From: Rickettsiales bacterium
GTDB lineage: Bacteria; Pseudomonadota; Alphaproteobacteria; Rickettsiales; JABCZZ01
DNA length: 64,000 bases
Assembly: GCA_035765535.1 (NCBI GenBank)
Contig: DASTXE010000003.1
Span: 388,516 to 452,515, forward strand
Direction of reading: 5' to 3'
In this document: positions 1 through 64,000 of the stretch, piece after piece
How positions within the stretch are numbered: position 1 is the first letter of the stretch
How the letters are laid out: each line of letters begins with the position of its first letter
Program-made: the position numbers and the translations under genes
Notes under the pieces: model-generated
Told to the model about the DNA's origin: nothing
The model's input: the letters and a program-made list of their open reading frames with translations, nothing else
Databases searched by the model: none

Positions 1-180
1 AACGATGATTTCCTTGTAGGGATAATCCTGCGTAATGGCGGAACGTATCGCCGCTTCCAGGTAAGTTGTGACGTTATAAACAGGAATAATAACTGCAACA
101 CGCTCATTGGCGGGACGCAGTAGGTTTTTAAGGGCAAACAACGAGAGCATGGCCGTATCCGGATGTATGCGCTTGATCAT
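1..180 (-). CDS. Glycosyltransferase family 2, N-terminal fragment; the gene runs off the left edge
   Basis: My translation from the ATG at 180 gives MIKRIHPDTAMLSLFALKNLLRPANERVAVIIPVYNVTTYLEAAIRSAITQDYPYKEIIV. This is a typical GT2 N-terminus (VxIIPxYN...A..S...Q.Y). It is absent from the ORF track because it is truncated. Confidence 0.6.
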   Translation of the reverse strand, partial: MIKRIHPDTAMLSLFALKNLLRPANERVAVIIPVYNVTTYLEAAIRSAITQDYPYKEIIV

Positions 181-234
181 AGCGCATAGCCTATGCTAAG
201 GCTAGCAGGTAATCCTCATTGATTGGAAAGGCTT

Positions 235-492
235 ATGCCGCTGATAGACTCAAAGAAGGTTTTATGGAAAGAGGTCGACGGCCTCGTGGTCGTGCTGTTG
301 ATTTCCGCAGGCTATTTCATTGAGCTCAACAAAGTCGGCAGCACCATCTGGAAACTACTGGCCGAAGGCAAATCTGTGGAAGAAATCGTAGCGGCCATGA
401 TGAAAATATATGATGTCGCTGCGGAGAAACTGACAGCGGATGTGAAAGCGTTCATTGAGCGCATGGCTGAGCAGGGACTCGTGCAGGCCTAG
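235..492 (+). CDS. PqqD-family small protein (RiPP recognition element-like peptide chaperone fold)
   Basis: 85-89 aa. The pattern ...FIELNKVGSTIWKLLAEGKSVEEIVAAMMKIYDV..EKLTADVKAFIERMAEQGLV matches the PqqD family. GGAAAGG lies 5 nt before the ATG at 235; an alternative TTG start is at 223. Confidence 0.65.
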   Translation: MPLIDSKKVLWKEVDGLVVVLLISAGYFIELNKVGSTIWKLLAEGKSVEEIVAAMMKIYDVAAEKLTADVKAFIERMAEQGLVQA

Positions 493-1301
493 CATTCCTC
501 GCGCAGGCGGAACAAAGCATATTGCAGATATTCACGCCTGTGTAATAGGCCTTCAGCAACAATACGGCGTAGGTTTTGGATGTAATAATCCCGGGACATC
601 AATCCCGGTGCCTGTGTCTTCAGTATAGTGTCTATAATGGCGGTATTGGCTTTCATTAATGCCTGGGAAGAAAGCGTAGTATTGCCTTTGTGGCGGCGAA
701 AACAGGTGAGTATCTCCGGCAGTGCCGCACCCTTGCCATGCTGCAGCAGTTCAGCCCATAAAGCATAATCTTCCGACACGGTAAAATCCTCAGGGAATCC
801 CTTTGTAGCTGCAAGATTTTGTGCTCGTGTCACCACGGAGGAAGTGTGAATGAGAGGAAACATGGCGATATCGTGCAGTGTCATCGCAGGCTTTGCCGGA
901 ATGATAGGCGAGCGTGGCAGTGAATTTCGACTTTCACCGATAAAGGCAAAGCCTGAGCACAGCCATGCAACATCTGGGTGTGCCTGAAGATAAGCAATGC
1001 AGCGTTGCAGCTTCTGCGGTGCAAACAGATCGTCATCATCCAGAAATGCAATAAATTCGCCCCGTGCTTCGCGAATGCCGAAGTTGCGTGCAGCTGCAGC
1101 GCCTGAATGGGCTTGCGTGAAATAGCGTAGCCTGCTGTCATAAAGCATAACAAGCTCCCGCGTATTATCCTGAGAACCGTCATCCACCACGATCACCTCA
1201 AAATCCCGGTAGCTCTGCGCATAAACGGAATCCAGCGCTTGCTGGAGAAAAGCGACGCGGTTGCGGGTAGGGATAATGATACTGACGAGTCCCGTTTTCA
1301 T
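489..1301 (-). CDS. Glycosyltransferase family 2
   Basis: Contains VSIIIPTRNRVAFLQQALDSVYAQSYRDFEVIVVDDGSQDNT and the DxD-type motif FLDDDDLF. I prefer the ATG at 1301; the ORF track starts at a TTG at 1319. Its stop overlaps the stop of the PqqD-like gene. Confidence 0.85.
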   Translation of the reverse strand: MKTGLVSIIIPTRNRVAFLQQALDSVYAQSYRDFEVIVVDDGSQDNTRELVMLYDSRLRYFTQAHSGAAAARNFGIREARGEFIAFLDDDDLFAPQKLQRCIAYLQAHPDVAWLCSGFAFIGESRNSLPRSPIIPAKPAMTLHDIAMFPLIHTSSVVTRAQNLAATKGFPEDFTVSEDYALWAELLQHGKGAALPEILTCFRRHKGNTTLSSQALMKANTAIIDTILKTQAPGLMSRDYYIQNLRRIVAEGLLHRREYLQYALFRLREEC

Positions 1302-1365
1302 ACTGTATTGGGGCGGCAAAGAGAGGGTGTACAGCGCAGGCGCTATCCGATATAGTTAGCGCATA

Positions 1366-2892
1366 ATGAGCATAACGGCAATCATAGTCAGCTATAACAG
1401 TGCGGAAGTTATTGGCGCCGCGCTCAGTAGCGTTTGCGCTCATTCTGAAGTAGAGCGCTGCATCGTGGTGGATAATGCGAGCACGGACGGAACGCTTGAA
1501 CTCATACGCTCTTGCTTCCCCGATGTGCGGATAATCGCAAACCTCGATAATCAGGGCTTTGGCCGTGCTTGTAATCTCGCCCTGCAGCAGGTGAAGACCG
1601 AATACGCGCTTCTGCTGAATCCCGATGCCGTCATGGGAAAGGACAGCATAGAAGCATTGCTTTCGCAGGCGAAATCCCACCCGGAAGCCGCAATTATTGC
1701 GCCGGTACTGCCATGGCAGGGAGGGGATCCAAGCACATCGTCCCTGCGTCAGCCTGTCATTGCCAATGCAGCTCTCCCGGTTACGGGCAGGCGGGAAGGG
1801 GATATCCTGCCAGCATCCGTTATCTCCGGAGCGGTGGCCTTATGGCGCATGGAGCAGATGCAGCGGATAGGTTTCTTCGATCCGGCTTTTTTTCTGTTCT
1901 ATGAAGATGATGATATTTCCATTCGTGTACGCCGTGCAGGGTATGAGCTTTTGCTGGTTGCAGGGCTGGAGGTAGAGCATATTCCCGGACGCTCATGCAA
2001 GGTTACGCCTGCTATTGAAAAACGAAAACTGTGCAGTTCCACCTGGTCTTATTTATACATGCACCGCAAATACCGGGGTATGGTGATTGCTTTATGCAAG
2101 ACGTTCATATTACTGGCGCGTTCAATATGCCTGGCGGCAAGGTATGCGGTAAAGATGAATAAGGGCGCCGCCGGGCAGAAACCAGGGAATGAAGAAGAGG
2201 AATATAACCAGCAATGCGCAGCTTCATTGGCAGTGCTGGAGCAGGAAATGGCTGTGGTGTTGCATACGCAGGATATGCAAGCGCAAGAGGCGATCCGGCA
2301 GTTGGAAGCAGAGTATAGGCAGGCGGAAGAAGGATTCCAGATACGCAAAACGGGGTGGGAAACAGATCATAAGGTAACACTTGCGGCGGCGGCCACGGAA
2401 CACGAACAGGCGCTCGCTGATGCCATGCAAATGCATGAGCAGCAATGGGAGGATAAAACACGGTCGCAGTCTGAGCCGGCTTCGCAAGCCGTATGGGAAC
2501 ATGAAGGGCAGCTGCGTATTATTCAGCAGGCATATGATGAAAAATGGATGGCGCTGACCAGCGGGTTCGATACGCAGTGGCGTTATTCCCAGCAGCAATA
2601 CGATGCGCAGTGGGCTGAAATGGTGCGGCAGCAGGAAGAGCGCAGAAAACTGCTCCAGCAGAAACTGGAAACGCAGCGCGCGACATTGATTCAGCAACAC
2701 GAGAAGAAGCGCTGGACACTCCTGGCGGAGCAGGAAAAGCAGCGCACCATTCTGCAGAAGCAGTGGGATGCAGAGCGTCTGGCATGGCAGCACAGGCAGG
2801 AAGCGCAGCAGGCCTATAGGATCAATGCAGCAAAATTATCCGGTGCATGGCGTTTTCTGTGCAGCCCGGGAAAGGATAAGGGTGAGCAGTGA
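1366..2892 (+). CDS. GT2 glycosyltransferase (rhamnosyltransferase-like) fused to a ~235-aa Q/E/R/W-rich coiled-coil tail
   Basis: The N-terminus has ITAIIVSYNSAEVI...CIVVDNASTDGT, LLLNPDAV and FLFYEDDDISIRVRRAGY. From about residue 274 (nt ~2185) the sequence is low-complexity and helical, with recurring QxW units. Confidence 0.85.
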   Translation: MSITAIIVSYNSAEVIGAALSSVCAHSEVERCIVVDNASTDGTLELIRSCFPDVRIIANLDNQGFGRACNLALQQVKTEYALLLNPDAVMGKDSIEALLSQAKSHPEAAIIAPVLPWQGGDPSTSSLRQPVIANAALPVTGRREGDILPASVISGAVALWRMEQMQRIGFFDPAFFLFYEDDDISIRVRRAGYELLLVAGLEVEHIPGRSCKVTPAIEKRKLCSSTWSYLYMHRKYRGMVIALCKTFILLARSICLAARYAVKMNKGAAGQKPGNEEEEYNQQCAASLAVLEQEMAVVLHTQDMQAQEAIRQLEAEYRQAEEGFQIRKTGWETDHKVTLAAAATEHEQALADAMQMHEQQWEDKTRSQSEPASQAVWEHEGQLRIIQQAYDEKWMALTSGFDTQWRYSQQQYDAQWAEMVRQQEERRKLLQQKLETQRATLIQQHEKKRWTLLAEQEKQRTILQKQWDAERLAWQHRQEAQQAYRINAAKLSGAWRFLCSPGKDKGEQ

Positions 2893-3796
2893 GAGCAGAG
2901 TCGCGGTAGCGGTGATTACCCGGCGCAGACCGGATTCGCTGGCAGTAACGCTGCGCTCCTTGCAGGAGCTGCAAGTACCGCCATCGATAAAAGTACGTTG
3001 TATAGTCGTAGATAATGATGCAGCCCGAAGCGCCTTGCCCGTAATGCAAAATATGCAGCAGCAAACCGCAATGGCGCTGGAATATGCAGTGGAAGAAACT
3101 CCTGGCATTCCGCACGCGCGCAATAAGGCGCTGGAGCTGGCGGCAGACGAGGATTATATTGCCTTCATCGACGATGACGATATAGCCGAGCCGCGCTGGC
3201 TGGCGGCGCTTTATGAGGCTGCGCGAGCCTATAATGCGGATGTCGTCAAAGGACATATTGTCTATACATTCCCCGCCCATAAGGAGCATCTGGCCGCGCT
3301 CGATATTTTTACTGATATCGCCGTGCCGACAGGCATAGCGCTGGACTCGGCATGGAGCAACAACGTTTTGTTCAGCACGAAGATATACAATGAAACCGGC
3401 TTGCGCTTTGATTCTTCTTTCCGGGACACGGGAGGAAGCGATCATCATTTCTTCCGTCGGGCAAAGCAAAGCGGCGCTAAAATTATCATGTGCCGTGAGG
3501 CGGTTGTAAAAACTTCCGTGCCTGTGGAGCGCACCACGTGGCGCTGGCTTATACGCCGTAATATGCGGGTGGGAGCGACACTGACTATCTCGGATAAGAA
3601 AGCACTGGGGAAGAGCGCGGCAATACGTCATGCATGGCGGGCTGCATTGGACTCATTCCGTTATGCGCTGAGATTATTACCGGGGGTGTTCTCCGGTCGC
3701 AACCATATCGTGCATCCTTCCATGGCGGTTTGTTTTGCAATTGGACGCATAGCTGGTATATTTCACCTATCACCGCGCGAATATTACACGCGCTAA
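2882..3796 (+). CDS. Glycosyltransferase family 2
   Basis: Contains VAVAVITRRRPDSLAVTLRSL...CIVVDNDAA and IAFIDDDDIAEPRWL. The in-frame GTG at 2882 overlaps the upstream stop. The track ORF start at 2768 would overlap the previous gene by 125 nt. Confidence 0.8.
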   Translation: MSSESRVAVAVITRRRPDSLAVTLRSLQELQVPPSIKVRCIVVDNDAARSALPVMQNMQQQTAMALEYAVEETPGIPHARNKALELAADEDYIAFIDDDDIAEPRWLAALYEAARAYNADVVKGHIVYTFPAHKEHLAALDIFTDIAVPTGIALDSAWSNNVLFSTKIYNETGLRFDSSFRDTGGSDHHFFRRAKQSGAKIIMCREAVVKTSVPVERTTWRWLIRRNMRVGATLTISDKKALGKSAAIRHAWRAALDSFRYALRLLPGVFSGRNHIVHPSMAVCFAIGRIAGIFHLSPREYYTR

Positions 3797-3810
3797 TTAA
3801 AGGAGCGGCG

Positions 3811-4986
3811 ATGCGCATAGCTTATGTGCTTGGCAGGTTTCCGGTTATGTCCGAAACATTCATCGGCAATGAAATCCGCGCGATGGAAGCGGCCGGGCAT
3901 AATATCGTGCTGTCCGCATTGCATAAGCCTGAAGGAAGTTTTCAGTCGGAAGATAACGCACTCATGCACAGGACGCTCTATTTCGCTCCCCTAGAGCCTC
4001 GTGAAGGGTGGAAACTGATCCGGCGTTACGCGTTGCGCATTCTCCGCCTGCTTCCGTTCATGCTGCGCCAGACGACGGAACCGTACTTCCCATTCCTGGT
4101 ACACGCGGCTCATCTGGCGGATCATATTCGCAAAGAAAACTGTACGCATGTGCATGCGCATTTTGGCTGGGGAGCGGCGACATATGCTATTGCGGCGGCC
4201 CGGCTCGCCGGTCTGCCTGTCACGTTTACCTGTCACGGCTCTGACGTCTATGCGCGTCCTGTCGATTTGCGGGTTAAATGCAAAGCGGCAAGTGCCGTGA
4301 TTGGCGTGGCGCCTTCCATTGTGCAGGATCTGCAGAAGTTGGCTGGCGGAACGCCATGCGAACTAATCTATTGCGGTGTGGATACGGCGCGCTTCAAGCC
4401 GATTGCAGATCCGGCGCAGAATAACGGGCGCTGGCTGTTTTGCGGTAGGTTAATCGATTGCAAGGGAAGCGACGACATACTGGCAGCGTGGAAATTAATG
4501 CATGAAGAAGCACGCCCGCAGCTTGATATCATAGGCGACGGACCTTTGCGGGAGTCACTGGAACGCTACGTGGCAGAAAATAATCTGGAAGAGCATGTGC
4601 ATTTTCTGGGAACGCAACCTGCCGCATGGATTGCGCGCAACGGTCCCTGCTATTTTGCATCCATCACCGCTTTCAGGCAGGGCAGTGACGGCAGCCGGGA
4701 TACTGCGCCGATGGTGCTGAAAGAGGCCATAGCGATGGGATTGCCGGTCGTGACGACAAGGTTTGCCGATATGGCGGAGGTGGTGGACGAGAATTGTGCC
4801 GTGTTGTGTCCTCCTGCAGTGCCGCAGGCTCTGGCGGAAGCTGTTATACAGGTGCAAAAAATGCCGGATGATGCGCGGCAGAAAATGGGAAGGGCAGGAC
4901 GCGTGCGGGCAGAGACACGCTTTAGCGCGCAACAGCAGGCAGCAGCGCTTACACAGTTATTCGAGCGCTGCGCAAGATCGCGATAG
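3811..4986 (+). CDS. Glycosyltransferase family 4 (GT-B fold)
   Basis: AGGAG at 3801-3805 precedes the ATG at 3811. The N-terminus is MRIAYVLGRFPVMSETF and the C-terminus has LKEAIAMGLPVVTTRFADMAEVV, typical of GT4. The track ORF is extended upstream to 3634. Confidence 0.85.
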   Translation: MRIAYVLGRFPVMSETFIGNEIRAMEAAGHNIVLSALHKPEGSFQSEDNALMHRTLYFAPLEPREGWKLIRRYALRILRLLPFMLRQTTEPYFPFLVHAAHLADHIRKENCTHVHAHFGWGAATYAIAAARLAGLPVTFTCHGSDVYARPVDLRVKCKAASAVIGVAPSIVQDLQKLAGGTPCELIYCGVDTARFKPIADPAQNNGRWLFCGRLIDCKGSDDILAAWKLMHEEARPQLDIIGDGPLRESLERYVAENNLEEHVHFLGTQPAAWIARNGPCYFASITAFRQGSDGSRDTAPMVLKEAIAMGLPVVTTRFADMAEVVDENCAVLCPPAVPQALAEAVIQVQKMPDDARQKMGRAGRVRAETRFSAQQQAAALTQLFERCARSR

Positions 4987-5050
4987 AAAAACCCTTTGAT
5001 TCTATTATGCTCAGACCAGAAGCAGGGCGAATTCTGTATTAGGAGTGGTC

Positions 5051-7144
5051 ATGTCAGGTCAGCGTGTAAGCGTGGTGGTCCCGGTTTATAACGTCGTGAC
5101 GTTTCTGCAGGAAGCGATCGATTCCGTATTCGCACAGGATTATCCGGATATAGAGCTGGTAGTGGTGAATGATGGTTCCAATACGATGGCCTCAGAAGAG
5201 ATTGCGCGTATATGCACTGCGGATGCGCGTATTACTCTTATAAATCAGAAAAACACCGGGCAGGCCGTTGCGCGGCGAAATGGTGCGCTGCGTGCCACAG
5301 GCGATTACATTTGGTTTCTGGATGGCGATGATGCGCTGATTCCCGGAGCCGTATCGCATCTCGTGGCAGCATTGGAAGCCAATCCTTCCGCGGTGGCTTC
5401 CTATGGTAAGAAGATATTCCTCGAGAACGGCACCTTTAAATACCGTGAAATATTGCCGCTCGAATCACAGAGCGTTTCGGGCGATATTCTTCCGGCATTG
5501 CTGGAAGGGATACCGCTGCTTTCCAATGGAAGCGTGTGTATACGACGCGAATATGCTTTGAAGATTCGCTTTCCGGAAGGCATTCGGCAGGGGGAAGACT
5601 GGATCACCTGGTGCAGGCTGGCGGCGATGGGAGACATTATATGCGCTGGCCATCGGCCGGTGCTGAGCGTCCGCCAGCATAATGCCAGTACCTCTCGCGG
5701 CGTTTTTACGCAGCCCTCCATTCTTTTTTCCATGCTGGCGGTCGTGTATGGCGATCCGGAATTGATCGCGCGGATCGGCAGGGAAAAATTACAGCACTAT
5801 CGCATGGAACATACACGGCGCATCCATGAGTATTTACGTGTCAGTTATACCGAGCGGAAGCAGTATGTCAGGGCACGCTGGCATGCATGGCTTAGTGCGC
5901 ACTGGCAGCGTAAACGCGCGAAGCAGCAGTTCCCGCCGCGCGATAACAGAATCCGCGTGCTGCACGTGGTTAAATGGTTTTATGCCGGTGGTGCAGAGCG
6001 TCTGATAAGCTCAGTGCTGCAGCATAGCGACCGCGAGCGCTACGACCATGTCATACTTTCTTTGTCGGATCAGAAGGAAAGGCTGGCGGAAATACAGAAC
6101 ACACTGGGTATTCCTTATATCGCAGTCGAAATCACGCGCGATAAATGGAATATCGCAGGCTATCTGCGCTGCCTGTGGCTCATTATACACGCAAAGCCAG
6201 ATGTTATTAAAACATGGCTGCCCCCTTCCAATATCGCGGGAGGGATCGTGGGCTGGCTGCTGCGCATACCGGTGATCTGGGGTATTCATAATGCCCTTCC
6301 GCCGGAAACGAAGGATGCGTTCCGGCAGGTGCGCTTCTCGCGTTTCATGCCCGCGCGCATTATCTGCTGCTCGCAGGCCGTTTACGATACCTGTGTAACG
6401 GCGGGGCATGATGTACGAAAGCTGGAGATCATTACGAACGGCACGGACACGGCAATGTTCTGTCATTCGCCGCAAGGGCGCGCGCGGATACGCAAAGAAC
6501 TTGGCATTGCACCGGATACACTTTTGATCGGTATGGCGGCGGAATTCGTGCCGATCAAACGTCATCCGAATTTTCTTGTAGCAGCGCATATGCTGCTGAA
6601 ATCCTATCCGCAGGCACAGTTCCTCCTGTGCGGTAAAGATACGACAAGGGACAATCTGGCGTTGCGCAAATATATCTGCACGCTCGGCATGGAAGAACAG
6701 GTGTATCTGCTGGGCATCAGGAATGATATGGCGGATATTTATAATGCACTGGATATTCATGTGCTTAATTCGCATTGTGAATCGTTTGGTCTTGCGGTCG
6801 CGGAAGCGGTGTCATGCGAAACATTGTGTGTTGCGACAGAAGTTGGTATTATGAAGCAGTTGCTCCAGGATGTAGGGGAACTGATTCCGGTGTCCGAAGA
6901 CCCTGCCGTACTGGCGGAGGCCTTGAAGCGAATAATAAAATGGACGCCGCAGGAAAAGGCCGAGCGCAGGGCAAAAGGCCGCAAACGGATGATGCGCGAT
7001 TACTCGGTGAGTGAAACGGCCAGGCAGTATGATGCGCTGTATCTGCGCGTTATGCAGCAACGAAAAAATAAACAATCGAGCGAAGAGGGGACTGCCTTCA
7101 AACCGTATAATAAAATTACAGGCAAAACGAGGATGAATGGATGA
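5051..7144 (+). CDS. Two-domain glycosyltransferase (N-terminal GT2 plus C-terminal GT4)
   Basis: The GT2 part has VSVVVPVYNVVTFLQEAIDSVFAQDYPDIELVVVNDGSNT and FLDGDDAL. The GT4 part has RIRVLHVVKWFYAGGAERL and ESFGLAVAEAVSCETLCVATEVG. AGGAG at 5041 precedes the ATG at 5051. Confidence 0.85.
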   Translation: MSGQRVSVVVPVYNVVTFLQEAIDSVFAQDYPDIELVVVNDGSNTMASEEIARICTADARITLINQKNTGQAVARRNGALRATGDYIWFLDGDDALIPGAVSHLVAALEANPSAVASYGKKIFLENGTFKYREILPLESQSVSGDILPALLEGIPLLSNGSVCIRREYALKIRFPEGIRQGEDWITWCRLAAMGDIICAGHRPVLSVRQHNASTSRGVFTQPSILFSMLAVVYGDPELIARIGREKLQHYRMEHTRRIHEYLRVSYTERKQYVRARWHAWLSAHWQRKRAKQQFPPRDNRIRVLHVVKWFYAGGAERLISSVLQHSDRERYDHVILSLSDQKERLAEIQNTLGIPYIAVEITRDKWNIAGYLRCLWLIIHAKPDVIKTWLPPSNIAGGIVGWLLRIPVIWGIHNALPPETKDAFRQVRFSRFMPARIICCSQAVYDTCVTAGHDVRKLEIITNGTDTAMFCHSPQGRARIRKELGIAPDTLLIGMAAEFVPIKRHPNFLVAAHMLLKSYPQAQFLLCGKDTTRDNLALRKYICTLGMEEQVYLLGIRNDMADIYNALDIHVLNSHCESFGLAVAEAVSCETLCVATEVGIMKQLLQDVGELIPVSEDPAVLAEALKRIIKWTPQEKAERRAKGRKRMMRDYSVSETARQYDALYLRVMQQRKNKQSSEEGTAFKPYNKITGKTRMNG

Positions 7145-7851
7145 TACACGGCAGGAACAAACATAGCGGTTTCACACTAATGGAAATGACGGTGGTGATC
7201 GTCATTATCGGCCTGCTGGCGGGAGGAGTGGTCGCCGGACAATCGTTGATTAAGACTTCGGAAATCGCCTCGGTCATGACGGATGTAAACCGGTTCCGCG
7301 CGGCGATCAACGCATTCGATACGCAATATAATGCGCTGCCGGGAGATATGTCTAACGCATCGAGCTACTGGTCTACTGCTAATAATGGCGATGGTAATGG
7401 GAAGATTAATTATAATAGCGGGGCTTGGGGAAGCGAGGAATATTATGTATGGCAGCATCTGCAGCTGGCTAATATCTTGCCCGGCACTTATGGCACTTCT
7501 ACGGCAACCCTGCCGCGTTCGAGATTACGGGATGGCTATTACCGTGTTTCCTATCAGACCGGCGTCTACGGCAAAAGCGCGCATATGATTTCTCTGAACA
7601 AATGGAACTCAGCAACAAACCTTGCCAACACAGCGATATTATCGCCCAAGGATGTCTATGAAATGGATAGGAAGTACGATGACGGTTCAGCCGATACGGG
7701 ACGTATCATGGGCTTTAACGAGCAGGGCGTGCCGGGCTGTGTGACAAACGATTACACGGTAGGCTACGGAAGCTACCTGAACACGAGCGATGCAATCAAA
7801 TGCAAGATATTCTTCCTGCTCGATGAAAGAGACCCCAAGCAATCATCCTAG
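7141..7851 (+). CDS. Prepilin-type N-terminal cleavage/methylation domain protein (GspG-like pseudopilin with ~190-aa C-terminal domain)
   Basis: Starts MIHGRNKHSG/FTLMEMTVVIVIIGLLAGG: a leader ending in G, then F and E at +5, then a hydrophobic helix. The ATG at 7141 overlaps the TGA of the upstream GT gene (ATGA). Confidence 0.85.
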   Translation: MIHGRNKHSGFTLMEMTVVIVIIGLLAGGVVAGQSLIKTSEIASVMTDVNRFRAAINAFDTQYNALPGDMSNASSYWSTANNGDGNGKINYNSGAWGSEEYYVWQHLQLANILPGTYGTSTATLPRSRLRDGYYRVSYQTGVYGKSAHMISLNKWNSATNLANTAILSPKDVYEMDRKYDDGSADTGRIMGFNEQGVPGCVTNDYTVGYGSYLNTSDAIKCKIFFLLDERDPKQSS

Positions 7852-7854
7852 GTT

Positions 7855-8364
7855 TTAAGCAGAGACCGAAGTGATGTTATTGACGTTGTTCTGCACGGTC
7901 TGCTGTAAGGTCTGGTTATAAGCAACCGAAGCTTGGGTCAGCGCGCCGACCAGCCCGTCAATCAGATTCGCTCCGGTATTCGTTCCTGTATGGGAAGAGG
8001 AGGCCGCCTTGACGGCGTTCTGCGCTTCCGTGACCGAGGCGGAAGCAGAGGTGGAATACAGATTCGACAACAATGTTGTCAGCGTATGGTCGGTGGAAGT
8101 GCCGCCGCCTAACAAACTCGATACAGGGTCGAACGTGCCGTTGCCGCCGCCTTGCAGCAGGCTCAGGATTTCCGGTTTAAAGCTATTGCCACTTAATAAT
8201 GATGAGACCGCAGCAGAAGCATTGGCTGCTGCCGTGCCGGAAACGCTCGGCGTTGTGGAGCTGGAATCGGAAGATGAAGACGTGGTAGGTTGCGTCGCAT
8301 TCAGCGCGCCGGTGAGCTGGCCCAGATAAGAATACGGTATGCCTGTTGAGACGGAGTTTACCAT
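7855..8364 (-). CDS. Ser/Thr/Gly/Asn-rich low-complexity protein, function unknown
   Basis: 169 aa starting MVNSVSTGIPYSYLGQL..TTSSSSDSSSTTPSVSG... The ATG at 8364 is preceded by GGGGG. I see no signal peptide. The track start at 8376 is a TTG. Confidence 0.6.
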   Translation of the reverse strand: MVNSVSTGIPYSYLGQLTGALNATQPTTSSSSDSSSTTPSVSGTAAANASAAVSSLLSGNSFKPEILSLLQGGGNGTFDPVSSLLGGGTSTDHTLTTLLSNLYSTSASASVTEAQNAVKAASSSHTGTNTGANLIDGLVGALTQASVAYNQTLQQTVQNNVNNITSVSA

Positions 8365-8389
8365 AAACACCCCCAATAATTACCTGATA

Positions 8390-8417
8390 ATTATACCATT
8401 TTCTGCTAAAAAAGCAA
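8390..8417 (-). promoter_or_regulatory. Candidate sigma70-type promoter for the S/T-rich protein gene
   Basis: On the minus strand I read TTGCTT, a 16-nt spacer, then TGgTATAAT (extended -10). The -10 element ends about 25 nt upstream of the ATG at 8364. Confidence 0.45.
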
Positions 8418-8466
8418 GGAGGCTCGGTTCGTCGCAAAAAGCGTTATAATAGCGCAGCTTGGCACA

Positions 8467-9888
8467 TTATTGATAATTCTTTACGGCCTCGTAAGCGAGT
8501 TGGCGAGCTTCTTTCTCGAAGCCTATGGATTTCAATGCCTTAACGATGGGAATCAAGGCCAGATCGCTGATATTATCAGCACTGCTGTTGCCGGCAATCA
8601 GCGCCGCTGTCAGGATAGTTTCACCCTTACGGCCCGCTTGCGCCGCCTGGCCGAGCCGGTCGACCAGCATGGCAGGCGGTATTTCCCCGTCAAAGCGGCC
8701 TTTGCGGTTCAAGAGTACGTTCCAGGTTTTATCCGGCACTTTATAGCCAAACAGCTCCATGCAACTCAGCAGCCTGCTGATGCGCCTGCTGTCGCGAACT
8801 CCGGCATTTTCCACGGCAAGACGTGCAATCACGGCATTATCCGCATCCGTCGGCGGCTGGCCTGAACCAAGCGCTGTTACAAGGGTTGTGACATCACTGG
8901 CCAGTTCTTTGGCAAAAGGCTGCGACGGTAGCGTGGAGGAGGGAGTGGGCGGAAGAAGACCCAGCTGCTGTGCTTTAGTGGTAGCTTTCTCACGCAGTTT
9001 TGCATCTACACGCGTATCCTGCGCGAGGTATTTCACCGCGATGGGAGGCATGCTGTCCAGGCGGTCGCTTAGGCGGTTGCTCTCGCCCGCCATGACGATC
9101 AGCGAATAATCCAGCAGCGAAATATCGCGCGGCAGCGTCTTGAGGGGCACATTCCTGTCGGCAAGATGCCGGATCAGATCCTGGAAGAACGGATCGTCAG
9201 GTGAACTCTCGCGCAGCATATCGACGCCGACCATCGCTTCATCAAACTTGCCTGCGCGGGTCTGGCAGAGAATAGAGATTTTCTTCCAGAAAGCAGAGGT
9301 GCTTCCGGATGGAGGCGTCTGCTTGCAGGCACGGTCATAATCGCCATGTGCCAGTGCGATACTGATCTGCAACTCCAGCAGCTGGTCCGCTGCCAGCGAG
9401 GGCGGCAGCGCATTAATCATGGTATTGGCTTTATCGTCTTCTCCGATTCCTGCCAGCGCATTGACACGCAGGGTAAGCCAGTCATTGGAGGAAGTGCCGG
9501 TCGGCGGCGTACTTTGTGTCATCAGGAGCTTGACCAGCAGGTCATGCAGGGCCGGGTCCGAAATGCCCGTGTGCAATTGCTGCAGGAGGAATTCGTCTGC
9601 CGCGCGGTTGTCCGACTGCCAGATCGTACCGGGAAGACCGCCGCTGCTTTCCGTCAGCGTGCCGAACCCGTCAGTGGAGGGTTTTTCCATCGGGGCGCTC
9701 TCGATGGTGGCGGGTGGAGCTTCTTCATACCCGACACCGGCGTCGGAATCCATGGCGCCGCCGCTATTGTCGCTCTTATCCTGAGCGGTGATGGCAGGAG
9801 CTATTTCATGCGGCGCTTCCAGCGCGGCAAAAGCGATTGAGGGGAGGAAGGCCAGTAAAATCAGCAGGCTATTTGAATATCCGTTCAT
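8467..9888 (-). CDS. Secreted hypothetical protein (signal peptide, acidic N-terminal region, helical remainder)
   Basis: The N-terminus MNGYSNSLLILLAFLPSIAFA/ALEAP looks like a Sec signal. I recognise no catalytic motif. The 473-aa ORF has coherent codon usage. Confidence 0.7.
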   Translation of the reverse strand: MNGYSNSLLILLAFLPSIAFAALEAPHEIAPAITAQDKSDNSGGAMDSDAGVGYEEAPPATIESAPMEKPSTDGFGTLTESSGGLPGTIWQSDNRAADEFLLQQLHTGISDPALHDLLVKLLMTQSTPPTGTSSNDWLTLRVNALAGIGEDDKANTMINALPPSLAADQLLELQISIALAHGDYDRACKQTPPSGSTSAFWKKISILCQTRAGKFDEAMVGVDMLRESSPDDPFFQDLIRHLADRNVPLKTLPRDISLLDYSLIVMAGESNRLSDRLDSMPPIAVKYLAQDTRVDAKLREKATTKAQQLGLLPPTPSSTLPSQPFAKELASDVTTLVTALGSGQPPTDADNAVIARLAVENAGVRDSRRISRLLSCMELFGYKVPDKTWNVLLNRKGRFDGEIPPAMLVDRLGQAAQAGRKGETILTAALIAGNSSADNISDLALIPIVKALKSIGFEKEARQLAYEAVKNYQ

Positions 9889-10000
9889 TGCTCACGACTT
9901 TCTCTACGTTATGGCGCGGGGCGGGAATGGTGTGGGTCTCCAGATAAACCCCACCGGCCACCAGGCCGATAATGATGAGTAAGCTAAGGATCTTTTTCAT
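9869..10000 (-). CDS. Possible 43-aa single-pass membrane peptide
   Basis: My translation is MKKILSLLIIIGLVAGGVYLETHTIPAPRHNVEKVVSNERIFK. Its 3' end overlaps the start of the 473-aa gene by 20 nt. It is below the ORF-track length cutoff and has only a weak SD. Confidence 0.3.
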   Translation of the reverse strand: MKKILSLLIIIGLVAGGVYLETHTIPAPRHNVEKVVSNERIFK

Positions 10001-10037
10001 TCTTCACTCTTTGGGTTGTTTAGGGTATGGGTTAGGC

Positions 10038-10601
10038 ATGAGCGATAATAACACAATAAAAGAAAACCGCAATCCGCTTGGGCTCGCCCGGCCGATCGTG
10101 CTGGTCGGGCTGATGGGAGCGGGGAAATCCACCATCGGACGCAGGCTGGCTTCTGAACTCGGCCTGCGCTTTGTAGATTCCGACAATGAGATCGCTGAAG
10201 CGGCCGAATGCAGCATTTCCGACATTTTTGCCATTTACGGGGAAACGATTTTTCGTGACCTGGAAAAACGCGTCATTTTGCGCCTGCTGGGCAGCGAGCC
10301 CATTATTCTGGCCACCGGCGGCGGCGCATTCATGAATCCGCAGATCCGCGAGGCGGTGAAAGAACACGGGCTTTCCATCTGGCTGCGCGCCGATATCGAT
10401 GTGCTGCTGGAGCGCGTCTCGCGCCGCAATACGCGCCCGCTACTGGAAAACGGGGATAAACGCGCCATTCTCATGCGCCTGAAAGCGGAGCGCGAGCCGG
10501 TCTATGGCACTGCCGACATGGTCGTGGATAACGACATCGGCGATCACGATAAGGTCGTGGCTAACATTATGGAAATGCTGAAAGGAAAATATCTGGTATG
10601 A
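10038..10601 (+). CDS. aroK: Shikimate kinase
   Basis: Contains the Walker A motif LVGLMGAGKSTIGRRLA and has shikimate-kinase length and order. I prefer the ATG at 10038 (MSDNNTIKENR...). Its stop overlaps the aroB start (ATGA at 10598). Confidence 0.92.
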   Translation: MSDNNTIKENRNPLGLARPIVLVGLMGAGKSTIGRRLASELGLRFVDSDNEIAEAAECSISDIFAIYGETIFRDLEKRVILRLLGSEPIILATGGGAFMNPQIREAVKEHGLSIWLRADIDVLLERVSRRNTRPLLENGDKRAILMRLKAEREPVYGTADMVVDNDIGDHDKVVANIMEMLKGKYLV

Positions 10602-11695
10602 CGTCTTCGCTACGCGTTGAGCTGGGCTCGCGCAGTTATGATATCGCTATTGGCGAAGGGTTGATCGGCCGTGCAGGCGAACTGATGTCGCCATTGCTAA
10701 AACGCAAGAAAACCATCATTATCTGCGACGATACCGTGGCTAAACTCTATCTGGAAACGTTGCAGGCATCGCTGACGGCGCAGGGTATCACCCATAACGC
10801 AGTGGTGCTGCCGCATGGGGAGCAGACCAAAAGCTTCTCCGAGCTGGAAAAACTCATGGAGAAGCTGCTGGATTTCGCACCCGACCGCAACGTGACGCTG
10901 ATCGCACTGGGTGGCGGGGTGATTGGAGATATTACGGGCTTTGCAGCGAGCATCCTGCTGCGCGGGGTGGATTTTATCCAGATCCCAACGACATTGCTTG
11001 CGCAGGTGGATAGCTCCGTCGGCGGCAAGACCGGCATCAACACGCGTCATGGCAAGAACCTCATCGGCTCGTTCTACCAGCCGCGCCTTGTCATCGCGGA
11101 TACAGCTGCGCTATTGACGCTGCCAAGGCGCGAATTACTAGCCGGATATGCAGAAGTGGTCAAATACGGTGTCATCTGCGACCGCCAGTTCTTCACCTGG
11201 CTTGAGGAAAATGGCGAGCAGGCGCTTGCGGGCGATACGCAGAAGCTTGCCCATATCGTGCGTGCAAGCTGCAAGAGCAAGGCGGAAGTCGTGGCGTGCG
11301 ACGAGCGCGAATCCGGCGTCCGCGCTATTTTGAATTTCGGCCATACGCTCGGCCATGCGCTGGAAGCCGAAACGGGCTATAGCGATAAATTACTGCATGG
11401 CGAGGCGGTTTCGGTCGGCATGATGCTGGCCATGAAACTTTCTGTAATGCGTGGTTTGAGTACAGATAAGGATCTGGAACGGCTTAAGAATCACCTGGCA
11501 AAGGCCGGTATGCCTGCTGTGCTTTCGGATGTGAAACAAACCTTTGATGCTGAAAAACTCATCGAACACTGCTATCATGACAAGAAGGCGAAAGATGGCG
11601 GACTAACATTCGTACTCGCCAAAGGCATCGGCAAAACCGTCATCTGCGACGATATAACACGGCAGGAATTGCAACAGTTACTGGTGAATGCTTAA
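10598..11695 (+). CDS. aroB: 3-dehydroquinate synthase
   Basis: Contains GGGVIGDITGFAAS, DSSVGGKTGIN and NFGHTLGHALE. This is the classic aroK-aroB pair. Confidence 0.95.
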   Translation: MTSSLRVELGSRSYDIAIGEGLIGRAGELMSPLLKRKKTIIICDDTVAKLYLETLQASLTAQGITHNAVVLPHGEQTKSFSELEKLMEKLLDFAPDRNVTLIALGGGVIGDITGFAASILLRGVDFIQIPTTLLAQVDSSVGGKTGINTRHGKNLIGSFYQPRLVIADTAALLTLPRRELLAGYAEVVKYGVICDRQFFTWLEENGEQALAGDTQKLAHIVRASCKSKAEVVACDERESGVRAILNFGHTLGHALEAETGYSDKLLHGEAVSVGMMLAMKLSVMRGLSTDKDLERLKNHLAKAGMPAVLSDVKQTFDAEKLIEHCYHDKKAKDGGLTFVLAKGIGKTVICDDITRQELQQLLVNA

Positions 11696-12581
11696 GCATT
11701 TCGGACGGATGCAGGCACCCCGCCTCGGGGTGATCGTAGCCTTGACGACGGCCATCATTTTCGGCGCCCATACGCCTGCCGAACGCGCAGTCTACGCGGA
11801 AGGCGGAAATGTAGCGCTGGTGATGATCGCAACGACGTTTGCGCGCGCTTTCGTATTGGTGCTCTATTGTCTGGTGCGCGGCAGGAAACTCTTTGCCCGG
11901 CGAGAGGATGTCATTCAAGCCTTCTGGGGCGGCCTGTGCCAGGCGATCTCGGTATTCGCTTTATTCTGCGCACTGGTCTACCTTCCCGCGCCGGTCGTGA
12001 TCATTATCTGTTTTACCCATACGCTGATGCTGCTGTTCTTTATGGCGTGGCGTAAAGAAGTGGCGCTTGATACTCCCACCGTGCTCGTAACACTCAGCAC
12101 GCTGGCGGGGCTGGTGTTCGTGCTGGATATCACGCATCAGGATGCGCCCGGGAGCTGGCTTGGCATAGGGCTCGCATTTCTTTCCGCGGCGATGGCTGCC
12201 GCCCGTTTATACCTGTATGGCCACCAGATGAAAGAGCGCAGCCCTGCTGTGGTCGGCGCGGAGAATTTCATATTCGCGTTGTTATTTGCAACCCTGTCGC
12301 TGGCTTTCATGCCTGCACCGCACTTGCCCTCCATGCTCGGCACGGCGTGGCTGGGCGTGGCCTGCCTGGCGCTGGCATTCGGCACTTTCTGTATGTTTTA
12401 CGGCATCTCGCTGCTCGGCGCATTCCGCTACAGCCTGTTTGCTAAGACGGAGCCGATTTTTACCGCCTTTTATTCCCTCATCTTCCTGCATGAAGTGCTG
12501 AAGCCACAGCAATATATCGGGATTGCCGTCGTTGTCGGGAGCCTGACGCTTTATATGCTGAGGAAAGAGCAAAAAACCTGA
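11688..12581 (+). CDS. DMT/EamA-family transporter
   Basis: 297 aa with about ten hydrophobic segments and duplicated EamA-like halves. Its ATG overlaps the aroB stop. Confidence 0.8.
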   Translation: MLKHFGRMQAPRLGVIVALTTAIIFGAHTPAERAVYAEGGNVALVMIATTFARAFVLVLYCLVRGRKLFARREDVIQAFWGGLCQAISVFALFCALVYLPAPVVIIICFTHTLMLLFFMAWRKEVALDTPTVLVTLSTLAGLVFVLDITHQDAPGSWLGIGLAFLSAAMAAARLYLYGHQMKERSPAVVGAENFIFALLFATLSLAFMPAPHLPSMLGTAWLGVACLALAFGTFCMFYGISLLGAFRYSLFAKTEPIFTAFYSLIFLHEVLKPQQYIGIAVVVGSLTLYMLRKEQKT

Positions 12582-12583
12582 GA

Positions 12584-12672
12584 TGGTGCGGGCGGGGGGA
12601 CTCGAACCCCCACAGACACTGAAGTCCTACGGATTTTAAGTCCGTTGCGTCTACCAATTCCGCCACGCCCGC
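12584..12672 (-). tRNA. tRNA-Leu (anticodon UAA), CCA encoded
   Basis: The minus strand reads GCGGGCG-TG-GCG-GAATTGGTAGA-CGC-A-ACGGA-CTTAAAA-TCCGT-(long variable arm)-GGGGG-TTCGAGT-CCCCC-CGCCCGC-A-CCA. It is a class II tRNA whose anticodon loop has TAA. Confidence 0.93.
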
Positions 12673-12704
12673 GTGACTTTCCCTCTATAGCGATAACGAT
12701 TCCT

Positions 12705-13049
12705 TTACGCCAGCACAATCAGCAGCCACCCGGCCATAAGGCAGATACCGCCCGCAGGTGCAAGCAAGGTGATGTCGCTCCAGCCCGTGAGCGCCCGGAT
12801 ATAGAGCGAGCCGCAGAACAGCACGATTCCGGCAAGAAAAGCCAGCCGTGCCTGCACCATTCGTTTAGGCAGCTTATCCGCAAGCCATAGCAGCACCACC
12901 GCGTGAATAAGCTGGTAGCGTGAGGCTTTTTCCATGAATAAAGCGGGCAGGGATTCATGCACGGCATGTGCCGCAACAGCGCCCATAATGACGGCCATCA
13001 GCCCGTTAAGCGCAGCGATGCTGCGCCATCCGCGTTCCTGAATCAACAT
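12705..13049 (-). CDS. DUF423-family small membrane protein
   Basis: 114 aa with four hydrophobic segments. ...ALNGLMAVIMGAVAAHAV... and ...AGIVLFCGSLYI... are typical of DUF423/YgdD-like proteins. Confidence 0.8.
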   Translation of the reverse strand: MLIQERGWRSIAALNGLMAVIMGAVAAHAVHESLPALFMEKASRYQLIHAVVLLWLADKLPKRMVQARLAFLAGIVLFCGSLYIRALTGWSDITLLAPAGGICLMAGWLLIVLA

Positions 13050-13155
13050 AACGGCTCCTTTTGCGATTTATAGTTGTATCACCGATCATGATTATATATA
13101 AAATGGCGCGAAAAAAAGACCCGCATAATTTACTCATGATTGAGTTGAGCAAGAT

Positions 13156-14046
13156 ATGAACTATTTCCGCCAGGTAGGCATTATCAGTATGGCTTTGCTA
13201 TTGTCCAGCTGCCATACGACCTCGTCCCAGCAGGTTCCTGCGCAGGATTTCGTGATCGCAGCCTCCGCTCTGCTGCAGGCCGAGTCCGGCTATATGGACG
13301 AAATACAGCAGGCTTCCGATGCGAGTTACCGGCTCGGCGCGGCGGAGCAATATGTCGCGCATGACGGCAAGTGGAAAGAAGTGGCGCAGTCGCTTAAGCA
13401 GCATAACGATTTTTCCAAAGCAAAAGAACTGCGCGTGAAGATGCTGGAATCACTCGTCACCTATGCGCAGATGGTGAATGTACTTGCGTGCGACGGCGAT
13501 ACGGCATGGCTGGAAAAGAACGCGCAAGAGACGACCGGCACTATCTCGGATATTTTGCAGGATAGCGGTGCGGCGCATGTGAGCGACAGCCAGAAAGGCG
13601 CGGTCGAATCCGTGATTGCCACTTTCGGCCATTCCATTATCGATAATGCGGCGGCGGGCAAGGTGCACAAACTCGCGGAAATGGGGAGGCAGCCTATTGC
13701 TGGGATACGCAAGATGATCGAAGCGGATGATGAAGCCATTGAAGGCAGCCTCTTTGCGGCCGGACTTGAGAAAGACCAGCAATCCTCACGCAAAAACATG
13801 CTTCATTCCATTTACGAGGATAAAAGTGTGAACGCAGCGGAGCGCCTGCAGGCATTTACTTCCGTGGAAGCAATAGAAACGCACGCAGTAACACGGCGCA
13901 AAGATATCCTGAGTGCGTTGAAGAAACTGGAAGCTGCGAACGATGCGCTGGCCGCAGGCAATAATTTGTCTGCTCGCGCGCTGGCACAGCAGGCGATAGC
14001 CTATGCGGATCTCGCGGCGCAGGTGCATAAAACAGCAATCGAGTAG
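13156..14046 (+). CDS. Hypothetical lipoprotein
   Basis: Starts MNYFRQVGIISMALLLSSC/HTT, which has a lipobox (LLSSC). The rest is helical with no recognisable domain. Confidence 0.7.
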   Translation: MNYFRQVGIISMALLLSSCHTTSSQQVPAQDFVIAASALLQAESGYMDEIQQASDASYRLGAAEQYVAHDGKWKEVAQSLKQHNDFSKAKELRVKMLESLVTYAQMVNVLACDGDTAWLEKNAQETTGTISDILQDSGAAHVSDSQKGAVESVIATFGHSIIDNAAAGKVHKLAEMGRQPIAGIRKMIEADDEAIEGSLFAAGLEKDQQSSRKNMLHSIYEDKSVNAAERLQAFTSVEAIETHAVTRRKDILSALKKLEAANDALAAGNNLSARALAQQAIAYADLAAQVHKTAIE

Positions 14047-14055
14047 GGCATCACT

Positions 14056-14376
14056 ATGGCGCTTTCCAATAATGAAGTGATCAAGCGGCTGGAAAAAACC
14101 AAATGCACGCTGCAGGATCAGTGTGACGATGTGGAAGGCGAACAATTCAAGTGTCTGTGCCGGGTGATCGCAACGCTGAAAACGGAGATCGGCGCTATTG
14201 AGCAGAAGAATCTGGCCAGCGCAAATTATTCCCCGATCAGCGATGCCTTCAAAAAAGCCACAGCGGAAGGCAAAAAATTCCAGAACGATATCGACAAGGT
14301 AAAACAATCCTTCGAGGCGATTGAGTCGATCGGCGCGGAACTGGATAAGATCATCAACATTATTACATCGTTTTAG
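14056..14376 (+). CDS. Hypothetical small helical protein with an N-terminal Cys cluster
   Basis: 106 aa with Cys residues in KC..QC..KCLC. It sits 9 nt after the lipoprotein gene and 23 nt before the PLC gene. Confidence 0.55.
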   Translation: MALSNNEVIKRLEKTKCTLQDQCDDVEGEQFKCLCRVIATLKTEIGAIEQKNLASANYSPISDAFKKATAEGKKFQNDIDKVKQSFEAIESIGAELDKIINIITSF

Positions 14377-14399
14377 CAGTCAGCGGGAAAGAAAGAGCA

Positions 14400-15875
14400 A
14401 TGGAAAATATTGAACATGTCGTTGTCGTGATGATGGAGAACCGCTCGTTCGACAATCTGCTGGGCTGGCTCTATGCGGATGTGAACAATCAGCCGCCGAT
14501 CAACATTCCTGAGCAATCTCCTACGACATTTGAGGGGCTTTCAATAGACGGTTTTTTCAATCTGGACCATGACGGCCGCAAATATTTCGCTTGCCGCCCC
14601 ACTACGAGCTGGCTGTCCTCCAAAAACCCCAACACCGTTCCTTCACCGGACCCGCATGAGGAGTTTGATTTTATCACGGAACAGATTTTCGGCATGGCTT
14701 CACCCACGCCGGATATAAAACCGACCATGTGCGGGTTCCTGAAGAATTATGCCACTACGGCGGCAGGCGGGCAATCCGCTGCGCAAATTATGCAGACCTA
14801 CGGGCCCGATCAGGCCAATGTAATTAACGATCTGGCGCGGAATTTTGCGGTGTGCGACGGCTGGTTCGCGTCTGTCCCCTCCCAGACCTGGCCCAATCGC
14901 GGCTTCGTGCATACCGGTTCTTCCGACGGGCATGTGAATAACGACAACTATCAGCTATACGATATCGAGACGATCTTCAACGTCCTGCAGAAGCAAGGCA
15001 AGAGCTGGAATATCTTTCATAACAGCACGCTGATTCCGTCGCTCACTTACGGGCAGTTCCTGCCGCGTCTGGCGTTGCTGAACAATCATTTCTATCATTA
15101 TGACGAATTCAAGGCACGTTGCGCCGCTGCCTCTAATGCTGCTCCAAATCAGAAGCTGCCTTCCTATTCATTTGTGGAACCGCGCTTCGTGCCGGAAATG
15201 GAGCCGCTGCATACTGAAATCAGTTACCCGAATGATTACCATCCGCCGCATAATATCTGCCGTGGTGAGCAGTTCCTGGCGGATGTGTATGAAGCCGTGC
15301 GCACAAGCCCTTACCGGGATAAGATTCTATTGGTTATTACGTTTGATGAGCATGGAGGCTGTTACGATCACGTTGCGCCGCCGTCAGGTGCAGCCGCACC
15401 CGAACCGGGCCCGATTTCGCGCGATGGCAGGTTCAAGTTCGACCGTTTCGGCGTACGCGTGCCCGCAATCGTGATTTCATCCTATATTAAACCCGGAACG
15501 GTATTCCGTGCGGAAGCAGGTAAAACACCTTACGATCACACCTCGATTCTTGCGACCCTGCGTGACTGGCTGAAGCTGGATCCGTTCCTTCCAAGCCCGC
15601 GTATTAAGGCAGCTCCGACACTGGACAAGGTACTGACATTGTCCGAGAAGGATAAGCGCGACTGGCCGCAGATTACCGCTCAGTGCACGATTGGTGACGA
15701 CGATGAGTCCACGGATATTAAATTAAGCAGCGTACAAAAAAGCCTGATTGCGACAGCCATCCGCAAGGAGCAAGGCCAGCATGCAGATACAGTGCAGCAG
15801 CAGGCAGAGACTGAGCAACAGTTGCAAGGTATAGAGACCTATCAGCACGCGTTGGATTTTCAACAAGAGGTTTAA
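14400..15875 (+). CDS. Phosphoesterase-family phospholipase C / acid phosphatase (PlcH/PlcN/AcpA family), no signal peptide
   Basis: Contains MMENRSFDNLLGW, QTWPNR, FDEHGGCYDHVAPP and FGVRVPAIVISSYIKPG. The catalytic domain starts at about residue 6. Confidence 0.88.
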   Translation: MENIEHVVVVMMENRSFDNLLGWLYADVNNQPPINIPEQSPTTFEGLSIDGFFNLDHDGRKYFACRPTTSWLSSKNPNTVPSPDPHEEFDFITEQIFGMASPTPDIKPTMCGFLKNYATTAAGGQSAAQIMQTYGPDQANVINDLARNFAVCDGWFASVPSQTWPNRGFVHTGSSDGHVNNDNYQLYDIETIFNVLQKQGKSWNIFHNSTLIPSLTYGQFLPRLALLNNHFYHYDEFKARCAAASNAAPNQKLPSYSFVEPRFVPEMEPLHTEISYPNDYHPPHNICRGEQFLADVYEAVRTSPYRDKILLVITFDEHGGCYDHVAPPSGAAAPEPGPISRDGRFKFDRFGVRVPAIVISSYIKPGTVFRAEAGKTPYDHTSILATLRDWLKLDPFLPSPRIKAAPTLDKVLTLSEKDKRDWPQITAQCTIGDDDESTDIKLSSVQKSLIATAIRKEQGQHADTVQQQAETEQQLQGIETYQHALDFQQEV

Positions 15876-15921
15876 TTGTCATGCGGTGGCTTGACCACGG
15901 CATCTCGAGAAGTTGTAAGAG

Positions 15922-15944
15922 ATACCGCGATTGAATCGCGGTAT
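15922..15944. terminator. Perfect 10-bp stem-loop between convergent genes (candidate bidirectional terminator, no U-tract)
   Basis: ATACCGCGAT-TGA-ATCGCGGTAT lies between the PLC stop (15875) and the pbpC stop (15954). Confidence 0.5.
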
Positions 15945-15953
15945 GACACACTC

Positions 15954-18089
15954 CTATTTCACATGAAATGACACTGTATCGACCGGTTGCATCTGGCCGC
16001 CGCCGCTCTCTGCCACCTCCAGCACCAGCTGATAATCACCGCGTTGCAGCGGCCAGAGATAATGTCCGTTGTCAGTCACGGCCACCGTTTTGCCATTGAG
16101 CTTCCAGCCTGCCTGTTGTCCGGGCGAAATGCCTTGGGCGACAAATTCAAATGCCTGCTTGTTGGCAGGTACGCGCGGATCATATGCAAGGTAAAGCCCA
16201 TCGACGGGACGCACCAGCGCAGGGTGGGGCGCGGTGGAGACGATTGGCGCAGCAGCGGTAGGCTCCGTGCCAGCAATAAAATATTCCGAGTGCATGAAAC
16301 ACCCGCGGCTGCCGTCATGCGCTTGTGTGCAAATATCATGCTTCACGAGGCGAGGGCTTAAGTAAAGCGGCGCGGTGGGAATGCGTTCTGTTAACGCGGC
16401 GAATATGCTGCGAAGCGCAATCGCAGGGCCGGAAGAGCCGGTGACGCCGTCCATCGGTTTGCCGTCGAGATTGCCCATCCAAATACCCACCACATAATGC
16501 GAATTATACCCCATTGCCCAGGCATCGTGATAATCCGTAGAGGTGCCTGTTTTCGCAGCGGTCTGTACCGGCAGGTTCAGCATGCTGCCCGTGCCGAATT
16601 CCAAGCGCTTTGCCCACGGGTCGGAAAGAATATTACCAATCAGCGATGCTGCTTCCTCTGAATAAATACGTTCATTGGGCCGTGCATAAGGAGAATCGAG
16701 CAGTGCGGTTAGTGGACGGAATACGCCGCGATGTGCAAGCGCCGCATAGGCCTGCATCATCTCGAAAAGTGTAACTTCGCCGTCACCGAGCGCGAGGCCT
16801 TCATCGTAAAAATCAGCAGGCTGCGTAAGGCTTTCCATGCCGAGCCTGTGCAGGGTAGCAAGATAACGGGCAACGCCCACATGGTCTATCGTATGAATGG
16901 CGGGAATATTGAGCGAATTGCCGAGCGCCTCGCGCAGCGTCACCTTACCGTAATAAGTATGGCTGTAATTGCGGAAGCGATGCATTCCGTCATTGATTTC
17001 CTGCGTGATCGGTTCATCCGGAATAATGGTGGCAGCGGTCCAGCCGGAATCAAGCGCCAGCGCATAAAGCAGCGGCTTCATGGAGGAACCCGGTTGGCGC
17101 GGTGTAAGCACGGCGTCAATTGCCTGCTGACTGTCGCCCGCCGTTACCCAGGCAAGGATTTCCCCTGTTTCATGGTCCACGATCATAGCCGCTGCATTAT
17201 GCGCCTGCTTGCGCTTCATACCGCGCAAGAGTGCATCCAGCGTCTGCTGTGCCTGCTGCTGAATATGCGCATCGAGCGTGGTAGTAAGTTTGCCGGGAGA
17301 GGCTGCTACATTCTGCCGTATGTAAGAGACAAAGTGATCTGCGCTGACCGGCAGTGCAGGTTTGCCGAGGGCGAATGCACCGGAAGCTGTTTCCTCCTCC
17401 GGCAGATGCATCGCTGTGGCCAGCCGCAGGAGAGCGGGTGTAATCTTACCCGGATGCGCATAAAGATCATAAGCCGAGGGTGCGCGCGGCAGCACAGCAA
17501 GTGCCAGCATTTCTTTCGGCGTGAGTGTTGCCACTTCGCGGTTGAAATAATAACGCGCTGCCTGCACGATGCCACGGCGATTGGCGGCGTAAGGTACCTG
17601 ATTCAGGTAGAATTCCAGTATCTGCGCTTTTGCCGCATGGCGTTCCAGAGACATCGCCTCGAATCCTTCCACCCAGCGCGACCATAACGTCCGTGGGCGT
17701 GGATGCAGGATGCGCACCACCTGTTCGGTGATTGTGCTGGCGCCGCGTACGCCGTGCAGCGCCTTGATGTCCTGCCGGACGGCGGCAAGCCGTGCGAGCC
17801 AGTCCACGCCATGATGCGAGAAGAAGCGTTTGTCTTCTGCGGCAATGAAAGCCTGCTGCAGCAAGGAAGGCACGGAATAAAGCGGCAGGATAGAAGAATC
17901 ATTCAGCGCATTGCGGTAAGATACGGCTAGTGGCGCGCCGCTGCGATCTACGACATCGAAATGTGTCTGTGCGGAAAAGTCATTAAGCGCTCCGGCATCA
18001 AGAGGCTTCACAGCCATCCATGTGGCCACTGCCAGCATTACTGCCGGAACCAGCAGGCAGACGCTCGCTATCGCAAATGCGCGGCGCAT
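15954..18089 (-). CDS. pbpC: Penicillin-binding protein 1C (bifunctional transglycosylase/transpeptidase)
   Basis: Contains AAEDKRFFSHHGVD (GT51), GSSMKP (SxxK), GNSLN (SxN) and KTGT. The ATG at 18089 follows the A2M stop as TAAtATG. The track start at 18140 would overlap by 50 nt. Confidence 0.92.
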   Translation of the reverse strand: MRRAFAIASVCLLVPAVMLAVATWMAVKPLDAGALNDFSAQTHFDVVDRSGAPLAVSYRNALNDSSILPLYSVPSLLQQAFIAAEDKRFFSHHGVDWLARLAAVRQDIKALHGVRGASTITEQVVRILHPRPRTLWSRWVEGFEAMSLERHAAKAQILEFYLNQVPYAANRRGIVQAARYYFNREVATLTPKEMLALAVLPRAPSAYDLYAHPGKITPALLRLATAMHLPEEETASGAFALGKPALPVSADHFVSYIRQNVAASPGKLTTTLDAHIQQQAQQTLDALLRGMKRKQAHNAAAMIVDHETGEILAWVTAGDSQQAIDAVLTPRQPGSSMKPLLYALALDSGWTAATIIPDEPITQEINDGMHRFRNYSHTYYGKVTLREALGNSLNIPAIHTIDHVGVARYLATLHRLGMESLTQPADFYDEGLALGDGEVTLFEMMQAYAALAHRGVFRPLTALLDSPYARPNERIYSEEAASLIGNILSDPWAKRLEFGTGSMLNLPVQTAAKTGTSTDYHDAWAMGYNSHYVVGIWMGNLDGKPMDGVTGSSGPAIALRSIFAALTERIPTAPLYLSPRLVKHDICTQAHDGSRGCFMHSEYFIAGTEPTAAAPIVSTAPHPALVRPVDGLYLAYDPRVPANKQAFEFVAQGISPGQQAGWKLNGKTVAVTDNGHYLWPLQRGDYQLVLEVAESGGGQMQPVDTVSFHVK

Positions 18090-18090
18090 A

Positions 18091-28241: not shown

Positions 28242-28452
28242 GCATTCCCCGTAAAATACGGTTTTCTATGGGACAATCTCCACTATATGATATAAATGTT
28301 AATTTTCTGTTACTTGTGTCCTTGTTTGAGAGGCACCAGTTAACATTGTATGAATAACCATAGTCAAAGATTTGATGGTTCAGTATTTCTGCTTCAAATT
28401 CCTATCCGGATGACCTAGGAATAGCATCTCTTACAAACGAAAAGGAGGCCTT

Positions 28453-29004
28453 ATGCCCGCACTCACCACCCCTAAAGTCATTACCGGCTGGCCCGCGCCG
28501 AACTTCCGCCTGAAAGGGACGGACGGAAAATTTTACACGTTGGAAGACGCAAAAGGGCCTAAAGGGCTCGTGGTTATGTTTATCTGCAATCACTGCCCGT
28601 TCGTGCAGGCTGTGGCGGATAAGATTGCTCAGGACTGTAAGGCGTTAGCGCAACTGGGCGTGGGCAGCATCGCCATCATGTCCAACGATACAGAAAATTA
28701 TCCGGAAGACTCTTTCGAGAATATGGCTAAGTTCCAAAAGCAGCACGGCTTTGAATTTCCTTATGTGATCGACGAAACGCAGGCGGTTGCGAAGGAATAT
28801 GATGCTGTATGCACGCCGGATTTTTTCGGTTTTGATGCGAACCTCACGCTGCAATATCGCGGCAGGCTGGATTCTTCCGGCATGCAGCGCACGGCGGGCA
28901 ATCGCCGGGAGTTATTCGAAGCGATGGAGCAGGTTGCACAAACCGGCCATGGTCCCACCACACAGAATTCCAGTATCGGCTGCTCAATCAAGTGGCGGGA
29001 ATAG
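28453..29004 (+). CDS. Thioredoxin-fold (AhpC/TSA-like) protein
   Basis: AAAGGAGG precedes the ATG. The sequence APNFRLKGTDGKFYTLEDAKGPKGLVVMFICNHCPFV has a redoxin layout with a Cys-x-x-Cys-like NHCP site. Confidence 0.8.
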   Translation: MPALTTPKVITGWPAPNFRLKGTDGKFYTLEDAKGPKGLVVMFICNHCPFVQAVADKIAQDCKALAQLGVGSIAIMSNDTENYPEDSFENMAKFQKQHGFEFPYVIDETQAVAKEYDAVCTPDFFGFDANLTLQYRGRLDSSGMQRTAGNRRELFEAMEQVAQTGHGPTTQNSSIGCSIKWRE

Positions 29005-29109
29005 ATATTGCCGATAACCGTGTTGTTGCCGCTGATCCGCAAGCAAACCAACTTGTCTCCTGATATGCGTGTCTGTAAAATGATTCCTTACATCCAATAA
29101 GGGACAAGT

Positions 29110-29505
29110 ATGCAACGAAATCTTAAGAATATAGCGTGGTTTGTAGGCTTTGCGATAGCTTTCGCCGCCGTGCGTTACGGGCAGGCGGGTCCGGATCCAT
29201 TATTGCAGAAGGCCGCTGATAAGATAATGCCCGATTTGCCCCGGCAGATAGATATTGTAACAAGGCTGGATAGCGTCTCAGCCGGACCGGACAACCGCTT
29301 CACCTATAATTATACGCTGCTGAGCCCGGAAGGGGAAAAGCTGATACAGAACAATCAGGATATGCGTAAGGCAGAGATGCTGACGAAAGCTTGCGATGCC
29401 ATGCCGGACTTCCGGCGACTGGGCACAACGCTTGATTATAATTATAAAAACGCTGCCGGTAATAAACTTACCACGCTTGAGATCAGTCTGAAGGACTGTA
29501 AATAG
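29110..29505 (+). CDS. Hypothetical exported or anchored protein
   Basis: 131 aa with the N-terminal hydrophobic segment NIAWFVGFAIAFAAV. I recognise no domain. Confidence 0.55.
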   Translation: MQRNLKNIAWFVGFAIAFAAVRYGQAGPDPLLQKAADKIMPDLPRQIDIVTRLDSVSAGPDNRFTYNYTLLSPEGEKLIQNNQDMRKAEMLTKACDAMPDFRRLGTTLDYNYKNAAGNKLTTLEISLKDCK

Positions 29506-29548
29506 ATTACGCCTTCAGCTGACTCAAGTTGCAGTAGAGCTCTATAGC

Positions 29549-29971
29549 TTAATTCTTAGCAGAAGCTGCGCGATCCGCACGCGCTGCGTGTTTCTCTTCC
29601 GGTGCGAGGGTGATATTCATCGGCGAGTCATATTTGTTGTCTGCGCCGGTTGCAGAATCAACGCCCCATCCAATGAGCCCGCCTAATGCAATATTGCCAA
29701 ATGTGGCGCCTGCAATGCCAGAATGATTGAGGTAGGTGGTCTCCTGATAACCTTCTTTATTGCAGATGACTTTAATATCGTTCTTGGTTTTTTCGATATT
29801 GACACTGCCCGGTGTGGAATCAACGCTTCCTATAACGGTATCTTTCCGGTTCAAGGTGCACTTAGCACCTGCAGGATTGGTATTAATGGTTAATTGCTGT
29901 GATTTTCCCTCAATGATGGTGGAGCATGCGGCAGTGATAAGCAATAAAGGCAGAACGGCGAGTTTTTTCAT
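29549..29971 (-). CDS. Lipoprotein with C-terminal glycine-zipper-like segment
   Basis: Starts at the ATG at 29971 as MKKLAVLPLLLITAAC/STI, with a lipobox. GIAGATFGNIALGGLIGWGVDSATGA lies near the C-terminus. The track ORF is extended upstream to 30022. Confidence 0.7.
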   Translation of the reverse strand: MKKLAVLPLLLITAACSTIIEGKSQQLTINTNPAGAKCTLNRKDTVIGSVDSTPGSVNIEKTKNDIKVICNKEGYQETTYLNHSGIAGATFGNIALGGLIGWGVDSATGADNKYDSPMNITLAPEEKHAARADRAASAKN

Positions 29972-30067
29972 AAAAATATCATAAATGTAATTGTTAAAAG
30001 TGTAAGTAATACATAAATGCAATTAATAAAAAAGCAAGCGTTGGTTGTGTAAATAAAGTGATTTTGT

Positions 30068-30089
30068 ATCACAATAATATTATTGTGAT
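30068..30089. promoter_or_regulatory. Perfect 22-bp palindrome (candidate operator)
   Basis: ATCACAATAAT|ATTATTGTGAT lies about 97 nt upstream of the lipoprotein start at 29971. Its half-sites TCACAAT/ATTGTGA recur at 49649-49671. Confidence 0.45.
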
Positions 30090-30114
30090 TATTAAATATG
30101 TTAGTGGAAATGGC

Positions 30115-30654
30115 TTAAGTGCAGCCAGTTAACTGGCGCTCCGCCAGCACATCCAGCGGCTTCTGAAGATTGATAAGTCCAATGTTGCTTATTAACGCTT
30201 CCAACGGGTGCCAGAGTTGCTTCGCGAGTGTCAGGGCCATCTGAAACGACTGCAGATCCATGCCTTTCGCCAGTGTCACATGCGGATGCCAGTGTGCGGC
30301 ATCACTGTATGTGGATGGGAATACGTAGTGTGGAAAATGTTGCTGGCAGGAAATAAACTGCTGCTGCAGCATCTGCGAAGGAGAAGGCTCCGCATAGACA
30401 ACATGATTACGGCCTTGAAAGACATTAATCTGTTGAAGGGTGATGGCGAAACGGCTTACACTTTCTGCGTAAGCCGCAAAGAGCTGCTGGATTTCTGATA
30501 AATCTGAACCATTGAACACGAGCAAGGTAAGATGAGGCCGCATCTTACCGGTAATGCTTGGCAGACCGGGAATATCCGATGCTAACCGCTCACGCAGGCT
30601 TTGCAGCCGTTTCTCTGTTTCCGGGTCAAAACAGAAATAAATCCCGTAGCGCAT
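30115..30654 (-). CDS. 2H phosphoesterase superfamily protein (LigT / 2'-5' RNA ligase-like)
   Basis: Two H-x-T-x motifs at the correct spacing: RPHLTLLVF and HPHVTLAKG. Confidence 0.8.
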   Translation of the reverse strand: MRYGIYFCFDPETEKRLQSLRERLASDIPGLPSITGKMRPHLTLLVFNGSDLSEIQQLFAAYAESVSRFAITLQQINVFQGRNHVVYAEPSPSQMLQQQFISCQQHFPHYVFPSTYSDAAHWHPHVTLAKGMDLQSFQMALTLAKQLWHPLEALISNIGLINLQKPLDVLAERQLTGCT

Positions 30655-30683
30655 GGGTGTGCCTCCCTTGCGGTAGAGAATAA

Positions 30684-30848
30684 CTAGCGGCTCAGGTTAG
30701 CGGAAACTTTATTGAATGTGTTCGTAAGGTTGCCGCCAACAGCGCGAATGGCAACAATAGCTGCGATGGAAATAAGCGCTGCGATCAAGCCGTATTCGAT
30801 AGCAGTTGCACCATTTTCGTTACGCAGGCATTCTAAAAGCATTTTCAT
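30684..30848 (-). CDS. flp: Flp/Fap-family type IVb pilin subunit (54 aa)
   Basis: My translation is MKMLLECLRNENG/ATAIEYGLIAALISIAAIVAIRAVGGNLTNTFNKVSANLSR. It has the G/xxxxEY Flp processing motif followed by a hydrophobic helix. AGGA lies about 10 nt upstream. It is absent from the ORF track because it is under 60 aa. Confidence 0.85.
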   Translation of the reverse strand: MKMLLECLRNENGATAIEYGLIAALISIAAIVAIRAVGGNLTNTFNKVSANLSR

Positions 30849-30919
30849 AATCAATATCCTATGAGCAATTATATTAATAATTAATATACAAAAATTCTAT
30901 AAATACAAGACAGCGCTGC

Positions 30920-31438
30920 TTATTTCAAAGCAGGCTTCTGGGCAGGCGTGCCGTTCCAGCTTGCAGGAGCGACGACGGAGATGGCGGTCATAGGCGAGCC
31001 GTTAATGATCTTCGTGGTGCGGGCTACGTAAATAAGAGAGCCGTTTTCCTGGTCATAGAGCCGATTTATTTTCAATGTCTTGAAAATAAACGAACGGCTT
31101 TCATCGAACACTTCTTCGCCTTTTTCACCGGGTTCGATACTGTCGCTATAGGTAATGGCCCCGGTCTGCACGCACGAAACGCTGGCGATAGAAGGATCTT
31201 CTGCGAGTCCTAACCCGCCTTTAATCCCACCGGTCCTTGGGCGGGCGATATAACAGGTTACCCCCTTGACTTTCGGATCGGTAAAGGCGGAAACAACGAT
31301 TTTGTGATTCGGCCCTAGAAGTTTGAATTCGGTGCTGATCGCCCCGATATCGCGGGTGGAGTCTGCAAAAGTCGAATCGGCTGCTCCTATGCAGGCCAGA
31401 GAGATAAAGGCAAAAGCCGCCTGTTTGAAAATATGCAT
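30920..31438 (-). CDS. creA: CreA-family exported protein
   Basis: Has a signal peptide, then IGAISTEFKLLGPNHKIVVSAFTDPKVKGVTCYIARPRTGGIKGGLGLAEDPS, which is characteristic of CreA (PF05981-like). Confidence 0.85.
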   Translation of the reverse strand: MHIFKQAAFAFISLACIGAADSTFADSTRDIGAISTEFKLLGPNHKIVVSAFTDPKVKGVTCYIARPRTGGIKGGLGLAEDPSIASVSCVQTGAITYSDSIEPGEKGEEVFDESRSFIFKTLKINRLYDQENGSLIYVARTTKIINGSPMTAISVVAPASWNGTPAQKPALK

Positions 31439-31582
31439 CCTATTCTCCTGTTAATGAATAAGGGCTAAACATAATGCGCTTGCCGCAGGAAGTAAAATAA
31501 GAACATCCTTATAAAATTGCGGTGGCCGCTGATTTGATATGAATAGCAATCCATGCTAGAATAACGGAAAAAGGAGGCTGTC

Positions 31583-31969
31583 ATGAAACGTTTTTTGTTG
31601 TTTCTTCCATCCATTCTCCTGCTGGCAGGCTGCATGGCAAACAATTATGTTCCGCCCTGGACCTTCTACGACCAGTGCGCACAGCAACTCTCCTCTTTCT
31701 CCGCCATAGCCAATTGCGGGGAAACTAAGCGCAATGCATGGTGCACGGAGCATCAGAATTGCACGTCGAACGACAATGCATTCGTAGCCTATACGGATAG
31801 CCTCGTGGCATCGGTTAAAAGCGGTGAAATGACGCAGGAAGAGGCCAGAAGGAAGTGGATCGAGTTTCGGGCAAATCAGGTAAATGCTTATCAGCAGCAA
31901 CAGATGATGACGGCTCCAAGGCAACCCATGACCTGTTTCTCCAACGGCCCCATTGTGAATTGCTACTAA
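31583..31969 (+). CDS. Hypothetical lipoprotein
   Basis: AAGGAGG precedes the ATG. Starts MKRFLLFLPSILLLAGC/MANN, with a lipobox. Confidence 0.65.
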   Translation: MKRFLLFLPSILLLAGCMANNYVPPWTFYDQCAQQLSSFSAIANCGETKRNAWCTEHQNCTSNDNAFVAYTDSLVASVKSGEMTQEEARRKWIEFRANQVNAYQQQQMMTAPRQPMTCFSNGPIVNCY

Positions 31970-32073
31970 GTCCTGCTAATGGAATCATTATTAAATAGGA
32001 TCGCCCCGCCTATAACTTCCTGATGGAAAATAGTGGCATAGTGCAATGCCATTAAAAAAAGAAAGGGCTTACT

Positions 32074-32490
32074 ATGAAGAAATTACTTTCCGTGCTGGCT
32101 TTGCTGGCAACCGTATCTTCTGTAGCGCCGGCAATAGCGCAGGATGCGGGCAATGATATGAATGCCGACCGACAGGCAATCAGGAACGATATGAAAGCGA
32201 TCAATCAGGAAGGACAGGCCATCAAAGACGAAAAAGCCAATTATAACCGCGATCAGATCCGTTATAACGAGGAGATGAAAGAACGTGCGGCCGCTCTGAA
32301 GAAAGGCGACAAGGCGGAAGCAGCTAGACTGGACCAGCAGATCGACAAGCAAAAACGCGATCTCTACAGGAACCGTCAGGATATCCTGCACCAGGAAGCG
32401 GATATCGACAGGCAGCGTCAGGATGCCGCCCGCCAGAAGGACGATATACGCAAAGACATGCATAACCTGCAGCAGCCCGCTACGCGCTAA
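32074..32490 (+). CDS. Secreted, highly charged coiled-coil protein
   Basis: The signal peptide is MKKLLSVLALLATVSSVAPAIA/QD. The rest is D/R/Q/K-rich with reiterated R(Q/N)D(I/M) units. Confidence 0.6.
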   Translation: MKKLLSVLALLATVSSVAPAIAQDAGNDMNADRQAIRNDMKAINQEGQAIKDEKANYNRDQIRYNEEMKERAAALKKGDKAEAARLDQQIDKQKRDLYRNRQDILHQEADIDRQRQDAARQKDDIRKDMHNLQQPATR

Positions 32491-32513
32491 CGCTGGCGGT
32501 TATATTCAAGAAA

Positions 32514-32541
32514 GCGGCTCCGAACAGGAGCCGCTTTTTTT
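32514..32541 (+). terminator. Rho-independent terminator (usable from both directions)
   Basis: GCGGCTCC-GAACA-GGAGCCGC is followed by T7. An A-rich tract on the other side faces the convergent TonB-dependent receptor (TBDR) gene. Confidence 0.8.
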
Positions 32542-32557
32542 GCGTCTTAAACGGTTT

Positions 32558-34603
32558 CTATAACTTCCACTTCAGCCCGAGATAGACCGCACGGCCTTCA
32601 CCGGGATAGAAGTAATTGCCGTCATGTCCGGAAGCGTCCGGAATAACATTATAGGTAGCAATATAGTTTGTATTCGCGAGATTGCGGCCTTCAAGATAGA
32701 TACCGTAATTCTGATCCGGGCTTTCCCAGAAAGCACGAGCGCCATAAATAGCATAACCGTCCGCATAAAGCGTATTGGCAAGATCGATCGGCGATGCGGT
32801 CGGCGACCATTCGACATTAGGGCCGAAACTGATGCCGGAAGCAAGGCGGTACAGCATCTCGGCGCGCAAATAATGTTCCGGTACGCCGGGAACGGTGTTA
32901 TTGCCGTATAGGGGATCATGATTGAGTGTAAAGCGGCTGAAAGTGTAGGCGGTACGCAGCACAAGCGCATCGTTCTTCATCCAGATATTCTGTTTTATAT
33001 CCCCGTCCAGCCCCAGTTCGATGCCGTCCTTGCGGGTGCGCGGCGCATTGATGGTGGCGGTGTCGCCGTCCGCGAAACGATATTGCACGAACTCATTGGT
33101 AAGCCAGCTATGGTAATAAGCTGCCTGCCAGTGCAGCTTGCCTTGCGTTCCTCTGCCGCCCACTTCCGCGGTTGTGGCGCGCTGGGCGCGCAGGTAACTG
33201 AAACCCGGCACATTGCCGCCCGAAAGCTCGCTCCAGGTGGGCGGCTCGAAACTACGGCTCAAATTGGTAAAGAGCTGTGTACCGTCCGCCATGTCATAAC
33301 GTAGTCCGATGCGAGGGCTGAAACCCCGATAGCTTTCATTCTGTGAAGCGATAGAGGGAAAGCCCTGATGGATGTCGCGCATGGCATAAGAAGTCTGCAT
33401 GCCACCGATCGCATAGAGCGCGCCTGCCACATGCTGCTGGTATTGCGCATACCCTTCGGCAGTGTAGGCATAGAGCGAGCGGTTTAGAATGCGCGAGCCT
33501 GCAACGGCGGCATTATTCTGGTAACGTGTTTCGCCTGCATTGCCGTAATAGTGATTGAATCCCATAAGCCACTGGTTGAGGCCCGACTGATGCGTATATT
33601 CCATGCGCATGCCGGTATCGTTATTCTGCTGGAACTCAAAGGTCGTCACTGGATTGACGAGCGTACGGTAGGTATAATACAGCGTCGTCTCCACATGATC
33701 ATTGCCTTTGTCCCATACGCTCTGATCCGCAAGCCGGGTAATATCCAGGTTGCGCTGGTAGTTGCCGGAGAGATTGCGAGGATTGGCCTGCTCGGGATTG
33801 CGTGCGCTCATGGCAAGCGAAATGGCTCCGGGAATATCCGCGTCGGCGGTCGTGTGGCTTGCATAAATGCGATTGGCAAAATGGTCGCTGACCTGCCAGC
33901 CCAGATTCATATTCTGTCGTTGTGTCCGCTGTTCGTTCTGGTCACGGAAGCCCTGCTGGAAAAAACCTGTCGCAGAAGCAAATATATCGCCGCCATTCCA
34001 TGTCTTCCCTGCAGCAAGCTGGCCGTGCAGGGTACCGAAGCTTCCGCCTTCCGCCCGTGCATAATAGCCATTTTCCGTGGCGCCTGTAGGCGTAATGAAA
34101 TTGATAGCGCCGCCAAGTGTGCTGGAGCCGTATTTAAGCGCATCCGCCCCGGGATAAACGGCGGCATATTGGATAAGCCATGGGTCGATGACGGGAAACT
34201 CGAACTCTCCGTCCGCCATATTGATGGGAATGCCGTCCTGCATGATCAGCAGCCCGCGTCCTTGAAAAGTATTGGCCAACCCCGAGCCGCGCATGGAAAG
34301 GCGGAAAGACTCCGCACCGTCATGCGGCTGGTCGATGATGCCCGGAATGTAATCCGTAATATCCTTGATCGTGGTGGCGCGCTGGTTGCTCCAGGCCTTA
34401 TCGTCCGTGAAGGAAGTGCCTCCGGGCGCGTTCAGCACTTGCTCCTCTTCCTGCCGCGCTTCATTCACCGTGACAGGTTTAGGCAGCGGATTGATAGTGA
34501 TCTTAGTGACATCAGCCCGCCCCAGGCAGGGAGTCAGTTGCGCCATGGTACATAGAACAATGCCGGACATCCGCCTTATTGTTTTTTTACGCAAGCAGGA
34601 CAT
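32558..34603 (-). CDS. TonB-dependent outer-membrane receptor
   Basis: 681 aa. The plug region has TTIKDITDYIPGIIDQP...RGSGL...LLIMQDGIPIN. The beta-barrel repeats end in ...AVYLGLKWKL. Confidence 0.88.
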   Translation of the reverse strand: MSCLRKKTIRRMSGIVLCTMAQLTPCLGRADVTKITINPLPKPVTVNEARQEEEQVLNAPGGTSFTDDKAWSNQRATTIKDITDYIPGIIDQPHDGAESFRLSMRGSGLANTFQGRGLLIMQDGIPINMADGEFEFPVIDPWLIQYAAVYPGADALKYGSSTLGGAINFITPTGATENGYYARAEGGSFGTLHGQLAAGKTWNGGDIFASATGFFQQGFRDQNEQRTQRQNMNLGWQVSDHFANRIYASHTTADADIPGAISLAMSARNPEQANPRNLSGNYQRNLDITRLADQSVWDKGNDHVETTLYYTYRTLVNPVTTFEFQQNNDTGMRMEYTHQSGLNQWLMGFNHYYGNAGETRYQNNAAVAGSRILNRSLYAYTAEGYAQYQQHVAGALYAIGGMQTSYAMRDIHQGFPSIASQNESYRGFSPRIGLRYDMADGTQLFTNLSRSFEPPTWSELSGGNVPGFSYLRAQRATTAEVGGRGTQGKLHWQAAYYHSWLTNEFVQYRFADGDTATINAPRTRKDGIELGLDGDIKQNIWMKNDALVLRTAYTFSRFTLNHDPLYGNNTVPGVPEHYLRAEMLYRLASGISFGPNVEWSPTASPIDLANTLYADGYAIYGARAFWESPDQNYGIYLEGRNLANTNYIATYNVIPDASGHDGNYFYPGEGRAVYLGLKWKL

Positions 34604-34679
34604 TTCGTTACTGAAGTCTTAGGGAGGTTACTTGAATATTTGAGCCCAAATTATTTAACAAACAAATAAAGAATCTATT

Positions 34680-37127
34680 ATGGACACCCAGAATAAATTT
34701 TTATTTTCACGGCGCAATATTATTTCCGTACCGGGTATTACTGGTTTGGTGGTCGCCTTGATCGGGCTTACGCTGCTCGTGCTGGGTGCAAAACTGGTGA
34801 TGCTCGGCGGTAGCTGGTATTACGCCATTACCGGTGCGTTGCTGATTCTTTCCGGCCTGCTCGTAACTGCGCGCAAGAAAGAGGGCCTCTGGCTCTATGC
34901 ACTTATTCTGCTTGGCACGGTGATCTGGGCGATATGGGAAGTGGGACTGGACGGCTGGAAGCTCCTGCCGCGCGTCTTTGCGCCTGCCATCATTGGCATA
35001 TGGCTTTACCTGCCCTGGGTTGCGGGCAGGATGCAGGGAATTCAGGGAAATGCACAACGCAGGAAATGCTATATTTGGGCAGGAACAACGGCTTGCTTCG
35101 TATTGGCAGCTTCTGTGATAATTTTGGGATACCGTGTTTCTGCACCGGAATACCAACGCCCCGGTACAATGGGGCAGCAAACCGCTACAGCGCAGCCGGT
35201 TCCCCCCGTGGCTGACGATGAATGGCTTTATTACGGCCGCACGGCTGATGGTGATCGTTTTTCACCTCTGGCACAAATCACGCCTGAGAATGTTTCGAAG
35301 TTAAAGGTTGCATGGCAATTCCGCACGGGCGATCTGCCAACGCAGAAGGATATCGAAAAGGGAAAAGAATTCAGTTTCGAAGCAACGCCGATCAAAGTGC
35401 ATGATAATCTCTATTTCTGCACGCCCCATCGCCATATCATTTCTCTCAATGCCACTACGGGCAAGAAGAATTGGGAATTCGATCCTCACAGTGAAACCTC
35501 GCACTCCATATTTGTGACATGCCGCGGAGTTGCTTACTCCGAAAACATGGCAAGCGCTGAATGTCCGCGCCGCATTATTTCCGGCACGGGAAGCGCCAGC
35601 TTGGTGGCGCTGAATGCGGATACAGGGGAGTTATGTCAGGGCTTTGGCAATAAGGGGTATGTAAGCCTGACCGAGCATATGGGAGAAGTGCCTCCGGGCT
35701 TTCATTTCATCAGTTCGCAGCCGATGGTGGTGGATAACCGCGTTATCGTGGGCGGGTGGATATATGATAACGAGGCAGAGGGTGAACCCTCAGGCGTGGT
35801 GCGGGCTTATGATTCAACAACGGGCGCGCTGGTTTGGTCGTGGGATCTGGGGCGCGCAGACCCGACAGCGCCGCTGAAACCGGGTGAGCATTTTACCCGC
35901 GGCACGCCAAACGCATGGGGAACATTGACCGCCGATGCTGCGCTTGGTCTGGTGTATTTGCCCATGGGTAACGCCACCCCGGATTATTTCGGTGGCAAGC
36001 GCCGTCCGTTTGACGACAAATATTCCAGCGCTGTCGTAGCGCTGAACATCGCAACGGGGAAGGAGCGCTGGCATTTCCAGACCGTGCATCACGATCTGTG
36101 GGACTTTGATCTGCCCATCGGCCCTTCGCTCGTGGACTTGAATACTCCTGCAGGTACTATCCCCGCGCTGGTGCAGACGACAAAGCGCGGGGAGTTTTTC
36201 CTGCTCGACCGCCGTAACGGAAAGCCTCTGACACAGATTGAGGAAAGACCCGTGCCGCAAAAGCCTGCGTCGGGAGAATATCTGTCGCCGACCCAGCCTT
36301 ATCCTGTCGGATTTCCATCTCTCGCTCCTGCGGACGTGACGGAAAAAGGCACATGGGGTGCGACACCTATCGACCAGCTTCTGTGCCGTATCGATTTTCG
36401 TGAGCGCCGGTATGACGGACAGTTCACGCCGCCCACTGTAGGAAAATACCTGGCTTATCCCGCATTCTTCGGGGTGACGGACTGGTTCGGCGCTTCGATC
36501 GATCCTGCGCGCAAGCTGTTGATTTCCAACTCCAGCTACTTGCCAATGGTCATGCACTACATGACGCAGGAGGAGGCACTCAAAGAAGGCAAGGTTCTGC
36601 CGTGGCAGGGCTGGGGCCATCCTGTGCCGAAGCTGCTTAACGTATCTTACAATCCGCAATATGGCACCCCTTATGCGATTGAGATCGAACCCTGGCTGAA
36701 CTATCTCGGCGTGCCCTGTATTGCACCGCCCTGGGGTAAACTTACGGCCATCGATCTGGACAAGCGTAAAGTCGTATGGCAGCGCCTGCTCGGAACCACC
36801 TATGGCAGCGGCCTGTTCCGCACGCACTTTGGTCCCGCATTGCCGACCGGAATATTCAATATGGGAGGTAATATAATTACCGCAAGCGGCCTTGTCTTTA
36901 TCTCAGCCACTGCCGATGACGATTTCCGCGCCTTCGATGAGGGAACCGGAAAAATGCTCTGGCGGGATCACCTGCCCGCAGGGGGGAACGCAACGCCTAT
37001 GACCTATAAAGGTAGCGACGGGCGGCAGTATATTGTGATTGCTGCAGGCGGACATGGGGGGCTGCAGACATTATCGGGTGATTATGTCATCGCCTATGCG
37101 CTGCCCGATACAAACAAGGCACAATAA
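34680..37127 (+). CDS. gcd: Membrane-bound PQQ-dependent glucose (aldose) dehydrogenase
   Basis: About five N-terminal TM helices are followed by a PQQ beta-propeller (DDEWLYYGRTADGDRFSPLAQI plus recurrent W-motif repeats). At 815 aa the length is typical of Gcd. Confidence 0.88.
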   Translation: MDTQNKFLFSRRNIISVPGITGLVVALIGLTLLVLGAKLVMLGGSWYYAITGALLILSGLLVTARKKEGLWLYALILLGTVIWAIWEVGLDGWKLLPRVFAPAIIGIWLYLPWVAGRMQGIQGNAQRRKCYIWAGTTACFVLAASVIILGYRVSAPEYQRPGTMGQQTATAQPVPPVADDEWLYYGRTADGDRFSPLAQITPENVSKLKVAWQFRTGDLPTQKDIEKGKEFSFEATPIKVHDNLYFCTPHRHIISLNATTGKKNWEFDPHSETSHSIFVTCRGVAYSENMASAECPRRIISGTGSASLVALNADTGELCQGFGNKGYVSLTEHMGEVPPGFHFISSQPMVVDNRVIVGGWIYDNEAEGEPSGVVRAYDSTTGALVWSWDLGRADPTAPLKPGEHFTRGTPNAWGTLTADAALGLVYLPMGNATPDYFGGKRRPFDDKYSSAVVALNIATGKERWHFQTVHHDLWDFDLPIGPSLVDLNTPAGTIPALVQTTKRGEFFLLDRRNGKPLTQIEERPVPQKPASGEYLSPTQPYPVGFPSLAPADVTEKGTWGATPIDQLLCRIDFRERRYDGQFTPPTVGKYLAYPAFFGVTDWFGASIDPARKLLISNSSYLPMVMHYMTQEEALKEGKVLPWQGWGHPVPKLLNVSYNPQYGTPYAIEIEPWLNYLGVPCIAPPWGKLTAIDLDKRKVVWQRLLGTTYGSGLFRTHFGPALPTGIFNMGGNIITASGLVFISATADDDFRAFDEGTGKMLWRDHLPAGGNATPMTYKGSDGRQYIVIAAGGHGGLQTLSGDYVIAYALPDTNKAQ

Positions 37128-37147
37128 GGTGATCCAGCGAGGGAAGT

Positions 37148-37738
37148 ATGCCCAAGATACATTGGATTGCCGGTGGAATAATTGCGCTCGTGACAGCAAG
37201 TATCCTGCTGTTTACCTTCTCGGGAAATAAGTGGGAATTGAGGAATGTAAAGGGCCGCGTATCGGATCTGCATTTCTCGCTTATCGATGATACCGGAAAA
37301 CATGTGAATGAAGGAAACTATCGCGGTAATATTCTGCTGCTGTATTTCGGATTCACAGGCTGCCCGCAGCAATGCTCGTTGACGCTCGAACGGCTTAACC
37401 ATGTGCTTTCGCAATTGGGAAATGATGCGAACTACGTACAGGTGCTGTTTGTCAGCATCAATCCTGCAAATGATACTTCCCCTGTGCTGCATAACTACCT
37501 GGCACGTTTTCATTCATCCAATATTACGGGATTGACAGGCAGCGAGAGCGAAATCAAGCAGCTTGCCCTGCGTCTGCATGCTACGCATAAACCCGGCAGC
37601 CGGGATAGCGGCGATCTGCCGCATAGCAGCGCTGTGTATATTTTTAATGCGGCAGGAAAGGCGCGGCTGCTGGCAACCCCGGAAGATACAGATGAAAAGA
37701 TCGTGCATGACCTGCGGCGTATGATTCACGCAAGTTAG
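37148..37738 (+). CDS. SCO1/SenC-family copper chaperone / thiol-disulfide oxidoreductase
   Basis: Has a TM anchor, then LLLYFGFTGCPQQC (CxxxC) and the conserved distal His in PHSSAVYIF. Confidence 0.85.
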   Translation: MPKIHWIAGGIIALVTASILLFTFSGNKWELRNVKGRVSDLHFSLIDDTGKHVNEGNYRGNILLLYFGFTGCPQQCSLTLERLNHVLSQLGNDANYVQVLFVSINPANDTSPVLHNYLARFHSSNITGLTGSESEIKQLALRLHATHKPGSRDSGDLPHSSAVYIFNAAGKARLLATPEDTDEKIVHDLRRMIHAS

Positions 37739-37810
37739 GGTAATTAGGAGTGGATTTTCATGTGTGTGCAGGTAGATTAGCTGCACGCATCAGGCAATTT
37801 CTCCATCAAT

Positions 37811-39127
37811 ATGCTCTATAATCTGTATGGCCATGATTATCCGGTCGCTATTCCGGATGATCCACTGCTGAAAGCCGCCCTCACGGTAGCAGAACGCGCA
37901 CATGAAGGGCAGGAACGCCGCAATAGCCAGAGGCCGTATCTGGATCATGTGCTGCTTATATATGATATTCTGGATAAGTTTGGTTGCAGTAGCGAACAGA
38001 AAGCCATTGCCCTGCTGCATGATACGGTAGAGGATAAGCTGGAATCCGTGAAAGAACTCCATCGGCAGCTGTGCGAAGAACTTGAGGTCCCGTGCACGAT
38101 CCGGGACGATGCGGTGATTACGAGTCTTGGCGAGCGCAAAAACGGCGGCAGACCATTGCAGGATAGCGATATAGATGCGGATATAGCCGAACTTGGCGTA
38201 GATAAGGCGGAGGCGTTGTCCCTTAAAATATGCCAGGGCGTATATCAAATGAGCCTTGGTGCAATTCGCTTTGAAGGCAAACGGAGTTATCAGGTCGATC
38301 AGGCCTCTCGCATGAGCCCGCTCGTCAAACCTATAAAAATAGTGGATCAGGCGGCCAGCGTCCTGGATGACATCATGCATCTTCCAATGCCCGGCAGCGG
38401 CACGGCGGCGGATATCTCGCACGAAGCTGCGTGGAGGGAGACCAGAAAGGCAATTCGGCTTGCGCTGAAAGGGTATGACGTCGCCACCTCGGCTGCGGAC
38501 AGAATGCATCGCAAGGCACCTTTATATCTCTTTCAGGATTTATATGGAAAACTCCAGGAGCTAAAGGAACTTCAGAAAAAAGAGAATTATGACGGTATAG
38601 CGGCTCTCCGTGAGAATATGGCGAATGACGGAATCGAGCCTATGATAAAGCGAGCAACTTCATATACGAGACGTTTTCGCAACTCCGCTGATAAAAAACT
38701 GCCATTACCTGATATCGTAAAGCATTTCTATGCTCCGGACAGTGAAACCGGGATACAGAGAGTGACCATATCACGCACAACAGGGAAAATTGTCAGTATA
38801 GGCGTTGTGGTGTCACCGGATGGGGATGACAAAGCGCCTGCCAATCGTATTGCTCATATTATACGTGACGAGCTGGAGTCGCTGAGGGATGTGAAAATCG
38901 ATACCGGGAATAAATCTGTTCAGAGAATACGTGTTCGGGAAGAAGGTGTCGAAATGCATAGCGAAGTGCTTCATGTCCGTGATTTCAGGATAAAGCCGCC
39001 TATGAGCCCCAGAACATTCCTCGAGAGAATGCGCACACTTGAGCTGCGGCAGGATCTCAATGTCATAGACAGAGAACTGGAATTAGCCGTTATGTCTACC
39101 CAGCCTGGTGTTCACCGATATCGGTAA
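37811..39127 (+). CDS. HD-domain protein: RelA/SpoT-type (p)ppGpp-hydrolase-like N-terminus plus ~240-aa uncharacterised C-terminal region
   Basis: AERAHEGQERRNSQRPYLDHVLLIYDIL...AIALLHDTVEDK matches the SpoT/Mesh1 HD signature (H..Q.R..g.PY..H...V / LLHD.vED). I recognise no synthetase domain and no match for residues ~200-438. Confidence 0.75.
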   Translation: MLYNLYGHDYPVAIPDDPLLKAALTVAERAHEGQERRNSQRPYLDHVLLIYDILDKFGCSSEQKAIALLHDTVEDKLESVKELHRQLCEELEVPCTIRDDAVITSLGERKNGGRPLQDSDIDADIAELGVDKAEALSLKICQGVYQMSLGAIRFEGKRSYQVDQASRMSPLVKPIKIVDQAASVLDDIMHLPMPGSGTAADISHEAAWRETRKAIRLALKGYDVATSAADRMHRKAPLYLFQDLYGKLQELKELQKKENYDGIAALRENMANDGIEPMIKRATSYTRRFRNSADKKLPLPDIVKHFYAPDSETGIQRVTISRTTGKIVSIGVVVSPDGDDKAPANRIAHIIRDELESLRDVKIDTGNKSVQRIRVREEGVEMHSEVLHVRDFRIKPPMSPRTFLERMRTLELRQDLNVIDRELELAVMSTQPGVHRYR

Positions 39128-39133
39128 TCGCTA

Positions 39134-39877
39134 TTATAAGGCCGTCAACAATGTGCGTGGCAGCGGCAGGCGGCCCATAACCTGTTGGTAACCGTCATTG
39201 CCTGTCCAGCAATTGGCATTTCTGACATACATCTGACAGGAACCGAAGCGTGCGTTATGGGTGCCGTCATAACAGCCCACCTTGAAGTAATTACCGCCAT
39301 TGCCGAGATCGTTATAAGTGGTGGCGACATTATATTGGCGAAACAAAGGCTGACCGTCGATAAAGAATTCGCGAAAACCATTGCTGTTGGGCTGCCAGTT
39401 GACATGGAAGCAGGCCTGGTACCAGTGGTTATATTGCGGATTGATGCTCCCTACGATCGTAGTGCTTGAACCGCTTGCGGGTAACGTCTGGGAAGGAACA
39501 GAAATGGCCAGGTATCCGGGCTGCTGATACTGAAAGGCAAACGGGATCGGATTGACCGGATCGGCATCCGGAGTATGGATCTGCATTAGAATAATAGGGT
39601 CGAGCAGAGGCGCAAACCCTGTAGGCAGCATGAACTCCCAATAGAACCAGTATTCTCCGGTTGGTGTACAGGCAGGCATTGTAATTTCCGACCGGATACC
39701 GGTAGCCGTCGGTGTCATGCTCTGGTTGATGGTAGCCAGCATGGCGCTGTTGGATATCACCAGCGCTCCCGGGATGCCGTTAGGAAGATTATTGCCTGTG
39801 TCAATAATACCGTTAGCCTGCAGTTTATTCACGCCTGCAAAGGTCGAGGATAGCGGATAATTAATAATCTGTGTCAT
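39134..39877 (-). CDS. Concanavalin-A-fold polysaccharide-lyase-like protein (PF14099-like pattern)
   Basis: Shows the pattern GIRSEITMP...YWFYWEFMLP...ILMQIHT...WYQACFHVNW.PNSNGF.EFFIDGQP...GNYFKVGCYDG. I see no signal peptide. It is coupled to the upstream gene as TAAtATG. Confidence 0.6.
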   Translation of the reverse strand: MTQIINYPLSSTFAGVNKLQANGIIDTGNNLPNGIPGALVISNSAMLATINQSMTPTATGIRSEITMPACTPTGEYWFYWEFMLPTGFAPLLDPIILMQIHTPDADPVNPIPFAFQYQQPGYLAISVPSQTLPASGSSTTIVGSINPQYNHWYQACFHVNWQPNSNGFREFFIDGQPLFRQYNVATTYNDLGNGGNYFKVGCYDGTHNARFGSCQMYVRNANCWTGNDGYQQVMGRLPLPRTLLTAL

Positions 39878-39878
39878 A

Positions 39879-40901
39879 TTAAAAAGCCGAGTTGGTTACA
39901 AGTTGGCCGGGATTGGCGCGTAGCTGCTGGAATAATGCCGTGACTGTGGCGATAGACGGTGTCGCAGTCGCAGAAGGGAGCCTCAGAATGGCCAGGGCTC
40001 TTGTCTGCACGATCGTGCCGCTTGTGCTATTGGCTACCGCCGGAAATGCCGTGCCTATGTTAAAAGTATTAGTCGTACGCGTATCCACTGCTGTGCCGCC
40101 TCCTAATGCTGCATAGTTTCCGCCCAGGTTGGTATCGTATAGCTCATCGGTCCATGCGCCGTATTGTTTTGCCGTACCGTCGATTACAAAACCGAAACTA
40201 TGCAGTCCGCCGTCAAAAGGAACGCCGACAGAGGTGCCGCTGAAAATACTGTTGGTGCCATCAACCAGATTGAGCTGCCACTTGCCGGCAGTGGTGGCCC
40301 TGACATTGAGGCCGTGATAGGTTGCACTGGCACCGTCTCCCATAATCTGGAGCGTTGCAGCCGGTGTCGCGATTCTGCCGAGCCACCAGAGAATAAGTTT
40401 TTCACCTCCCAGATAATCCAGATTAAGCGCCGGCATACGCAGCGATGCGTTGGTGCCGCTGGTGCTGATGGTAGTGGAGGCAACCGTCTGGCTCAGATTG
40501 ACCGTCCATGTGGAACCGCTGCCGGATACGATATAGGTTCCCGCGGTGACGCCTGTGCCGGTGACAGTCTGTCCGATGGTAATAGTGCCGGTCAATCCGG
40601 AAACGACCGTGAGCGTTGTGCCGGAGATCGTTCCTGTGAAAGAAGCCGATGCAGGCTGCTGCGTCGAAATATACCCGTTGTTTCCCCACGCCACGCTGGA
40701 AATAAGCTGGGTGCCAAATACGGCATTATCCATGGCGCCGGACATATCGTAAAAAACCGGATCTCCCGCAATCTGGTTCCCGGCGAAACCATGAAAGAAA
40801 TAATAAGGGCTTTGCGTAGGCCCCAGATCCGAACTGTTGGTGATCGATAATGTTCCACCGCTGATATTGAGGGCGACAGAACCGGTAAAGGATGAGGACA
40901 T
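39879..40901 (-). CDS. Phage tail-fibre-like protein with LamG/ConA-like C-terminal jelly roll
   Basis: Contains the G/T/S-rich module FTGTISGTTLTVVSGLTGTITIGQTVTGTGVTAGTYIVSGSGSTWTVNLSQTV, a motif class seen in phage/GTA fibre proteins. A LamG-like block follows (LILWWLGRI...LNVRATTAGKWQLNLVDG...HSFGFVIDG). I see no signal peptide. Confidence 0.55.
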   Translation of the reverse strand: MSSSFTGSVALNISGGTLSITNSSDLGPTQSPYYFFHGFAGNQIAGDPVFYDMSGAMDNAVFGTQLISSVAWGNNGYISTQQPASASFTGTISGTTLTVVSGLTGTITIGQTVTGTGVTAGTYIVSGSGSTWTVNLSQTVASTTISTSGTNASLRMPALNLDYLGGEKLILWWLGRIATPAATLQIMGDGASATYHGLNVRATTAGKWQLNLVDGTNSIFSGTSVGVPFDGGLHSFGFVIDGTAKQYGAWTDELYDTNLGGNYAALGGGTAVDTRTTNTFNIGTAFPAVANSTSGTIVQTRALAILRLPSATATPSIATVTALFQQLRANPGQLVTNSAF

Positions 40902-41049
40902 ATCAATATTCCATGAATGGGATGATAGTGCATGTATAAAGCGTAAGAAGTACTAATATACTCCAATGCACTAACGCGAGAAAGTGAATTAATATCACAT
41001 AGAAATTTTAGATGAATAATGACAGCCTTCTTTCTTTTGAGGAGGATAT

Positions 41050-41211
41050 ATGACTGACACAATCGAAACGAATAAGGATATTAAGAACAGCGAAACGAAT
41101 ACGAAGACAAAGAAGCCTGTCGATGTGGCAACCCTTGAGAAGTCCAGAGCGACCAGCGAAATGGATACGGAAAGCTCTGATCCTGTTGCTGTAGGCGAAG
41201 CATCCGGTTGA
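41050..41211 (+). CDS. Possible 53-aa acidic, hydrophilic small protein
   Basis: GAGGAGGA lies just upstream, with about 4 nt between it and the ATG at 41050. My translation is MTDTIETNKDIKNSETNTKTKKPVDVATLEKSRATSEMDTESSDPVAVGEASG. It is below the ORF-track cutoff. Confidence 0.35.
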   Translation: MTDTIETNKDIKNSETNTKTKKPVDVATLEKSRATSEMDTESSDPVAVGEASG

Positions 41212-41268
41212 AATATGCTGGGTTTTTTATTTGTTTCCAGAGAGATGGCGGATTCCAGCAAATCACTG

Positions 41269-41287
41269 TTGACTGATCGGTCAAATC
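41269..41287. promoter_or_regulatory. Candidate TetR operator 1 (autoregulatory)
   Basis: TTGACTGATCGGTCAAATC contains the dyad TTGAC-N6-GTCAA and lies 32 nt upstream of the tetR ATG. In my alignment 13 of 15 positions match the site at 42025-42042. Confidence 0.5.
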
Positions 41288-41318
41288 TCCTTATAGTGAG
41301 TAAATAAGGAGGCTTTGT

Positions 41319-41951
41319 ATGATCAAGGCTGCAACAACAAACACGAAAGATACCAAGCAGGTATTAATCGACACGGCTTCGGAGCTGATCTGGAAGAGCA
41401 GTTATGGCTCGGTCAGTGTCGACGATATCTGTAAGGCTTCTAATGTAAAAAAAGGCAGTTTTTACCATTTCTTTCCTTCCAAGGTGGATCTGGCGATCGC
41501 TGCAATGGAAGAATTCTATCAGAGCAAGAAGATGGCTTATGATAGTATTTTTTCACCGCAAACGCCTGCGCTGCAGCGGTTCGAACAGCTCGCAGATTTT
41601 ATTTATAATATGCAGGAAGCAGCGGCCACCAAGCATGGTCAGGTATGTGGCTGCCCCCACGCTTCTCTGAGTTCGGAGATGGCGGGCCAGGAAGAAGGAA
41701 AGGGTATACGCGAGAAAATGACCGAGCTCACCAAGCGCTTCGAGCGCTATTATGAAAGTGGGGTTCGTGATCTGATCGCAGATGGGTTGCTGCCTGCCAA
41801 TACGGATGTGAAGGCAAAAGGGCAGGAAATAGTAACCTATCTGATTGGGCAGCTCACATTTGCCCGGATTCAGAATGATCTTGAACTATTAAAGCGTGAC
41901 TTAAAACCAGGACTACTGAAAATTATCAACCCTCAACACCAGCAGAAGTAA
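41319..41951 (+). CDS. TetR/AcrR-family transcriptional repressor
   Basis: AAGGAGG precedes the ATG. The HTH is SVDDICKASNVKKGSFYHFFPSKVDL. It sits upstream of an RND operon. Confidence 0.9.
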   Translation: MIKAATTNTKDTKQVLIDTASELIWKSSYGSVSVDDICKASNVKKGSFYHFFPSKVDLAIAAMEEFYQSKKMAYDSIFSPQTPALQRFEQLADFIYNMQEAAATKHGQVCGCPHASLSSEMAGQEEGKGIREKMTELTKRFERYYESGVRDLIADGLLPANTDVKAKGQEIVTYLIGQLTFARIQNDLELLKRDLKPGLLKIINPQHQQK

Positions 41952-42024
41952 CAAAGAATTTATTTAATATAAGGATCTAACGGTAGGGAAGTCGTATGCA
42001 CGGCTTTTTTTTGAAACCCTTACT

Positions 42025-42042
42025 AAACCGACCGGTCAAATC
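42025..42042. promoter_or_regulatory. Candidate TetR operator 2 (efflux operon)
   Basis: AAACCGACCGGTCAAATC contains the 8-bp palindrome GACCGGTC and lies about 25 nt upstream of the adaptor gene ATG. It shares CGGTCAAATC with operator 1. Confidence 0.5.
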
Positions 42043-42066
42043 CTAAAAAGACACAGGAGAAATGCC

Positions 42067-43266
42067 ATGACTCAATTTTCACTCTATATACGAAATAAAG
42101 CGCTGTTACTGGCAGGTGTTGCCATTATCATCCTGCCGACAGCGGGATTTGCCATCCATGGCCTGTCCAAGTCTACCCCTCCTGCAGCTGCGGCAAGTCA
42201 GGCGGTTCCGGTGGATGTGCAGACCGTCAATCCGCAGAATATCCGCATCTGGTCTGCCTTTTCGGGCAGGATGAGAGCAGTGGACTACGCTGAGATTCGT
42301 CCGGAAGTCAGCGGACGTATTGCCAGCCTGCGCTTCAATGACGGCCAGGTGGTGAAAGCCGGTGACGTATTGATGGTGATCGAGCCGCAGCCTTACGAAG
42401 CGGCAGTCGCCAAGGCGGAAGCAAACCTTGCGGCGGCGACCACCAAGGCAGCCTTTGCCAGAACCGAGCTGGACCGCGCCACCCATATGATTAAATCACA
42501 GGCTATTGCCAAGCGCGTCTATGACGAACGCGCGAACGACAACCGCGTTGCGCAAGCCGATGTAAAAGCAGCAGAAGCTGCGCTGAAGCAGGCAAAAGTG
42601 GATCTGGATCATGCCTATGTGAAGGCGCCGATTTCAGGCCGTGTCAGCCGCGCGGAAATCACAGTAGGCAATCTCGTGCAGTCTGGCTCGAATGCGCCGC
42701 TTCTGACGTCGATCGTTTCTAATGACGGCATCTATGCGGATTTTGAGGTGGACGAACAAACCTATATGAGAAGCATCCGTTCGCATGCCGCTACGCAGAA
42801 TGAGGAACAATCCATTCCGGTGGAACTGGCAGTGCAGGGGGACGAAAAACATCTTTATAAAGGGACCGTCTACAGCTTTGACAATCATATCGATACAGGC
42901 TCGGGCACGATCAGGGCACGCGCTAAATTTGCCAATGAAGACGGCAGCCTCGTGCCGGGAATGATGGTCTCTGTGAAGCTTGCCAGCAATATGGCTGAGA
43001 ATGTACTGCTTGTCCCCAACCGTGCCATTGGCAACGACCAGAACAAGCGGTTCGTTTATGTGGTCGGCAATGACAACAAGGTGGCATATCGTGAGGTCAG
43101 CCTTGGCGAGCAGGCAGATGAAAGCCAGCGTATTGTTCTGAGTGGGCTCAATCCCGGCGATAAGGTGATTGTTGACGGTCTCCAGCATGTAAGGCCGGAT
43201 GCGGTCGTGCAGCCGAAGGAGGCAGTCGCTCACAAGAACGCCGCTGATAAGGTTGCCGCTAACTAG
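42067..43266 (+). CDS. RND efflux periplasmic adaptor (membrane fusion protein, AcrA/MexA-like)
   Basis: 399 aa with an N-terminal anchor and HlyD-like lipoyl, hairpin and beta-barrel regions (SGRIASLRFNDGQVVKAGDVLMVIEP... ISGRVSRAEITVGNLV). Confidence 0.9.
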   Translation: MTQFSLYIRNKALLLAGVAIIILPTAGFAIHGLSKSTPPAAAASQAVPVDVQTVNPQNIRIWSAFSGRMRAVDYAEIRPEVSGRIASLRFNDGQVVKAGDVLMVIEPQPYEAAVAKAEANLAAATTKAAFARTELDRATHMIKSQAIAKRVYDERANDNRVAQADVKAAEAALKQAKVDLDHAYVKAPISGRVSRAEITVGNLVQSGSNAPLLTSIVSNDGIYADFEVDEQTYMRSIRSHAATQNEEQSIPVELAVQGDEKHLYKGTVYSFDNHIDTGSGTIRARAKFANEDGSLVPGMMVSVKLASNMAENVLLVPNRAIGNDQNKRFVYVVGNDNKVAYREVSLGEQADESQRIVLSGLNPGDKVIVDGLQHVRPDAVVQPKEAVAHKNAADKVAAN

Positions 43267-43299
43267 TCTTTCACAAGCTCCGTTTCAGGAAACAGTATT

Positions 43300-46200
43300 A
43301 TGAACATATCCAAGTTCTTCATCGACCGGCCGATTTTTGCCGGAGTGATTTCTATTATCATTTTTCTGGCGGGGCTGATCTCGGTCTTCCAATTGCCGAT
43401 TTCGGAATATCCGGAAGTTGTTCCTCCTTCAGTGGTAGTGAAAGCGCAGTTTCCGGGGGCTAACCCCACGGTAATCGCTGAAACGGTGGCAACGCCTATC
43501 GAAGAGCAGATCAACGGCGTGGAAAACATGCTGTATATGTTCTCGCAGGCCGCAAGCGACGGTACGCTGACTTTAACGGTGACCTTCAAGCTCGGCACGG
43601 ACCCGGATCTTGCGACCCAGCTCGTGCAGAACCGCGTGAATCAGGCGCTTTCCCGCTTGCCGGAAGTGACGCGCCAGATTGGTGTGACGACGGTTAAGAG
43701 CTCGCCTGACCTGACGATGGTGGTGCATTTGAAATCACCCCATGAGCGGTATGACATGCTCTACCTGCGCAATTATGCGGTACTGAACGTGAAAGATCAG
43801 CTGGCCAAGATTCCGGGTGTCGGCAATGTCGGTCTGTTCGGTTCGGGTGATTATGCTATGCGTATCTGGCTCAATCCGCAGAGAATTGCAGAACGCGGTA
43901 TGACAGCGGAGGAAGTGGTTGCTGCAATCCGCCGCCAGAACGTGCAGGTGGCTGCAGGTGTGATCGGTGGTCCTCCTTACGATAAAGGCATTGAGCTGCA
44001 GTTGCCCGTCAACGCGCAGGGACGCCTGACCGATGTGGAGCAGTTCAATAAGATCATCATCAAACGTGAGAACGGCGTCGTCACTTACCTTAAGGATGTG
44101 GCACGCATCGAGATCGATGCTGCCGAATACGGCTTACGTTCGCTGCTGGATAATAAGCCTGCCGTTGCTATTCCGGTCTTCCAGGCTCCGGGTTCTAACG
44201 CGCTGGATATTTCCAATAGCGTTCGCAAGACGATGGCGGAATTGAAGCAGAACTTCCCTGAGGATGTTGACTATGAAATCGTCTACGATCCGACCATCTT
44301 CGTGCGCGACTCCATTAAAGCCGTAGTGCACACACTGCTGGAAGCGATTGTACTGGTCGTGCTTGTGGTGATTCTGTTCCTGCAGACATGGAGGGCTTCG
44401 ATTATTCCGCTGCTCGCCGTGCCGGTCTCCATTGTGGGCACATTTGCCATCATGCATATGTGCGGGTTCTCGATTAACGCCTTGTCCCTCTTTGGTCTCG
44501 TGCTTGCTATTGGTATCGTAGTGGATGACGCGATTGTGGTCGTGGAAAATGTGGAGCGTAACATTCAGAACGGACATACACCGCGTGAGGCCACTCTGAT
44601 AGCCATGCGCGAAGTAACCGGGCCAATTATTGCCATCGCGCTGGTGCTGTGCGCGGTATTCGTACCGATTGCGTTCATCACAGGTCTGACGGGACAGTTC
44701 TATCGCCAGTTCGCGTTGACCATCGCGTTTTCAACGGTGATTTCAGCGTTCAACTCGCTGACACTATCACCGGCATTGTCTTCACTGCTGCTGCAGGGAC
44801 ATGATGCGCCTAAAGACGGTTTGACTCGTTTCATGGACAATCTGTTCGGGCCTTTCTTTGCGATGTTCAACCGTTTCTTCCACCGCAGTTCGGAAAAATA
44901 CGGGCGCAGCGTGGCAGGAATCCTGAATCGTAAGACACTGGCCATTGCCATCTATGTCGGCCTGCTGTCCTTTACCTTTGTCGGGTTCCATGAAGTGCCT
45001 CCGGGGTTCGTGCCGGTGCAGGATAAGCAGTATCTGGTGAGCTTCGCCAAGTTGCCTGACGGCGCTACGCTTGACCGTACGGAAGCGGTAATCCGCGAGA
45101 TGTCTGACATCGCGCTGAAAGAACCGGGCGTGGAAGGCGCCGTGGAATTCCCCGGCCTTTCGATCAACGGGTTCATCAACTCGCCTTCGGCAGGTATTGT
45201 ATTCGTAAAACTGAAACCGTTTGAAGAACGCACTTCGCCTGAGCTGTCCGGTTTTGCCATTTCGCAGAAGCTGCAGCAGAAATATATGGGTGTAAAAGAT
45301 GCGTTCATCGCCATCTTCCCGCCGCCGCCTGTGCATGGTCTCGGCACCATTGGTGGGTTCAAGATGCAGGTGGAAGACCGTACCGACCAGGGGTATGACG
45401 CATTGGATAAGGCTGTGAAAGCGGTGCTTGCCAAAGCCAATCAGGACCCGGCATTGTCGCGTGTCTTTACCAGCTATAACGTGAACACGCCGCAGCTCTT
45501 CGCCGATTTGGACCGTACCAAGGCCATGCAGCTCGGGGTGGATGTGCAGGATGTATTCAACACCATGCAGATCTATCTTGGTTCGCTCTACATCAATGAC
45601 TTCAATAAATTCGGCCGTACGTATGAAGTCATTGCGCAGGCGGATAAGCAGTTCCGTTCCAAGCCGGATGACATCAAGAAGCTGCAGACGCGTAATGCCG
45701 ATGGCAAGATGGTGCCGCTCGGTGCGATCGTGAATGTGTCGGAAACTACCGGTCCGGATAACGCAATGCGCTATAACGCATTCCGTTCTGCCGATATCAA
45801 CGGTGGTCCGGCTCCCGGATATTCCAGCGGGCAGGCGCAGGAAGCGATCATCAAGATATTGAATGAGACGCTGCCTAAAGGTATGGGCTTCGAGTGGACG
45901 GAATTGACGTACCAGCAGATTCTTTCCGGCAATACGGCGCTGCTTGTATTCCCTATCTGCGTGCTGTTGGTGTTCCTCGTGCTTGCGGCGCAGTATGAAA
46001 GTGTCTTCCTGCCGCTCGCCATCATCCTGATCGTGCCGATGTGCCTGCTGTCTGCTATTACAGGCGTATGGATCAGCGGTGGTGACAACAACCTCTTTAC
46101 GCAGATCGGGTTCTTCGTTCTGATCGGTCTGGCCTGCAAAAACGCCATTCTGATCGTGGAGTTCGCACGTGAGCTGGAGATTCAGGGCAGCAAGACACTT

Positions 46201-46458
46201 GATGCTGCCATTGAAGCCGCCCGCCTGCGCCTTCGCCCGATTCTGATGACGTCGATGGCGTTCATCATGGGCGTTACGCCGCTGGTGTTCACTTCCGGTG
46301 CAGGTGCAGAAATGCGTCATGCGATGGGGATTGCCGTATTTGCGGGCATGCTCGGTGTGACGGTCTTCGGCATATTTCTCACGCCTGTATTTTATGTGCT
46401 GATCCGTGCTTTGGAAAAGCGCATCACCAAAACAGAAAAGGTACATCATCATGTATAA
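43300..46458 (+). CDS. RND multidrug efflux permease (AcrB/MexB family, HAE1)
   Basis: 1052 aa starting MNISKFFIDRPIFAGVISIIIFLAGL, with a 12-TM, two-large-loop layout and the conserved block GLVLAIGIVVDDAIVVVENVERN. Confidence 0.95.
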   Translation: MNISKFFIDRPIFAGVISIIIFLAGLISVFQLPISEYPEVVPPSVVVKAQFPGANPTVIAETVATPIEEQINGVENMLYMFSQAASDGTLTLTVTFKLGTDPDLATQLVQNRVNQALSRLPEVTRQIGVTTVKSSPDLTMVVHLKSPHERYDMLYLRNYAVLNVKDQLAKIPGVGNVGLFGSGDYAMRIWLNPQRIAERGMTAEEVVAAIRRQNVQVAAGVIGGPPYDKGIELQLPVNAQGRLTDVEQFNKIIIKRENGVVTYLKDVARIEIDAAEYGLRSLLDNKPAVAIPVFQAPGSNALDISNSVRKTMAELKQNFPEDVDYEIVYDPTIFVRDSIKAVVHTLLEAIVLVVLVVILFLQTWRASIIPLLAVPVSIVGTFAIMHMCGFSINALSLFGLVLAIGIVVDDAIVVVENVERNIQNGHTPREATLIAMREVTGPIIAIALVLCAVFVPIAFITGLTGQFYRQFALTIAFSTVISAFNSLTLSPALSSLLLQGHDAPKDGLTRFMDNLFGPFFAMFNRFFHRSSEKYGRSVAGILNRKTLAIAIYVGLLSFTFVGFHEVPPGFVPVQDKQYLVSFAKLPDGATLDRTEAVIREMSDIALKEPGVEGAVEFPGLSINGFINSPSAGIVFVKLKPFEERTSPELSGFAISQKLQQKYMGVKDAFIAIFPPPPVHGLGTIGGFKMQVEDRTDQGYDALDKAVKAVLAKANQDPALSRVFTSYNVNTPQLFADLDRTKAMQLGVDVQDVFNTMQIYLGSLYINDFNKFGRTYEVIAQADKQFRSKPDDIKKLQTRNADGKMVPLGAIVNVSETTGPDNAMRYNAFRSADINGGPAPGYSSGQAQEAIIKILNETLPKGMGFEWTELTYQQILSGNTALLVFPICVLLVFLVLAAQYESVFLPLAIILIVPMCLLSAITGVWISGGDNNLFTQIGFFVLIGLACKNAILIVEFARELEIQGSKTLDAAIEAARLRLRPILMTSMAFIMGVTPLVFTSGAGAEMRHAMGIAVFAGMLGVTVFGIFLTPVFYVLIRALEKRITKTEKVHHHV

Positions 46459-47863
46459 CACAACACGCTCTTTCTTTGCGGTGCTTCTCACCAGCACAAT
46501 TCTGCTTTCTGCCTGCACCGAACCGGCAGGGCAGCAGAACTCCGGCATCGAAACACCAACGTTATGGAGCAGGCTGACGGGAACAGCATCCGGGCCGTCT
46601 AATCAGCCGCTCGTGGCGAATAACGATGCGGATGTGGACCAGACATGGTGGAAACATTTCAATGATCCCACGCTCGACAGCATCATTGCGGAAGCGCTGA
46701 AGAATAATAAAACCCTTCAGATAGCCGCCGCCCGTGTGGAAGAAGCGCGGGCAGGGCGATTGTTGGCGCAATCCAGTCTGTTACCGCAGATCAACGCGGA
46801 AGCAAGTGCGCAACGCGGTAATCAGGGATTTGCGACCGCCAACAAGGTGGTCAATATTTCTCAGGCCGATATTGCAGCGACGTGGGAGCTGGACCTGTTC
46901 GGCGGCAATCAGGCACGCACTGCGGAAGCAAAAGCGATATGGCAGTCTGCGGAAGCAAGCAGGCAGGCTGTGCGCGTAGGATTGCTGGCGGAGGTGGCGC
47001 GCACCTATTTCGATATGCGTAATTTCGAGCGTCAGGTCGCTATCGCCAGAGAAAATCTCGACACGCAGAAAAAGACACTGGAGCTGATTAAGGTCCAAAA
47101 GGAAGGCGCATTGGCCAGCGACTTTGACGTACAGCGTGCGGCGGCTCAGGTTTCAGACACAGAAGCGCTTATACCGAACCTCCAGACGGCGTATGATACG
47201 TCGCTTAACCGACTGAACGTACTCTTAGGCTATGCCCCCGGCAGCAAGGATGCCATGCTGACGGCCAAAGCGGAAATGAAGCCGCTCGACCAGCATATTG
47301 TCATCTCAGCCCCTGCTAAAGTGCTGGCGGAACGGCCGGATGTGCGTGCGGCAGAGCGCCAGTTTGCGGCAAGCATTTCAGCGCGCAGAGCCGCTGTAGC
47401 GGAGCTCTTCCCTGACATTTCCCTGACCGCGCTTTTTGGCGCGCAATCTGCGACTCCGTTTTCCTCCACGCCGTGGGGAGTGGGGGCAAGCCTCGTTCAG
47501 CCCGTGCTGAATTTCGGCCGTATCGAGTCACAGATCGATGCTGCGGACGCAAGGCAGAAACAGGCTTTCCTGAATTACCAGCAGACCGTATTGCAGGCGC
47601 TGGAAAACATGGAAAATGCGCTTTCGGGTTATATCCATGAAACGACGCGTAACGCTGCTTTAACTGCGGGTGTTGCACAGAACCGCAAAGCCACTGCACT
47701 TGCCAAGGAACAGTATCAGAACGGTTACACCGGATTGCTGGATCTGCTGGTGGAGCAGCGCAATCTGCTTGATGCGGAAGCAAATCAGGCCGCTTCAGAT
47801 GCAAACTTGCGTAAAGACCTCGTGAATATTTACGCTGCGGCAGGTGGAGGATGGAAGGAATAA
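46451..47863 (+). CDS. RND outer-membrane factor lipoprotein (NodT/OprM family)
   Basis: The ATG at 46451 overlaps the permease stop. MYNTTRSFFAVLLTSTILLSAC/TEP has a lipobox. Two OEP repeats are present. Confidence 0.9.
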   Translation: MYNTTRSFFAVLLTSTILLSACTEPAGQQNSGIETPTLWSRLTGTASGPSNQPLVANNDADVDQTWWKHFNDPTLDSIIAEALKNNKTLQIAAARVEEARAGRLLAQSSLLPQINAEASAQRGNQGFATANKVVNISQADIAATWELDLFGGNQARTAEAKAIWQSAEASRQAVRVGLLAEVARTYFDMRNFERQVAIARENLDTQKKTLELIKVQKEGALASDFDVQRAAAQVSDTEALIPNLQTAYDTSLNRLNVLLGYAPGSKDAMLTAKAEMKPLDQHIVISAPAKVLAERPDVRAAERQFAASISARRAAVAELFPDISLTALFGAQSATPFSSTPWGVGASLVQPVLNFGRIESQIDAADARQKQAFLNYQQTVLQALENMENALSGYIHETTRNAALTAGVAQNRKATALAKEQYQNGYTGLLDLLVEQRNLLDAEANQAASDANLRKDLVNIYAAAGGGWKE

Positions 47864-47872
47864 GAAAGCGGG

Positions 47873-49579
47873 TTAATTTCTCTTATACAGTCGTAAGTCC
47901 ATATTCTTGATGCTGGGAAGATGAGAATCTTTCCATACCATTTTCCATTGAGGATAAGCATCTTCGGAAGCCTCCCGGGGCATGAATGCAAGAATAAGCG
48001 GGCATCTGCTATTCTCCCATGTCACCCGGGGCCACGGCGTTTTTTCATAGTAATATTGTATCAGGGGAGCAATATTCTCACCTAGCTCAATGTCCCCTAT
48101 ACAATCGGTGGAATAACCGGACTTTTGAATGAAACTATCCAGGCGTTTCAGGACAGGCAAATAGCTCATGCTTTCATTAATCCAGGGCATGAGAAGTGTA
48201 TAGATCGTGCACCACATCAAAAGAGCGCCCAGAAACCATATACGGGCGAGGTTCAGCGGATTATGTTTTTCCAGTCTTAAGCATGATATCCAGAATAATG
48301 CTGCGAGAAGTGCCACGAGACATGCCAGTCCCTGCGATGCCGGCGGTATAAAATCGGGAGGGAGCTTTTTGAACATGGAAGACAGCCAGACCAGAGGGCG
48401 ATGAGCGCGTGGATAATGCAATGTCCACCAGATCAGCCATGTTGTAGCAGCAGCCACGCTGAATGCAGTTAACAAAATTTTGTTCAGAATGATCCTGCAG
48501 CCATCGGAGAAGCGCATCACAGCCTGTGCAGCCAGCAGCGCAAATCCCGGCATAAGCGGTAAAAGATAAGGGGCTCGGCCGGATGCGGAGATTAAAAGGA
48601 CAAGCAGCCCGATATAAGATACGGAGACCGGCAATAAATATTCAGGTGTGCGCCATTCTTTTCTGGCTCTGACGATATGAACGCATGCAAGCGGAAAAAC
48701 AGGAAATGCATAAAGCGGCGCCATCCAGATAAAATATCCGGGACGGTTTTCCGCCCCCAGCCGTGCAACAGATGAACCGAAAAAGCGGCCTATATTGTTA
48801 TCCCACAGCCAGTCATGAAATAGTTCCGGAGAATGCGTATATACTAAATAAGGCCAGATCAGCAGGAACGGGGATATTGTGATGCCGGCGATCAGCAAAG
48901 CGCGCCAGGTATAGCGGTTATGGAGTGATGTAAGCGTTAGCCACAAAATGATACCCGATATTCCCATGATAGTGGGAATGACGAGCCCCTTGGACATAAA
49001 AGCTATGCCAAGGCCGATGCCAAGCCAGCATCCTGCTGAGAGGTAGCGCATTGGCGTTTTACATTGCAGGGCAATACCGTAAAGCGCTATCGCAGTGCCG
49101 GCAACGAGAGCGGTATCGGTGATCAACACATGGCTGAAGCGGATATAGCCGTAAGTGCCCAGCAGAAGATATACTGTTATCTTACTTAACGTATCGCAAT
49201 GATCATGATCCTGAAATAATGTCTTTGCAGTCTTCCAGATGAAAAAACCCGTCAGGATGAGATATGGCAGGCTTGCAAGCCTCGCCGCGTCGTGCAAAGG
49301 CAATATCCCGCCAAATAATTTCATGCATAAAACGGCTGTCCAATAGTAAAGCGGAGGCTTTTCCATAAAAGGAACGCCCGCATTCATGGGAATGATCCAT
49401 GTATGAGTAATATAAAAATTATAAATAACGCCGAAACTATAGGCTTCACCACGCTTCCACCAGGGATCATGGTCAATGCCTGTGATCAGGAGCAGGCATA
49501 TCAATAAGGTCAGCTTTACTATGCCAGGTATTTTAAAATTTTTGCCAATACAGAAGCTGAAATAGTCAGAACGTTGCAT
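47873..49579 (-). CDS. ArnT/PMT_2-like membrane glycosyltransferase (GT39/GT83 type)
   Basis: A polytopic membrane protein with the FMEKPPLYYW motif near the N-terminus. I prefer the ATG at 49579 (MQRSDYF...). The track start at 49732 adds 51 atypical residues. Confidence 0.8.
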   Translation of the reverse strand: MQRSDYFSFCIGKNFKIPGIVKLTLLICLLLITGIDHDPWWKRGEAYSFGVIYNFYITHTWIIPMNAGVPFMEKPPLYYWTAVLCMKLFGGILPLHDAARLASLPYLILTGFFIWKTAKTLFQDHDHCDTLSKITVYLLLGTYGYIRFSHVLITDTALVAGTAIALYGIALQCKTPMRYLSAGCWLGIGLGIAFMSKGLVIPTIMGISGIILWLTLTSLHNRYTWRALLIAGITISPFLLIWPYLVYTHSPELFHDWLWDNNIGRFFGSSVARLGAENRPGYFIWMAPLYAFPVFPLACVHIVRARKEWRTPEYLLPVSVSYIGLLVLLISASGRAPYLLPLMPGFALLAAQAVMRFSDGCRIILNKILLTAFSVAAATTWLIWWTLHYPRAHRPLVWLSSMFKKLPPDFIPPASQGLACLVALLAALFWISCLRLEKHNPLNLARIWFLGALLMWCTIYTLLMPWINESMSYLPVLKRLDSFIQKSGYSTDCIGDIELGENIAPLIQYYYEKTPWPRVTWENSRCPLILAFMPREASEDAYPQWKMVWKDSHLPSIKNMDLRLYKRN

Positions 49580-49648
49580 ATCTTTTAGTAAGAAATAAAT
49601 AACTACTAATTTGTTACAATGTATCCGGAATATTGCATAGATAATTTT

Positions 49649-49671
49649 CTCACAATGAAACACATTGTGAG
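49649..49671. promoter_or_regulatory. 9-bp inverted repeat in divergent promoter region (candidate operator)
   Basis: CTCACAATG-AAACA-CATTGTGAG lies 70 nt upstream of the ArnT-like start and about 160 nt upstream of the TBDR start. It has the same TCACAAT/ATTGTGA half-sites as 30068-30089. Confidence 0.4.
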
Positions 49672-49830
49672 TTATTGCTTCCTTAGCCTTTAGCGGAACA
49701 TTGCATCTGTAGCAATTGTTATTAATGCACAACTGATAGTAGGCAAAAAATTATTTACACTCTCTTTAATTGGGGTATGCTGAAACCGCCTTTCATTCAA
49801 AATGAAGCAACCAATACAATGGGTGGGTGG

Positions 49831-51876
49831 ATGCAGCGGCGTTCAGGATATCGCAGAAAACGAGACAGTATCTGGAAATGCATGGCTGTTATACTTGCAG
49901 CGGCCGGTATGCATTGCGAAGCGTATGCAGAAGCCCCAATAGATGACTTTAATCTTTCACCCGAAGAGTTGTTTGATGCAAAGGTTATATCAGTTTCCAA
50001 AGCTCCTGAAAGAGTGATGGATGCGCCGGCAGCGGTATACGTGCTGACCAATGAAGATATCATACGTTCAGGCGCTACCTCAATTCCCGAAGCTTTGCGG
50101 CTGGTTCCGGGGGTGCAGGTAGCACAGATCAATGCCAATAGCTGGGCAGTCAGTGTAAGAGGATTCAATAGCGCTCTGGCGAATAAACTGCTCGTGCTGG
50201 TGGATGGCAGAACAGTGTATGATCCTCTGTTTTCAGGAGTGCATTGGAATGCGCAGAATATGGTGCTTGAGGATATTGAGCGCATAGAGGTTGTTCGCGG
50301 CCCGGGCGCGAGCCTCTGGGGAGCCAATGCAGTTAATGGCGTGATCAATATCATCACAAAGAAAGCAAAGGATACGCAGGGCAATCTGGCAAGTGTGACC
50401 GCGGGTAATAAGGAGCGGGGAACCGTGGAGGACCGCTTTGGCGGTGCCATAGGGGAGAATGGCGAGAAAGGTTATTACCGCATATATGGAAAATACCGCA
50501 GCGTTGCCGACGACAAAACACCATCCGGTGCCGATGCGCATGACGGCATGACGGATAGCCGCGCCGGATTCCGTGCCGACCTGAACGGCAGTAGTTCCCG
50601 GGATAACTTCACCGTGCAGGGTGATATTTTTCGTAATGAGGCGAGCGATTACCGAACGACCCCGCTGTTGGTCGCTCCTTACGGGTTAACGCAGATCGAA
50701 AATCTGAATGAGGACGGCGCCAATATTCTGGGGCGCTGGAACCGGACATTTGCGGATAAGTCCACCTTTATGCTTCAGAGCTATGTAGATTATTTTACGC
50801 AAAGCCAGGAGATAATTAATGACCGACGCACGACGTTCGACGTGGAGGCGCAATACGATCTGGCACCGATAGGGCGTCATGCTATAACGATCGGCGGAGA
50901 TTATCGTTACAGTGCGGACGATCTGTCAAGTTCCTCGTCTTTTATTAGTTATCCTGGCGCATTTGAAGGGACGACGATCTTCAGCGGATTCCTGCAGGAT
51001 AAAATAACGCTTGTGCCCAAAAGCTGGTTCCTGACGCTGGGTTCCAAGATAGAGCATAACGACTATACAGGGGTTGAGGTTGAACCGAACGCACGGCTGC
51101 AATGGTTCCCCGACGATAATCAGATGGCATGGGCCTCCGTTTCCCGCGCGGTGCGCACTCCCAGCCGCCTTGAGCACGATTTGACGATTAATGAGTTCAC
51201 TATTCCACCAAGAGCGCCATCCACCACCCCTATTGACCTGATACTAAGAGCGAATCCGGACTTTGCGAGCGAGGATCTCGTGGCGTATGAAATCGGATAC
51301 CGGCGTCAGATTACGCCTGAATTATCCACTGACATTGCGGCATTTTATAATGATTACAGTAATCTGGAAACGAATACGTTGATGCCTTTCTCAGTGGGAA
51401 GCAGTCCAACTCACATCATTTTTCCTTTTGAGTTTACCAATGATACTTCCGGGGAAACGCATGGTATTGAGCTTCTGACAGATTGGCGTGCACAAAAGAA
51501 CCTGAAACTTTCGGCATCCTATAGCCTGCTGCAGGTGGATCTGCATGGTCCCCCCAGCAGCAAAGCCATTTCCTCGCAGCAAGCTGATACGCAGTCCCCG
51601 ACCAGTCAGTTTAACGCGACCTCACGGTGGGATGTGACGTCCAATACTTCGTTCGATACGACGCTGTATTATACGTCTGAGCTGCCATATTATAAGATAC
51701 CGCATTACTGGCGTCTGGATGCACGCTATAGCTGGCGGATTATGGACGGGCTTCAATTCAGTCTTACAGGACAGAACCTGCTGATGTCCAGCCACCGGGA
51801 GTTCTCGTCGGCCACCGATGTAAGCGCCGCGGAAATTCCGCGCAGTATTTTTGGCAGCATCACATGGCGTTACTGA
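49831..51876 (+). CDS. TonB-dependent outer-membrane receptor
   Basis: Has a signal peptide ...MHCEAYA/EAP. The plug has DAPAAVYVLTNEDIIRSGATSIPEALRLVPGVQV and VDGRTVYDPLFSGV. The C-terminus is ...GSITWRY. Confidence 0.9.
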   Translation: MQRRSGYRRKRDSIWKCMAVILAAAGMHCEAYAEAPIDDFNLSPEELFDAKVISVSKAPERVMDAPAAVYVLTNEDIIRSGATSIPEALRLVPGVQVAQINANSWAVSVRGFNSALANKLLVLVDGRTVYDPLFSGVHWNAQNMVLEDIERIEVVRGPGASLWGANAVNGVINIITKKAKDTQGNLASVTAGNKERGTVEDRFGGAIGENGEKGYYRIYGKYRSVADDKTPSGADAHDGMTDSRAGFRADLNGSSSRDNFTVQGDIFRNEASDYRTTPLLVAPYGLTQIENLNEDGANILGRWNRTFADKSTFMLQSYVDYFTQSQEIINDRRTTFDVEAQYDLAPIGRHAITIGGDYRYSADDLSSSSSFISYPGAFEGTTIFSGFLQDKITLVPKSWFLTLGSKIEHNDYTGVEVEPNARLQWFPDDNQMAWASVSRAVRTPSRLEHDLTINEFTIPPRAPSTTPIDLILRANPDFASEDLVAYEIGYRRQITPELSTDIAAFYNDYSNLETNTLMPFSVGSSPTHIIFPFEFTNDTSGETHGIELLTDWRAQKNLKLSASYSLLQVDLHGPPSSKAISSQQADTQSPTSQFNATSRWDVTSNTSFDTTLYYTSELPYYKIPHYWRLDARYSWRIMDGLQFSLTGQNLLMSSHREFSSATDVSAAEIPRSIFGSITWRY

Positions 51877-52418
51877 TCAGACAGCTATGGTTTTTTGTGC
51901 TGTTATTAACGGCGGGTTTTCCGGCGTGGGTCTGCGCGGATACGGAACTCCAGTTGCAGGAGCAGGAAATCAAAGCCGGGCTGCTCTATAACTTTCTGAA
52001 ATACACGCAATGGCCCGCAGCACCACGCTCCATGGTGATATGTATTTACGGACAAGATCCGTTCGAGGGTTATTTACAGCCGATTGCCGGACGTTCCGTC
52101 AATCAGGCGGAAATAGTTCTGCATAAAATTACCGTCCCGCAGGAAACGGAGGGCTGTAATCTGTTATTCCTGAATGCCGATGAAAAAACGGTCTGGCCGC
52201 AAGTACAAAAGACAATTGCAGGCAAGGCAGTGTTAACTGTCAGCGATTACAAGGGGTTTGCAGAAGAAGGCGGAATGATCGAATTCGGCCGCAAAAATGA
52301 TCATATAAATGTTGATCTGAATATGGAGGCGCTCACGGCTGCCCGTCTGCAGGTACAGGATCGCCTGCTGAAACTGGTAACGGTGGTGCATCCTGTGCTG
52401 GGAAGTGGGAGGCCATAA
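51864..52418 (+). CDS. YfiR-family (DUF4154) periplasmic protein
   Basis: Has a signal peptide, then QEQEIKAGLLYNFLKYTQWP, typical of DUF4154. Its start overlaps the TBDR stop by 13 nt. Confidence 0.85.
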   Translation: MALLIRQLWFFVLLLTAGFPAWVCADTELQLQEQEIKAGLLYNFLKYTQWPAAPRSMVICIYGQDPFEGYLQPIAGRSVNQAEIVLHKITVPQETEGCNLLFLNADEKTVWPQVQKTIAGKAVLTVSDYKGFAEEGGMIEFGRKNDHINVDLNMEALTAARLQVQDRLLKLVTVVHPVLGSGRP

Positions 52419-52421
52419 CCC

Positions 52422-54767
52422 ATGCGTATGGAACAACCCTCCATCCGGACCATTTTGCTGGCAACGATCAGTACGCTGGCCTTACTCATCGTGTTATTTG
52501 CCGCGCATGGAATTTATATGCAATGGCAGCGTCTGGACAGGATTCAGACTTTGAAACGTGCCATGGTCATAAGCGACCAGATATTTGATGCCACTGAGAA
52601 GCTTGCAGAGGAGCGTGACATAGCCTATTCGCTGCTCTACACACAGGATAAAGGTAGTGTTGCTGATCTTACACCCAGGCTGACTCTTGTCCGTAAGCAA
52701 GCGGATGAGAAGTTACTGAAAGTATTGGAAGTAATAGGGCAATACCATTTTCCCGGTCAGGCTGAACAGCTGCAGCAGACTGCAGAGCAATTCTTAAAAC
52801 TGCAGGAGCTGCGCAAGAAAATAGATACGGCTCTGTCCTTGCCCCCAAAAGAGCGAGACCATGCGCTGTCGCCGCAATGGTTTGAGCAGGCAACTTCCCT
52901 GATTCTGCAGACACAAAATTTATGGATGGATTTTGCGGGCCACTTCAGCGATATCGACCCGCTGGTAACATTACATGTGCGCCTCAAGCATGTGCTGGGC
53001 ATTATCATGGAATATTCCGGCAGGGAACGTTCTGTGATTGGACGGCTGATAGCGGAAAATGCCGATCCGCAGGCGTCCGAGCAGGCAGCGTTGCTGCAAT
53101 GGCAGGGGGCGGTGGATCTCGGTTGGAGAATCAGCGCCACACTGGCCGATCAGGGAAGTTTAACGCCTGCCATTACTCCTTATCTTAAAGATGCGCGCAG
53201 CCATTATTTCATGCTTTATAATATGACCAGGGATATGTTCTTCATACCACGTGCCGGCGGTCATGGGGCTTCCTATCCGATCAGCATCATCTTCTGGCTG
53301 GAACTTGCAACACAGACAACGGATTCATTGTATGCGCTGAAGGATGAAGCATTGCGGCAAAGCGGGCGATATATGACCGGGCTGGAAGCCGAAGCGCGTC
53401 ATAGAATTATGATGGATTCCGTATTTCTCCTGTTTGTTCTGGCGCTGTCCTTATACAGCTTCCGCGTGGTGAATCATCGTGTTATTTATCCCATCAACGC
53501 GATAGTGTCCGCACTGGTCAGAACAACGAAAGGCGAAACGGTATCCGTACCGCATGCCGCCAACACCCATGATGAAATAGGAAAACTGACGCAGGTATTG
53601 CAGGCAGTCCAGAGCAATATTGAAGAAATCAAATATGGCACTGCCCGTCTGCAAAGCGTATTCGATACGGTATTGGATGGGCTCATTATCATAAACAGCA
53701 GGGGCCTCATTCAGGGATTCAATGCGTCGGCCGAACGGATATTCGGTTATAAGGCCGAAGAGGTAATGGGGCAGAATGTAAAGATCCTGATGCCTGAGCC
53801 TTATCACACCGAGCACGATTCCTATATTTCCAATTACCTGCGCACCGGTACGGCCAAGATCATTGGAATCGGGCGGGAAGTCACAGCCAAACGCAAGGAT
53901 GGAACAATTTTTCCCATGGAACTGGGAATCAACATGTTTCAGGCCGGGGGTGAAAAAGCGTTTGTGGGTATGATCCGCGACATTACGGCTCGCAAGGAAG
54001 CTGAAACCAAGCTGCTGCATTATACAAGGGCGCTGGAGCGCAGTAATAAAGAGCTGGACGATTTTGCCTACATCGCCTCGCATGACCTTAAGGAACCCCT
54101 GCGCGGCATACATAATCACGCACGGTTCCTGCTGGAAGACAATCAGGATAAGCTGGATCCCGACAGCACAGCGCGTCTGGACCGTCTGACCTATCTCAGC
54201 CAGCGTATGGAAAAGCTGGTAAACGACCTGCTGTATTTTTCACGTCTGGGGCGTCAGGATCTGGCGATCGGTAAGGCCGATATCAATGCCGTGATTCATG
54301 ATATTGAAAACACGCTGGACGTGTTTATGGCAGAGCATAACGCGCATATCATCATACCGTTCCCGCTGCCTGCCATCATTTGCGATAAGACGCGTGTAAC
54401 TGAGCTATTCCGCAACCTGATCATCAACGCTGTAAAGTATAATGACAGGCCGGAAAAACATGTTGAAATAGGATTCCTGGAAGCGCATCCTTATACGGAT
54501 GGGACCATGCTGCACAACGTCTTTTATGTAAAGGATGACGGAAGAGGAATTGCTCCCGAATTCCACGAAGAGGTTTTCAGGATATTCAAGCGCCTGCAGA
54601 GCAGTAAGAATGCAAAGACGGAGGGAACAGGCGTTGGCCTCACTTTCGTCAAGAAAATCGTGGAACGTCATAATGGCCGAATCTGGATCGCATCTGAAGG
54701 TAAGGAATGCACCACATTTTATTTCACTTTAGGAGGGCAACATGACAGTCGGAAAGCCGGTGAGTAA
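52422..54767 (+). CDS. Sensor histidine kinase: TM, NIT-like periplasmic domain, TM, HAMP, PAS, HisKA, HATPase
   Basis: NIT-like ER motifs are LAEERDIAYSLL and YSGRERSVIGRLIA. PAS: ERIFGYKAEEVMGQNVKILMP. H-box: IASHDLKEPLRGI. N/G boxes: INAVKYN, DDGRGI, GTGVGLT. Confidence 0.88.
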   Translation: MRMEQPSIRTILLATISTLALLIVLFAAHGIYMQWQRLDRIQTLKRAMVISDQIFDATEKLAEERDIAYSLLYTQDKGSVADLTPRLTLVRKQADEKLLKVLEVIGQYHFPGQAEQLQQTAEQFLKLQELRKKIDTALSLPPKERDHALSPQWFEQATSLILQTQNLWMDFAGHFSDIDPLVTLHVRLKHVLGIIMEYSGRERSVIGRLIAENADPQASEQAALLQWQGAVDLGWRISATLADQGSLTPAITPYLKDARSHYFMLYNMTRDMFFIPRAGGHGASYPISIIFWLELATQTTDSLYALKDEALRQSGRYMTGLEAEARHRIMMDSVFLLFVLALSLYSFRVVNHRVIYPINAIVSALVRTTKGETVSVPHAANTHDEIGKLTQVLQAVQSNIEEIKYGTARLQSVFDTVLDGLIIINSRGLIQGFNASAERIFGYKAEEVMGQNVKILMPEPYHTEHDSYISNYLRTGTAKIIGIGREVTAKRKDGTIFPMELGINMFQAGGEKAFVGMIRDITARKEAETKLLHYTRALERSNKELDDFAYIASHDLKEPLRGIHNHARFLLEDNQDKLDPDSTARLDRLTYLSQRMEKLVNDLLYFSRLGRQDLAIGKADINAVIHDIENTLDVFMAEHNAHIIIPFPLPAIICDKTRVTELFRNLIINAVKYNDRPEKHVEIGFLEAHPYTDGTMLHNVFYVKDDGRGIAPEFHEEVFRIFKRLQSSKNAKTEGTGVGLTFVKKIVERHNGRIWIASEGKECTTFYFTLGGQHDSRKAGE

Positions 54768-55191
54768 GTCGCAACCTATTCTGATCGTGGAGGATAGCGA
54801 AGATGATTACGACGCAACGCGCCGCGCCTTCACCAAGGCGAATCTGCATAATCCCATCGTGCATGCTTATTCCGGCGAGGAAGCGCTTGCCTATCTGAGA
54901 GACGAAAGCAATGCAAAACCGGGCCTCATTCTGCTGGATTTGAACATGCCCGGCATGGATGGTCGAAAAACGCTTGAGACTATCAAGCAACATAAATCAC
55001 TGAGACATATTCCTGTGGTGATTCTGACCACGTCTGACGATGAGCGTGATGTAACGGCATGCTATGATCTGGGGGCCAATACCTACATCCAGAAACCGGT
55101 CGATTTTGACGGGCTCATAGATGCGTTAAAACAGCTCAAGGAATACTGGTTTGAAATAGCCTTGCTGCCGAAGGAGGGAATGCATGAGTGA
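54742..55191 (+). CDS. Single-domain response regulator (CheY/Rcp1-like receiver)
   Basis: AGGAGG precedes the ATG. Contains ILIVEDSEDDYDATRRAF, LILLDLNMPGMDG and ILTTS. No output domain is present. Confidence 0.9.
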   Translation: MTVGKPVSKSQPILIVEDSEDDYDATRRAFTKANLHNPIVHAYSGEEALAYLRDESNAKPGLILLDLNMPGMDGRKTLETIKQHKSLRHIPVVILTTSDDERDVTACYDLGANTYIQKPVDFDGLIDALKQLKEYWFEIALLPKEGMHE

Positions 55192-56758
55192 ACAGACCGC
55201 AATACTGATCATCGATGACAGCGAAGATGATCGCATGTTCTACAAGCGCACTCTGCAGAAAATTGCTGAGCAAAGATATGCCGTATCGGAAGCGGAAAAT
55301 GGCATGGAGGGGATACAAAGCCTGTCATCCGGTTTGCCCGCCTGTATCCTGCTGGATTACTCACTCCCCGGCCATAACGGCATTGAAGTATTAAAACAGG
55401 TCCGCAGCCAGTTTCCTTTTGTGCCGGTCGTCATGCTGACGGGGCAGGGGAATGAGGAGGTGGCCGTAAGCGCCATTCAGGAAGGGGCGCAGAATTATAT
55501 TGCCAAGGCGAACATCACACCGGAATCCCTGCAACGCGTCATAGAGAGCGCCATTGAGCGCTGCGTCCTGCATAAACGCATTCATGAACAGCGTGCGTCG
55601 CTGGAAATATTCGCGCATGCGCTTGCGCATGATTTAAAAGAACCGGTAAGAACCATCCGCTCTTTTCTGGACGTGATGAAAGCGCACGAGAATTTCTCGG
55701 AAAAAGGAAAAGTGCATTTCGATTACGTCCAGAAAGCGGCGAAGCGCATGCACGCGTTAATCGATACGGTATTTCTTTATACGCAGCTGGATAATGCACA
55801 GGTTTCAAGGGAAATGTGCGATGCCAACACTGTGCTTGAAGAGACAAAACAGAATCTCAGCGAGCTTATCCGCGAACGTGGCGCTGTGGTGACCAGCGAC
55901 AATCTGCCTGAAGTGTACGCGAACCGGATGCAGTTGATTCAGGTGCTGCAGAATCTGATTGCCAATGCCATTTATCATGCGCAGACGACTCCCAAAATAC
56001 ATGTCAGCGTGAAAGAACATGAAGGAAACTGGCAATTCCTGGTGAGCGATAATGGCCCCGGCATCAGCAGCGAGCTCAGCAGGAAGATCTTTGAACCGTT
56101 CCGGAAATTCTCGCATAACAAAGAGCAGGGAATGGGCATGGGGCTCGCGATCTGCAAGAAAGTGGTGGAATCGCACGGAGGAGAAATCCGCTGTGAATCT
56201 GAGCTAGGCAAGGGCACAACATTTTTATTTACCATATCCAAGCCTGCCTCTGCGGCAGCGAGTCAATCGGCTGCACAGGATAAAGCAACCCAGAACGGGC
56301 CTGCGAAAACCGGTGAACTCCCTCTTGCCAATGTCCTGCTGGTCGAAGATAACGAAGCGGATATTGAACTTGCGCGTATCATGCTGATTGAAGAAGCAGG
56401 GCTGCAATGTAAGTTGATTGTGGCGCATGATGGGCAGGAAGCGATTGCCGCCATGCATGCAAATCAGGAAAAGAATGAGTCGGTGGATCTGGTGCTGCTG
56501 GATATCAATATGCCGGGCATGAATGGGTTCGAGCTGCTTGAGCACATGCAGAAAGAAGAGGAACTGCATCGTATACCCGTTGTCATGTGCACCACATCCG
56601 ATTACGGTAAGGACGTAAACAATGCGAAGAAACTGGGTGCGAAAGGCTATATCACCAAGCCTGCAGGGCTGGAGGGGTTAAAGCCCATCATCGAGACGAT
56701 ACCCACCATTTCGCTCTGTTCGCGGGGAAGCGGTTATGCTTTACTGCGTGCCGCTTAA
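55184..56758 (+). CDS. Hybrid histidine kinase (REC, HisKA, HATPase, REC)
   Basis: REC1: ILIIDDSEDD...ILLDYSLPG. H-box: ALAHDLKEPVRTI. Kinase boxes: NAIYHA, DNGPGI, GMGMGLA. REC2: VLLVEDNEAD...VLLDINMPGMNG. Confidence 0.9.
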   Translation: MSEQTAILIIDDSEDDRMFYKRTLQKIAEQRYAVSEAENGMEGIQSLSSGLPACILLDYSLPGHNGIEVLKQVRSQFPFVPVVMLTGQGNEEVAVSAIQEGAQNYIAKANITPESLQRVIESAIERCVLHKRIHEQRASLEIFAHALAHDLKEPVRTIRSFLDVMKAHENFSEKGKVHFDYVQKAAKRMHALIDTVFLYTQLDNAQVSREMCDANTVLEETKQNLSELIRERGAVVTSDNLPEVYANRMQLIQVLQNLIANAIYHAQTTPKIHVSVKEHEGNWQFLVSDNGPGISSELSRKIFEPFRKFSHNKEQGMGMGLAICKKVVESHGGEIRCESELGKGTTFLFTISKPASAAASQSAAQDKATQNGPAKTGELPLANVLLVEDNEADIELARIMLIEEAGLQCKLIVAHDGQEAIAAMHANQEKNESVDLVLLDINMPGMNGFELLEHMQKEEELHRIPVVMCTTSDYGKDVNNAKKLGAKGYITKPAGLEGLKPIIETIPTISLCSRGSGYALLRAA

Positions 56759-56785
56759 TACAATATCAACAGGGATGTATTTCTC

Positions 56786-57448
56786 ATGGCTTCAGCTCAT
56801 CATGCGCAGAAAAGCTCGGCAATCTACACACCGCTGATTCTAAAGCTTTACGACTGGTGGGTGCTCGGTGTTTCCAACCGCTTCGCTTGGGAATGCCCGA
56901 CGCATCAGATATTGCTGCCGTTTTTCGCCCGTCATACCAGCACCCGGCATCTGGATGTGGGCGTAGGGACAGGGTTCTATCCCGCGAATACGGAATTTCC
57001 GGCCCATGCGGAGATCACATTACTGGACCTGAACCGTAATAGCCTTGAAGCCGCCGGTGCACGCATCCCGCATATGAAGACGCAGCGCGTTCAGCATGAT
57101 ATCATGCAGCCTTTGCCGCAACAGATAGAGTTCGATTCCATTTCCCTGTTCTATCTGCTGCACTGCCTGCCGGGCAAGTTCAGCGAAAAGGAAAAAGCAA
57201 TCGCCAACCTGAAACAGAAACTTTCTCCGAGCGGAATCCTCTATGGCGCAACCATTCTGGGGGAAGAGGCAAACCATAATCGGTTCGGCAAAAAACTGAT
57301 GAAAATCTATAACCAAAAAGGCATTTTCGGCAATCAGGCCGACACAATGCAGGAGCTGAAATTCATATTGGAAAAGCATTTCAAAGAGGTGGATGTTCAA
57401 AGACACGGTAAGGTGGCGCTTTTTAGGGGCAAAGGCCTTCATGCATAA
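56786..57448 (+). CDS. Class I SAM-dependent methyltransferase
   Basis: Motif I is HLDVGVGTGFY, and the length and order fit a Rossmann-fold methyltransferase. The substrate is not inferable. Confidence 0.75.
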   Translation: MASAHHAQKSSAIYTPLILKLYDWWVLGVSNRFAWECPTHQILLPFFARHTSTRHLDVGVGTGFYPANTEFPAHAEITLLDLNRNSLEAAGARIPHMKTQRVQHDIMQPLPQQIEFDSISLFYLLHCLPGKFSEKEKAIANLKQKLSPSGILYGATILGEEANHNRFGKKLMKIYNQKGIFGNQADTMQELKFILEKHFKEVDVQRHGKVALFRGKGLHA

Positions 57449-57530
57449 CCTTAATCTGCTAGTTCGCTTTTGTTGAATATCAATTTTGTTCCGTATATTA
57501 TGGAGAATATATGGCTCAGCAGGCGGCAAT

Positions 57531-58604
57531 ATGCGTTTTTTGTATTTCTTGATAGCGTTACCTTTCTTCTCCGTACAAGCTTACGCAGATTCCTTGCATC
57601 CCCCTCCAGGCTACTACCAACCGGTTATCGAGAAAAAAAGAGAATCCTTTACTTGTGAAACACCGCCCCCTCCTTTTACTGGCACTTTGGCTTTTACAAG
57701 TAAGTATCAAGGTTCCGGCCCTTCCCAGGATCAACTGAACCCTCAAGCCTTTGCTGAATATCAAGAGTCAACCAAAGCCGTTGATGATCTTGAAAAAGGG
57801 ATTGTGGTGATGACGAATAAATATATGAAGCAGGGCGACCCACAAAGATTAGAATGTATACTTTCCTGGATGGCAGCATGGAGCGATGCGCATGCTCTGG
57901 AGCAACCTACGAATGATTACATGGGAAAAGCGGTAAGGAAATGGGCACTGGGAAGCCTAAGCGGTGCCTATCTTCGCCTGGAATTTTCACGTTCTGAGCC
58001 ATTACAGGCCTACCCTGAGCAGAATAAAAAGATAGAAGCATGGTTAGGACGATTAGGTGAACAGGTGATGTCCGACTGGAACATAGATTCATCTTCCTCG
58101 CACAAGATCAATAACCATTATTACTGGGCTGCATGGGCGGTAATGGCCACTTCGGTCGTGCTCAACAGGCAGGACATGTTCGATTGGTCGCTTAAAACAT
58201 ATGATTACTTTACTACTCAGGTAGATAAAGACGGATATCTACCCAATGAGTTAGCACGCAAGACCAGAGCATTTAGTTATCACCAGTATGCTCTGTTACC
58301 GCTTTCAATGATAGCGGCTTTTGCTAGAGCAAATAATATCAATGAAGCAAGCAGAGGAAATAATGCGATTGGTCGCGTGGCAAAAGTAGTACTGAAGGGA
58401 ATGGATGATAAAAGCGATTTTGAGGCCAAAACCGGAATAAAGCAGCAGACTGATGAGATTACACATAATTCAAGGCAGGCATGGATACCGCCATTTTGTT
58501 ATGCAGAACCCTGTTTTGACGCTGTAGAGCAACGATTAAATACCTACGGTGTGATCAGCAACACTAATCTTGGCGGAGAGGTTACAACTATATTCCAGCA
58601 GTAA
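57531..58604 (+). CDS. Alginate-lyase-family protein (PL5 / AlgL-like alpha/alpha barrel)
   Basis: The signal peptide is MRFLYFLIALPFFSVQAYA/DS. NNHYYWAAW matches the AlgL NNHSYW catalytic motif. The track ORF is extended upstream to 57486. Confidence 0.8.
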   Translation: MRFLYFLIALPFFSVQAYADSLHPPPGYYQPVIEKKRESFTCETPPPPFTGTLAFTSKYQGSGPSQDQLNPQAFAEYQESTKAVDDLEKGIVVMTNKYMKQGDPQRLECILSWMAAWSDAHALEQPTNDYMGKAVRKWALGSLSGAYLRLEFSRSEPLQAYPEQNKKIEAWLGRLGEQVMSDWNIDSSSSHKINNHYYWAAWAVMATSVVLNRQDMFDWSLKTYDYFTTQVDKDGYLPNELARKTRAFSYHQYALLPLSMIAAFARANNINEASRGNNAIGRVAKVVLKGMDDKSDFEAKTGIKQQTDEITHNSRQAWIPPFCYAEPCFDAVEQRLNTYGVISNTNLGGEVTTIFQQ

Positions 58605-58610
58605 TTTCTA

Positions 58611-59462
58611 TTACTGCAGTCTCATAGAGAGTGCACAGTTTATACCTGTTCCCTGATTGATACTGATAGAATAGGTGTTTGTAGTCCAGTTATAGCATGT
58701 TGTAGTGCTATCACTTGCAGCATCCGGAGAATGTTGAACCCATTCTCCCGTTAGATAACCTGTTCTCACGTTTCCTTTAAGAGGGAAGCCATCGTCTGTT
58801 TTTTGATCAATTCGGTAGGCTTGCGTTACCGACATTCCAGGATTGGTGAGCATACTGCCGTTTGTCGGTACGGATGTAACCGCGGAAATACCAAACCAAT
58901 TGTTATTATCGATCCCGTTATCAACAGTATTACTATCGTATACATAAACGAAGTTACCATTGCCTATCTTAGCGACAGGTAAAAAATTACCGATATAATA
59001 AGTTCCAGCGGTAAGAGATAACGCAGTGCTCGGGGCGCCGCACTGAACAGTAAAAATGCCAGCAGAGTTATTGGGAGATACGTCTCCAATGAGGCCTGCC
59101 ATATTTAAATCAGACCAGAATAACACAGCTTCACCTTGCTCTGTCGTATAAACAGGACCGCCGGACCAATACCCGTCAATGATTCCATTTCCATCGCGTT
59201 GGCCCAAACTAGCATTGCAACTGGTGGTAACAAATCCGAATTGATTTGCAAGAGTATTGGATAAATCCCCGGGCAATCCCCCATACTTATTTTGAAATGC
59301 ATGGACAGCGGTATTGTATTTCTCAATCTGGCTTATCTGCGCACGAATTGCAGCAGTATTGATTAAATCCTGTCCTGCCAGTATTCCTCCCACAATCAGT
59401 CCTATAATAACCAGAACAATAGAAACTTCGATGAGAGTGAAGCCGGAGTTGCGATATTGCAT
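58611..59462 (-). CDS. Prepilin-type N-terminal cleavage/methylation domain protein (second pseudopilin paralogue)
   Basis: Starts MQYRNSG/FTLIEVSIVLVIIGLIVGGILAGQDLI...AVHAFQNKYGGLPGD, parallel to the 7141-7851 protein (…AINAFDTQYNALPGD). The start is the ATG at 59462. Confidence 0.85.
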   Translation of the reverse strand: MQYRNSGFTLIEVSIVLVIIGLIVGGILAGQDLINTAAIRAQISQIEKYNTAVHAFQNKYGGLPGDLSNTLANQFGFVTTSCNASLGQRDGNGIIDGYWSGGPVYTTEQGEAVLFWSDLNMAGLIGDVSPNNSAGIFTVQCGAPSTALSLTAGTYYIGNFLPVAKIGNGNFVYVYDSNTVDNGIDNNNWFGISAVTSVPTNGSMLTNPGMSVTQAYRIDQKTDDGFPLKGNVRTGYLTGEWVQHSPDAASDSTTTCYNWTTNTYSISINQGTGINCALSMRLQ

Positions 59463-59588
59463 AATAACCAAGCGAAAATATCAATTATTTGATAGTCTTA
59501 CTATAAATTCAGACAGTTTATTATACAATATAATTAACCGGTATGGTACAACCACCAGTGTAATATACTGGATACCGTCGCTCCATTA

Positions 59589-60962
59589 CTACAACGACAA
59601 AAGCATAAATTTGAAAGTCGCTTTAAGCCCCGGCGCATTGTCTTCAAAAATAAGCTCGCCACGATGCAGCTTGGCCACGGCATCCACGAGGCTTAAGCCG
59701 AGCCCGGTGCCTGCGGAGGTGCGGCTTGCTTCCATGCGGAAGAAACGTTCCTTGACCTTGTCGTATAGATGCGGAGGGATGCCGGTGCCGTTATCGGCAA
59801 CGATGCATTCCACATATTGTTCGTTCACGCGCAGCGTCACGCTGACCTTGCCGTTCTTGGGCGTGTATTTAATCGCATTGTCGATCAAATTGGCGATCGC
59901 TTGCGTGATCAGCGGTTTATCGCCGGTGGCGGAGATGCCGGGAGGAATCGTGCTGTCCAAAGTAATATGCTTCTGTTCGGCGAGATCGCCGTAAAAATCG
60001 ATAACGTTTTCCACCACAAGCGAGAGATCGAATGTGACGAAATGCCCGCTCGCCACGCCGGACTGCGCCTGTGAAATACGCAGGATGGAATTGAGCGTTT
60101 CCACGATCATATCCACCTCTTCGATGCCCGCTTTCACATTCTCGCGCATCTTGGGAACGGGCAGGTCATGCGTAAGGATACCGTCCAGGCGGATGCGGTG
60201 GCGGTTAAGCGGTGTGCGCAGATCGTGCGCGATATTATCCGAAGCCTGTTTCAGGCCGTTGACGAGCTCGGCGATACGCGTAAGCATCCCGTTAACATTA
60301 TCGGCCAGATGATCGAATTCATCGCCGCTGCCGGTGACCGGCACTTTCACATCGAGATTGCCGCCGATCACCTGACGGCAGATCTGGTTCACCCCTTCGA
60401 GTTTCTTGCGGATAACGCCGGAAAACATCGCGCCGCCGAAGGCCGTGATAATGAAGGCGAGCACGATGCTGGCCGAGACGACGTCAAACATGATCTTGCG
60501 CGTTCGGTCGGGGCCTTTGAGACTGTAACCGACGAGAAGGCGGTAACCCCCTGGGAAAGTGCGCTCGCGCGCCAGCACATGAATGCCGCCTGCCTCCACC
60601 TGGGATTCGATGTAAAACATCATCCAGTTATCGGAATATTCCACCTCCTGCGGCCAGGCTTCCATATTGCCCACAAGCTGCTTGCCCTGATTATCCACGA
60701 GCAGGTAAATGGAAAGCCCGTCATCATCCTCTTCCAGAAATTCGCTGGTGGCCTTCTTCAGCGCATCCAGCCCGCCTGCATGGTAAATGCTCTGCGCCTG
60801 ATTGAGCTGAACGTTGATACGGTGCGTGATCTGGTTCTCAATCTCGCGCACGGTGGCGAAATAAACAAAGGTCAGGATGAAAATGATCGAAATACTGAAA
60901 AACGCCGCGTAAAGCAGGGTCAGGCGCAGGATAGTTGAGTTGAAAAGCTTGCGGGTCAGCAT
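59589..60962 (-). CDS. Sensor histidine kinase (2 TM, HAMP, HisKA, HATPase), no adjacent response regulator
   Basis: H-box: IAHDLRTPLNR. N-box: DNAIKYTP. G-boxes: DNGTGIP and GTGLGLS. A periplasmic loop of about 130 aa lies between the two TM helices. Confidence 0.9.
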   Translation of the reverse strand: MLTRKLFNSTILRLTLLYAAFFSISIIFILTFVYFATVREIENQITHRINVQLNQAQSIYHAGGLDALKKATSEFLEEDDDGLSIYLLVDNQGKQLVGNMEAWPQEVEYSDNWMMFYIESQVEAGGIHVLARERTFPGGYRLLVGYSLKGPDRTRKIMFDVVSASIVLAFIITAFGGAMFSGVIRKKLEGVNQICRQVIGGNLDVKVPVTGSGDEFDHLADNVNGMLTRIAELVNGLKQASDNIAHDLRTPLNRHRIRLDGILTHDLPVPKMRENVKAGIEEVDMIVETLNSILRISQAQSGVASGHFVTFDLSLVVENVIDFYGDLAEQKHITLDSTIPPGISATGDKPLITQAIANLIDNAIKYTPKNGKVSVTLRVNEQYVECIVADNGTGIPPHLYDKVKERFFRMEASRTSAGTGLGLSLVDAVAKLHRGELIFEDNAPGLKATFKFMLLSL

Positions 60963-61072
60963 GATTTACAATATTTAGCGGGCGGCGAGGCTGGTGGCAA
61001 GCAGCAAGCAATAAGTAACACGAAAGAAGCGAGGGTACGCGGAGGAGTTCTATACGACGACCTCGCGGGGGG

Positions 61073-61108
61073 ATTCCGGCGGAGCCGGAATGGGGGAAGC
61101 GTTCCCCC
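61073..61108 (-). terminator. Tandem perfect GC-rich hairpins just downstream of lysR (candidate terminator, no U-tract)
   Basis: ATTCCGGC-GGA-GCCGGAAT (61073-61091) abuts GGGGGAA-GCG-TTCCCCC (61092-61108), 6 nt from the lysR stop. Confidence 0.45.
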
Positions 61109-61114
61109 CTTATT

Positions 61115-62023
61115 CTAAATATCCAGAGGCATGGCCTTGCAGGACTGCGCAATCCAGTCCAGTAAGAGGTTTACCTTGGCCAGACGATAACGGTTAGGCG
61201 GCATGAGTGCGCAGATATGGCGTTGCGGCAGGGTTTCATAATCCGGCAGTAACTGCACGAGCTGACCAGCCTGAAGGTGTGTCGCCACGCAGAACATCGG
61301 CAATATGGCAATACCGACGCCATCCAAAGCTGCCTGCAGCATCATGCTGGCGTTGTTGGAGCGGAATGCCCCCGTATAGCGGAACATGCCGGTTCGTCCT
61401 TGCGGTGTGCGGTAATGCCATTGCGCCGTGCCGCCTTGGTTGGTGTAGGCGATCATGCGGTGTTGCTTGAGATCAGCAGGCGTTTCTGGCAAACCATGTT
61501 GCTCAAGGTAAGCTGGTGATGCAACAATAGGGTGAGGCGGACAGGCGGCCAGATGACGGCAGATAAGCGAGGAATCCGTCGGTGCGCCGACACGGATGGC
61601 AATGTCGAACCCTTCCGCCAGCACGTCGATCATCTTATCATCCAGCACGATTTCCAGCGTGATATCCGGATATTTCTTGGCAAAACCGGAAAGCACAGGC
61701 AGCAGGTGCACCAGGCTGAAGGAAACCGGTGCGCTGATTTTTAACGCGCCTTGCGGTGCCATACGCATATTGCGCAATTGCTCGGCGGCATCCTGCATCT
61801 GCTCAAGCGCAAGCCGTGCGCTCTCATAATAAATATGGCCCTCGTCCGTAAGCGTAACGAGACGTGTCGTACGGTGCAGCAGTTTTACGCCGAGTTCCGC
61901 TTCCAGCGCCATGACCTGTTTGCTCGCAGCGGGACCGGTAATGCCCAGCGCCTTGGCGGCCTTAGCAAAGCTTTGCCGCCGCGCCACTTCTACAAAGATT
62001 TCCGTACGTCCGATGGTAGGCAT
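61115..62023 (-). CDS. LysR-family transcriptional regulator
   Basis: The HTH is FVEVARRQSFAKAAKALGITGPAASKQVMALEAELGVKLLHRTTR. A LysR substrate-binding domain follows. It is divergent from the pirin/SDR genes. Confidence 0.92.
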   Translation of the reverse strand: MPTIGRTEIFVEVARRQSFAKAAKALGITGPAASKQVMALEAELGVKLLHRTTRLVTLTDEGHIYYESARLALEQMQDAAEQLRNMRMAPQGALKISAPVSFSLVHLLPVLSGFAKKYPDITLEIVLDDKMIDVLAEGFDIAIRVGAPTDSSLICRHLAACPPHPIVASPAYLEQHGLPETPADLKQHRMIAYTNQGGTAQWHYRTPQGRTGMFRYTGAFRSNNASMMLQAALDGVGIAILPMFCVATHLQAGQLVQLLPDYETLPQRHICALMPPNRYRLAKVNLLLDWIAQSCKAMPLDI

Positions 62024-62163
62024 ATTTCTATCCTCAAGTTAATTTCCTCGGAGGGAGGAGCGCAGCGACGACTAGCGACCAAGCGGGAGCGTGAGCCTCA
62101 CGTGGCGCCCAAGACGCTTTAGCGTCTGAACGCAATCCATATTAATTAATAACTAAAAATTAC

Positions 62164-62181
62164 TAATATAGTGCAATATTA
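62164..62181. promoter_or_regulatory. Candidate LysR-type binding dyad
   Basis: TAATAT-AGTGCA-ATATTA lies in the lysR/pirin divergent intergenic region. Confidence 0.35.
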
Positions 62182-62246
62182 TTATATTATCATTTTTTAG
62201 GAAAGAGTTAAGATGGCCTTATTCACCACACGAAAGGAGACATATT

Positions 62247-62966
62247 ATGATTAAAGTATATCCTTATAATGCGCTGGGCCACGCCGATCACGGCTGGCTG
62301 GACGCAAGGCATCATTTCAGCTTCGCACGTTACTGGAACCCACAAAGAGTCGGCTTCGGCACATTGCGCGTGATCAATGACGACCGCGTTCAGGCCGGCA
62401 TGGGTTTTGGCACTCATCCGCACGATAATATGGAAATCATTACCTATGTGCGCAAGGGGGCTATCTCGCATCGCGACAGTATGGGCAATGAAGGCCGCAC
62501 AGAGGCGGGTGATGTTCAGGTCATGAGTGCTGGCACGGGAGTCTTTCACTCCGAATATAATCTGGAGCCGGAAGACACGACGCTATACCAGATATGGATC
62601 CAGCCGAACCGTCGCGATGTGACACCGCGCTGGGAAAGCCAGCAGTTTCCGAAAGAACCCGTGCAGGGCAGCCTGAAAGTGCTCGTCTCCGGGCAGGCAC
62701 AACATGCCGGAAGCGATGCGCTGATGATCTATCAGGATGCGGCGATTTACGGTGGCCGCCTGCTGAAAGGCACACAAGTCACGCAAACGATCCGCCATCA
62801 GGCCTATGTGCTGGCATCCATCGGCAGCATCACGCTGAACGGCAAGACACTGCAGCAGGGTGACGGTGCGGAAGTCACGGACGAGAAAGAACTTTCCATT
62901 ATTGCGCAAAGCGATGCGGAAGTGATCGTGATCGATGTGCCTGCCGGTTCCGCTGCACAACATTAA
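62247..62966 (+). CDS. Pirin-family protein (YhhW-like bicupin)
   Basis: AAGGAG precedes the ATG. GFGTHPHDNMEIITYV carries the cupin metal-binding HxH...E pattern. Length is 239 aa. Confidence 0.88.
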   Translation: MIKVYPYNALGHADHGWLDARHHFSFARYWNPQRVGFGTLRVINDDRVQAGMGFGTHPHDNMEIITYVRKGAISHRDSMGNEGRTEAGDVQVMSAGTGVFHSEYNLEPEDTTLYQIWIQPNRRDVTPRWESQQFPKEPVQGSLKVLVSGQAQHAGSDALMIYQDAAIYGGRLLKGTQVTQTIRHQAYVLASIGSITLNGKTLQQGDGAEVTDEKELSIIAQSDAEVIVIDVPAGSAAQH

Positions 62967-62994
62967 TAACAACGATAATAAAAAGGAGAAGGTT

Positions 62995-63738
62995 ATGAGC
63001 AAAACACTTTCAGGAAAAACTGCACTCGTTACAGGCGGTTCACGCGGCATTGGTGCAGCGATTGTCAGGCGGCTGGCAAGGGATGGGGCGCAGGTTGCGT
63101 TCACCTATGGCAAGTCTGCCGCCGAAGCGGAATCGCTTGTAAAAGAACTGACGGCAACAGGTGCGAAAGCGAAAGCCTACCGCGCGGATGCTGCCGACGC
63201 TAAAGCACTTTCAGCGCTTGTGCAGAATGTGCTGAAGGATTACAGCAGCATCGACATCCTCGTCAATAATGCAGGTGTCGCGGAAGGTGGTCTGATCGGT
63301 GAAATCACGCTGGAGCAATATAACAAAGTGTTCAGCGTGAATGTGGAGGCGGTATTTGCTTTGACTAACGAAGTCGTACCCCATTTGAAATCCGGTAGCC
63401 GTATCGTCAATATCAGCTCGATTCTTGGCGAACGTGCAATCATGCCAGCATTCGGCGTCTATAACGCGTCGAAATTTGCAGTCACAGGTTTCACACGCAG
63501 CTGGGCGAAGGACCTTGGAGCAAAGGGTATTCTCGTTAATGCCGTGCAGCCTGGGCCGATTGCAACCGATATGAATCCGGAAGACAGCGACCATGCGGAC
63601 TCGCAGCGTGCAATGACAGCTCTGGGGCGTTATGGCAGACCTGAGGAGATTGCCGCAGCGGTTTCATTTTTTGCCGGACCGGATGCGAGCTTCATCACGG
63701 GCGCGACGTTGAATGTCGATGGCGGGGCGAATGCGTAA
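62995..63738 (+). CDS. Short-chain dehydrogenase/reductase (SDR)
   Basis: AAGGAG precedes the ATG at 62995. Contains TGGSRGIGAAI (TGxxxGxG), NNAG and YNASK (YxxxK). The track ORF is extended upstream to 62935. Confidence 0.9.
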   Translation: MSKTLSGKTALVTGGSRGIGAAIVRRLARDGAQVAFTYGKSAAEAESLVKELTATGAKAKAYRADAADAKALSALVQNVLKDYSSIDILVNNAGVAEGGLIGEITLEQYNKVFSVNVEAVFALTNEVVPHLKSGSRIVNISSILGERAIMPAFGVYNASKFAVTGFTRSWAKDLGAKGILVNAVQPGPIATDMNPEDSDHADSQRAMTALGRYGRPEEIAAAVSFFAGPDASFITGATLNVDGGANA

Positions 63739-63762
63739 GGAATAATAGAAGATAGAGCTGCA

Positions 63763-63822
63763 GCGGCCGTTCGTGGTGCATCGGGCACAAAAGGAAAAAC
63801 TTCTTCCTTCACGAACGGCCGC
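63763..63822 (+). terminator. Long compound hairpin after the SDR gene
   Basis: The 13-bp arms GCGGCCGTTCGTG and CACGAACGGCCGC enclose a 34-nt loop that contains an inner AAGGAA/TTCCTT stem. Confidence 0.45.
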
Positions 63823-63840
63823 CTGGTTCAGTTCAGCTCA

Positions 63841-63863
63841 GCACGCAGTGTGTTACTGCGTGC
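63841..63863 (-). terminator. Perfect 9-bp hairpin overlapping the stop codon of the right-edge ORF
   Basis: GCACGCAGT-GTGTT-ACTGCGTGC. Confidence 0.35.
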
Positions 63864-64000
63864 AACCGCCTCCGGTGACTCCGGGAGCGGCGCTGTTTGC
63901 AGGGACGTCCTTGATCTCGGCGTCGACCGCGTCGGTGGTCTGCGCCTTCCAGGCCGTGACAAACGCCGTCAGACCCGCGGAAGCCGCGTTCCGGGCGGTG
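63853..64000 (-). CDS. C-terminal fragment of an unknown high-GC ORF entering from the right edge
   Basis: My translation is ...TARNAASAGLTAFVTAWKAQTTDAVDAEIKDVPANSAAPGVTGGGCTQ*. The frame is open to the edge, and most codons end in G or C, unlike neighbouring genes. Confidence 0.35.
   Translation of the reverse strand, partial: TARNAASAGLTAFVTAWKAQTTDAVDAEIKDVPANSAAPGVTGGGCTQ

What the first reader, a model, noticed from the sequence alone, without database searches (positions are those of the whole stretch)
5051..7851. Bifunctional GT2-GT4 enzyme translationally coupled (ATGA) to a pseudopilin gene
The same-strand GT genes from 1366 to 7144 (four genes, five GT domains) end in a 697-aa two-domain glycosyltransferase. 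Its TGA overlaps the ATG of a prepilin-type protein at 7141. Such coupling implies co-expression and stoichiometric linkage between a sugar-polymerising enzyme and a pilin-like protein. Pilin genes adjacent to dedicated glycosyltransferases are known in Pseudomonas (TfpO, TfpW) and Neisseria. A pseudopilin as the terminal gene of a multi-GT operon is not a standard arrangement. The pilin-like protein could be the glycosylation target or an export or anchoring component.
Basis: partly seen in the sequence, partly recalled or inferred. Interest (0 to 1): 0.6.

Follow-up and report, generated by a model that had tools for sequence, protein, structure and literature searches.

The report
Pilin gene in mobile glycosyltransferase island
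The pilin-like gene that overlaps the last sugar-transferase gene is real and is a fixed member of a rare, undescribed ten-gene island that travels between uncultured alphaproteobacteria; the four-base overlap itself is ordinary and is not conserved.

Summary
Observation confirmed. A 697-aa GT2-GT4 protein (5051-7144) ends in ATGA on the start of a 236-aa prepilin-type protein (7141-7851). That protein has a G|FTLME signal, a confident pilin fold and a C-terminal Cys pair.

The overlap is ordinary: about 10% of same-strand junctions in this genome overlap by 4 nt. It is not conserved: the 84%-identical relative has a 12-nt gap, and other loci have 36-72-nt gaps or convergent genes.

The linkage is strong. 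The pilin is the last gene of a 10.1-kb block: JmjC, a 91-aa protein with an invariant YExP...AxA tail, PqqD/RRE, seven GT domains, and the pilin. Two same-genus genomes lack the whole block at the same site. No ortholog of the GT2-GT4 protein was found in 460 other sampled genomes of the class.

The block recurs, with shuffled gene order, in nine other metagenomic or MAG loci, always with the pilin ortholog. None of the 32 other pilin paralogs lies within 14 kb of a GT gene.

The island has no oligosaccharyltransferase, initiating transferase, flippase or exporter.

Best reading (inferred): the pilin-like protein is the island's own type-IV-filament subunit and handles its glycan outside the cytoplasm. 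The RRE docks the small protein to the GTs. The closest analogue is the cyanobacterial hps locus. One first-stage note of this scan had described this island in another genome.

The parts
1..180 (-). 5' part of a 318-aa GT2 gene (G000 C3:387739-388695); the rest lies upstream of the window
   Evidence: Pfam PF00535, 92 bits. Orthologs at 38-50% identity in L001, L003, L015, L035, L037 and L042.
235..492 (+). PqqD-family RiPP-recognition-element protein (85 aa; 89 aa from the TTG at 223)
   Evidence: PF05402, 66.8 bits against a cut-off of 23.4. Best NCBIfam match is the lasso PqqD chaperone, below its cut-off. It is the only PqqD in the genome. Orthologs occur in every complete island locus.
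489..1319 (-). GT2 glycosyltransferase, 276 aa, convergent with PqqD with overlapping stop codons
   Evidence: PF00535, 124.8 bits. Orthologs at 51-60% identity.
1366..2892 (+). GT2 glycosyltransferase, 508 aa, with one hydrophobic segment (238-258) and a Q/E/R/W-rich helical tail; first gene of the + strand run
   Evidence: PF00535 at residues 5-126. Hydropathy and tail sequence. A promoter-like site lies at 1328-1356.
2768..3796 (+). GT2 glycosyltransferase; the ORF is 342 aa, but the true start is probably later (about 2825-2882), because orthologs are 299-307 aa
   Evidence: PF00535. Orthologs at 45-57% identity, fused to neighbouring GT genes in L015, L036 and L054.
3811..4986 (+). GT4 glycosyltransferase; the ORF opens at 3634, and the likely start is MRIAYVLGRFP at 3811, giving about 391 aa
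   Evidence: PF13439 plus PF00534. N-terminus. Orthologs are 385-398 aa at 55-60% identity.
5051..7144 (+). Two-domain GT2-GT4 glycosyltransferase, 697 aa
   Evidence: Pfam domains. Orthologs at 49-55% identity over the full length in seven other loci. In L042 it is split into separate GT2 and GT4 genes.
7141..7144 (+). ATGA start/stop overlap between the GT2-GT4 gene and the pilin gene
   Evidence: Sequence. Not conserved in other loci.
7141..7851 (+). Prepilin-type (type IV pilin-like) protein, 236 aa; last gene of the island
   Evidence: N_methyl and TIGR02532 above their cut-offs. AlphaFold2 model with pLDDT 83.9 and pTM 0.75: N-terminal helix 13-63 plus an alpha/beta head. The only fold matches with E below 0.01 are to C. 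difficile PilA1 (three chains, E 1e-3 to 3.5e-3). Cys200 and Cys221 are invariant. The ortholog clade has 98/81 support.

Best explanation
The 236-aa protein is a real type-IV-pilin-like subunit. It is the dedicated, co-inherited structural gene of a rare accessory glycosylation island of 10.1 kb (G000 C3:386268-396366). In this genome it is expressed as the last cistron of the five-gene + strand GT run 1366-7851.

Proposed mechanism; every step is inferred unless marked as shown:
1. The seven soluble GT domains assemble a glycan in the cytoplasm.
2. The PqqD-type recognition element docks the island's 91-aa protein to the GTs, as acceptor or membrane scaffold. That protein has an N-terminal hydrophobic helix and a disordered tail with an invariant YExP...AxA motif and a Ser/Thr near its C-terminus.
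3. The pilin-like protein is processed by the host prepilin peptidase. It is inserted into one of the host's T2SS/T4P-type machines, which are encoded elsewhere (shown). There it works outside the cytoplasm with the island's glycan: it exports or presents it, as proposed for the pseudopilins of the cyanobacterial hps polysaccharide locus. It is not a direct substrate of the neighbouring GT2-GT4 enzyme.

The ATGA overlap only reflects operon compaction in this one genome.
For: **Island membership (shown)**
- Same-genus genomes G002 and G003 keep sucD, the 691-aa kinase-like gene, the S/T-rich ORF, the 473-aa protein, aroK and aroB. They lack the whole JmjC-to-pilin block between two convergent genes.
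- In 60 relatives neither the PqqD (E <= 1e-5) nor a GT2-GT4 ortholog (E <= 1e-60) was found, and the best pilin match was only 42% identical (E 1.8e-42). In 400 further genomes of the class no GT2-GT4 ortholog was found at E <= 1e-100.

**Conserved neighbourhood**
- Orthologs at 40-60% identity of the pilin, GT2-GT4, GT4, the GT2 genes, PqqD and the small protein sit together in L001/2, L003, L015, L035, L036, L037, L042, L043 and L054, with shuffled order and varying GT fusions.
- L043 was found by searching with the GT and L054 by searching with the small protein, so those two finds do not depend on the pilin.

**Specificity**
- The other 32 pilin paralogs in this genome lie at least 14 kb from any GT-like ORF.
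- The outgroup pilins P0020 and P0038 have no GT neighbours.
- P0001-P0017 form a clade with 98/81 support.

**Pilin nature**.

**Host machinery**: GspE-, PilT- and CpaF-type ATPases, three secretins, GspF/PilC and two A24 peptidases.

**RRE partner**
- Tyr, Glu, Pro and Ala-x-Ala are invariant in the small protein. This fits the [Y/W]xxPx[L/V/I/F/A] motif bound by discrete lasso-type RREs (PMC13381572).
- The tail of the small protein is predicted to be disordered.

**What the island lacks**: no Wzy_C, Bac_transf or ABC-2 gene lies in the island. The GTs have no membrane domain apart from one hydrophobic segment.

**Precedent**: the hps locus has five GTs and four pseudopilins and is proposed to push slime through a secretin (PMC12475490).
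Against:
- An export or presentation role for the pilin is only an analogy. The hps model is itself described as speculation in its source paper.
- One clade member (P0011, L004/5) has no GT gene within 10 kb.
- The island carries a single pilin and no ATPase, platform protein or secretin, so it depends wholly on host machines that I could not link to it.
- The small protein might be a scaffold or regulator rather than an acceptor.
- Ser/Thr within the last five residues of all its homologs could be chance, roughly 1 in 100 by a rough estimate of my own.
- A cytoplasmic OGT-type enzyme is needed for pilin glycosylation in Synechococcus (Suban et al. 2022, PMC9306852; abstract seen). Soluble GTs therefore do not exclude pilin modification.
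Confidence: 0.45

Rival explanations
1. The pilin-like protein is the acceptor of the island's glycan. The GTs would build an oligosaccharide on a lipid carrier, started and flipped by host enzymes. A host Wzy_C-type O-oligosaccharyltransferase would then transfer it to the pilin in the periplasm, as in the PglL or TfpO systems. Alternatively, a soluble GT modifies the pilin directly.
For: - Gene linkage is conserved.
- The genome has three Wzy_C proteins above the Pfam cut-off and three Bac_transf initiating transferases elsewhere. One Wzy_C gene (C2:113937) lies about 6 kb from a CpaF-type ATPase and secretin locus.
- P0001 and P0002 end in Ser-Ser. This recalls the C-terminal Ser glycosylation of P. 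aeruginosa 1244 pilin (my own knowledge).
- A partly conserved N-A-S/T follows the LPGD motif.
Against: - None of the ten island loci has an oligosaccharyltransferase, initiating transferase or flippase.
- The C-terminal Ser-Ser is not conserved in the clade.
- The only cytoplasmic part of a prepilin is its short leader, which has no conserved Ser/Thr in the clade.
- This reading does not explain the conserved RRE and YExP small protein.
Confidence: 0.3
2. One reading: the ATGA overlap enforces translational coupling and a fixed ratio between the GT2-GT4 enzyme and the pilin, and this coupling matters for function.
For: - The overlap exists, with a Shine-Dalgarno-like AGGA inside the GT gene's 3' end.
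- No + strand promoter-like or terminator-like site was found near the junction.
Against: - The overlap is absent in every other locus. The 84%-identical relative has a 12-nt gap. L003, L042 and L037 have gaps of 36, 50 and 72 nt. L001/2, L015, L035, L036, L043 and L054 have the pilin convergent with its neighbour.
- About 10% of same-strand junctions in this genome overlap by 4 nt.
- The last ~30 residues of the GT are not conserved, so the stop codon's position appears to have drifted.
Confidence: 0.08
3. There is no functional link. This is an ordinary LPS or exopolysaccharide GT cluster, and one copy of a large, scattered prepilin family happens to lie at its end.
For: - The family is very large: 33 copies in this genome and 4,256 representative proteins at E <= 1e-30.
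- Its members lie beside many unrelated genes.
- One clade member has no GT neighbour.
Against: - Ten independent loci keep the same ortholog clade beside the same GT set despite rearrangements.
- The pilin is gained or lost together with the block.
- No other paralog is near a GT gene.
Confidence: 0.07

Closest known systems
[quoted passage not shown]
   Same: One locus combines several GT2/GT4-type glycosyltransferases with prepilin-type (pseudopilin) genes. It has no classical Wzx/Wzy or ABC exporter. The pseudopilins are proposed to act with a T4P/T2SS machine and secretin encoded elsewhere to secrete the polysaccharide (PMC12475490, PMC13759059).
   Different: The hps locus has four pseudopilins plus the giant HpsA; this island has one pilin. 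The hps locus has no PqqD/RRE and no YExP small protein. The GTs here score far below the NCBIfam Hps cut-offs (HpsE 57 bits against 300). The host is an alphaproteobacterium and the block is a rare mobile island, not a conserved core locus.
Pilin glycosylation islands (P. aeruginosa pilA-tfpO/pilO, tfpW-tfpX; Neisseria pglL with the pgl genes)
   Same: A pilin gene is genetically tied to glycosylation genes.
   Different: Those systems are defined by a membrane oligosaccharyltransferase (Wzy_C-type TfpO/PglL) or a GT-C enzyme (TfpW) next to or acting on the pilin. This island has none: the Wzy_C hits are all elsewhere in the genome. It carries seven soluble GT-A/GT-B domains instead.
RiPP pathways with a discrete PqqD-type RRE (lasso peptides; linear polyphosphorylated peptides, LPP)
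   Same: A stand-alone PqqD/RRE protein whose best NCBIfam match is the lasso chaperone. It comes with a small co-encoded protein carrying an invariant Y-x-x-P-x-hydrophobic motif, which is the recognition motif of lasso and LPP RREs (PMC13381572).
   Different: There is no lasso cyclase, leader protease, HprK-type kinase or dedicated exporter. The candidate precursor is 72-115 aa with an N-terminal hydrophobic helix. In two loci only one residue follows the AxA motif. The tailoring enzymes are glycosyltransferases, with JmjC in two loci.
T2SS major pseudopilin GspG and type IV pilins (structurally, C. difficile PilA1)
   Same: Class III signal peptide, Glu at +5, a long N-terminal helix with an alpha/beta head, and a C-terminal disulfide pair. 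Fold match to PilA1 with probability 1.0.
   Different: The GspG model matches only the N-terminal helix (31.9 bits against a cut-off of 88.85). The head domain is about 100 residues larger. It carries clade-specific motifs (LPGD, NGNGNGxIDY, DDGxADxG, PGCVTNDYT) with no Pfam family.

Membership tests
Type IV pilin-like (prepilin-type) superfamily | N-terminal class III signal: Gly at -1, Phe/Met at +1, Glu at +5, then a hydrophobic helix | tested here: met
   MIHGRNKHSG|FTLMEMTVVIVIIGLLAGG. PF07963 scores 31.2 bits (cut-off 21.2) and TIGR02532 scores 26.3 bits (cut-off 16.3).
Type IV pilin-like (prepilin-type) superfamily | Pilin fold: long N-terminal helix packed on a beta-sheet head, with a C-terminal disulfide | tested here: met
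   AlphaFold2 model with pLDDT 83.9: helix 13-63 and strands 132-226. The only Foldseek matches with E below 0.01 are to C. difficile PilA1. Cys200 and Cys221 are invariant in 17 orthologs.
Type IV pilin-like (prepilin-type) superfamily | Cleavage and N-methylation by a prepilin peptidase, and assembly into a filament | not testable with these tools
   The genome encodes A24 peptidases, ATPases, platform proteins and secretins. Processing and assembly were not observed.
T2SS major pseudopilin GspG | Full-length match to the GspG model (TIGR01710 / PF08334) and a location in a gsp operon | tested here: not met
   TIGR01710 scores 31.9 bits against a cut-off of 88.85, over residues 9-68 only. 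There is no PF08334 hit. No gsp genes lie in the island.
Pilin O-glycosylation island (TfpO/PilO, PglL, TfpW) | A Wzy_C-type O-oligosaccharyltransferase or a GT-C arabinosyltransferase encoded next to the pilin gene | tested here: not met
   The Wzy_C hits are at C6:100512, C3:332842, C2:113937 and C6:564040 only. All island ORFs are accounted for as GT2, GT4, PqqD, JmjC, small protein or pilin.
Pilin O-glycosylation island (TfpO/PilO, PglL, TfpW) | The pilin carries a covalently attached glycan | not testable with these tools
   Needs mass spectrometry.
Cyanobacterial hps locus | Equivalog-level matches to the Hps glycosyltransferases (HpsE, N, O) and the Hps pseudopilins/HpsA | tested here: not met
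   HpsE 57 bits against 300, HpsN 42 against 425, HpsO 24 against 575. The pilin hits no Hps model.
Cyanobacterial hps locus | Architecture: several GTs plus pseudopilin gene(s) in one locus without a classical exporter | tested here: met
   The description of hps comes from PMC12475490.
Lasso-peptide / LPP-type RiPP cluster | A discrete PqqD-type RRE plus a co-encoded peptide with the YxxPx[LVIFA] motif | tested here: met
   PF05402 scores 66.8 bits. Y66, E67 and P69 are invariant and are followed by x-F/L/I in eight homologs. The motif definition is from PMC13381572. Binding itself was not tested.
Lasso-peptide / LPP-type RiPP cluster | Class-defining enzymes: lasso cyclase plus leader protease, or HprK-like kinase plus signal-peptidase-like protease | tested here: not met
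   No such domains occur in the island. Every island protein has been assigned.

The most novel reading that the evidence does not exclude
The island is an undescribed kind of leader-guided, protein-primed glycan system. The PqqD element binds the YExP motif of the small helix-anchored protein. The seven GT domains build a long glycan on the Ser/Thr at its extreme C-terminus, with no lipid carrier. The island's own pilin-like subunit then recruits a host type IV filament or T2SS machine to carry this glycoprotein across the envelope or display it. That would join RiPP-style substrate recognition, polysaccharide-scale glycosylation and pilus-type export in one mobile cassette.
Probability: 0.2. 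Interest if true: 0.85.

Novelty: new variant of a known kind. Interest (0 to 1): 0.6.

Why it matters
Pilin genes tied to sugar enzymes are known in two forms: pilin glycosylation by membrane oligosaccharyltransferases, and the still unexplained cyanobacterial hps slime locus. This island is a third, compact form. It is about 10 kb, self-contained and horizontally mobile, and it adds a peptide-recognition element and a conserved small acceptor-like protein.

Because it is small and has clear boundaries, it could be moved whole into a laboratory alphaproteobacterium. That would allow a direct test of a long-standing question: can type-IV-filament subunits take part in exporting or presenting glycans rather than proteins? 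It would also test whether RRE domains guide glycosyltransferases outside classical natural-product pathways.

The result also gives one member of a very large family of prepilin-type proteins (thousands of members, none characterised as far as I could find) a defined genetic context for the first time.

Tried and rejected
- **Genome-collection scan with the 17-sequence pilin alignment.** It failed because no stretch was conserved enough. A narrower alignment gave one locus only.
- **Metagenome scan with the GT2-GT4 alignment.** It gave one true ortholog locus (L043) and ten partial GT relatives without the island.
- **Plasmid collection.** Only distant family members at 30-32% identity, and no island.
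- **Idea: the S/T-rich ORF (7855-8376) is the island's glycosylation target.** Rejected. Same-genus genomes that lack the island still have it.
- **Idea: the 691-aa kinase-like gene is a WbdD-like terminator belonging to the island.** Rejected for the same reason.
- **Idea: PqqD binds the pilin.** The pilin has Y-x-x-x-P (YNALP), not Y-x-x-P, while the small protein has the exact motif. I therefore judged it less likely; it is untested.
- **Idea: the small protein is cleaved by the prepilin peptidase.** It has no G|F-x-x-x-E motif.
- **Idea: this is a lasso peptide.** No cyclase or protease is present.
- **Base composition.** The island is not distinct: GC 0.49-0.57 against a genome value of 0.51-0.53.
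- **Literature.** Searches found no description of a PqqD-GT-pilin island.
Full report
**1. The observation**

The + strand carries ORFs at 1366-2892, 2768-3796, 3634-4986, 5045/5051-7144 and 7141-7851. Pfam assigns the domains as follows:
- GT2 to the first two ORFs.
- GT4/GT1 to the third.
- GT2 (residues 9-137) plus Glyco_transf_4 (315-470) plus Glycos_transf_1 (480-642) to the fourth.

At 7141-7144 the sequence is ATGA, and an AGGA lies 7 nt before the ATG.

The 236-aa product begins MIHGRNKHSG|FTLMEM. It passes the cut-offs of PF07963 and TIGR02532.

The overlap itself is not remarkable. A crude gene call on the whole genome gives 138 four-base overlaps among 1424 same-strand junctions. 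aroK/aroB, 3 kb downstream, overlap in the same way.

**2. What the 236-aa protein is**

An AlphaFold2 model built on 17 orthologs is confident: pLDDT 83.9, pTM 0.75, with helix 13-63 followed by a beta-rich head. Its only structural matches with E below 0.01 are to the type IV pilin PilA1 of C. difficile. Two cysteines near the C-terminus are invariant, so the head folds outside the cytoplasm.

It is not a GspG. That model matches only the N-terminal helix, at 31.9 bits against a cut-off of 88.85.

The genome is 2.6 Mb in six contigs, with 100% of marker genes present. It holds 33 members of this family with almost identical N-terminal helices. The wider family has 4,256 representative proteins at E <= 1e-30.

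The genome also encodes the machinery such proteins need:
- GspE-, PilT- and CpaF-type ATPases.
- Three secretins.
- GspF/PilC and TadB/C-like platform proteins.
- Two A24 peptidases.

**3. The locus is a ten-gene island that extends beyond the window**

Upstream of the window and on the other strand lie four more parts:
- A JmjC/Cupin_8 protein of 342 aa.
- A 91-aa ORF found here (C3:387467-387742); it is shorter than the ORF-listing cut-offs I used, so it appeared in no ORF list.
- A 318-aa GT2.
- A PqqD protein (window 235-492), which is the only one in the genome, and a 276-aa GT2 (489-1319).

In all there are seven GT domains.

Two same-genus genomes keep the flanking genes in order: sucD, a flavodoxin-like gene in G003 (its frame is not called in the G002 locus), a 691-aa kinase-like gene, the S/T-rich ORF, a 473-aa secreted protein, aroK and aroB. 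Both lack everything from JmjC to the pilin. In G002 the two convergent flanking genes are 114 nt apart. The pilin gene is therefore gained or lost together with the GT genes.

The kinase-like gene, the S/T-rich ORF (7855-8376) and the 473-aa protein are genus core genes, not parts of the island.

In 60 relatives of the same order neither the PqqD nor a GT2-GT4 ortholog was found, and the best pilin match was only 42% identical (E 1.8e-42). In 400 further genomes sampled across the class no GT2-GT4 ortholog was found at E <= 1e-100.

**4. The linkage elsewhere**

The pilin's close homologs (44-84% identity; 16 proteins among 5.8 billion) form a clade with 98/81 support. It is separate from the lineage-specific expansion of the other paralogs.

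Wherever enough context exists, the clade member sits in or at the edge of an orthologous gene set at 40-60% identity. The position differs from locus to locus:

| Locus | Position of the pilin gene |
|---|---|
| L003 | After GT2-GT4, 36-nt gap |
| L042 | After a GT2, 50-nt gap; here GT2-GT4 is split into two genes |
| L037 | After a GT2, 72-nt gap |
| L015, L036, L043, L054 | Convergent with GT2-GT4 |
| L001/2 | Convergent with a GT2 |
| L035 | Convergent with PqqD |
| Contig of the 84%-identical relative | 12-nt gap after the upstream gene |

L043 was found by searching with the GT and L054 by searching with the small protein. Those two finds therefore do not depend on the pilin.

One clade member (L004/5) has no GT gene within 10 kb. 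It is nested inside the clade as sister to the L003 pilin, so this looks like a secondary loss of linkage.

Controls:
- The 32 other paralogs in this genome are at least 14 kb from any GT-like ORF.
- Two outgroup pilins have unrelated neighbours.

The GT genes are fused in different combinations in different loci, which is what one expects of enzymes that work together. Two islands abut tRNA genes: tRNA-Lys in L015 and tRNA-Ser in L001.

**5. The second conserved non-enzyme**

The 91-aa protein has homologs in the window's genome, L001/2, L003, L015, L035 (two copies), L037, L042 and L054. A weaker relative occurs in L055. Only 13 such proteins exist in the 5.8-billion-protein collection.

It has a basic N-terminus and a hydrophobic helix. 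Its tail has invariant Tyr-Glu-x-Pro followed by x-Phe/Leu/Ile, and about 13 residues later an invariant Ala-x-Ala. The model gives a helix at 7-46 and a disordered tail, at low confidence (pLDDT 57).

Y-x-x-P-x-hydrophobic is the motif that discrete lasso-type and LPP-type RREs bind (PMC13381572). The island's PqqD is closest to the lasso chaperones. I therefore infer that PqqD docks this protein, not the pilin.

All homologs have a Ser or Thr within their last five residues; two of them end ...AFAS. This suggests an acceptor site but could be chance.

**6. Mechanism**

*Shown:*
- The operon-like packing.
- Membership of the pilin in the island.
- The pilin fold.
- Host filament machinery elsewhere in the genome.
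- No oligosaccharyltransferase, initiating transferase, flippase or ABC-2 exporter in the island.
- GTs that are soluble apart from one hydrophobic segment.

*Inferred:*
- The GTs build a glycan in the cytoplasm.
- The RRE brings the small protein to them as acceptor or membrane scaffold.
- The pilin-like protein works outside the cytoplasm with that glycan through a host T2SS/T4P-type machine, as is proposed for the pseudopilins of the hps locus (PMC12475490).

The main rival is that the pilin is itself the acceptor, through a host Wzy_C enzyme. I cannot exclude this. I rate it lower for two reasons: no island locus carries such an enzyme, and it leaves the RRE and the small protein unexplained.

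**7. Comparison with known systems and novelty**

The arrangement resembles the hps locus in architecture, but not at the family level: the Hps models score far below their cut-offs. It fails the defining test of pilin O-glycosylation islands, because no oligosaccharyltransferase is present. It shares only the RRE and its motif with lasso and LPP pathways.

I found no paper describing it. A first-stage note of this scan (e1-3608403) had described the same kind of island next to tRNA-Lys in another genome. That matches L015, which I examined.

I class it as a new variant of a known kind, namely pilin-linked glycosylation or polysaccharide loci. There is a minority chance that it is a new type of leader-guided, protein-primed glycan system.

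**8. Limits**
- No transcript or protein data were available.
- The taxonomy is known only as 'Alphaproteobacteria' from one named MAG.

Noticed in passing
L014:12468-12743 (+) = G000 C3:387467-387742, about 0.8 kb upstream of the window start: A conserved 91-aa ORF, shorter than the ORF-listing cut-offs I used: basic N-terminus, hydrophobic helix, and a disordered tail with invariant YExP and AxA motifs and a C-terminal Thr. Homologs occur in nearly every island locus, and only 13 such proteins exist in 5.8 billion. It is the likely partner of the PqqD element.
   Followed up: yes
whole genome G000 (for example window 58611-59471 on the - strand; C4:8816-10575; C3:118366-120143): There are 33 prepilin-type paralogs of about 255-330 aa in a 2.6-Mb genome, with nearly identical N-terminal helices (GFTLIELSIVLVIIGLIVGGILTG). 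Most form a lineage-specific expansion. The wider family has thousands of members, and I found no functional annotation for any of them.
   Followed up: partly
window 7855-8376 (-): A Ser/Thr/Gly/Asn-rich ORF of 173 aa without a leader, convergent with the pilin gene and 3 nt from it. It is conserved at 51-57% identity in same-genus genomes that lack the island. It is therefore a genus core gene, not the island's substrate.
   Followed up: partly
G000 C3:384202-386277 (+), upstream of the window: A 691-aa protein with only a faint protein-kinase-like match (Pkinase E 4e-7, below the cut-off). It is conserved at 55-57% identity in same-genus genomes and forms the left border of the island's insertion site.
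   Followed up: partly
L015, L036, L042, L043, L054: The island's GT genes are fused or split differently from locus to locus: GT2-GT4 is split in L042; GT2+GT4 fusions of 694 aa occur in L015; GT2+GT2 fusions of 642-666 aa occur in L036 and L054; L043 has a 1059-aa frame. This pattern suggests that the enzymes act as one complex.
   Followed up: partly
L015:8524-8599; L001:18291-18380 and 1-831: Island copies abut tRNA-Lys (L015) and tRNA-Ser (L001). L001/2 also has a phage-type integrase and tRNA-Glu about 9 kb away. This is consistent with horizontal mobility, but no integrase lies next to the island in the window's genome.
   Followed up: partly
window 1366-2892, residues about 260-508 of the product: The first GT2 of the + strand run has one hydrophobic segment (238-258) and then a tail of about 240 residues rich in Q, E, R and W that looks like a coiled coil. 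Orthologs vary in the length of this tail (352-459 aa in total).
   Followed up: no
L004:5878-9884 and L004:7755-8603: In the one clade member without GT neighbours, the pilin gene follows two proteins with no family match (626 and 360 aa) and a GH114 glycoside hydrolase, with an epimerase nearby. This may be a different glycan context.
   Followed up: no
window 10598-10601: aroK and aroB also overlap by ATGA, which shows how common this junction is in the genome.
   Followed up: yes

What the first reader, a model, noticed from the sequence alone, without database searches (positions are those of the whole stretch)
39134..40901. Isolated phage-tail-fibre-like protein plus ConA-fold lyase-like protein, with no other phage genes
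Two translationally coupled genes (TAAtATG), both leaderless. The first, of 340 aa, has a G/T/S-rich beta module of the kind seen in phage and gene-transfer-agent fibre proteins, then a LamG-like jelly roll. The second, of 247 aa, follows the polysaccharide-lyase ConA-fold pattern (RSE..., ..QIH.., ..W..dG.., YFK.G.Y). This is the architecture of a receptor-binding protein plus depolymerase. I see no capsid, tail, integrase or lysis gene within 20 kb. In Rhodobacter capsulatus the GTA tail-fibre and head-spike genes lie outside the main GTA cluster, so an analogous accessory locus is one hypothesis. A domesticated glycan-binding and degrading pair is another. The upstream ~150 nt are markedly AT-rich.
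Basis: inference. Interest (0 to 1): 0.6.

Follow-up and report, generated by a model that had tools for sequence, protein, structure and literature searches.

The report
Orphan phage-type polysaccharide lyase gene pair
Two tightly linked genes encode a sugar-binding-type adaptor and a sugar-chain-cutting lyase; the same cassette sits in the particle-building regions of many phages, but here it survives alone and well preserved in a genome that shows no sign of any phage particle genes, so the cell has most likely kept it for its own use.

Summary
Two minus-strand genes are joined by TAAtATG: A (39879-40901, 340 aa) and B (39134-39877, 247 aa).

- **B:** a PF14099 jelly-roll polysaccharide lyase. 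Its closest folds are PL20 glucuronan lyase and PL7 alginate lyases. The PL7-type RSE / QIH / YFKxGxY residues are invariant across its family.
- **A:** belongs to a small uncurated LamG/ConA-like family. It carries a rare ~65-aa G/T/S-rich insert whose sequence recurs in phage structural proteins.
- **A then B is a fixed, translationally coupled module.** It appears in 43 of 47 A genes across 44 fetched loci; the four without B lie at or near a contig or locus end.
- **Contexts elsewhere:** many copies lie in phage structural regions (after the portal in P22-like prophages, or among tail genes). Others are chromosomal in uncultured Alphaproteobacteria, and two independent ones abut a wecB/wecG exopolysaccharide locus.
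- **This genome:** seven phage structural hallmark families gave no hit in a genome rated 100% complete, which argues strongly against the GTA or tailocin reading. The same EPS locus, including wecC, lies on another contig.
- **Preservation:** A shows dN/dS of about 0.10 against a related species, where the pair sits at a different chromosomal site.

Best reading: a phage-derived, domesticated two-part uronate-polysaccharide depolymerase. This scan had already noted PF14099-like lyase domains in EPS loci and phages in other genomes. Substrate and export route remain unknown.

The parts
39879..40901 (-). Gene A, 340 aa: LamG/ConA-like jelly-roll protein of an uncurated family, putative carbohydrate-binding or adaptor subunit
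   Evidence: ORF. No Pfam or NCBIfam hit. AlphaFold pLDDT 93.7, pTM 0.87. Foldseek finds only lectin-type ConA/LamG domains, TM 0.42 or less normalised to the query, and many phage ConA-like proteins. Family size is 288 cluster representatives out of 1.84 billion. Distant members give sub-threshold Laminin_G_3 matches.
40452..40652 (-). Residues ~84-150 of A: G/T/S-rich beta-hairpin module inserted inside the jelly roll
   Evidence: Among the 47 locus copies checked, the spacing between two flanking motifs could be measured in 32. It is 125 residues here and 131 in phage contig L001, against 61-65 in the other 31. The alignments also show the insert in P0002 and in P0004, which is the L001 copy. 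It matches PHROG 21413 at E 2e-9. It is 60-80% identical to ~60-aa segments of proteins that carry Baseplate_J, DUF3383, Phage_stabilise, Laminin_G_3 or GH26 domains.
39875..39881 (-). TAA-t-ATG junction: stop codon of A, one spacer base, start codon of B (translational coupling)
   Evidence: Across 47 A genes the A stop and B start overlap by 1 nt in 34 and by 4 nt in 8. A 1-nt spacer occurs only here and in phage contig L001.
39134..39877 (-). Gene B, 247 aa: PF14099 beta-jelly-roll polysaccharide lyase (PL20/PL7-like)
   Evidence: Pfam PF14099 at E 6.9e-20. AlphaFold pLDDT 92. Foldseek: 2zzj, a PL20 glucuronan lyase, at E 1.6e-11 with TM 0.67/0.69; PL7 alginate lyases A1-II' and PA1167 at TM 0.62-0.71. 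A profile search hits 2zzj at E 2.9e-14.
39269..39694 (-). Span holding B's putative catalytic residues: R62/E64 (39686-39694), Q99/H101 (39575-39583), Y197/K199/Y203 (39269-39289)
   Evidence: R62, E64, Q99, H101, Y188, Y197 and K199 are invariant in 21 family members that include phage copies. QIH and YFKxGxY align with the QIH and YFKAGNY of PL7 A1-II'.
40902..41051 (.). AT-rich region (32% GC) upstream of A, part of the 417-nt gap up to the divergent tetR
   Evidence: The simple scan found no sigma-70-like promoter on the minus strand here.

Best explanation
The two genes form a phage-derived, two-part polysaccharide depolymerase cassette that the bacterium has kept as a stand-alone chromosomal operon.

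- **B (catalytic subunit):** a beta-jelly-roll lyase that would cleave a uronic-acid-containing polysaccharide by beta-elimination. By analogy with PL7, Arg62 and Gln99 would neutralise and position the carboxylate, and His101 and Tyr197 would act as base and acid.
- **A (non-catalytic partner):** a LamG/ConA-like protein made in fixed ratio with B through translational coupling. It most likely binds the glycan, holds B, or both.
- **In phages:** the same A-B module is encoded in head or tail morphogenesis regions, and presumably lets the virion or lysate strip the host's capsule or EPS.
- **In this genome:** no particle genes were detected, so the pair most likely trims, turns over or releases a cell-surface polysaccharide. 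The best candidate substrate is the ManNAcA-type exopolysaccharide specified by the wecB/wecC/wecG locus on contig C6.

Shown here: gene structure, fold, catalytic motifs, module conservation, phage and EPS contexts, no detectable particle genes, and purifying selection. Inferred: the A-B complex, the substrate, and the extracellular site of action.
For: - **Enzyme identity of B:** PF14099 above the cut-off. The fold is closest to PL20 and PL7 lyases. The PL7-type R/Q/H/Y motifs are invariant.
- **A is LamG-like:**
- **Fixed module:** B immediately follows 43 of 47 A genes in 44 fetched loci, and the stop and start codons overlap or abut.
- **Phage contexts:**
  - L001 and Nitrosospira or Gemmatimonadales prophages run terminase, portal, A-B, scaffold/coat.
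  - L006 places the pair between the tape-measure gene and a J-like central tail fibre gene.
  - L068-L072 place it among virion proteins, next to holin, endolysin and integrase genes.
  - 25 IMG/VR contigs carry it.
- **Chromosomal copies nest within viral diversity.** There are at least three separate lineages. Two of them, in different subclades, sit on opposite sides of an orthologous wecG-wecB / PCP-kinase / BBP2_2 locus.
- **The host has that locus:** WecG is 72-80% identical. WecC scores 480 bits against a cut-off of 459. An export apparatus is also present.
- **No particle genes found in a genome rated 100% complete**.
- **The pair is maintained:** both ORFs are intact. dN/dS is 0.10 against the 75%-identical copy of a related species. 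GC and GC3 match the host genes.
Against: - Neither protein has a recognisable Sec or Tat signal peptide, judged from the N-terminal sequences. It is therefore unclear how they would reach an extracellular polymer.
- In this genome the pair is not linked to the EPS locus, which lies on a different contig.
- No activity, expression or A-B interaction data exist.
- Substrate specificity cannot be read from 15-20% identity to characterised lyases.
- dS is saturated at about 1.5, so the dN/dS value is approximate. It also does not by itself show that the constraint acted in a cellular rather than a phage setting.
Confidence: 0.6

Rival explanations
1. The pair is a domesticated depolymerase aimed at other organisms' polysaccharides. 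It would break down foreign capsule, biofilm matrix or environmental polyuronates, for competition, attachment or nutrition, rather than process the cell's own EPS.
For: Here the pair is detached from the EPS locus and sits among uptake and efflux genes (TonB receptors, RND pump). A second, unrelated PL5 alginate-lyase-like gene lies 17 kb away. Other orphan copies sit between housekeeping genes with no EPS genes nearby. Phage depolymerases act on cells from the outside.
Against: Two independent lineages place the pair directly beside the wecB/wecG EPS locus. There is no signal peptide. No sugar-uptake or uronate-catabolism genes flank the pair.
Confidence: 0.2
2. The pair is an inert prophage remnant: the last surviving fragment of a decayed phage, with no present function.
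For: The nearest relative of A that shares its insert and has a known context is phage-borne, on L001. The same rare TAAtATG junction occurs in L001. The pair was not found in 6 genomes of the same family, nor in 397 of 400 other genomes sampled from the order.
Against: Both ORFs are full length and keep all family-invariant residues. dN/dS is 0.10 over a divergence with dS of about 1.5. Base composition is fully ameliorated. A related species keeps an intact pair at another chromosomal site. No other phage debris and no flanking repeats were found.
Confidence: 0.1
3. The pair is an accessory receptor-binding and depolymerase locus for a particle encoded elsewhere in the genome (a GTA, tailocin or prophage lacking its own fibre genes).
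For: The module is encoded in particle-building regions of phages, and A family members carry variable N-terminal leaders like those of exchangeable fibre proteins. In Rhodobacter capsulatus the GTA fibre and head-spike genes are unlinked from the main cluster; this is established knowledge and was not tested here.
Against: PF05065 capsid, PF04860 portal, PF03354 and PF03237 terminases, PF04984 sheath and PF10145 tape-measure protein gave no hit in a genome rated 100% complete. Of these six searches, the five other than sheath detected the Caulobacter GTA-bearing control. tblastn with the structural proteins of two pair-bearing phages found only A and B. The N-terminal leader of A is only 33 aa here and is absent in the closest relative.
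Confidence: 0.03
4. The pair is a phage-resistance moron: a receptor-destroying enzyme kept because it removes the capsule or EPS that related phages need for adsorption.
For: The pair has a phage origin. The same enzyme type is used by phages that recognise the polymer.
Against: No PADLOC defence model matches A, B or the neighbouring HD protein. No resident prophage was detected that would benefit. The linkage with EPS biosynthesis genes in relatives fits processing better than destruction.
Confidence: 0.05

Closest known systems
PL20 endo-beta-1,4-glucuronan lyase of Trichoderma reesei (PDB 2ZZJ), within Pfam PF14099
   Same: Best match by sequence profile (E 2.9e-14) and by fold (TM 0.67/0.69). 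Same single-domain beta-jelly roll of about 240 residues.
   Different: Only 15% identity. At the motif positions 2ZZJ reads H-S-E and Q-F-I where B has the PL7-like R-S-E and Q-I-H. 2ZZJ is a fungal secreted enzyme with no partner protein.
PL7 alginate lyases (Sphingomonas A1-II', PDB 2CWS/2ZAA; Pseudomonas PA1167, PDB 1VAV)
   Same: Same fold (TM 0.62-0.71). The signature motifs R(S/T)E, QIH and YFKxGxY are shared, and QIH and YFK align.
   Different: The sequence match is not significant (E 0.13). B has a conserved ~45-residue N-terminal extension outside the Pfam match. It is always encoded after a LamG-like partner. The substrate is unlikely to be alginate, because in relatives the pair sits beside a wecB/wecG-type EPS locus, not an alg locus.
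Two-component phage receptor-binding complexes, in which an anchor or adaptor protein carries a separately encoded depolymerase (for example Klebsiella phage KP32-type and E. coli phage G7C gp63.1/gp66). From general knowledge, not tested here.
   Same: Two adjacent co-expressed genes in phage structural modules. One has a variable N-terminal region and the other is the enzyme. The A and B trees are partly discordant, which suggests module exchange.
   Different: Those depolymerases are trimeric beta-helix tailspikes, whereas here the enzyme is a small jelly-roll lyase and the partner a globular LamG domain. Virion association of A and B has not been shown. In P22-like prophages the pair lies next to the portal gene, not at the tailspike position.
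Lyases or glycanases encoded within exopolysaccharide loci (AlgL in alginate loci; ExoK/ExsH of Sinorhizobium succinoglycan). From general knowledge.
   Same: In two relatives' lineages the pair abuts EPS biosynthesis and export genes, as polymer-trimming enzymes do.
   Different: AlgL is PL5 and has a signal peptide, and ExsH uses a type I secretion signal. A and B have no recognisable export signal. Here the pair is unlinked from the EPS locus, and its ancestry is phage-associated.

Membership tests
Pfam PF14099 Polysacc_lyase (heparinase I / PL20 / PL7-like jelly-roll lyases) | Profile match above the curated gathering score | tested here: met
   72.3 bits against a cut-off of 29.9, E 6.9e-20, residues 49-205. 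It is the only copy in the genome.
Pfam PF14099 Polysacc_lyase (heparinase I / PL20 / PL7-like jelly-roll lyases) | Beta-jelly-roll fold superposable on solved PL20/PL7 lyases | tested here: met
   AlphaFold pLDDT 92. Foldseek gives 2zzj at TM 0.67/0.69, and 2cws, 2zaa and 1vav at TM 0.62-0.71.
PL7-type catalytic machinery | Conserved Arg, Gln, His and Tyr in the R(S/T)E, QIH and YFKxGxY motifs | tested here: met
   R62, E64, Q99, H101, Y197 and K199 are invariant in 21 homologues. QIH and YFK align with PL7 A1-II'.
PL7-type catalytic machinery | Beta-elimination activity on a uronate polysaccharide | not testable with these tools
   Needs an enzyme assay.
CAZy PL7 or PL20 (family assignment) | Significant sequence similarity to a characterised member | tested here: inconclusive
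   PL20 2zzj matches at E 5e-4 with the single sequence and 2.9e-14 with the profile. PL7 matches only at E 0.05-0.4. Identity is 12-20%. B could belong to either family or represent a new PL family.
LamG / ConA-like lectin superfamily (for A) | Jelly-roll fold of LamG/ConA type | tested here: met
   The Foldseek top hits are all lectin-type ConA/LamG domains (laminin G, neurexin LNS, the trans-sialidase lectin domain and the lectin-like subdomain of clostridial binding domains), with prob 0.99-1.00 and 5-15% identity. This is a fold-class resemblance only.
LamG / ConA-like lectin superfamily (for A) | Match to a curated LamG profile (for example PF13385 Laminin_G_3) | tested here: not met
   A has no Pfam hit at E up to 1. 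Only distant family members give sub-threshold PF13385 hits of 17-25 bits against a cut-off of 27.6.
Phage tail fibre / receptor-binding protein | Encoded within a phage or prophage structural module | tested here: not met
   Not met for the window copy: no phage genes were found in the genome. Met for many homologues.
Phage tail fibre / receptor-binding protein | N-terminal particle-anchoring domain and elongated fibre architecture | tested here: not met
   The leader is 33 aa with low confidence, and the rest is one globular domain plus an insert. The closest relative has no leader.
RcGTA-type accessory locus (head spike or tail fibre genes outside the main cluster) | An RcGTA-like head-tail cluster (HK97 capsid, portal, terminase, tape measure) elsewhere in the genome | tested here: not met
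   PF05065, PF04860, PF03354, PF03237 and PF10145 all gave no hit in a genome rated 100% complete, while the Caulobacter control was positive.
RcGTA-type accessory locus (head spike or tail fibre genes outside the main cluster) | Sequence homology to RcGTA GhsA/GhsB or tail fibre proteins; CtrA/GafA-type regulation | not tested
EPS-locus polymer-trimming lyase (AlgL-like role) | Located inside or next to an EPS biosynthesis and export locus | tested here: not met
   In the window the pair is on C3 and the EPS locus is on C6. The feature is met in relatives L002/L023/L024/L025 and L004/L005.
EPS-locus polymer-trimming lyase (AlgL-like role) | Export signal for a periplasmic or extracellular location | tested here: not met
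   Neither N-terminus has a hydrophobic or positively charged signal region (sequences). No dedicated predictor was available.

The most novel reading that the evidence does not exclude
The A-B cassette may be a previously undescribed binary depolymerase: a LamG-like subunit of an uncurated family (288 cluster representatives in 1.84 billion) obligately paired with a small jelly-roll lyase. Small-genome Alphaproteobacteria would have captured it from phages several times and put it to work on their own ManNAcA-containing exopolysaccharide. That would imply a new lyase specificity, possibly a new PL family. It would also imply an export route without classical signal peptides.
Probability: 0.25. 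Interest if true: 0.6.

Novelty: new variant of a known kind. Interest (0 to 1): 0.45.

Why it matters
Phage depolymerases and EPS-locus lyases are both well known. What is new is one fixed two-gene module that links the two worlds.

- The module is a LamG-like partner from an uncurated family plus a PL7/PL20-like lyase.
- It occurs in at least three kinds of phage structural region (P22-like head modules, a siphovirus-type tail tip, and a structural region ending at a lysis cassette), and also as a conserved stand-alone operon in several uncultured alphaproteobacterial lineages.
- It is therefore a clear case for studying how phage receptor-destroying enzymes are domesticated.
- It points to a candidate lyase for N-acetylmannosaminuronic-acid polymers. 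I know of no characterised lyase for these; that rests on my own knowledge, not on a search.
- It raises a concrete open question: how do two proteins with no signal peptide reach their substrate?
- For annotation, it gives the A family (currently 'hypothetical') a context-based role.

Tried and rejected
- **GenBank phages (INPHARED):** tblastn with A and B found no match at E 1e-5.
- **PDB sequence searches:** A, and its insert alone, gave only chance hits at E of about 0.5-6, including a toxin B-chain that I regard as noise.
- **NCBIfam:** nothing for A or B.
- **PADLOC:** nothing for A, B or the neighbouring HD protein.
- **A as a diverged paralogue of B:** hhalign of the two family profiles gave probability 0.1%, so this was rejected.
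- **Mobile-element boundaries:** no flanking direct or inverted repeats were found, and the only tRNA in the window is 26 kb away.
- **Promoter and terminator scan:** nothing above the shuffled expectation.
- **Synteny:** same-genus and same-family genomes conserve only the RND operon, so the insertion boundaries could not be defined.
- **Literature:** searches for PF14099 and for 'glucuronan lyase' with 'phage' gave nothing on this module.
- **Organism name:** the nearest named relatives by RecA are MAGs labelled only 'Rickettsiales' or 'Alphaproteobacteria bacterium'.
Full report
**1. What is in the sequence**

The finding's coordinates hold two minus-strand ORFs.
- A runs 39879-40901 and encodes 340 aa.
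- B runs 39134-39877 and encodes 247 aa.

A's TAA stop, one T and B's ATG form the junction TAAtATG. Neither start codon has a clear Shine-Dalgarno sequence. 'Leaderless' cannot be tested from sequence. The 150 nt upstream of A are 32% GC, against 52% for the window. The genes themselves (54.5% and 50.9% GC; GC3 0.58-0.59) match their neighbours.

**2. Protein B**

- B matches Pfam PF14099 (Polysacc_lyase) at 72.3 bits against a cut-off of 29.9.
- Its AlphaFold model (pLDDT 92) is closest to the PL20 endo-glucuronan lyase 2ZZJ (E 1.6e-11, TM 0.67/0.69). Next come PL7 alginate lyases (A1-II', PA1167) and a PL7 glucuronan lyase.
- A profile of 21 homologues hits 2ZZJ at E 2.9e-14. It aligns B's QIH and YFKxGxY with the QIH and YFKAGNY of PL7 A1-II'.
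- R62, E64, Q99, H101, Y188, Y197 and K199 are invariant across the family, phage copies included.

B therefore has the fold and the full PL7-type catalytic signature of a uronate beta-elimination lyase. With only 12-20% identity to characterised enzymes, its CAZy family and substrate stay open.

**3. Protein A**

- A has no Pfam or NCBIfam match and no PDB match by sequence.
- Its model is confident (pLDDT 93.7, pTM 0.87).
- Foldseek returns only lectin-type ConA/LamG jelly rolls: laminin G, neurexin LNS, the trans-sialidase lectin domain and the lectin-like subdomain of clostridial binding domains. Identities are 5-15% and query-normalised TM is 0.42 or less. This is a fold-class resemblance only. 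It also returns many phage 'ConA-like' proteins.
- Distant family members give sub-threshold Laminin_G_3 hits.
- A is not a diverged copy of B (hhalign probability 0.1%).
- The family is small: 288 cluster representatives at E up to 1e-3 among 1.84 billion, and 93 at E up to 1e-30.
  - Among the locus copies whose flanking motifs could be measured, only this copy and the one on phage contig L001 have it. The alignments also show it in P0002, the closest relative, and in P0004, which is the L001 copy.
  - The same ~60-aa segment recurs at 60-80% identity in proteins with Baseplate_J, DUF3383, Phage_stabilise, Laminin_G_3 or GH26 domains.
  - It matches PHROG 21413.

**4. The pair is a fixed module**

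I fetched related loci from assemblies, GTDB genomes and IMG/VR and scanned 44 of them.
- 43 of the 47 A genes are followed directly by a B gene. The four exceptions lie at or near a contig or locus end.
- The A stop and B start overlap by 1 nt in 34 cases and by 4 nt in 8. The 1-nt spacer occurs only here and in L001.
- Coupling this well conserved points to co-expression in a fixed ratio. I infer, but have not shown, that the two proteins form a complex.

**5. Where the module lives**

*(a) Phages*
- L001, several Nitrosospira prophages, a Gemmatimonadales prophage and many IMG/VR contigs share a Terminase_3 that is 52-55% identical. In L001 the order is terminase, P22-type portal, a 106-aa gene, A-B, then scaffold and P22-type coat. 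In L033 and L038 A follows a weakly matching portal directly.
- L006 has the pair between the tape-measure gene and a lambda-J-like central tail fibre gene.
- L068-L072 have it among large virion proteins, just before a holin or endolysin gene and near integrase, YqaJ and repressor-like genes.
- The B proteins of L068-L072 are 52-55% identical to the window's B. They share a fully supported clade with it.

*(b) Bacterial chromosomes, all uncultured Alphaproteobacteria*
- Three MAGs of one genus in the window's own order carry the pair next to wecG-wecB, with a divergent PCP-tyrosine-kinase gene and a BBP2_2 outer-membrane barrel gene beyond.
- A different A-B lineage (L004/L005) sits on the other side of the orthologous locus, after BBP2_2.
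- L029 has the pair between nnrS and tyrS. L026/L028 have it between a tsaB-like gene and a phosphoglucomutase gene.
- The closest relative (L073, with A 75% identical) follows a PepSY-TM gene. That gene's orthologue in the window's genome (73% aa, 79% nt) lies on C6, where there is no pair.

*Phylogeny.* On the A and B trees the chromosomal copies form at least three separate lineages nested among viral ones. The trees are unrooted quick trees, so the phage-to-chromosome direction is the parsimonious reading, not a proven one.

**6. This genome**

- It is 2.6 Mb in 6 contigs and is rated 100% complete.
- There were no hits for HK97-type capsid, portal, TerL_ATPase, Terminase_6N, sheath or tape measure. 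The Caulobacter control was detected in the five searches other than sheath.
- tblastn with all structural proteins of L001 and L006 finds only A and B.
- Tyrosine recombinase matches exist, but the nearest is more than 100 kb away.
- The neighbours are a PQQ glucose dehydrogenase, SCO1, an HD-domain protein and a TetR-RND efflux operon.
- The pair was not found in 3 same-genus or 3 same-family genomes. In the order it occurs in 4 of 401 genomes and 2 of 190 genera.
- The genome does carry the EPS locus that flanks the pair in relatives, on contig C6 at about 90-107 kb. Its genes are:
  - a BBP2_2 barrel and a Wzz-type tyrosine kinase;
  - WecB and a WecG-family transferase (72-80% identical to the relatives');
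  - a Wza-like exporter, an HfsH-like deacetylase, a GT4 and an acetyltransferase;
  - WecC, the UDP-ManNAc dehydrogenase (480 bits against a cut-off of 459);
  - a WbaP-like initiating transferase.
- WecB, WecC and WecG together imply a polymer containing N-acetylmannosaminuronic acid. Chemically that is a possible lyase substrate. This is inference.

**7. Is the pair maintained?**

- Both ORFs are intact and keep every family-invariant residue.
- Against L073, A shows dN 0.16 and dS about 1.5 (saturated), giving dN/dS of about 0.10. The insert is at least as constrained, at 0.06.
- The L073 copy lacks the 28-residue N-terminal leader altogether. That argues against a particle-anchoring role in this lineage.

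**8. Verdict**

- Its 'binding protein plus depolymerase of phage type' reading is supported by comparative context.
- Its GTA-accessory hypothesis is not supported.
- Its 'domesticated pair' alternative is the best explanation.
- No defence-system model matches.
This agrees with the general picture.
- I rate the finding a new variant of a known kind, of moderate interest.

Noticed in passing
window 57486-58604 (+): A 372-aa protein matches PF05426 Alginate_lyase (PL5, AlgL-like) at E 2e-51. It is a second, unrelated polysaccharide lyase 17 kb from the pair, following a methyltransferase gene.
   Followed up: no
window 41272-41287 and 42027-42042: Two copies of a 16-nt sequence, ACTGATCGGTCAAATC and ACCGACCGGTCAAATC, lie upstream of tetR and upstream of the RND adaptor gene. 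They are likely TetR operators and match an earlier first-reader note.
   Followed up: partly
window 15954-24264 (-): A 2057-aa bacterial alpha-2-macroglobulin is followed by a PBP1C-type penicillin-binding protein. This is the classic A2M-PbpC pair.
   Followed up: no
G000 contig C6, about 90,059-107,001 (L022 and beyond): A complete Wzx/Wzy- or PEP-CTERM-like EPS locus with WecB, WecC, a WecG-family transferase, a BBP2_2 barrel, a PCP tyrosine kinase, a Wza-like exporter, an HfsH-like deacetylase and a WbaP-like transferase. It probably specifies a ManNAcA-containing EPS.
   Followed up: partly
L036, L055, L058 (Nitrosospira multiformis Nl7 prophage and IMG/VR relatives): These prophages carry two tandem A-B pairs in a row. 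L037 and L057 carry a second, very divergent pair upstream of the first.
   Followed up: no
L046 10744-12810 and L047 10780-13068 (IMG/VR): Here the B lyase domain is the N-terminal part of a 688- to 762-aa ORF. The enzyme is fused to a long C-terminal extension instead of being a free 245-aa protein.
   Followed up: no
L001, L033, L038 (P22-like prophages): The pair sits in the head module: between the portal and the scaffold/coat genes in L001, and directly after a weakly matching portal in L033 and L038. This is not the usual tailspike position, so a head- or portal-proximal location of a depolymerase would be unusual.
   Followed up: partly
L002/L024 A proteins, N-terminal ~40 residues: The EPS-linked chromosomal A copies keep an N-terminal 'KISQLTA...SLTGAELIPVVQSGTTK' leader. 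From memory, it resembles the N-terminal motifs of phage tail-fibre proteins. This would hint that these copies are recent captures.
   Followed up: no
window 37811-39127 (+): The convergent neighbour is a 438-aa protein with an HD_4 (SpoT-like hydrolase) N-terminal domain and an unassigned C-terminal half. It is poorly conserved in same-genus genomes, so it may be accessory too.
   Followed up: partly
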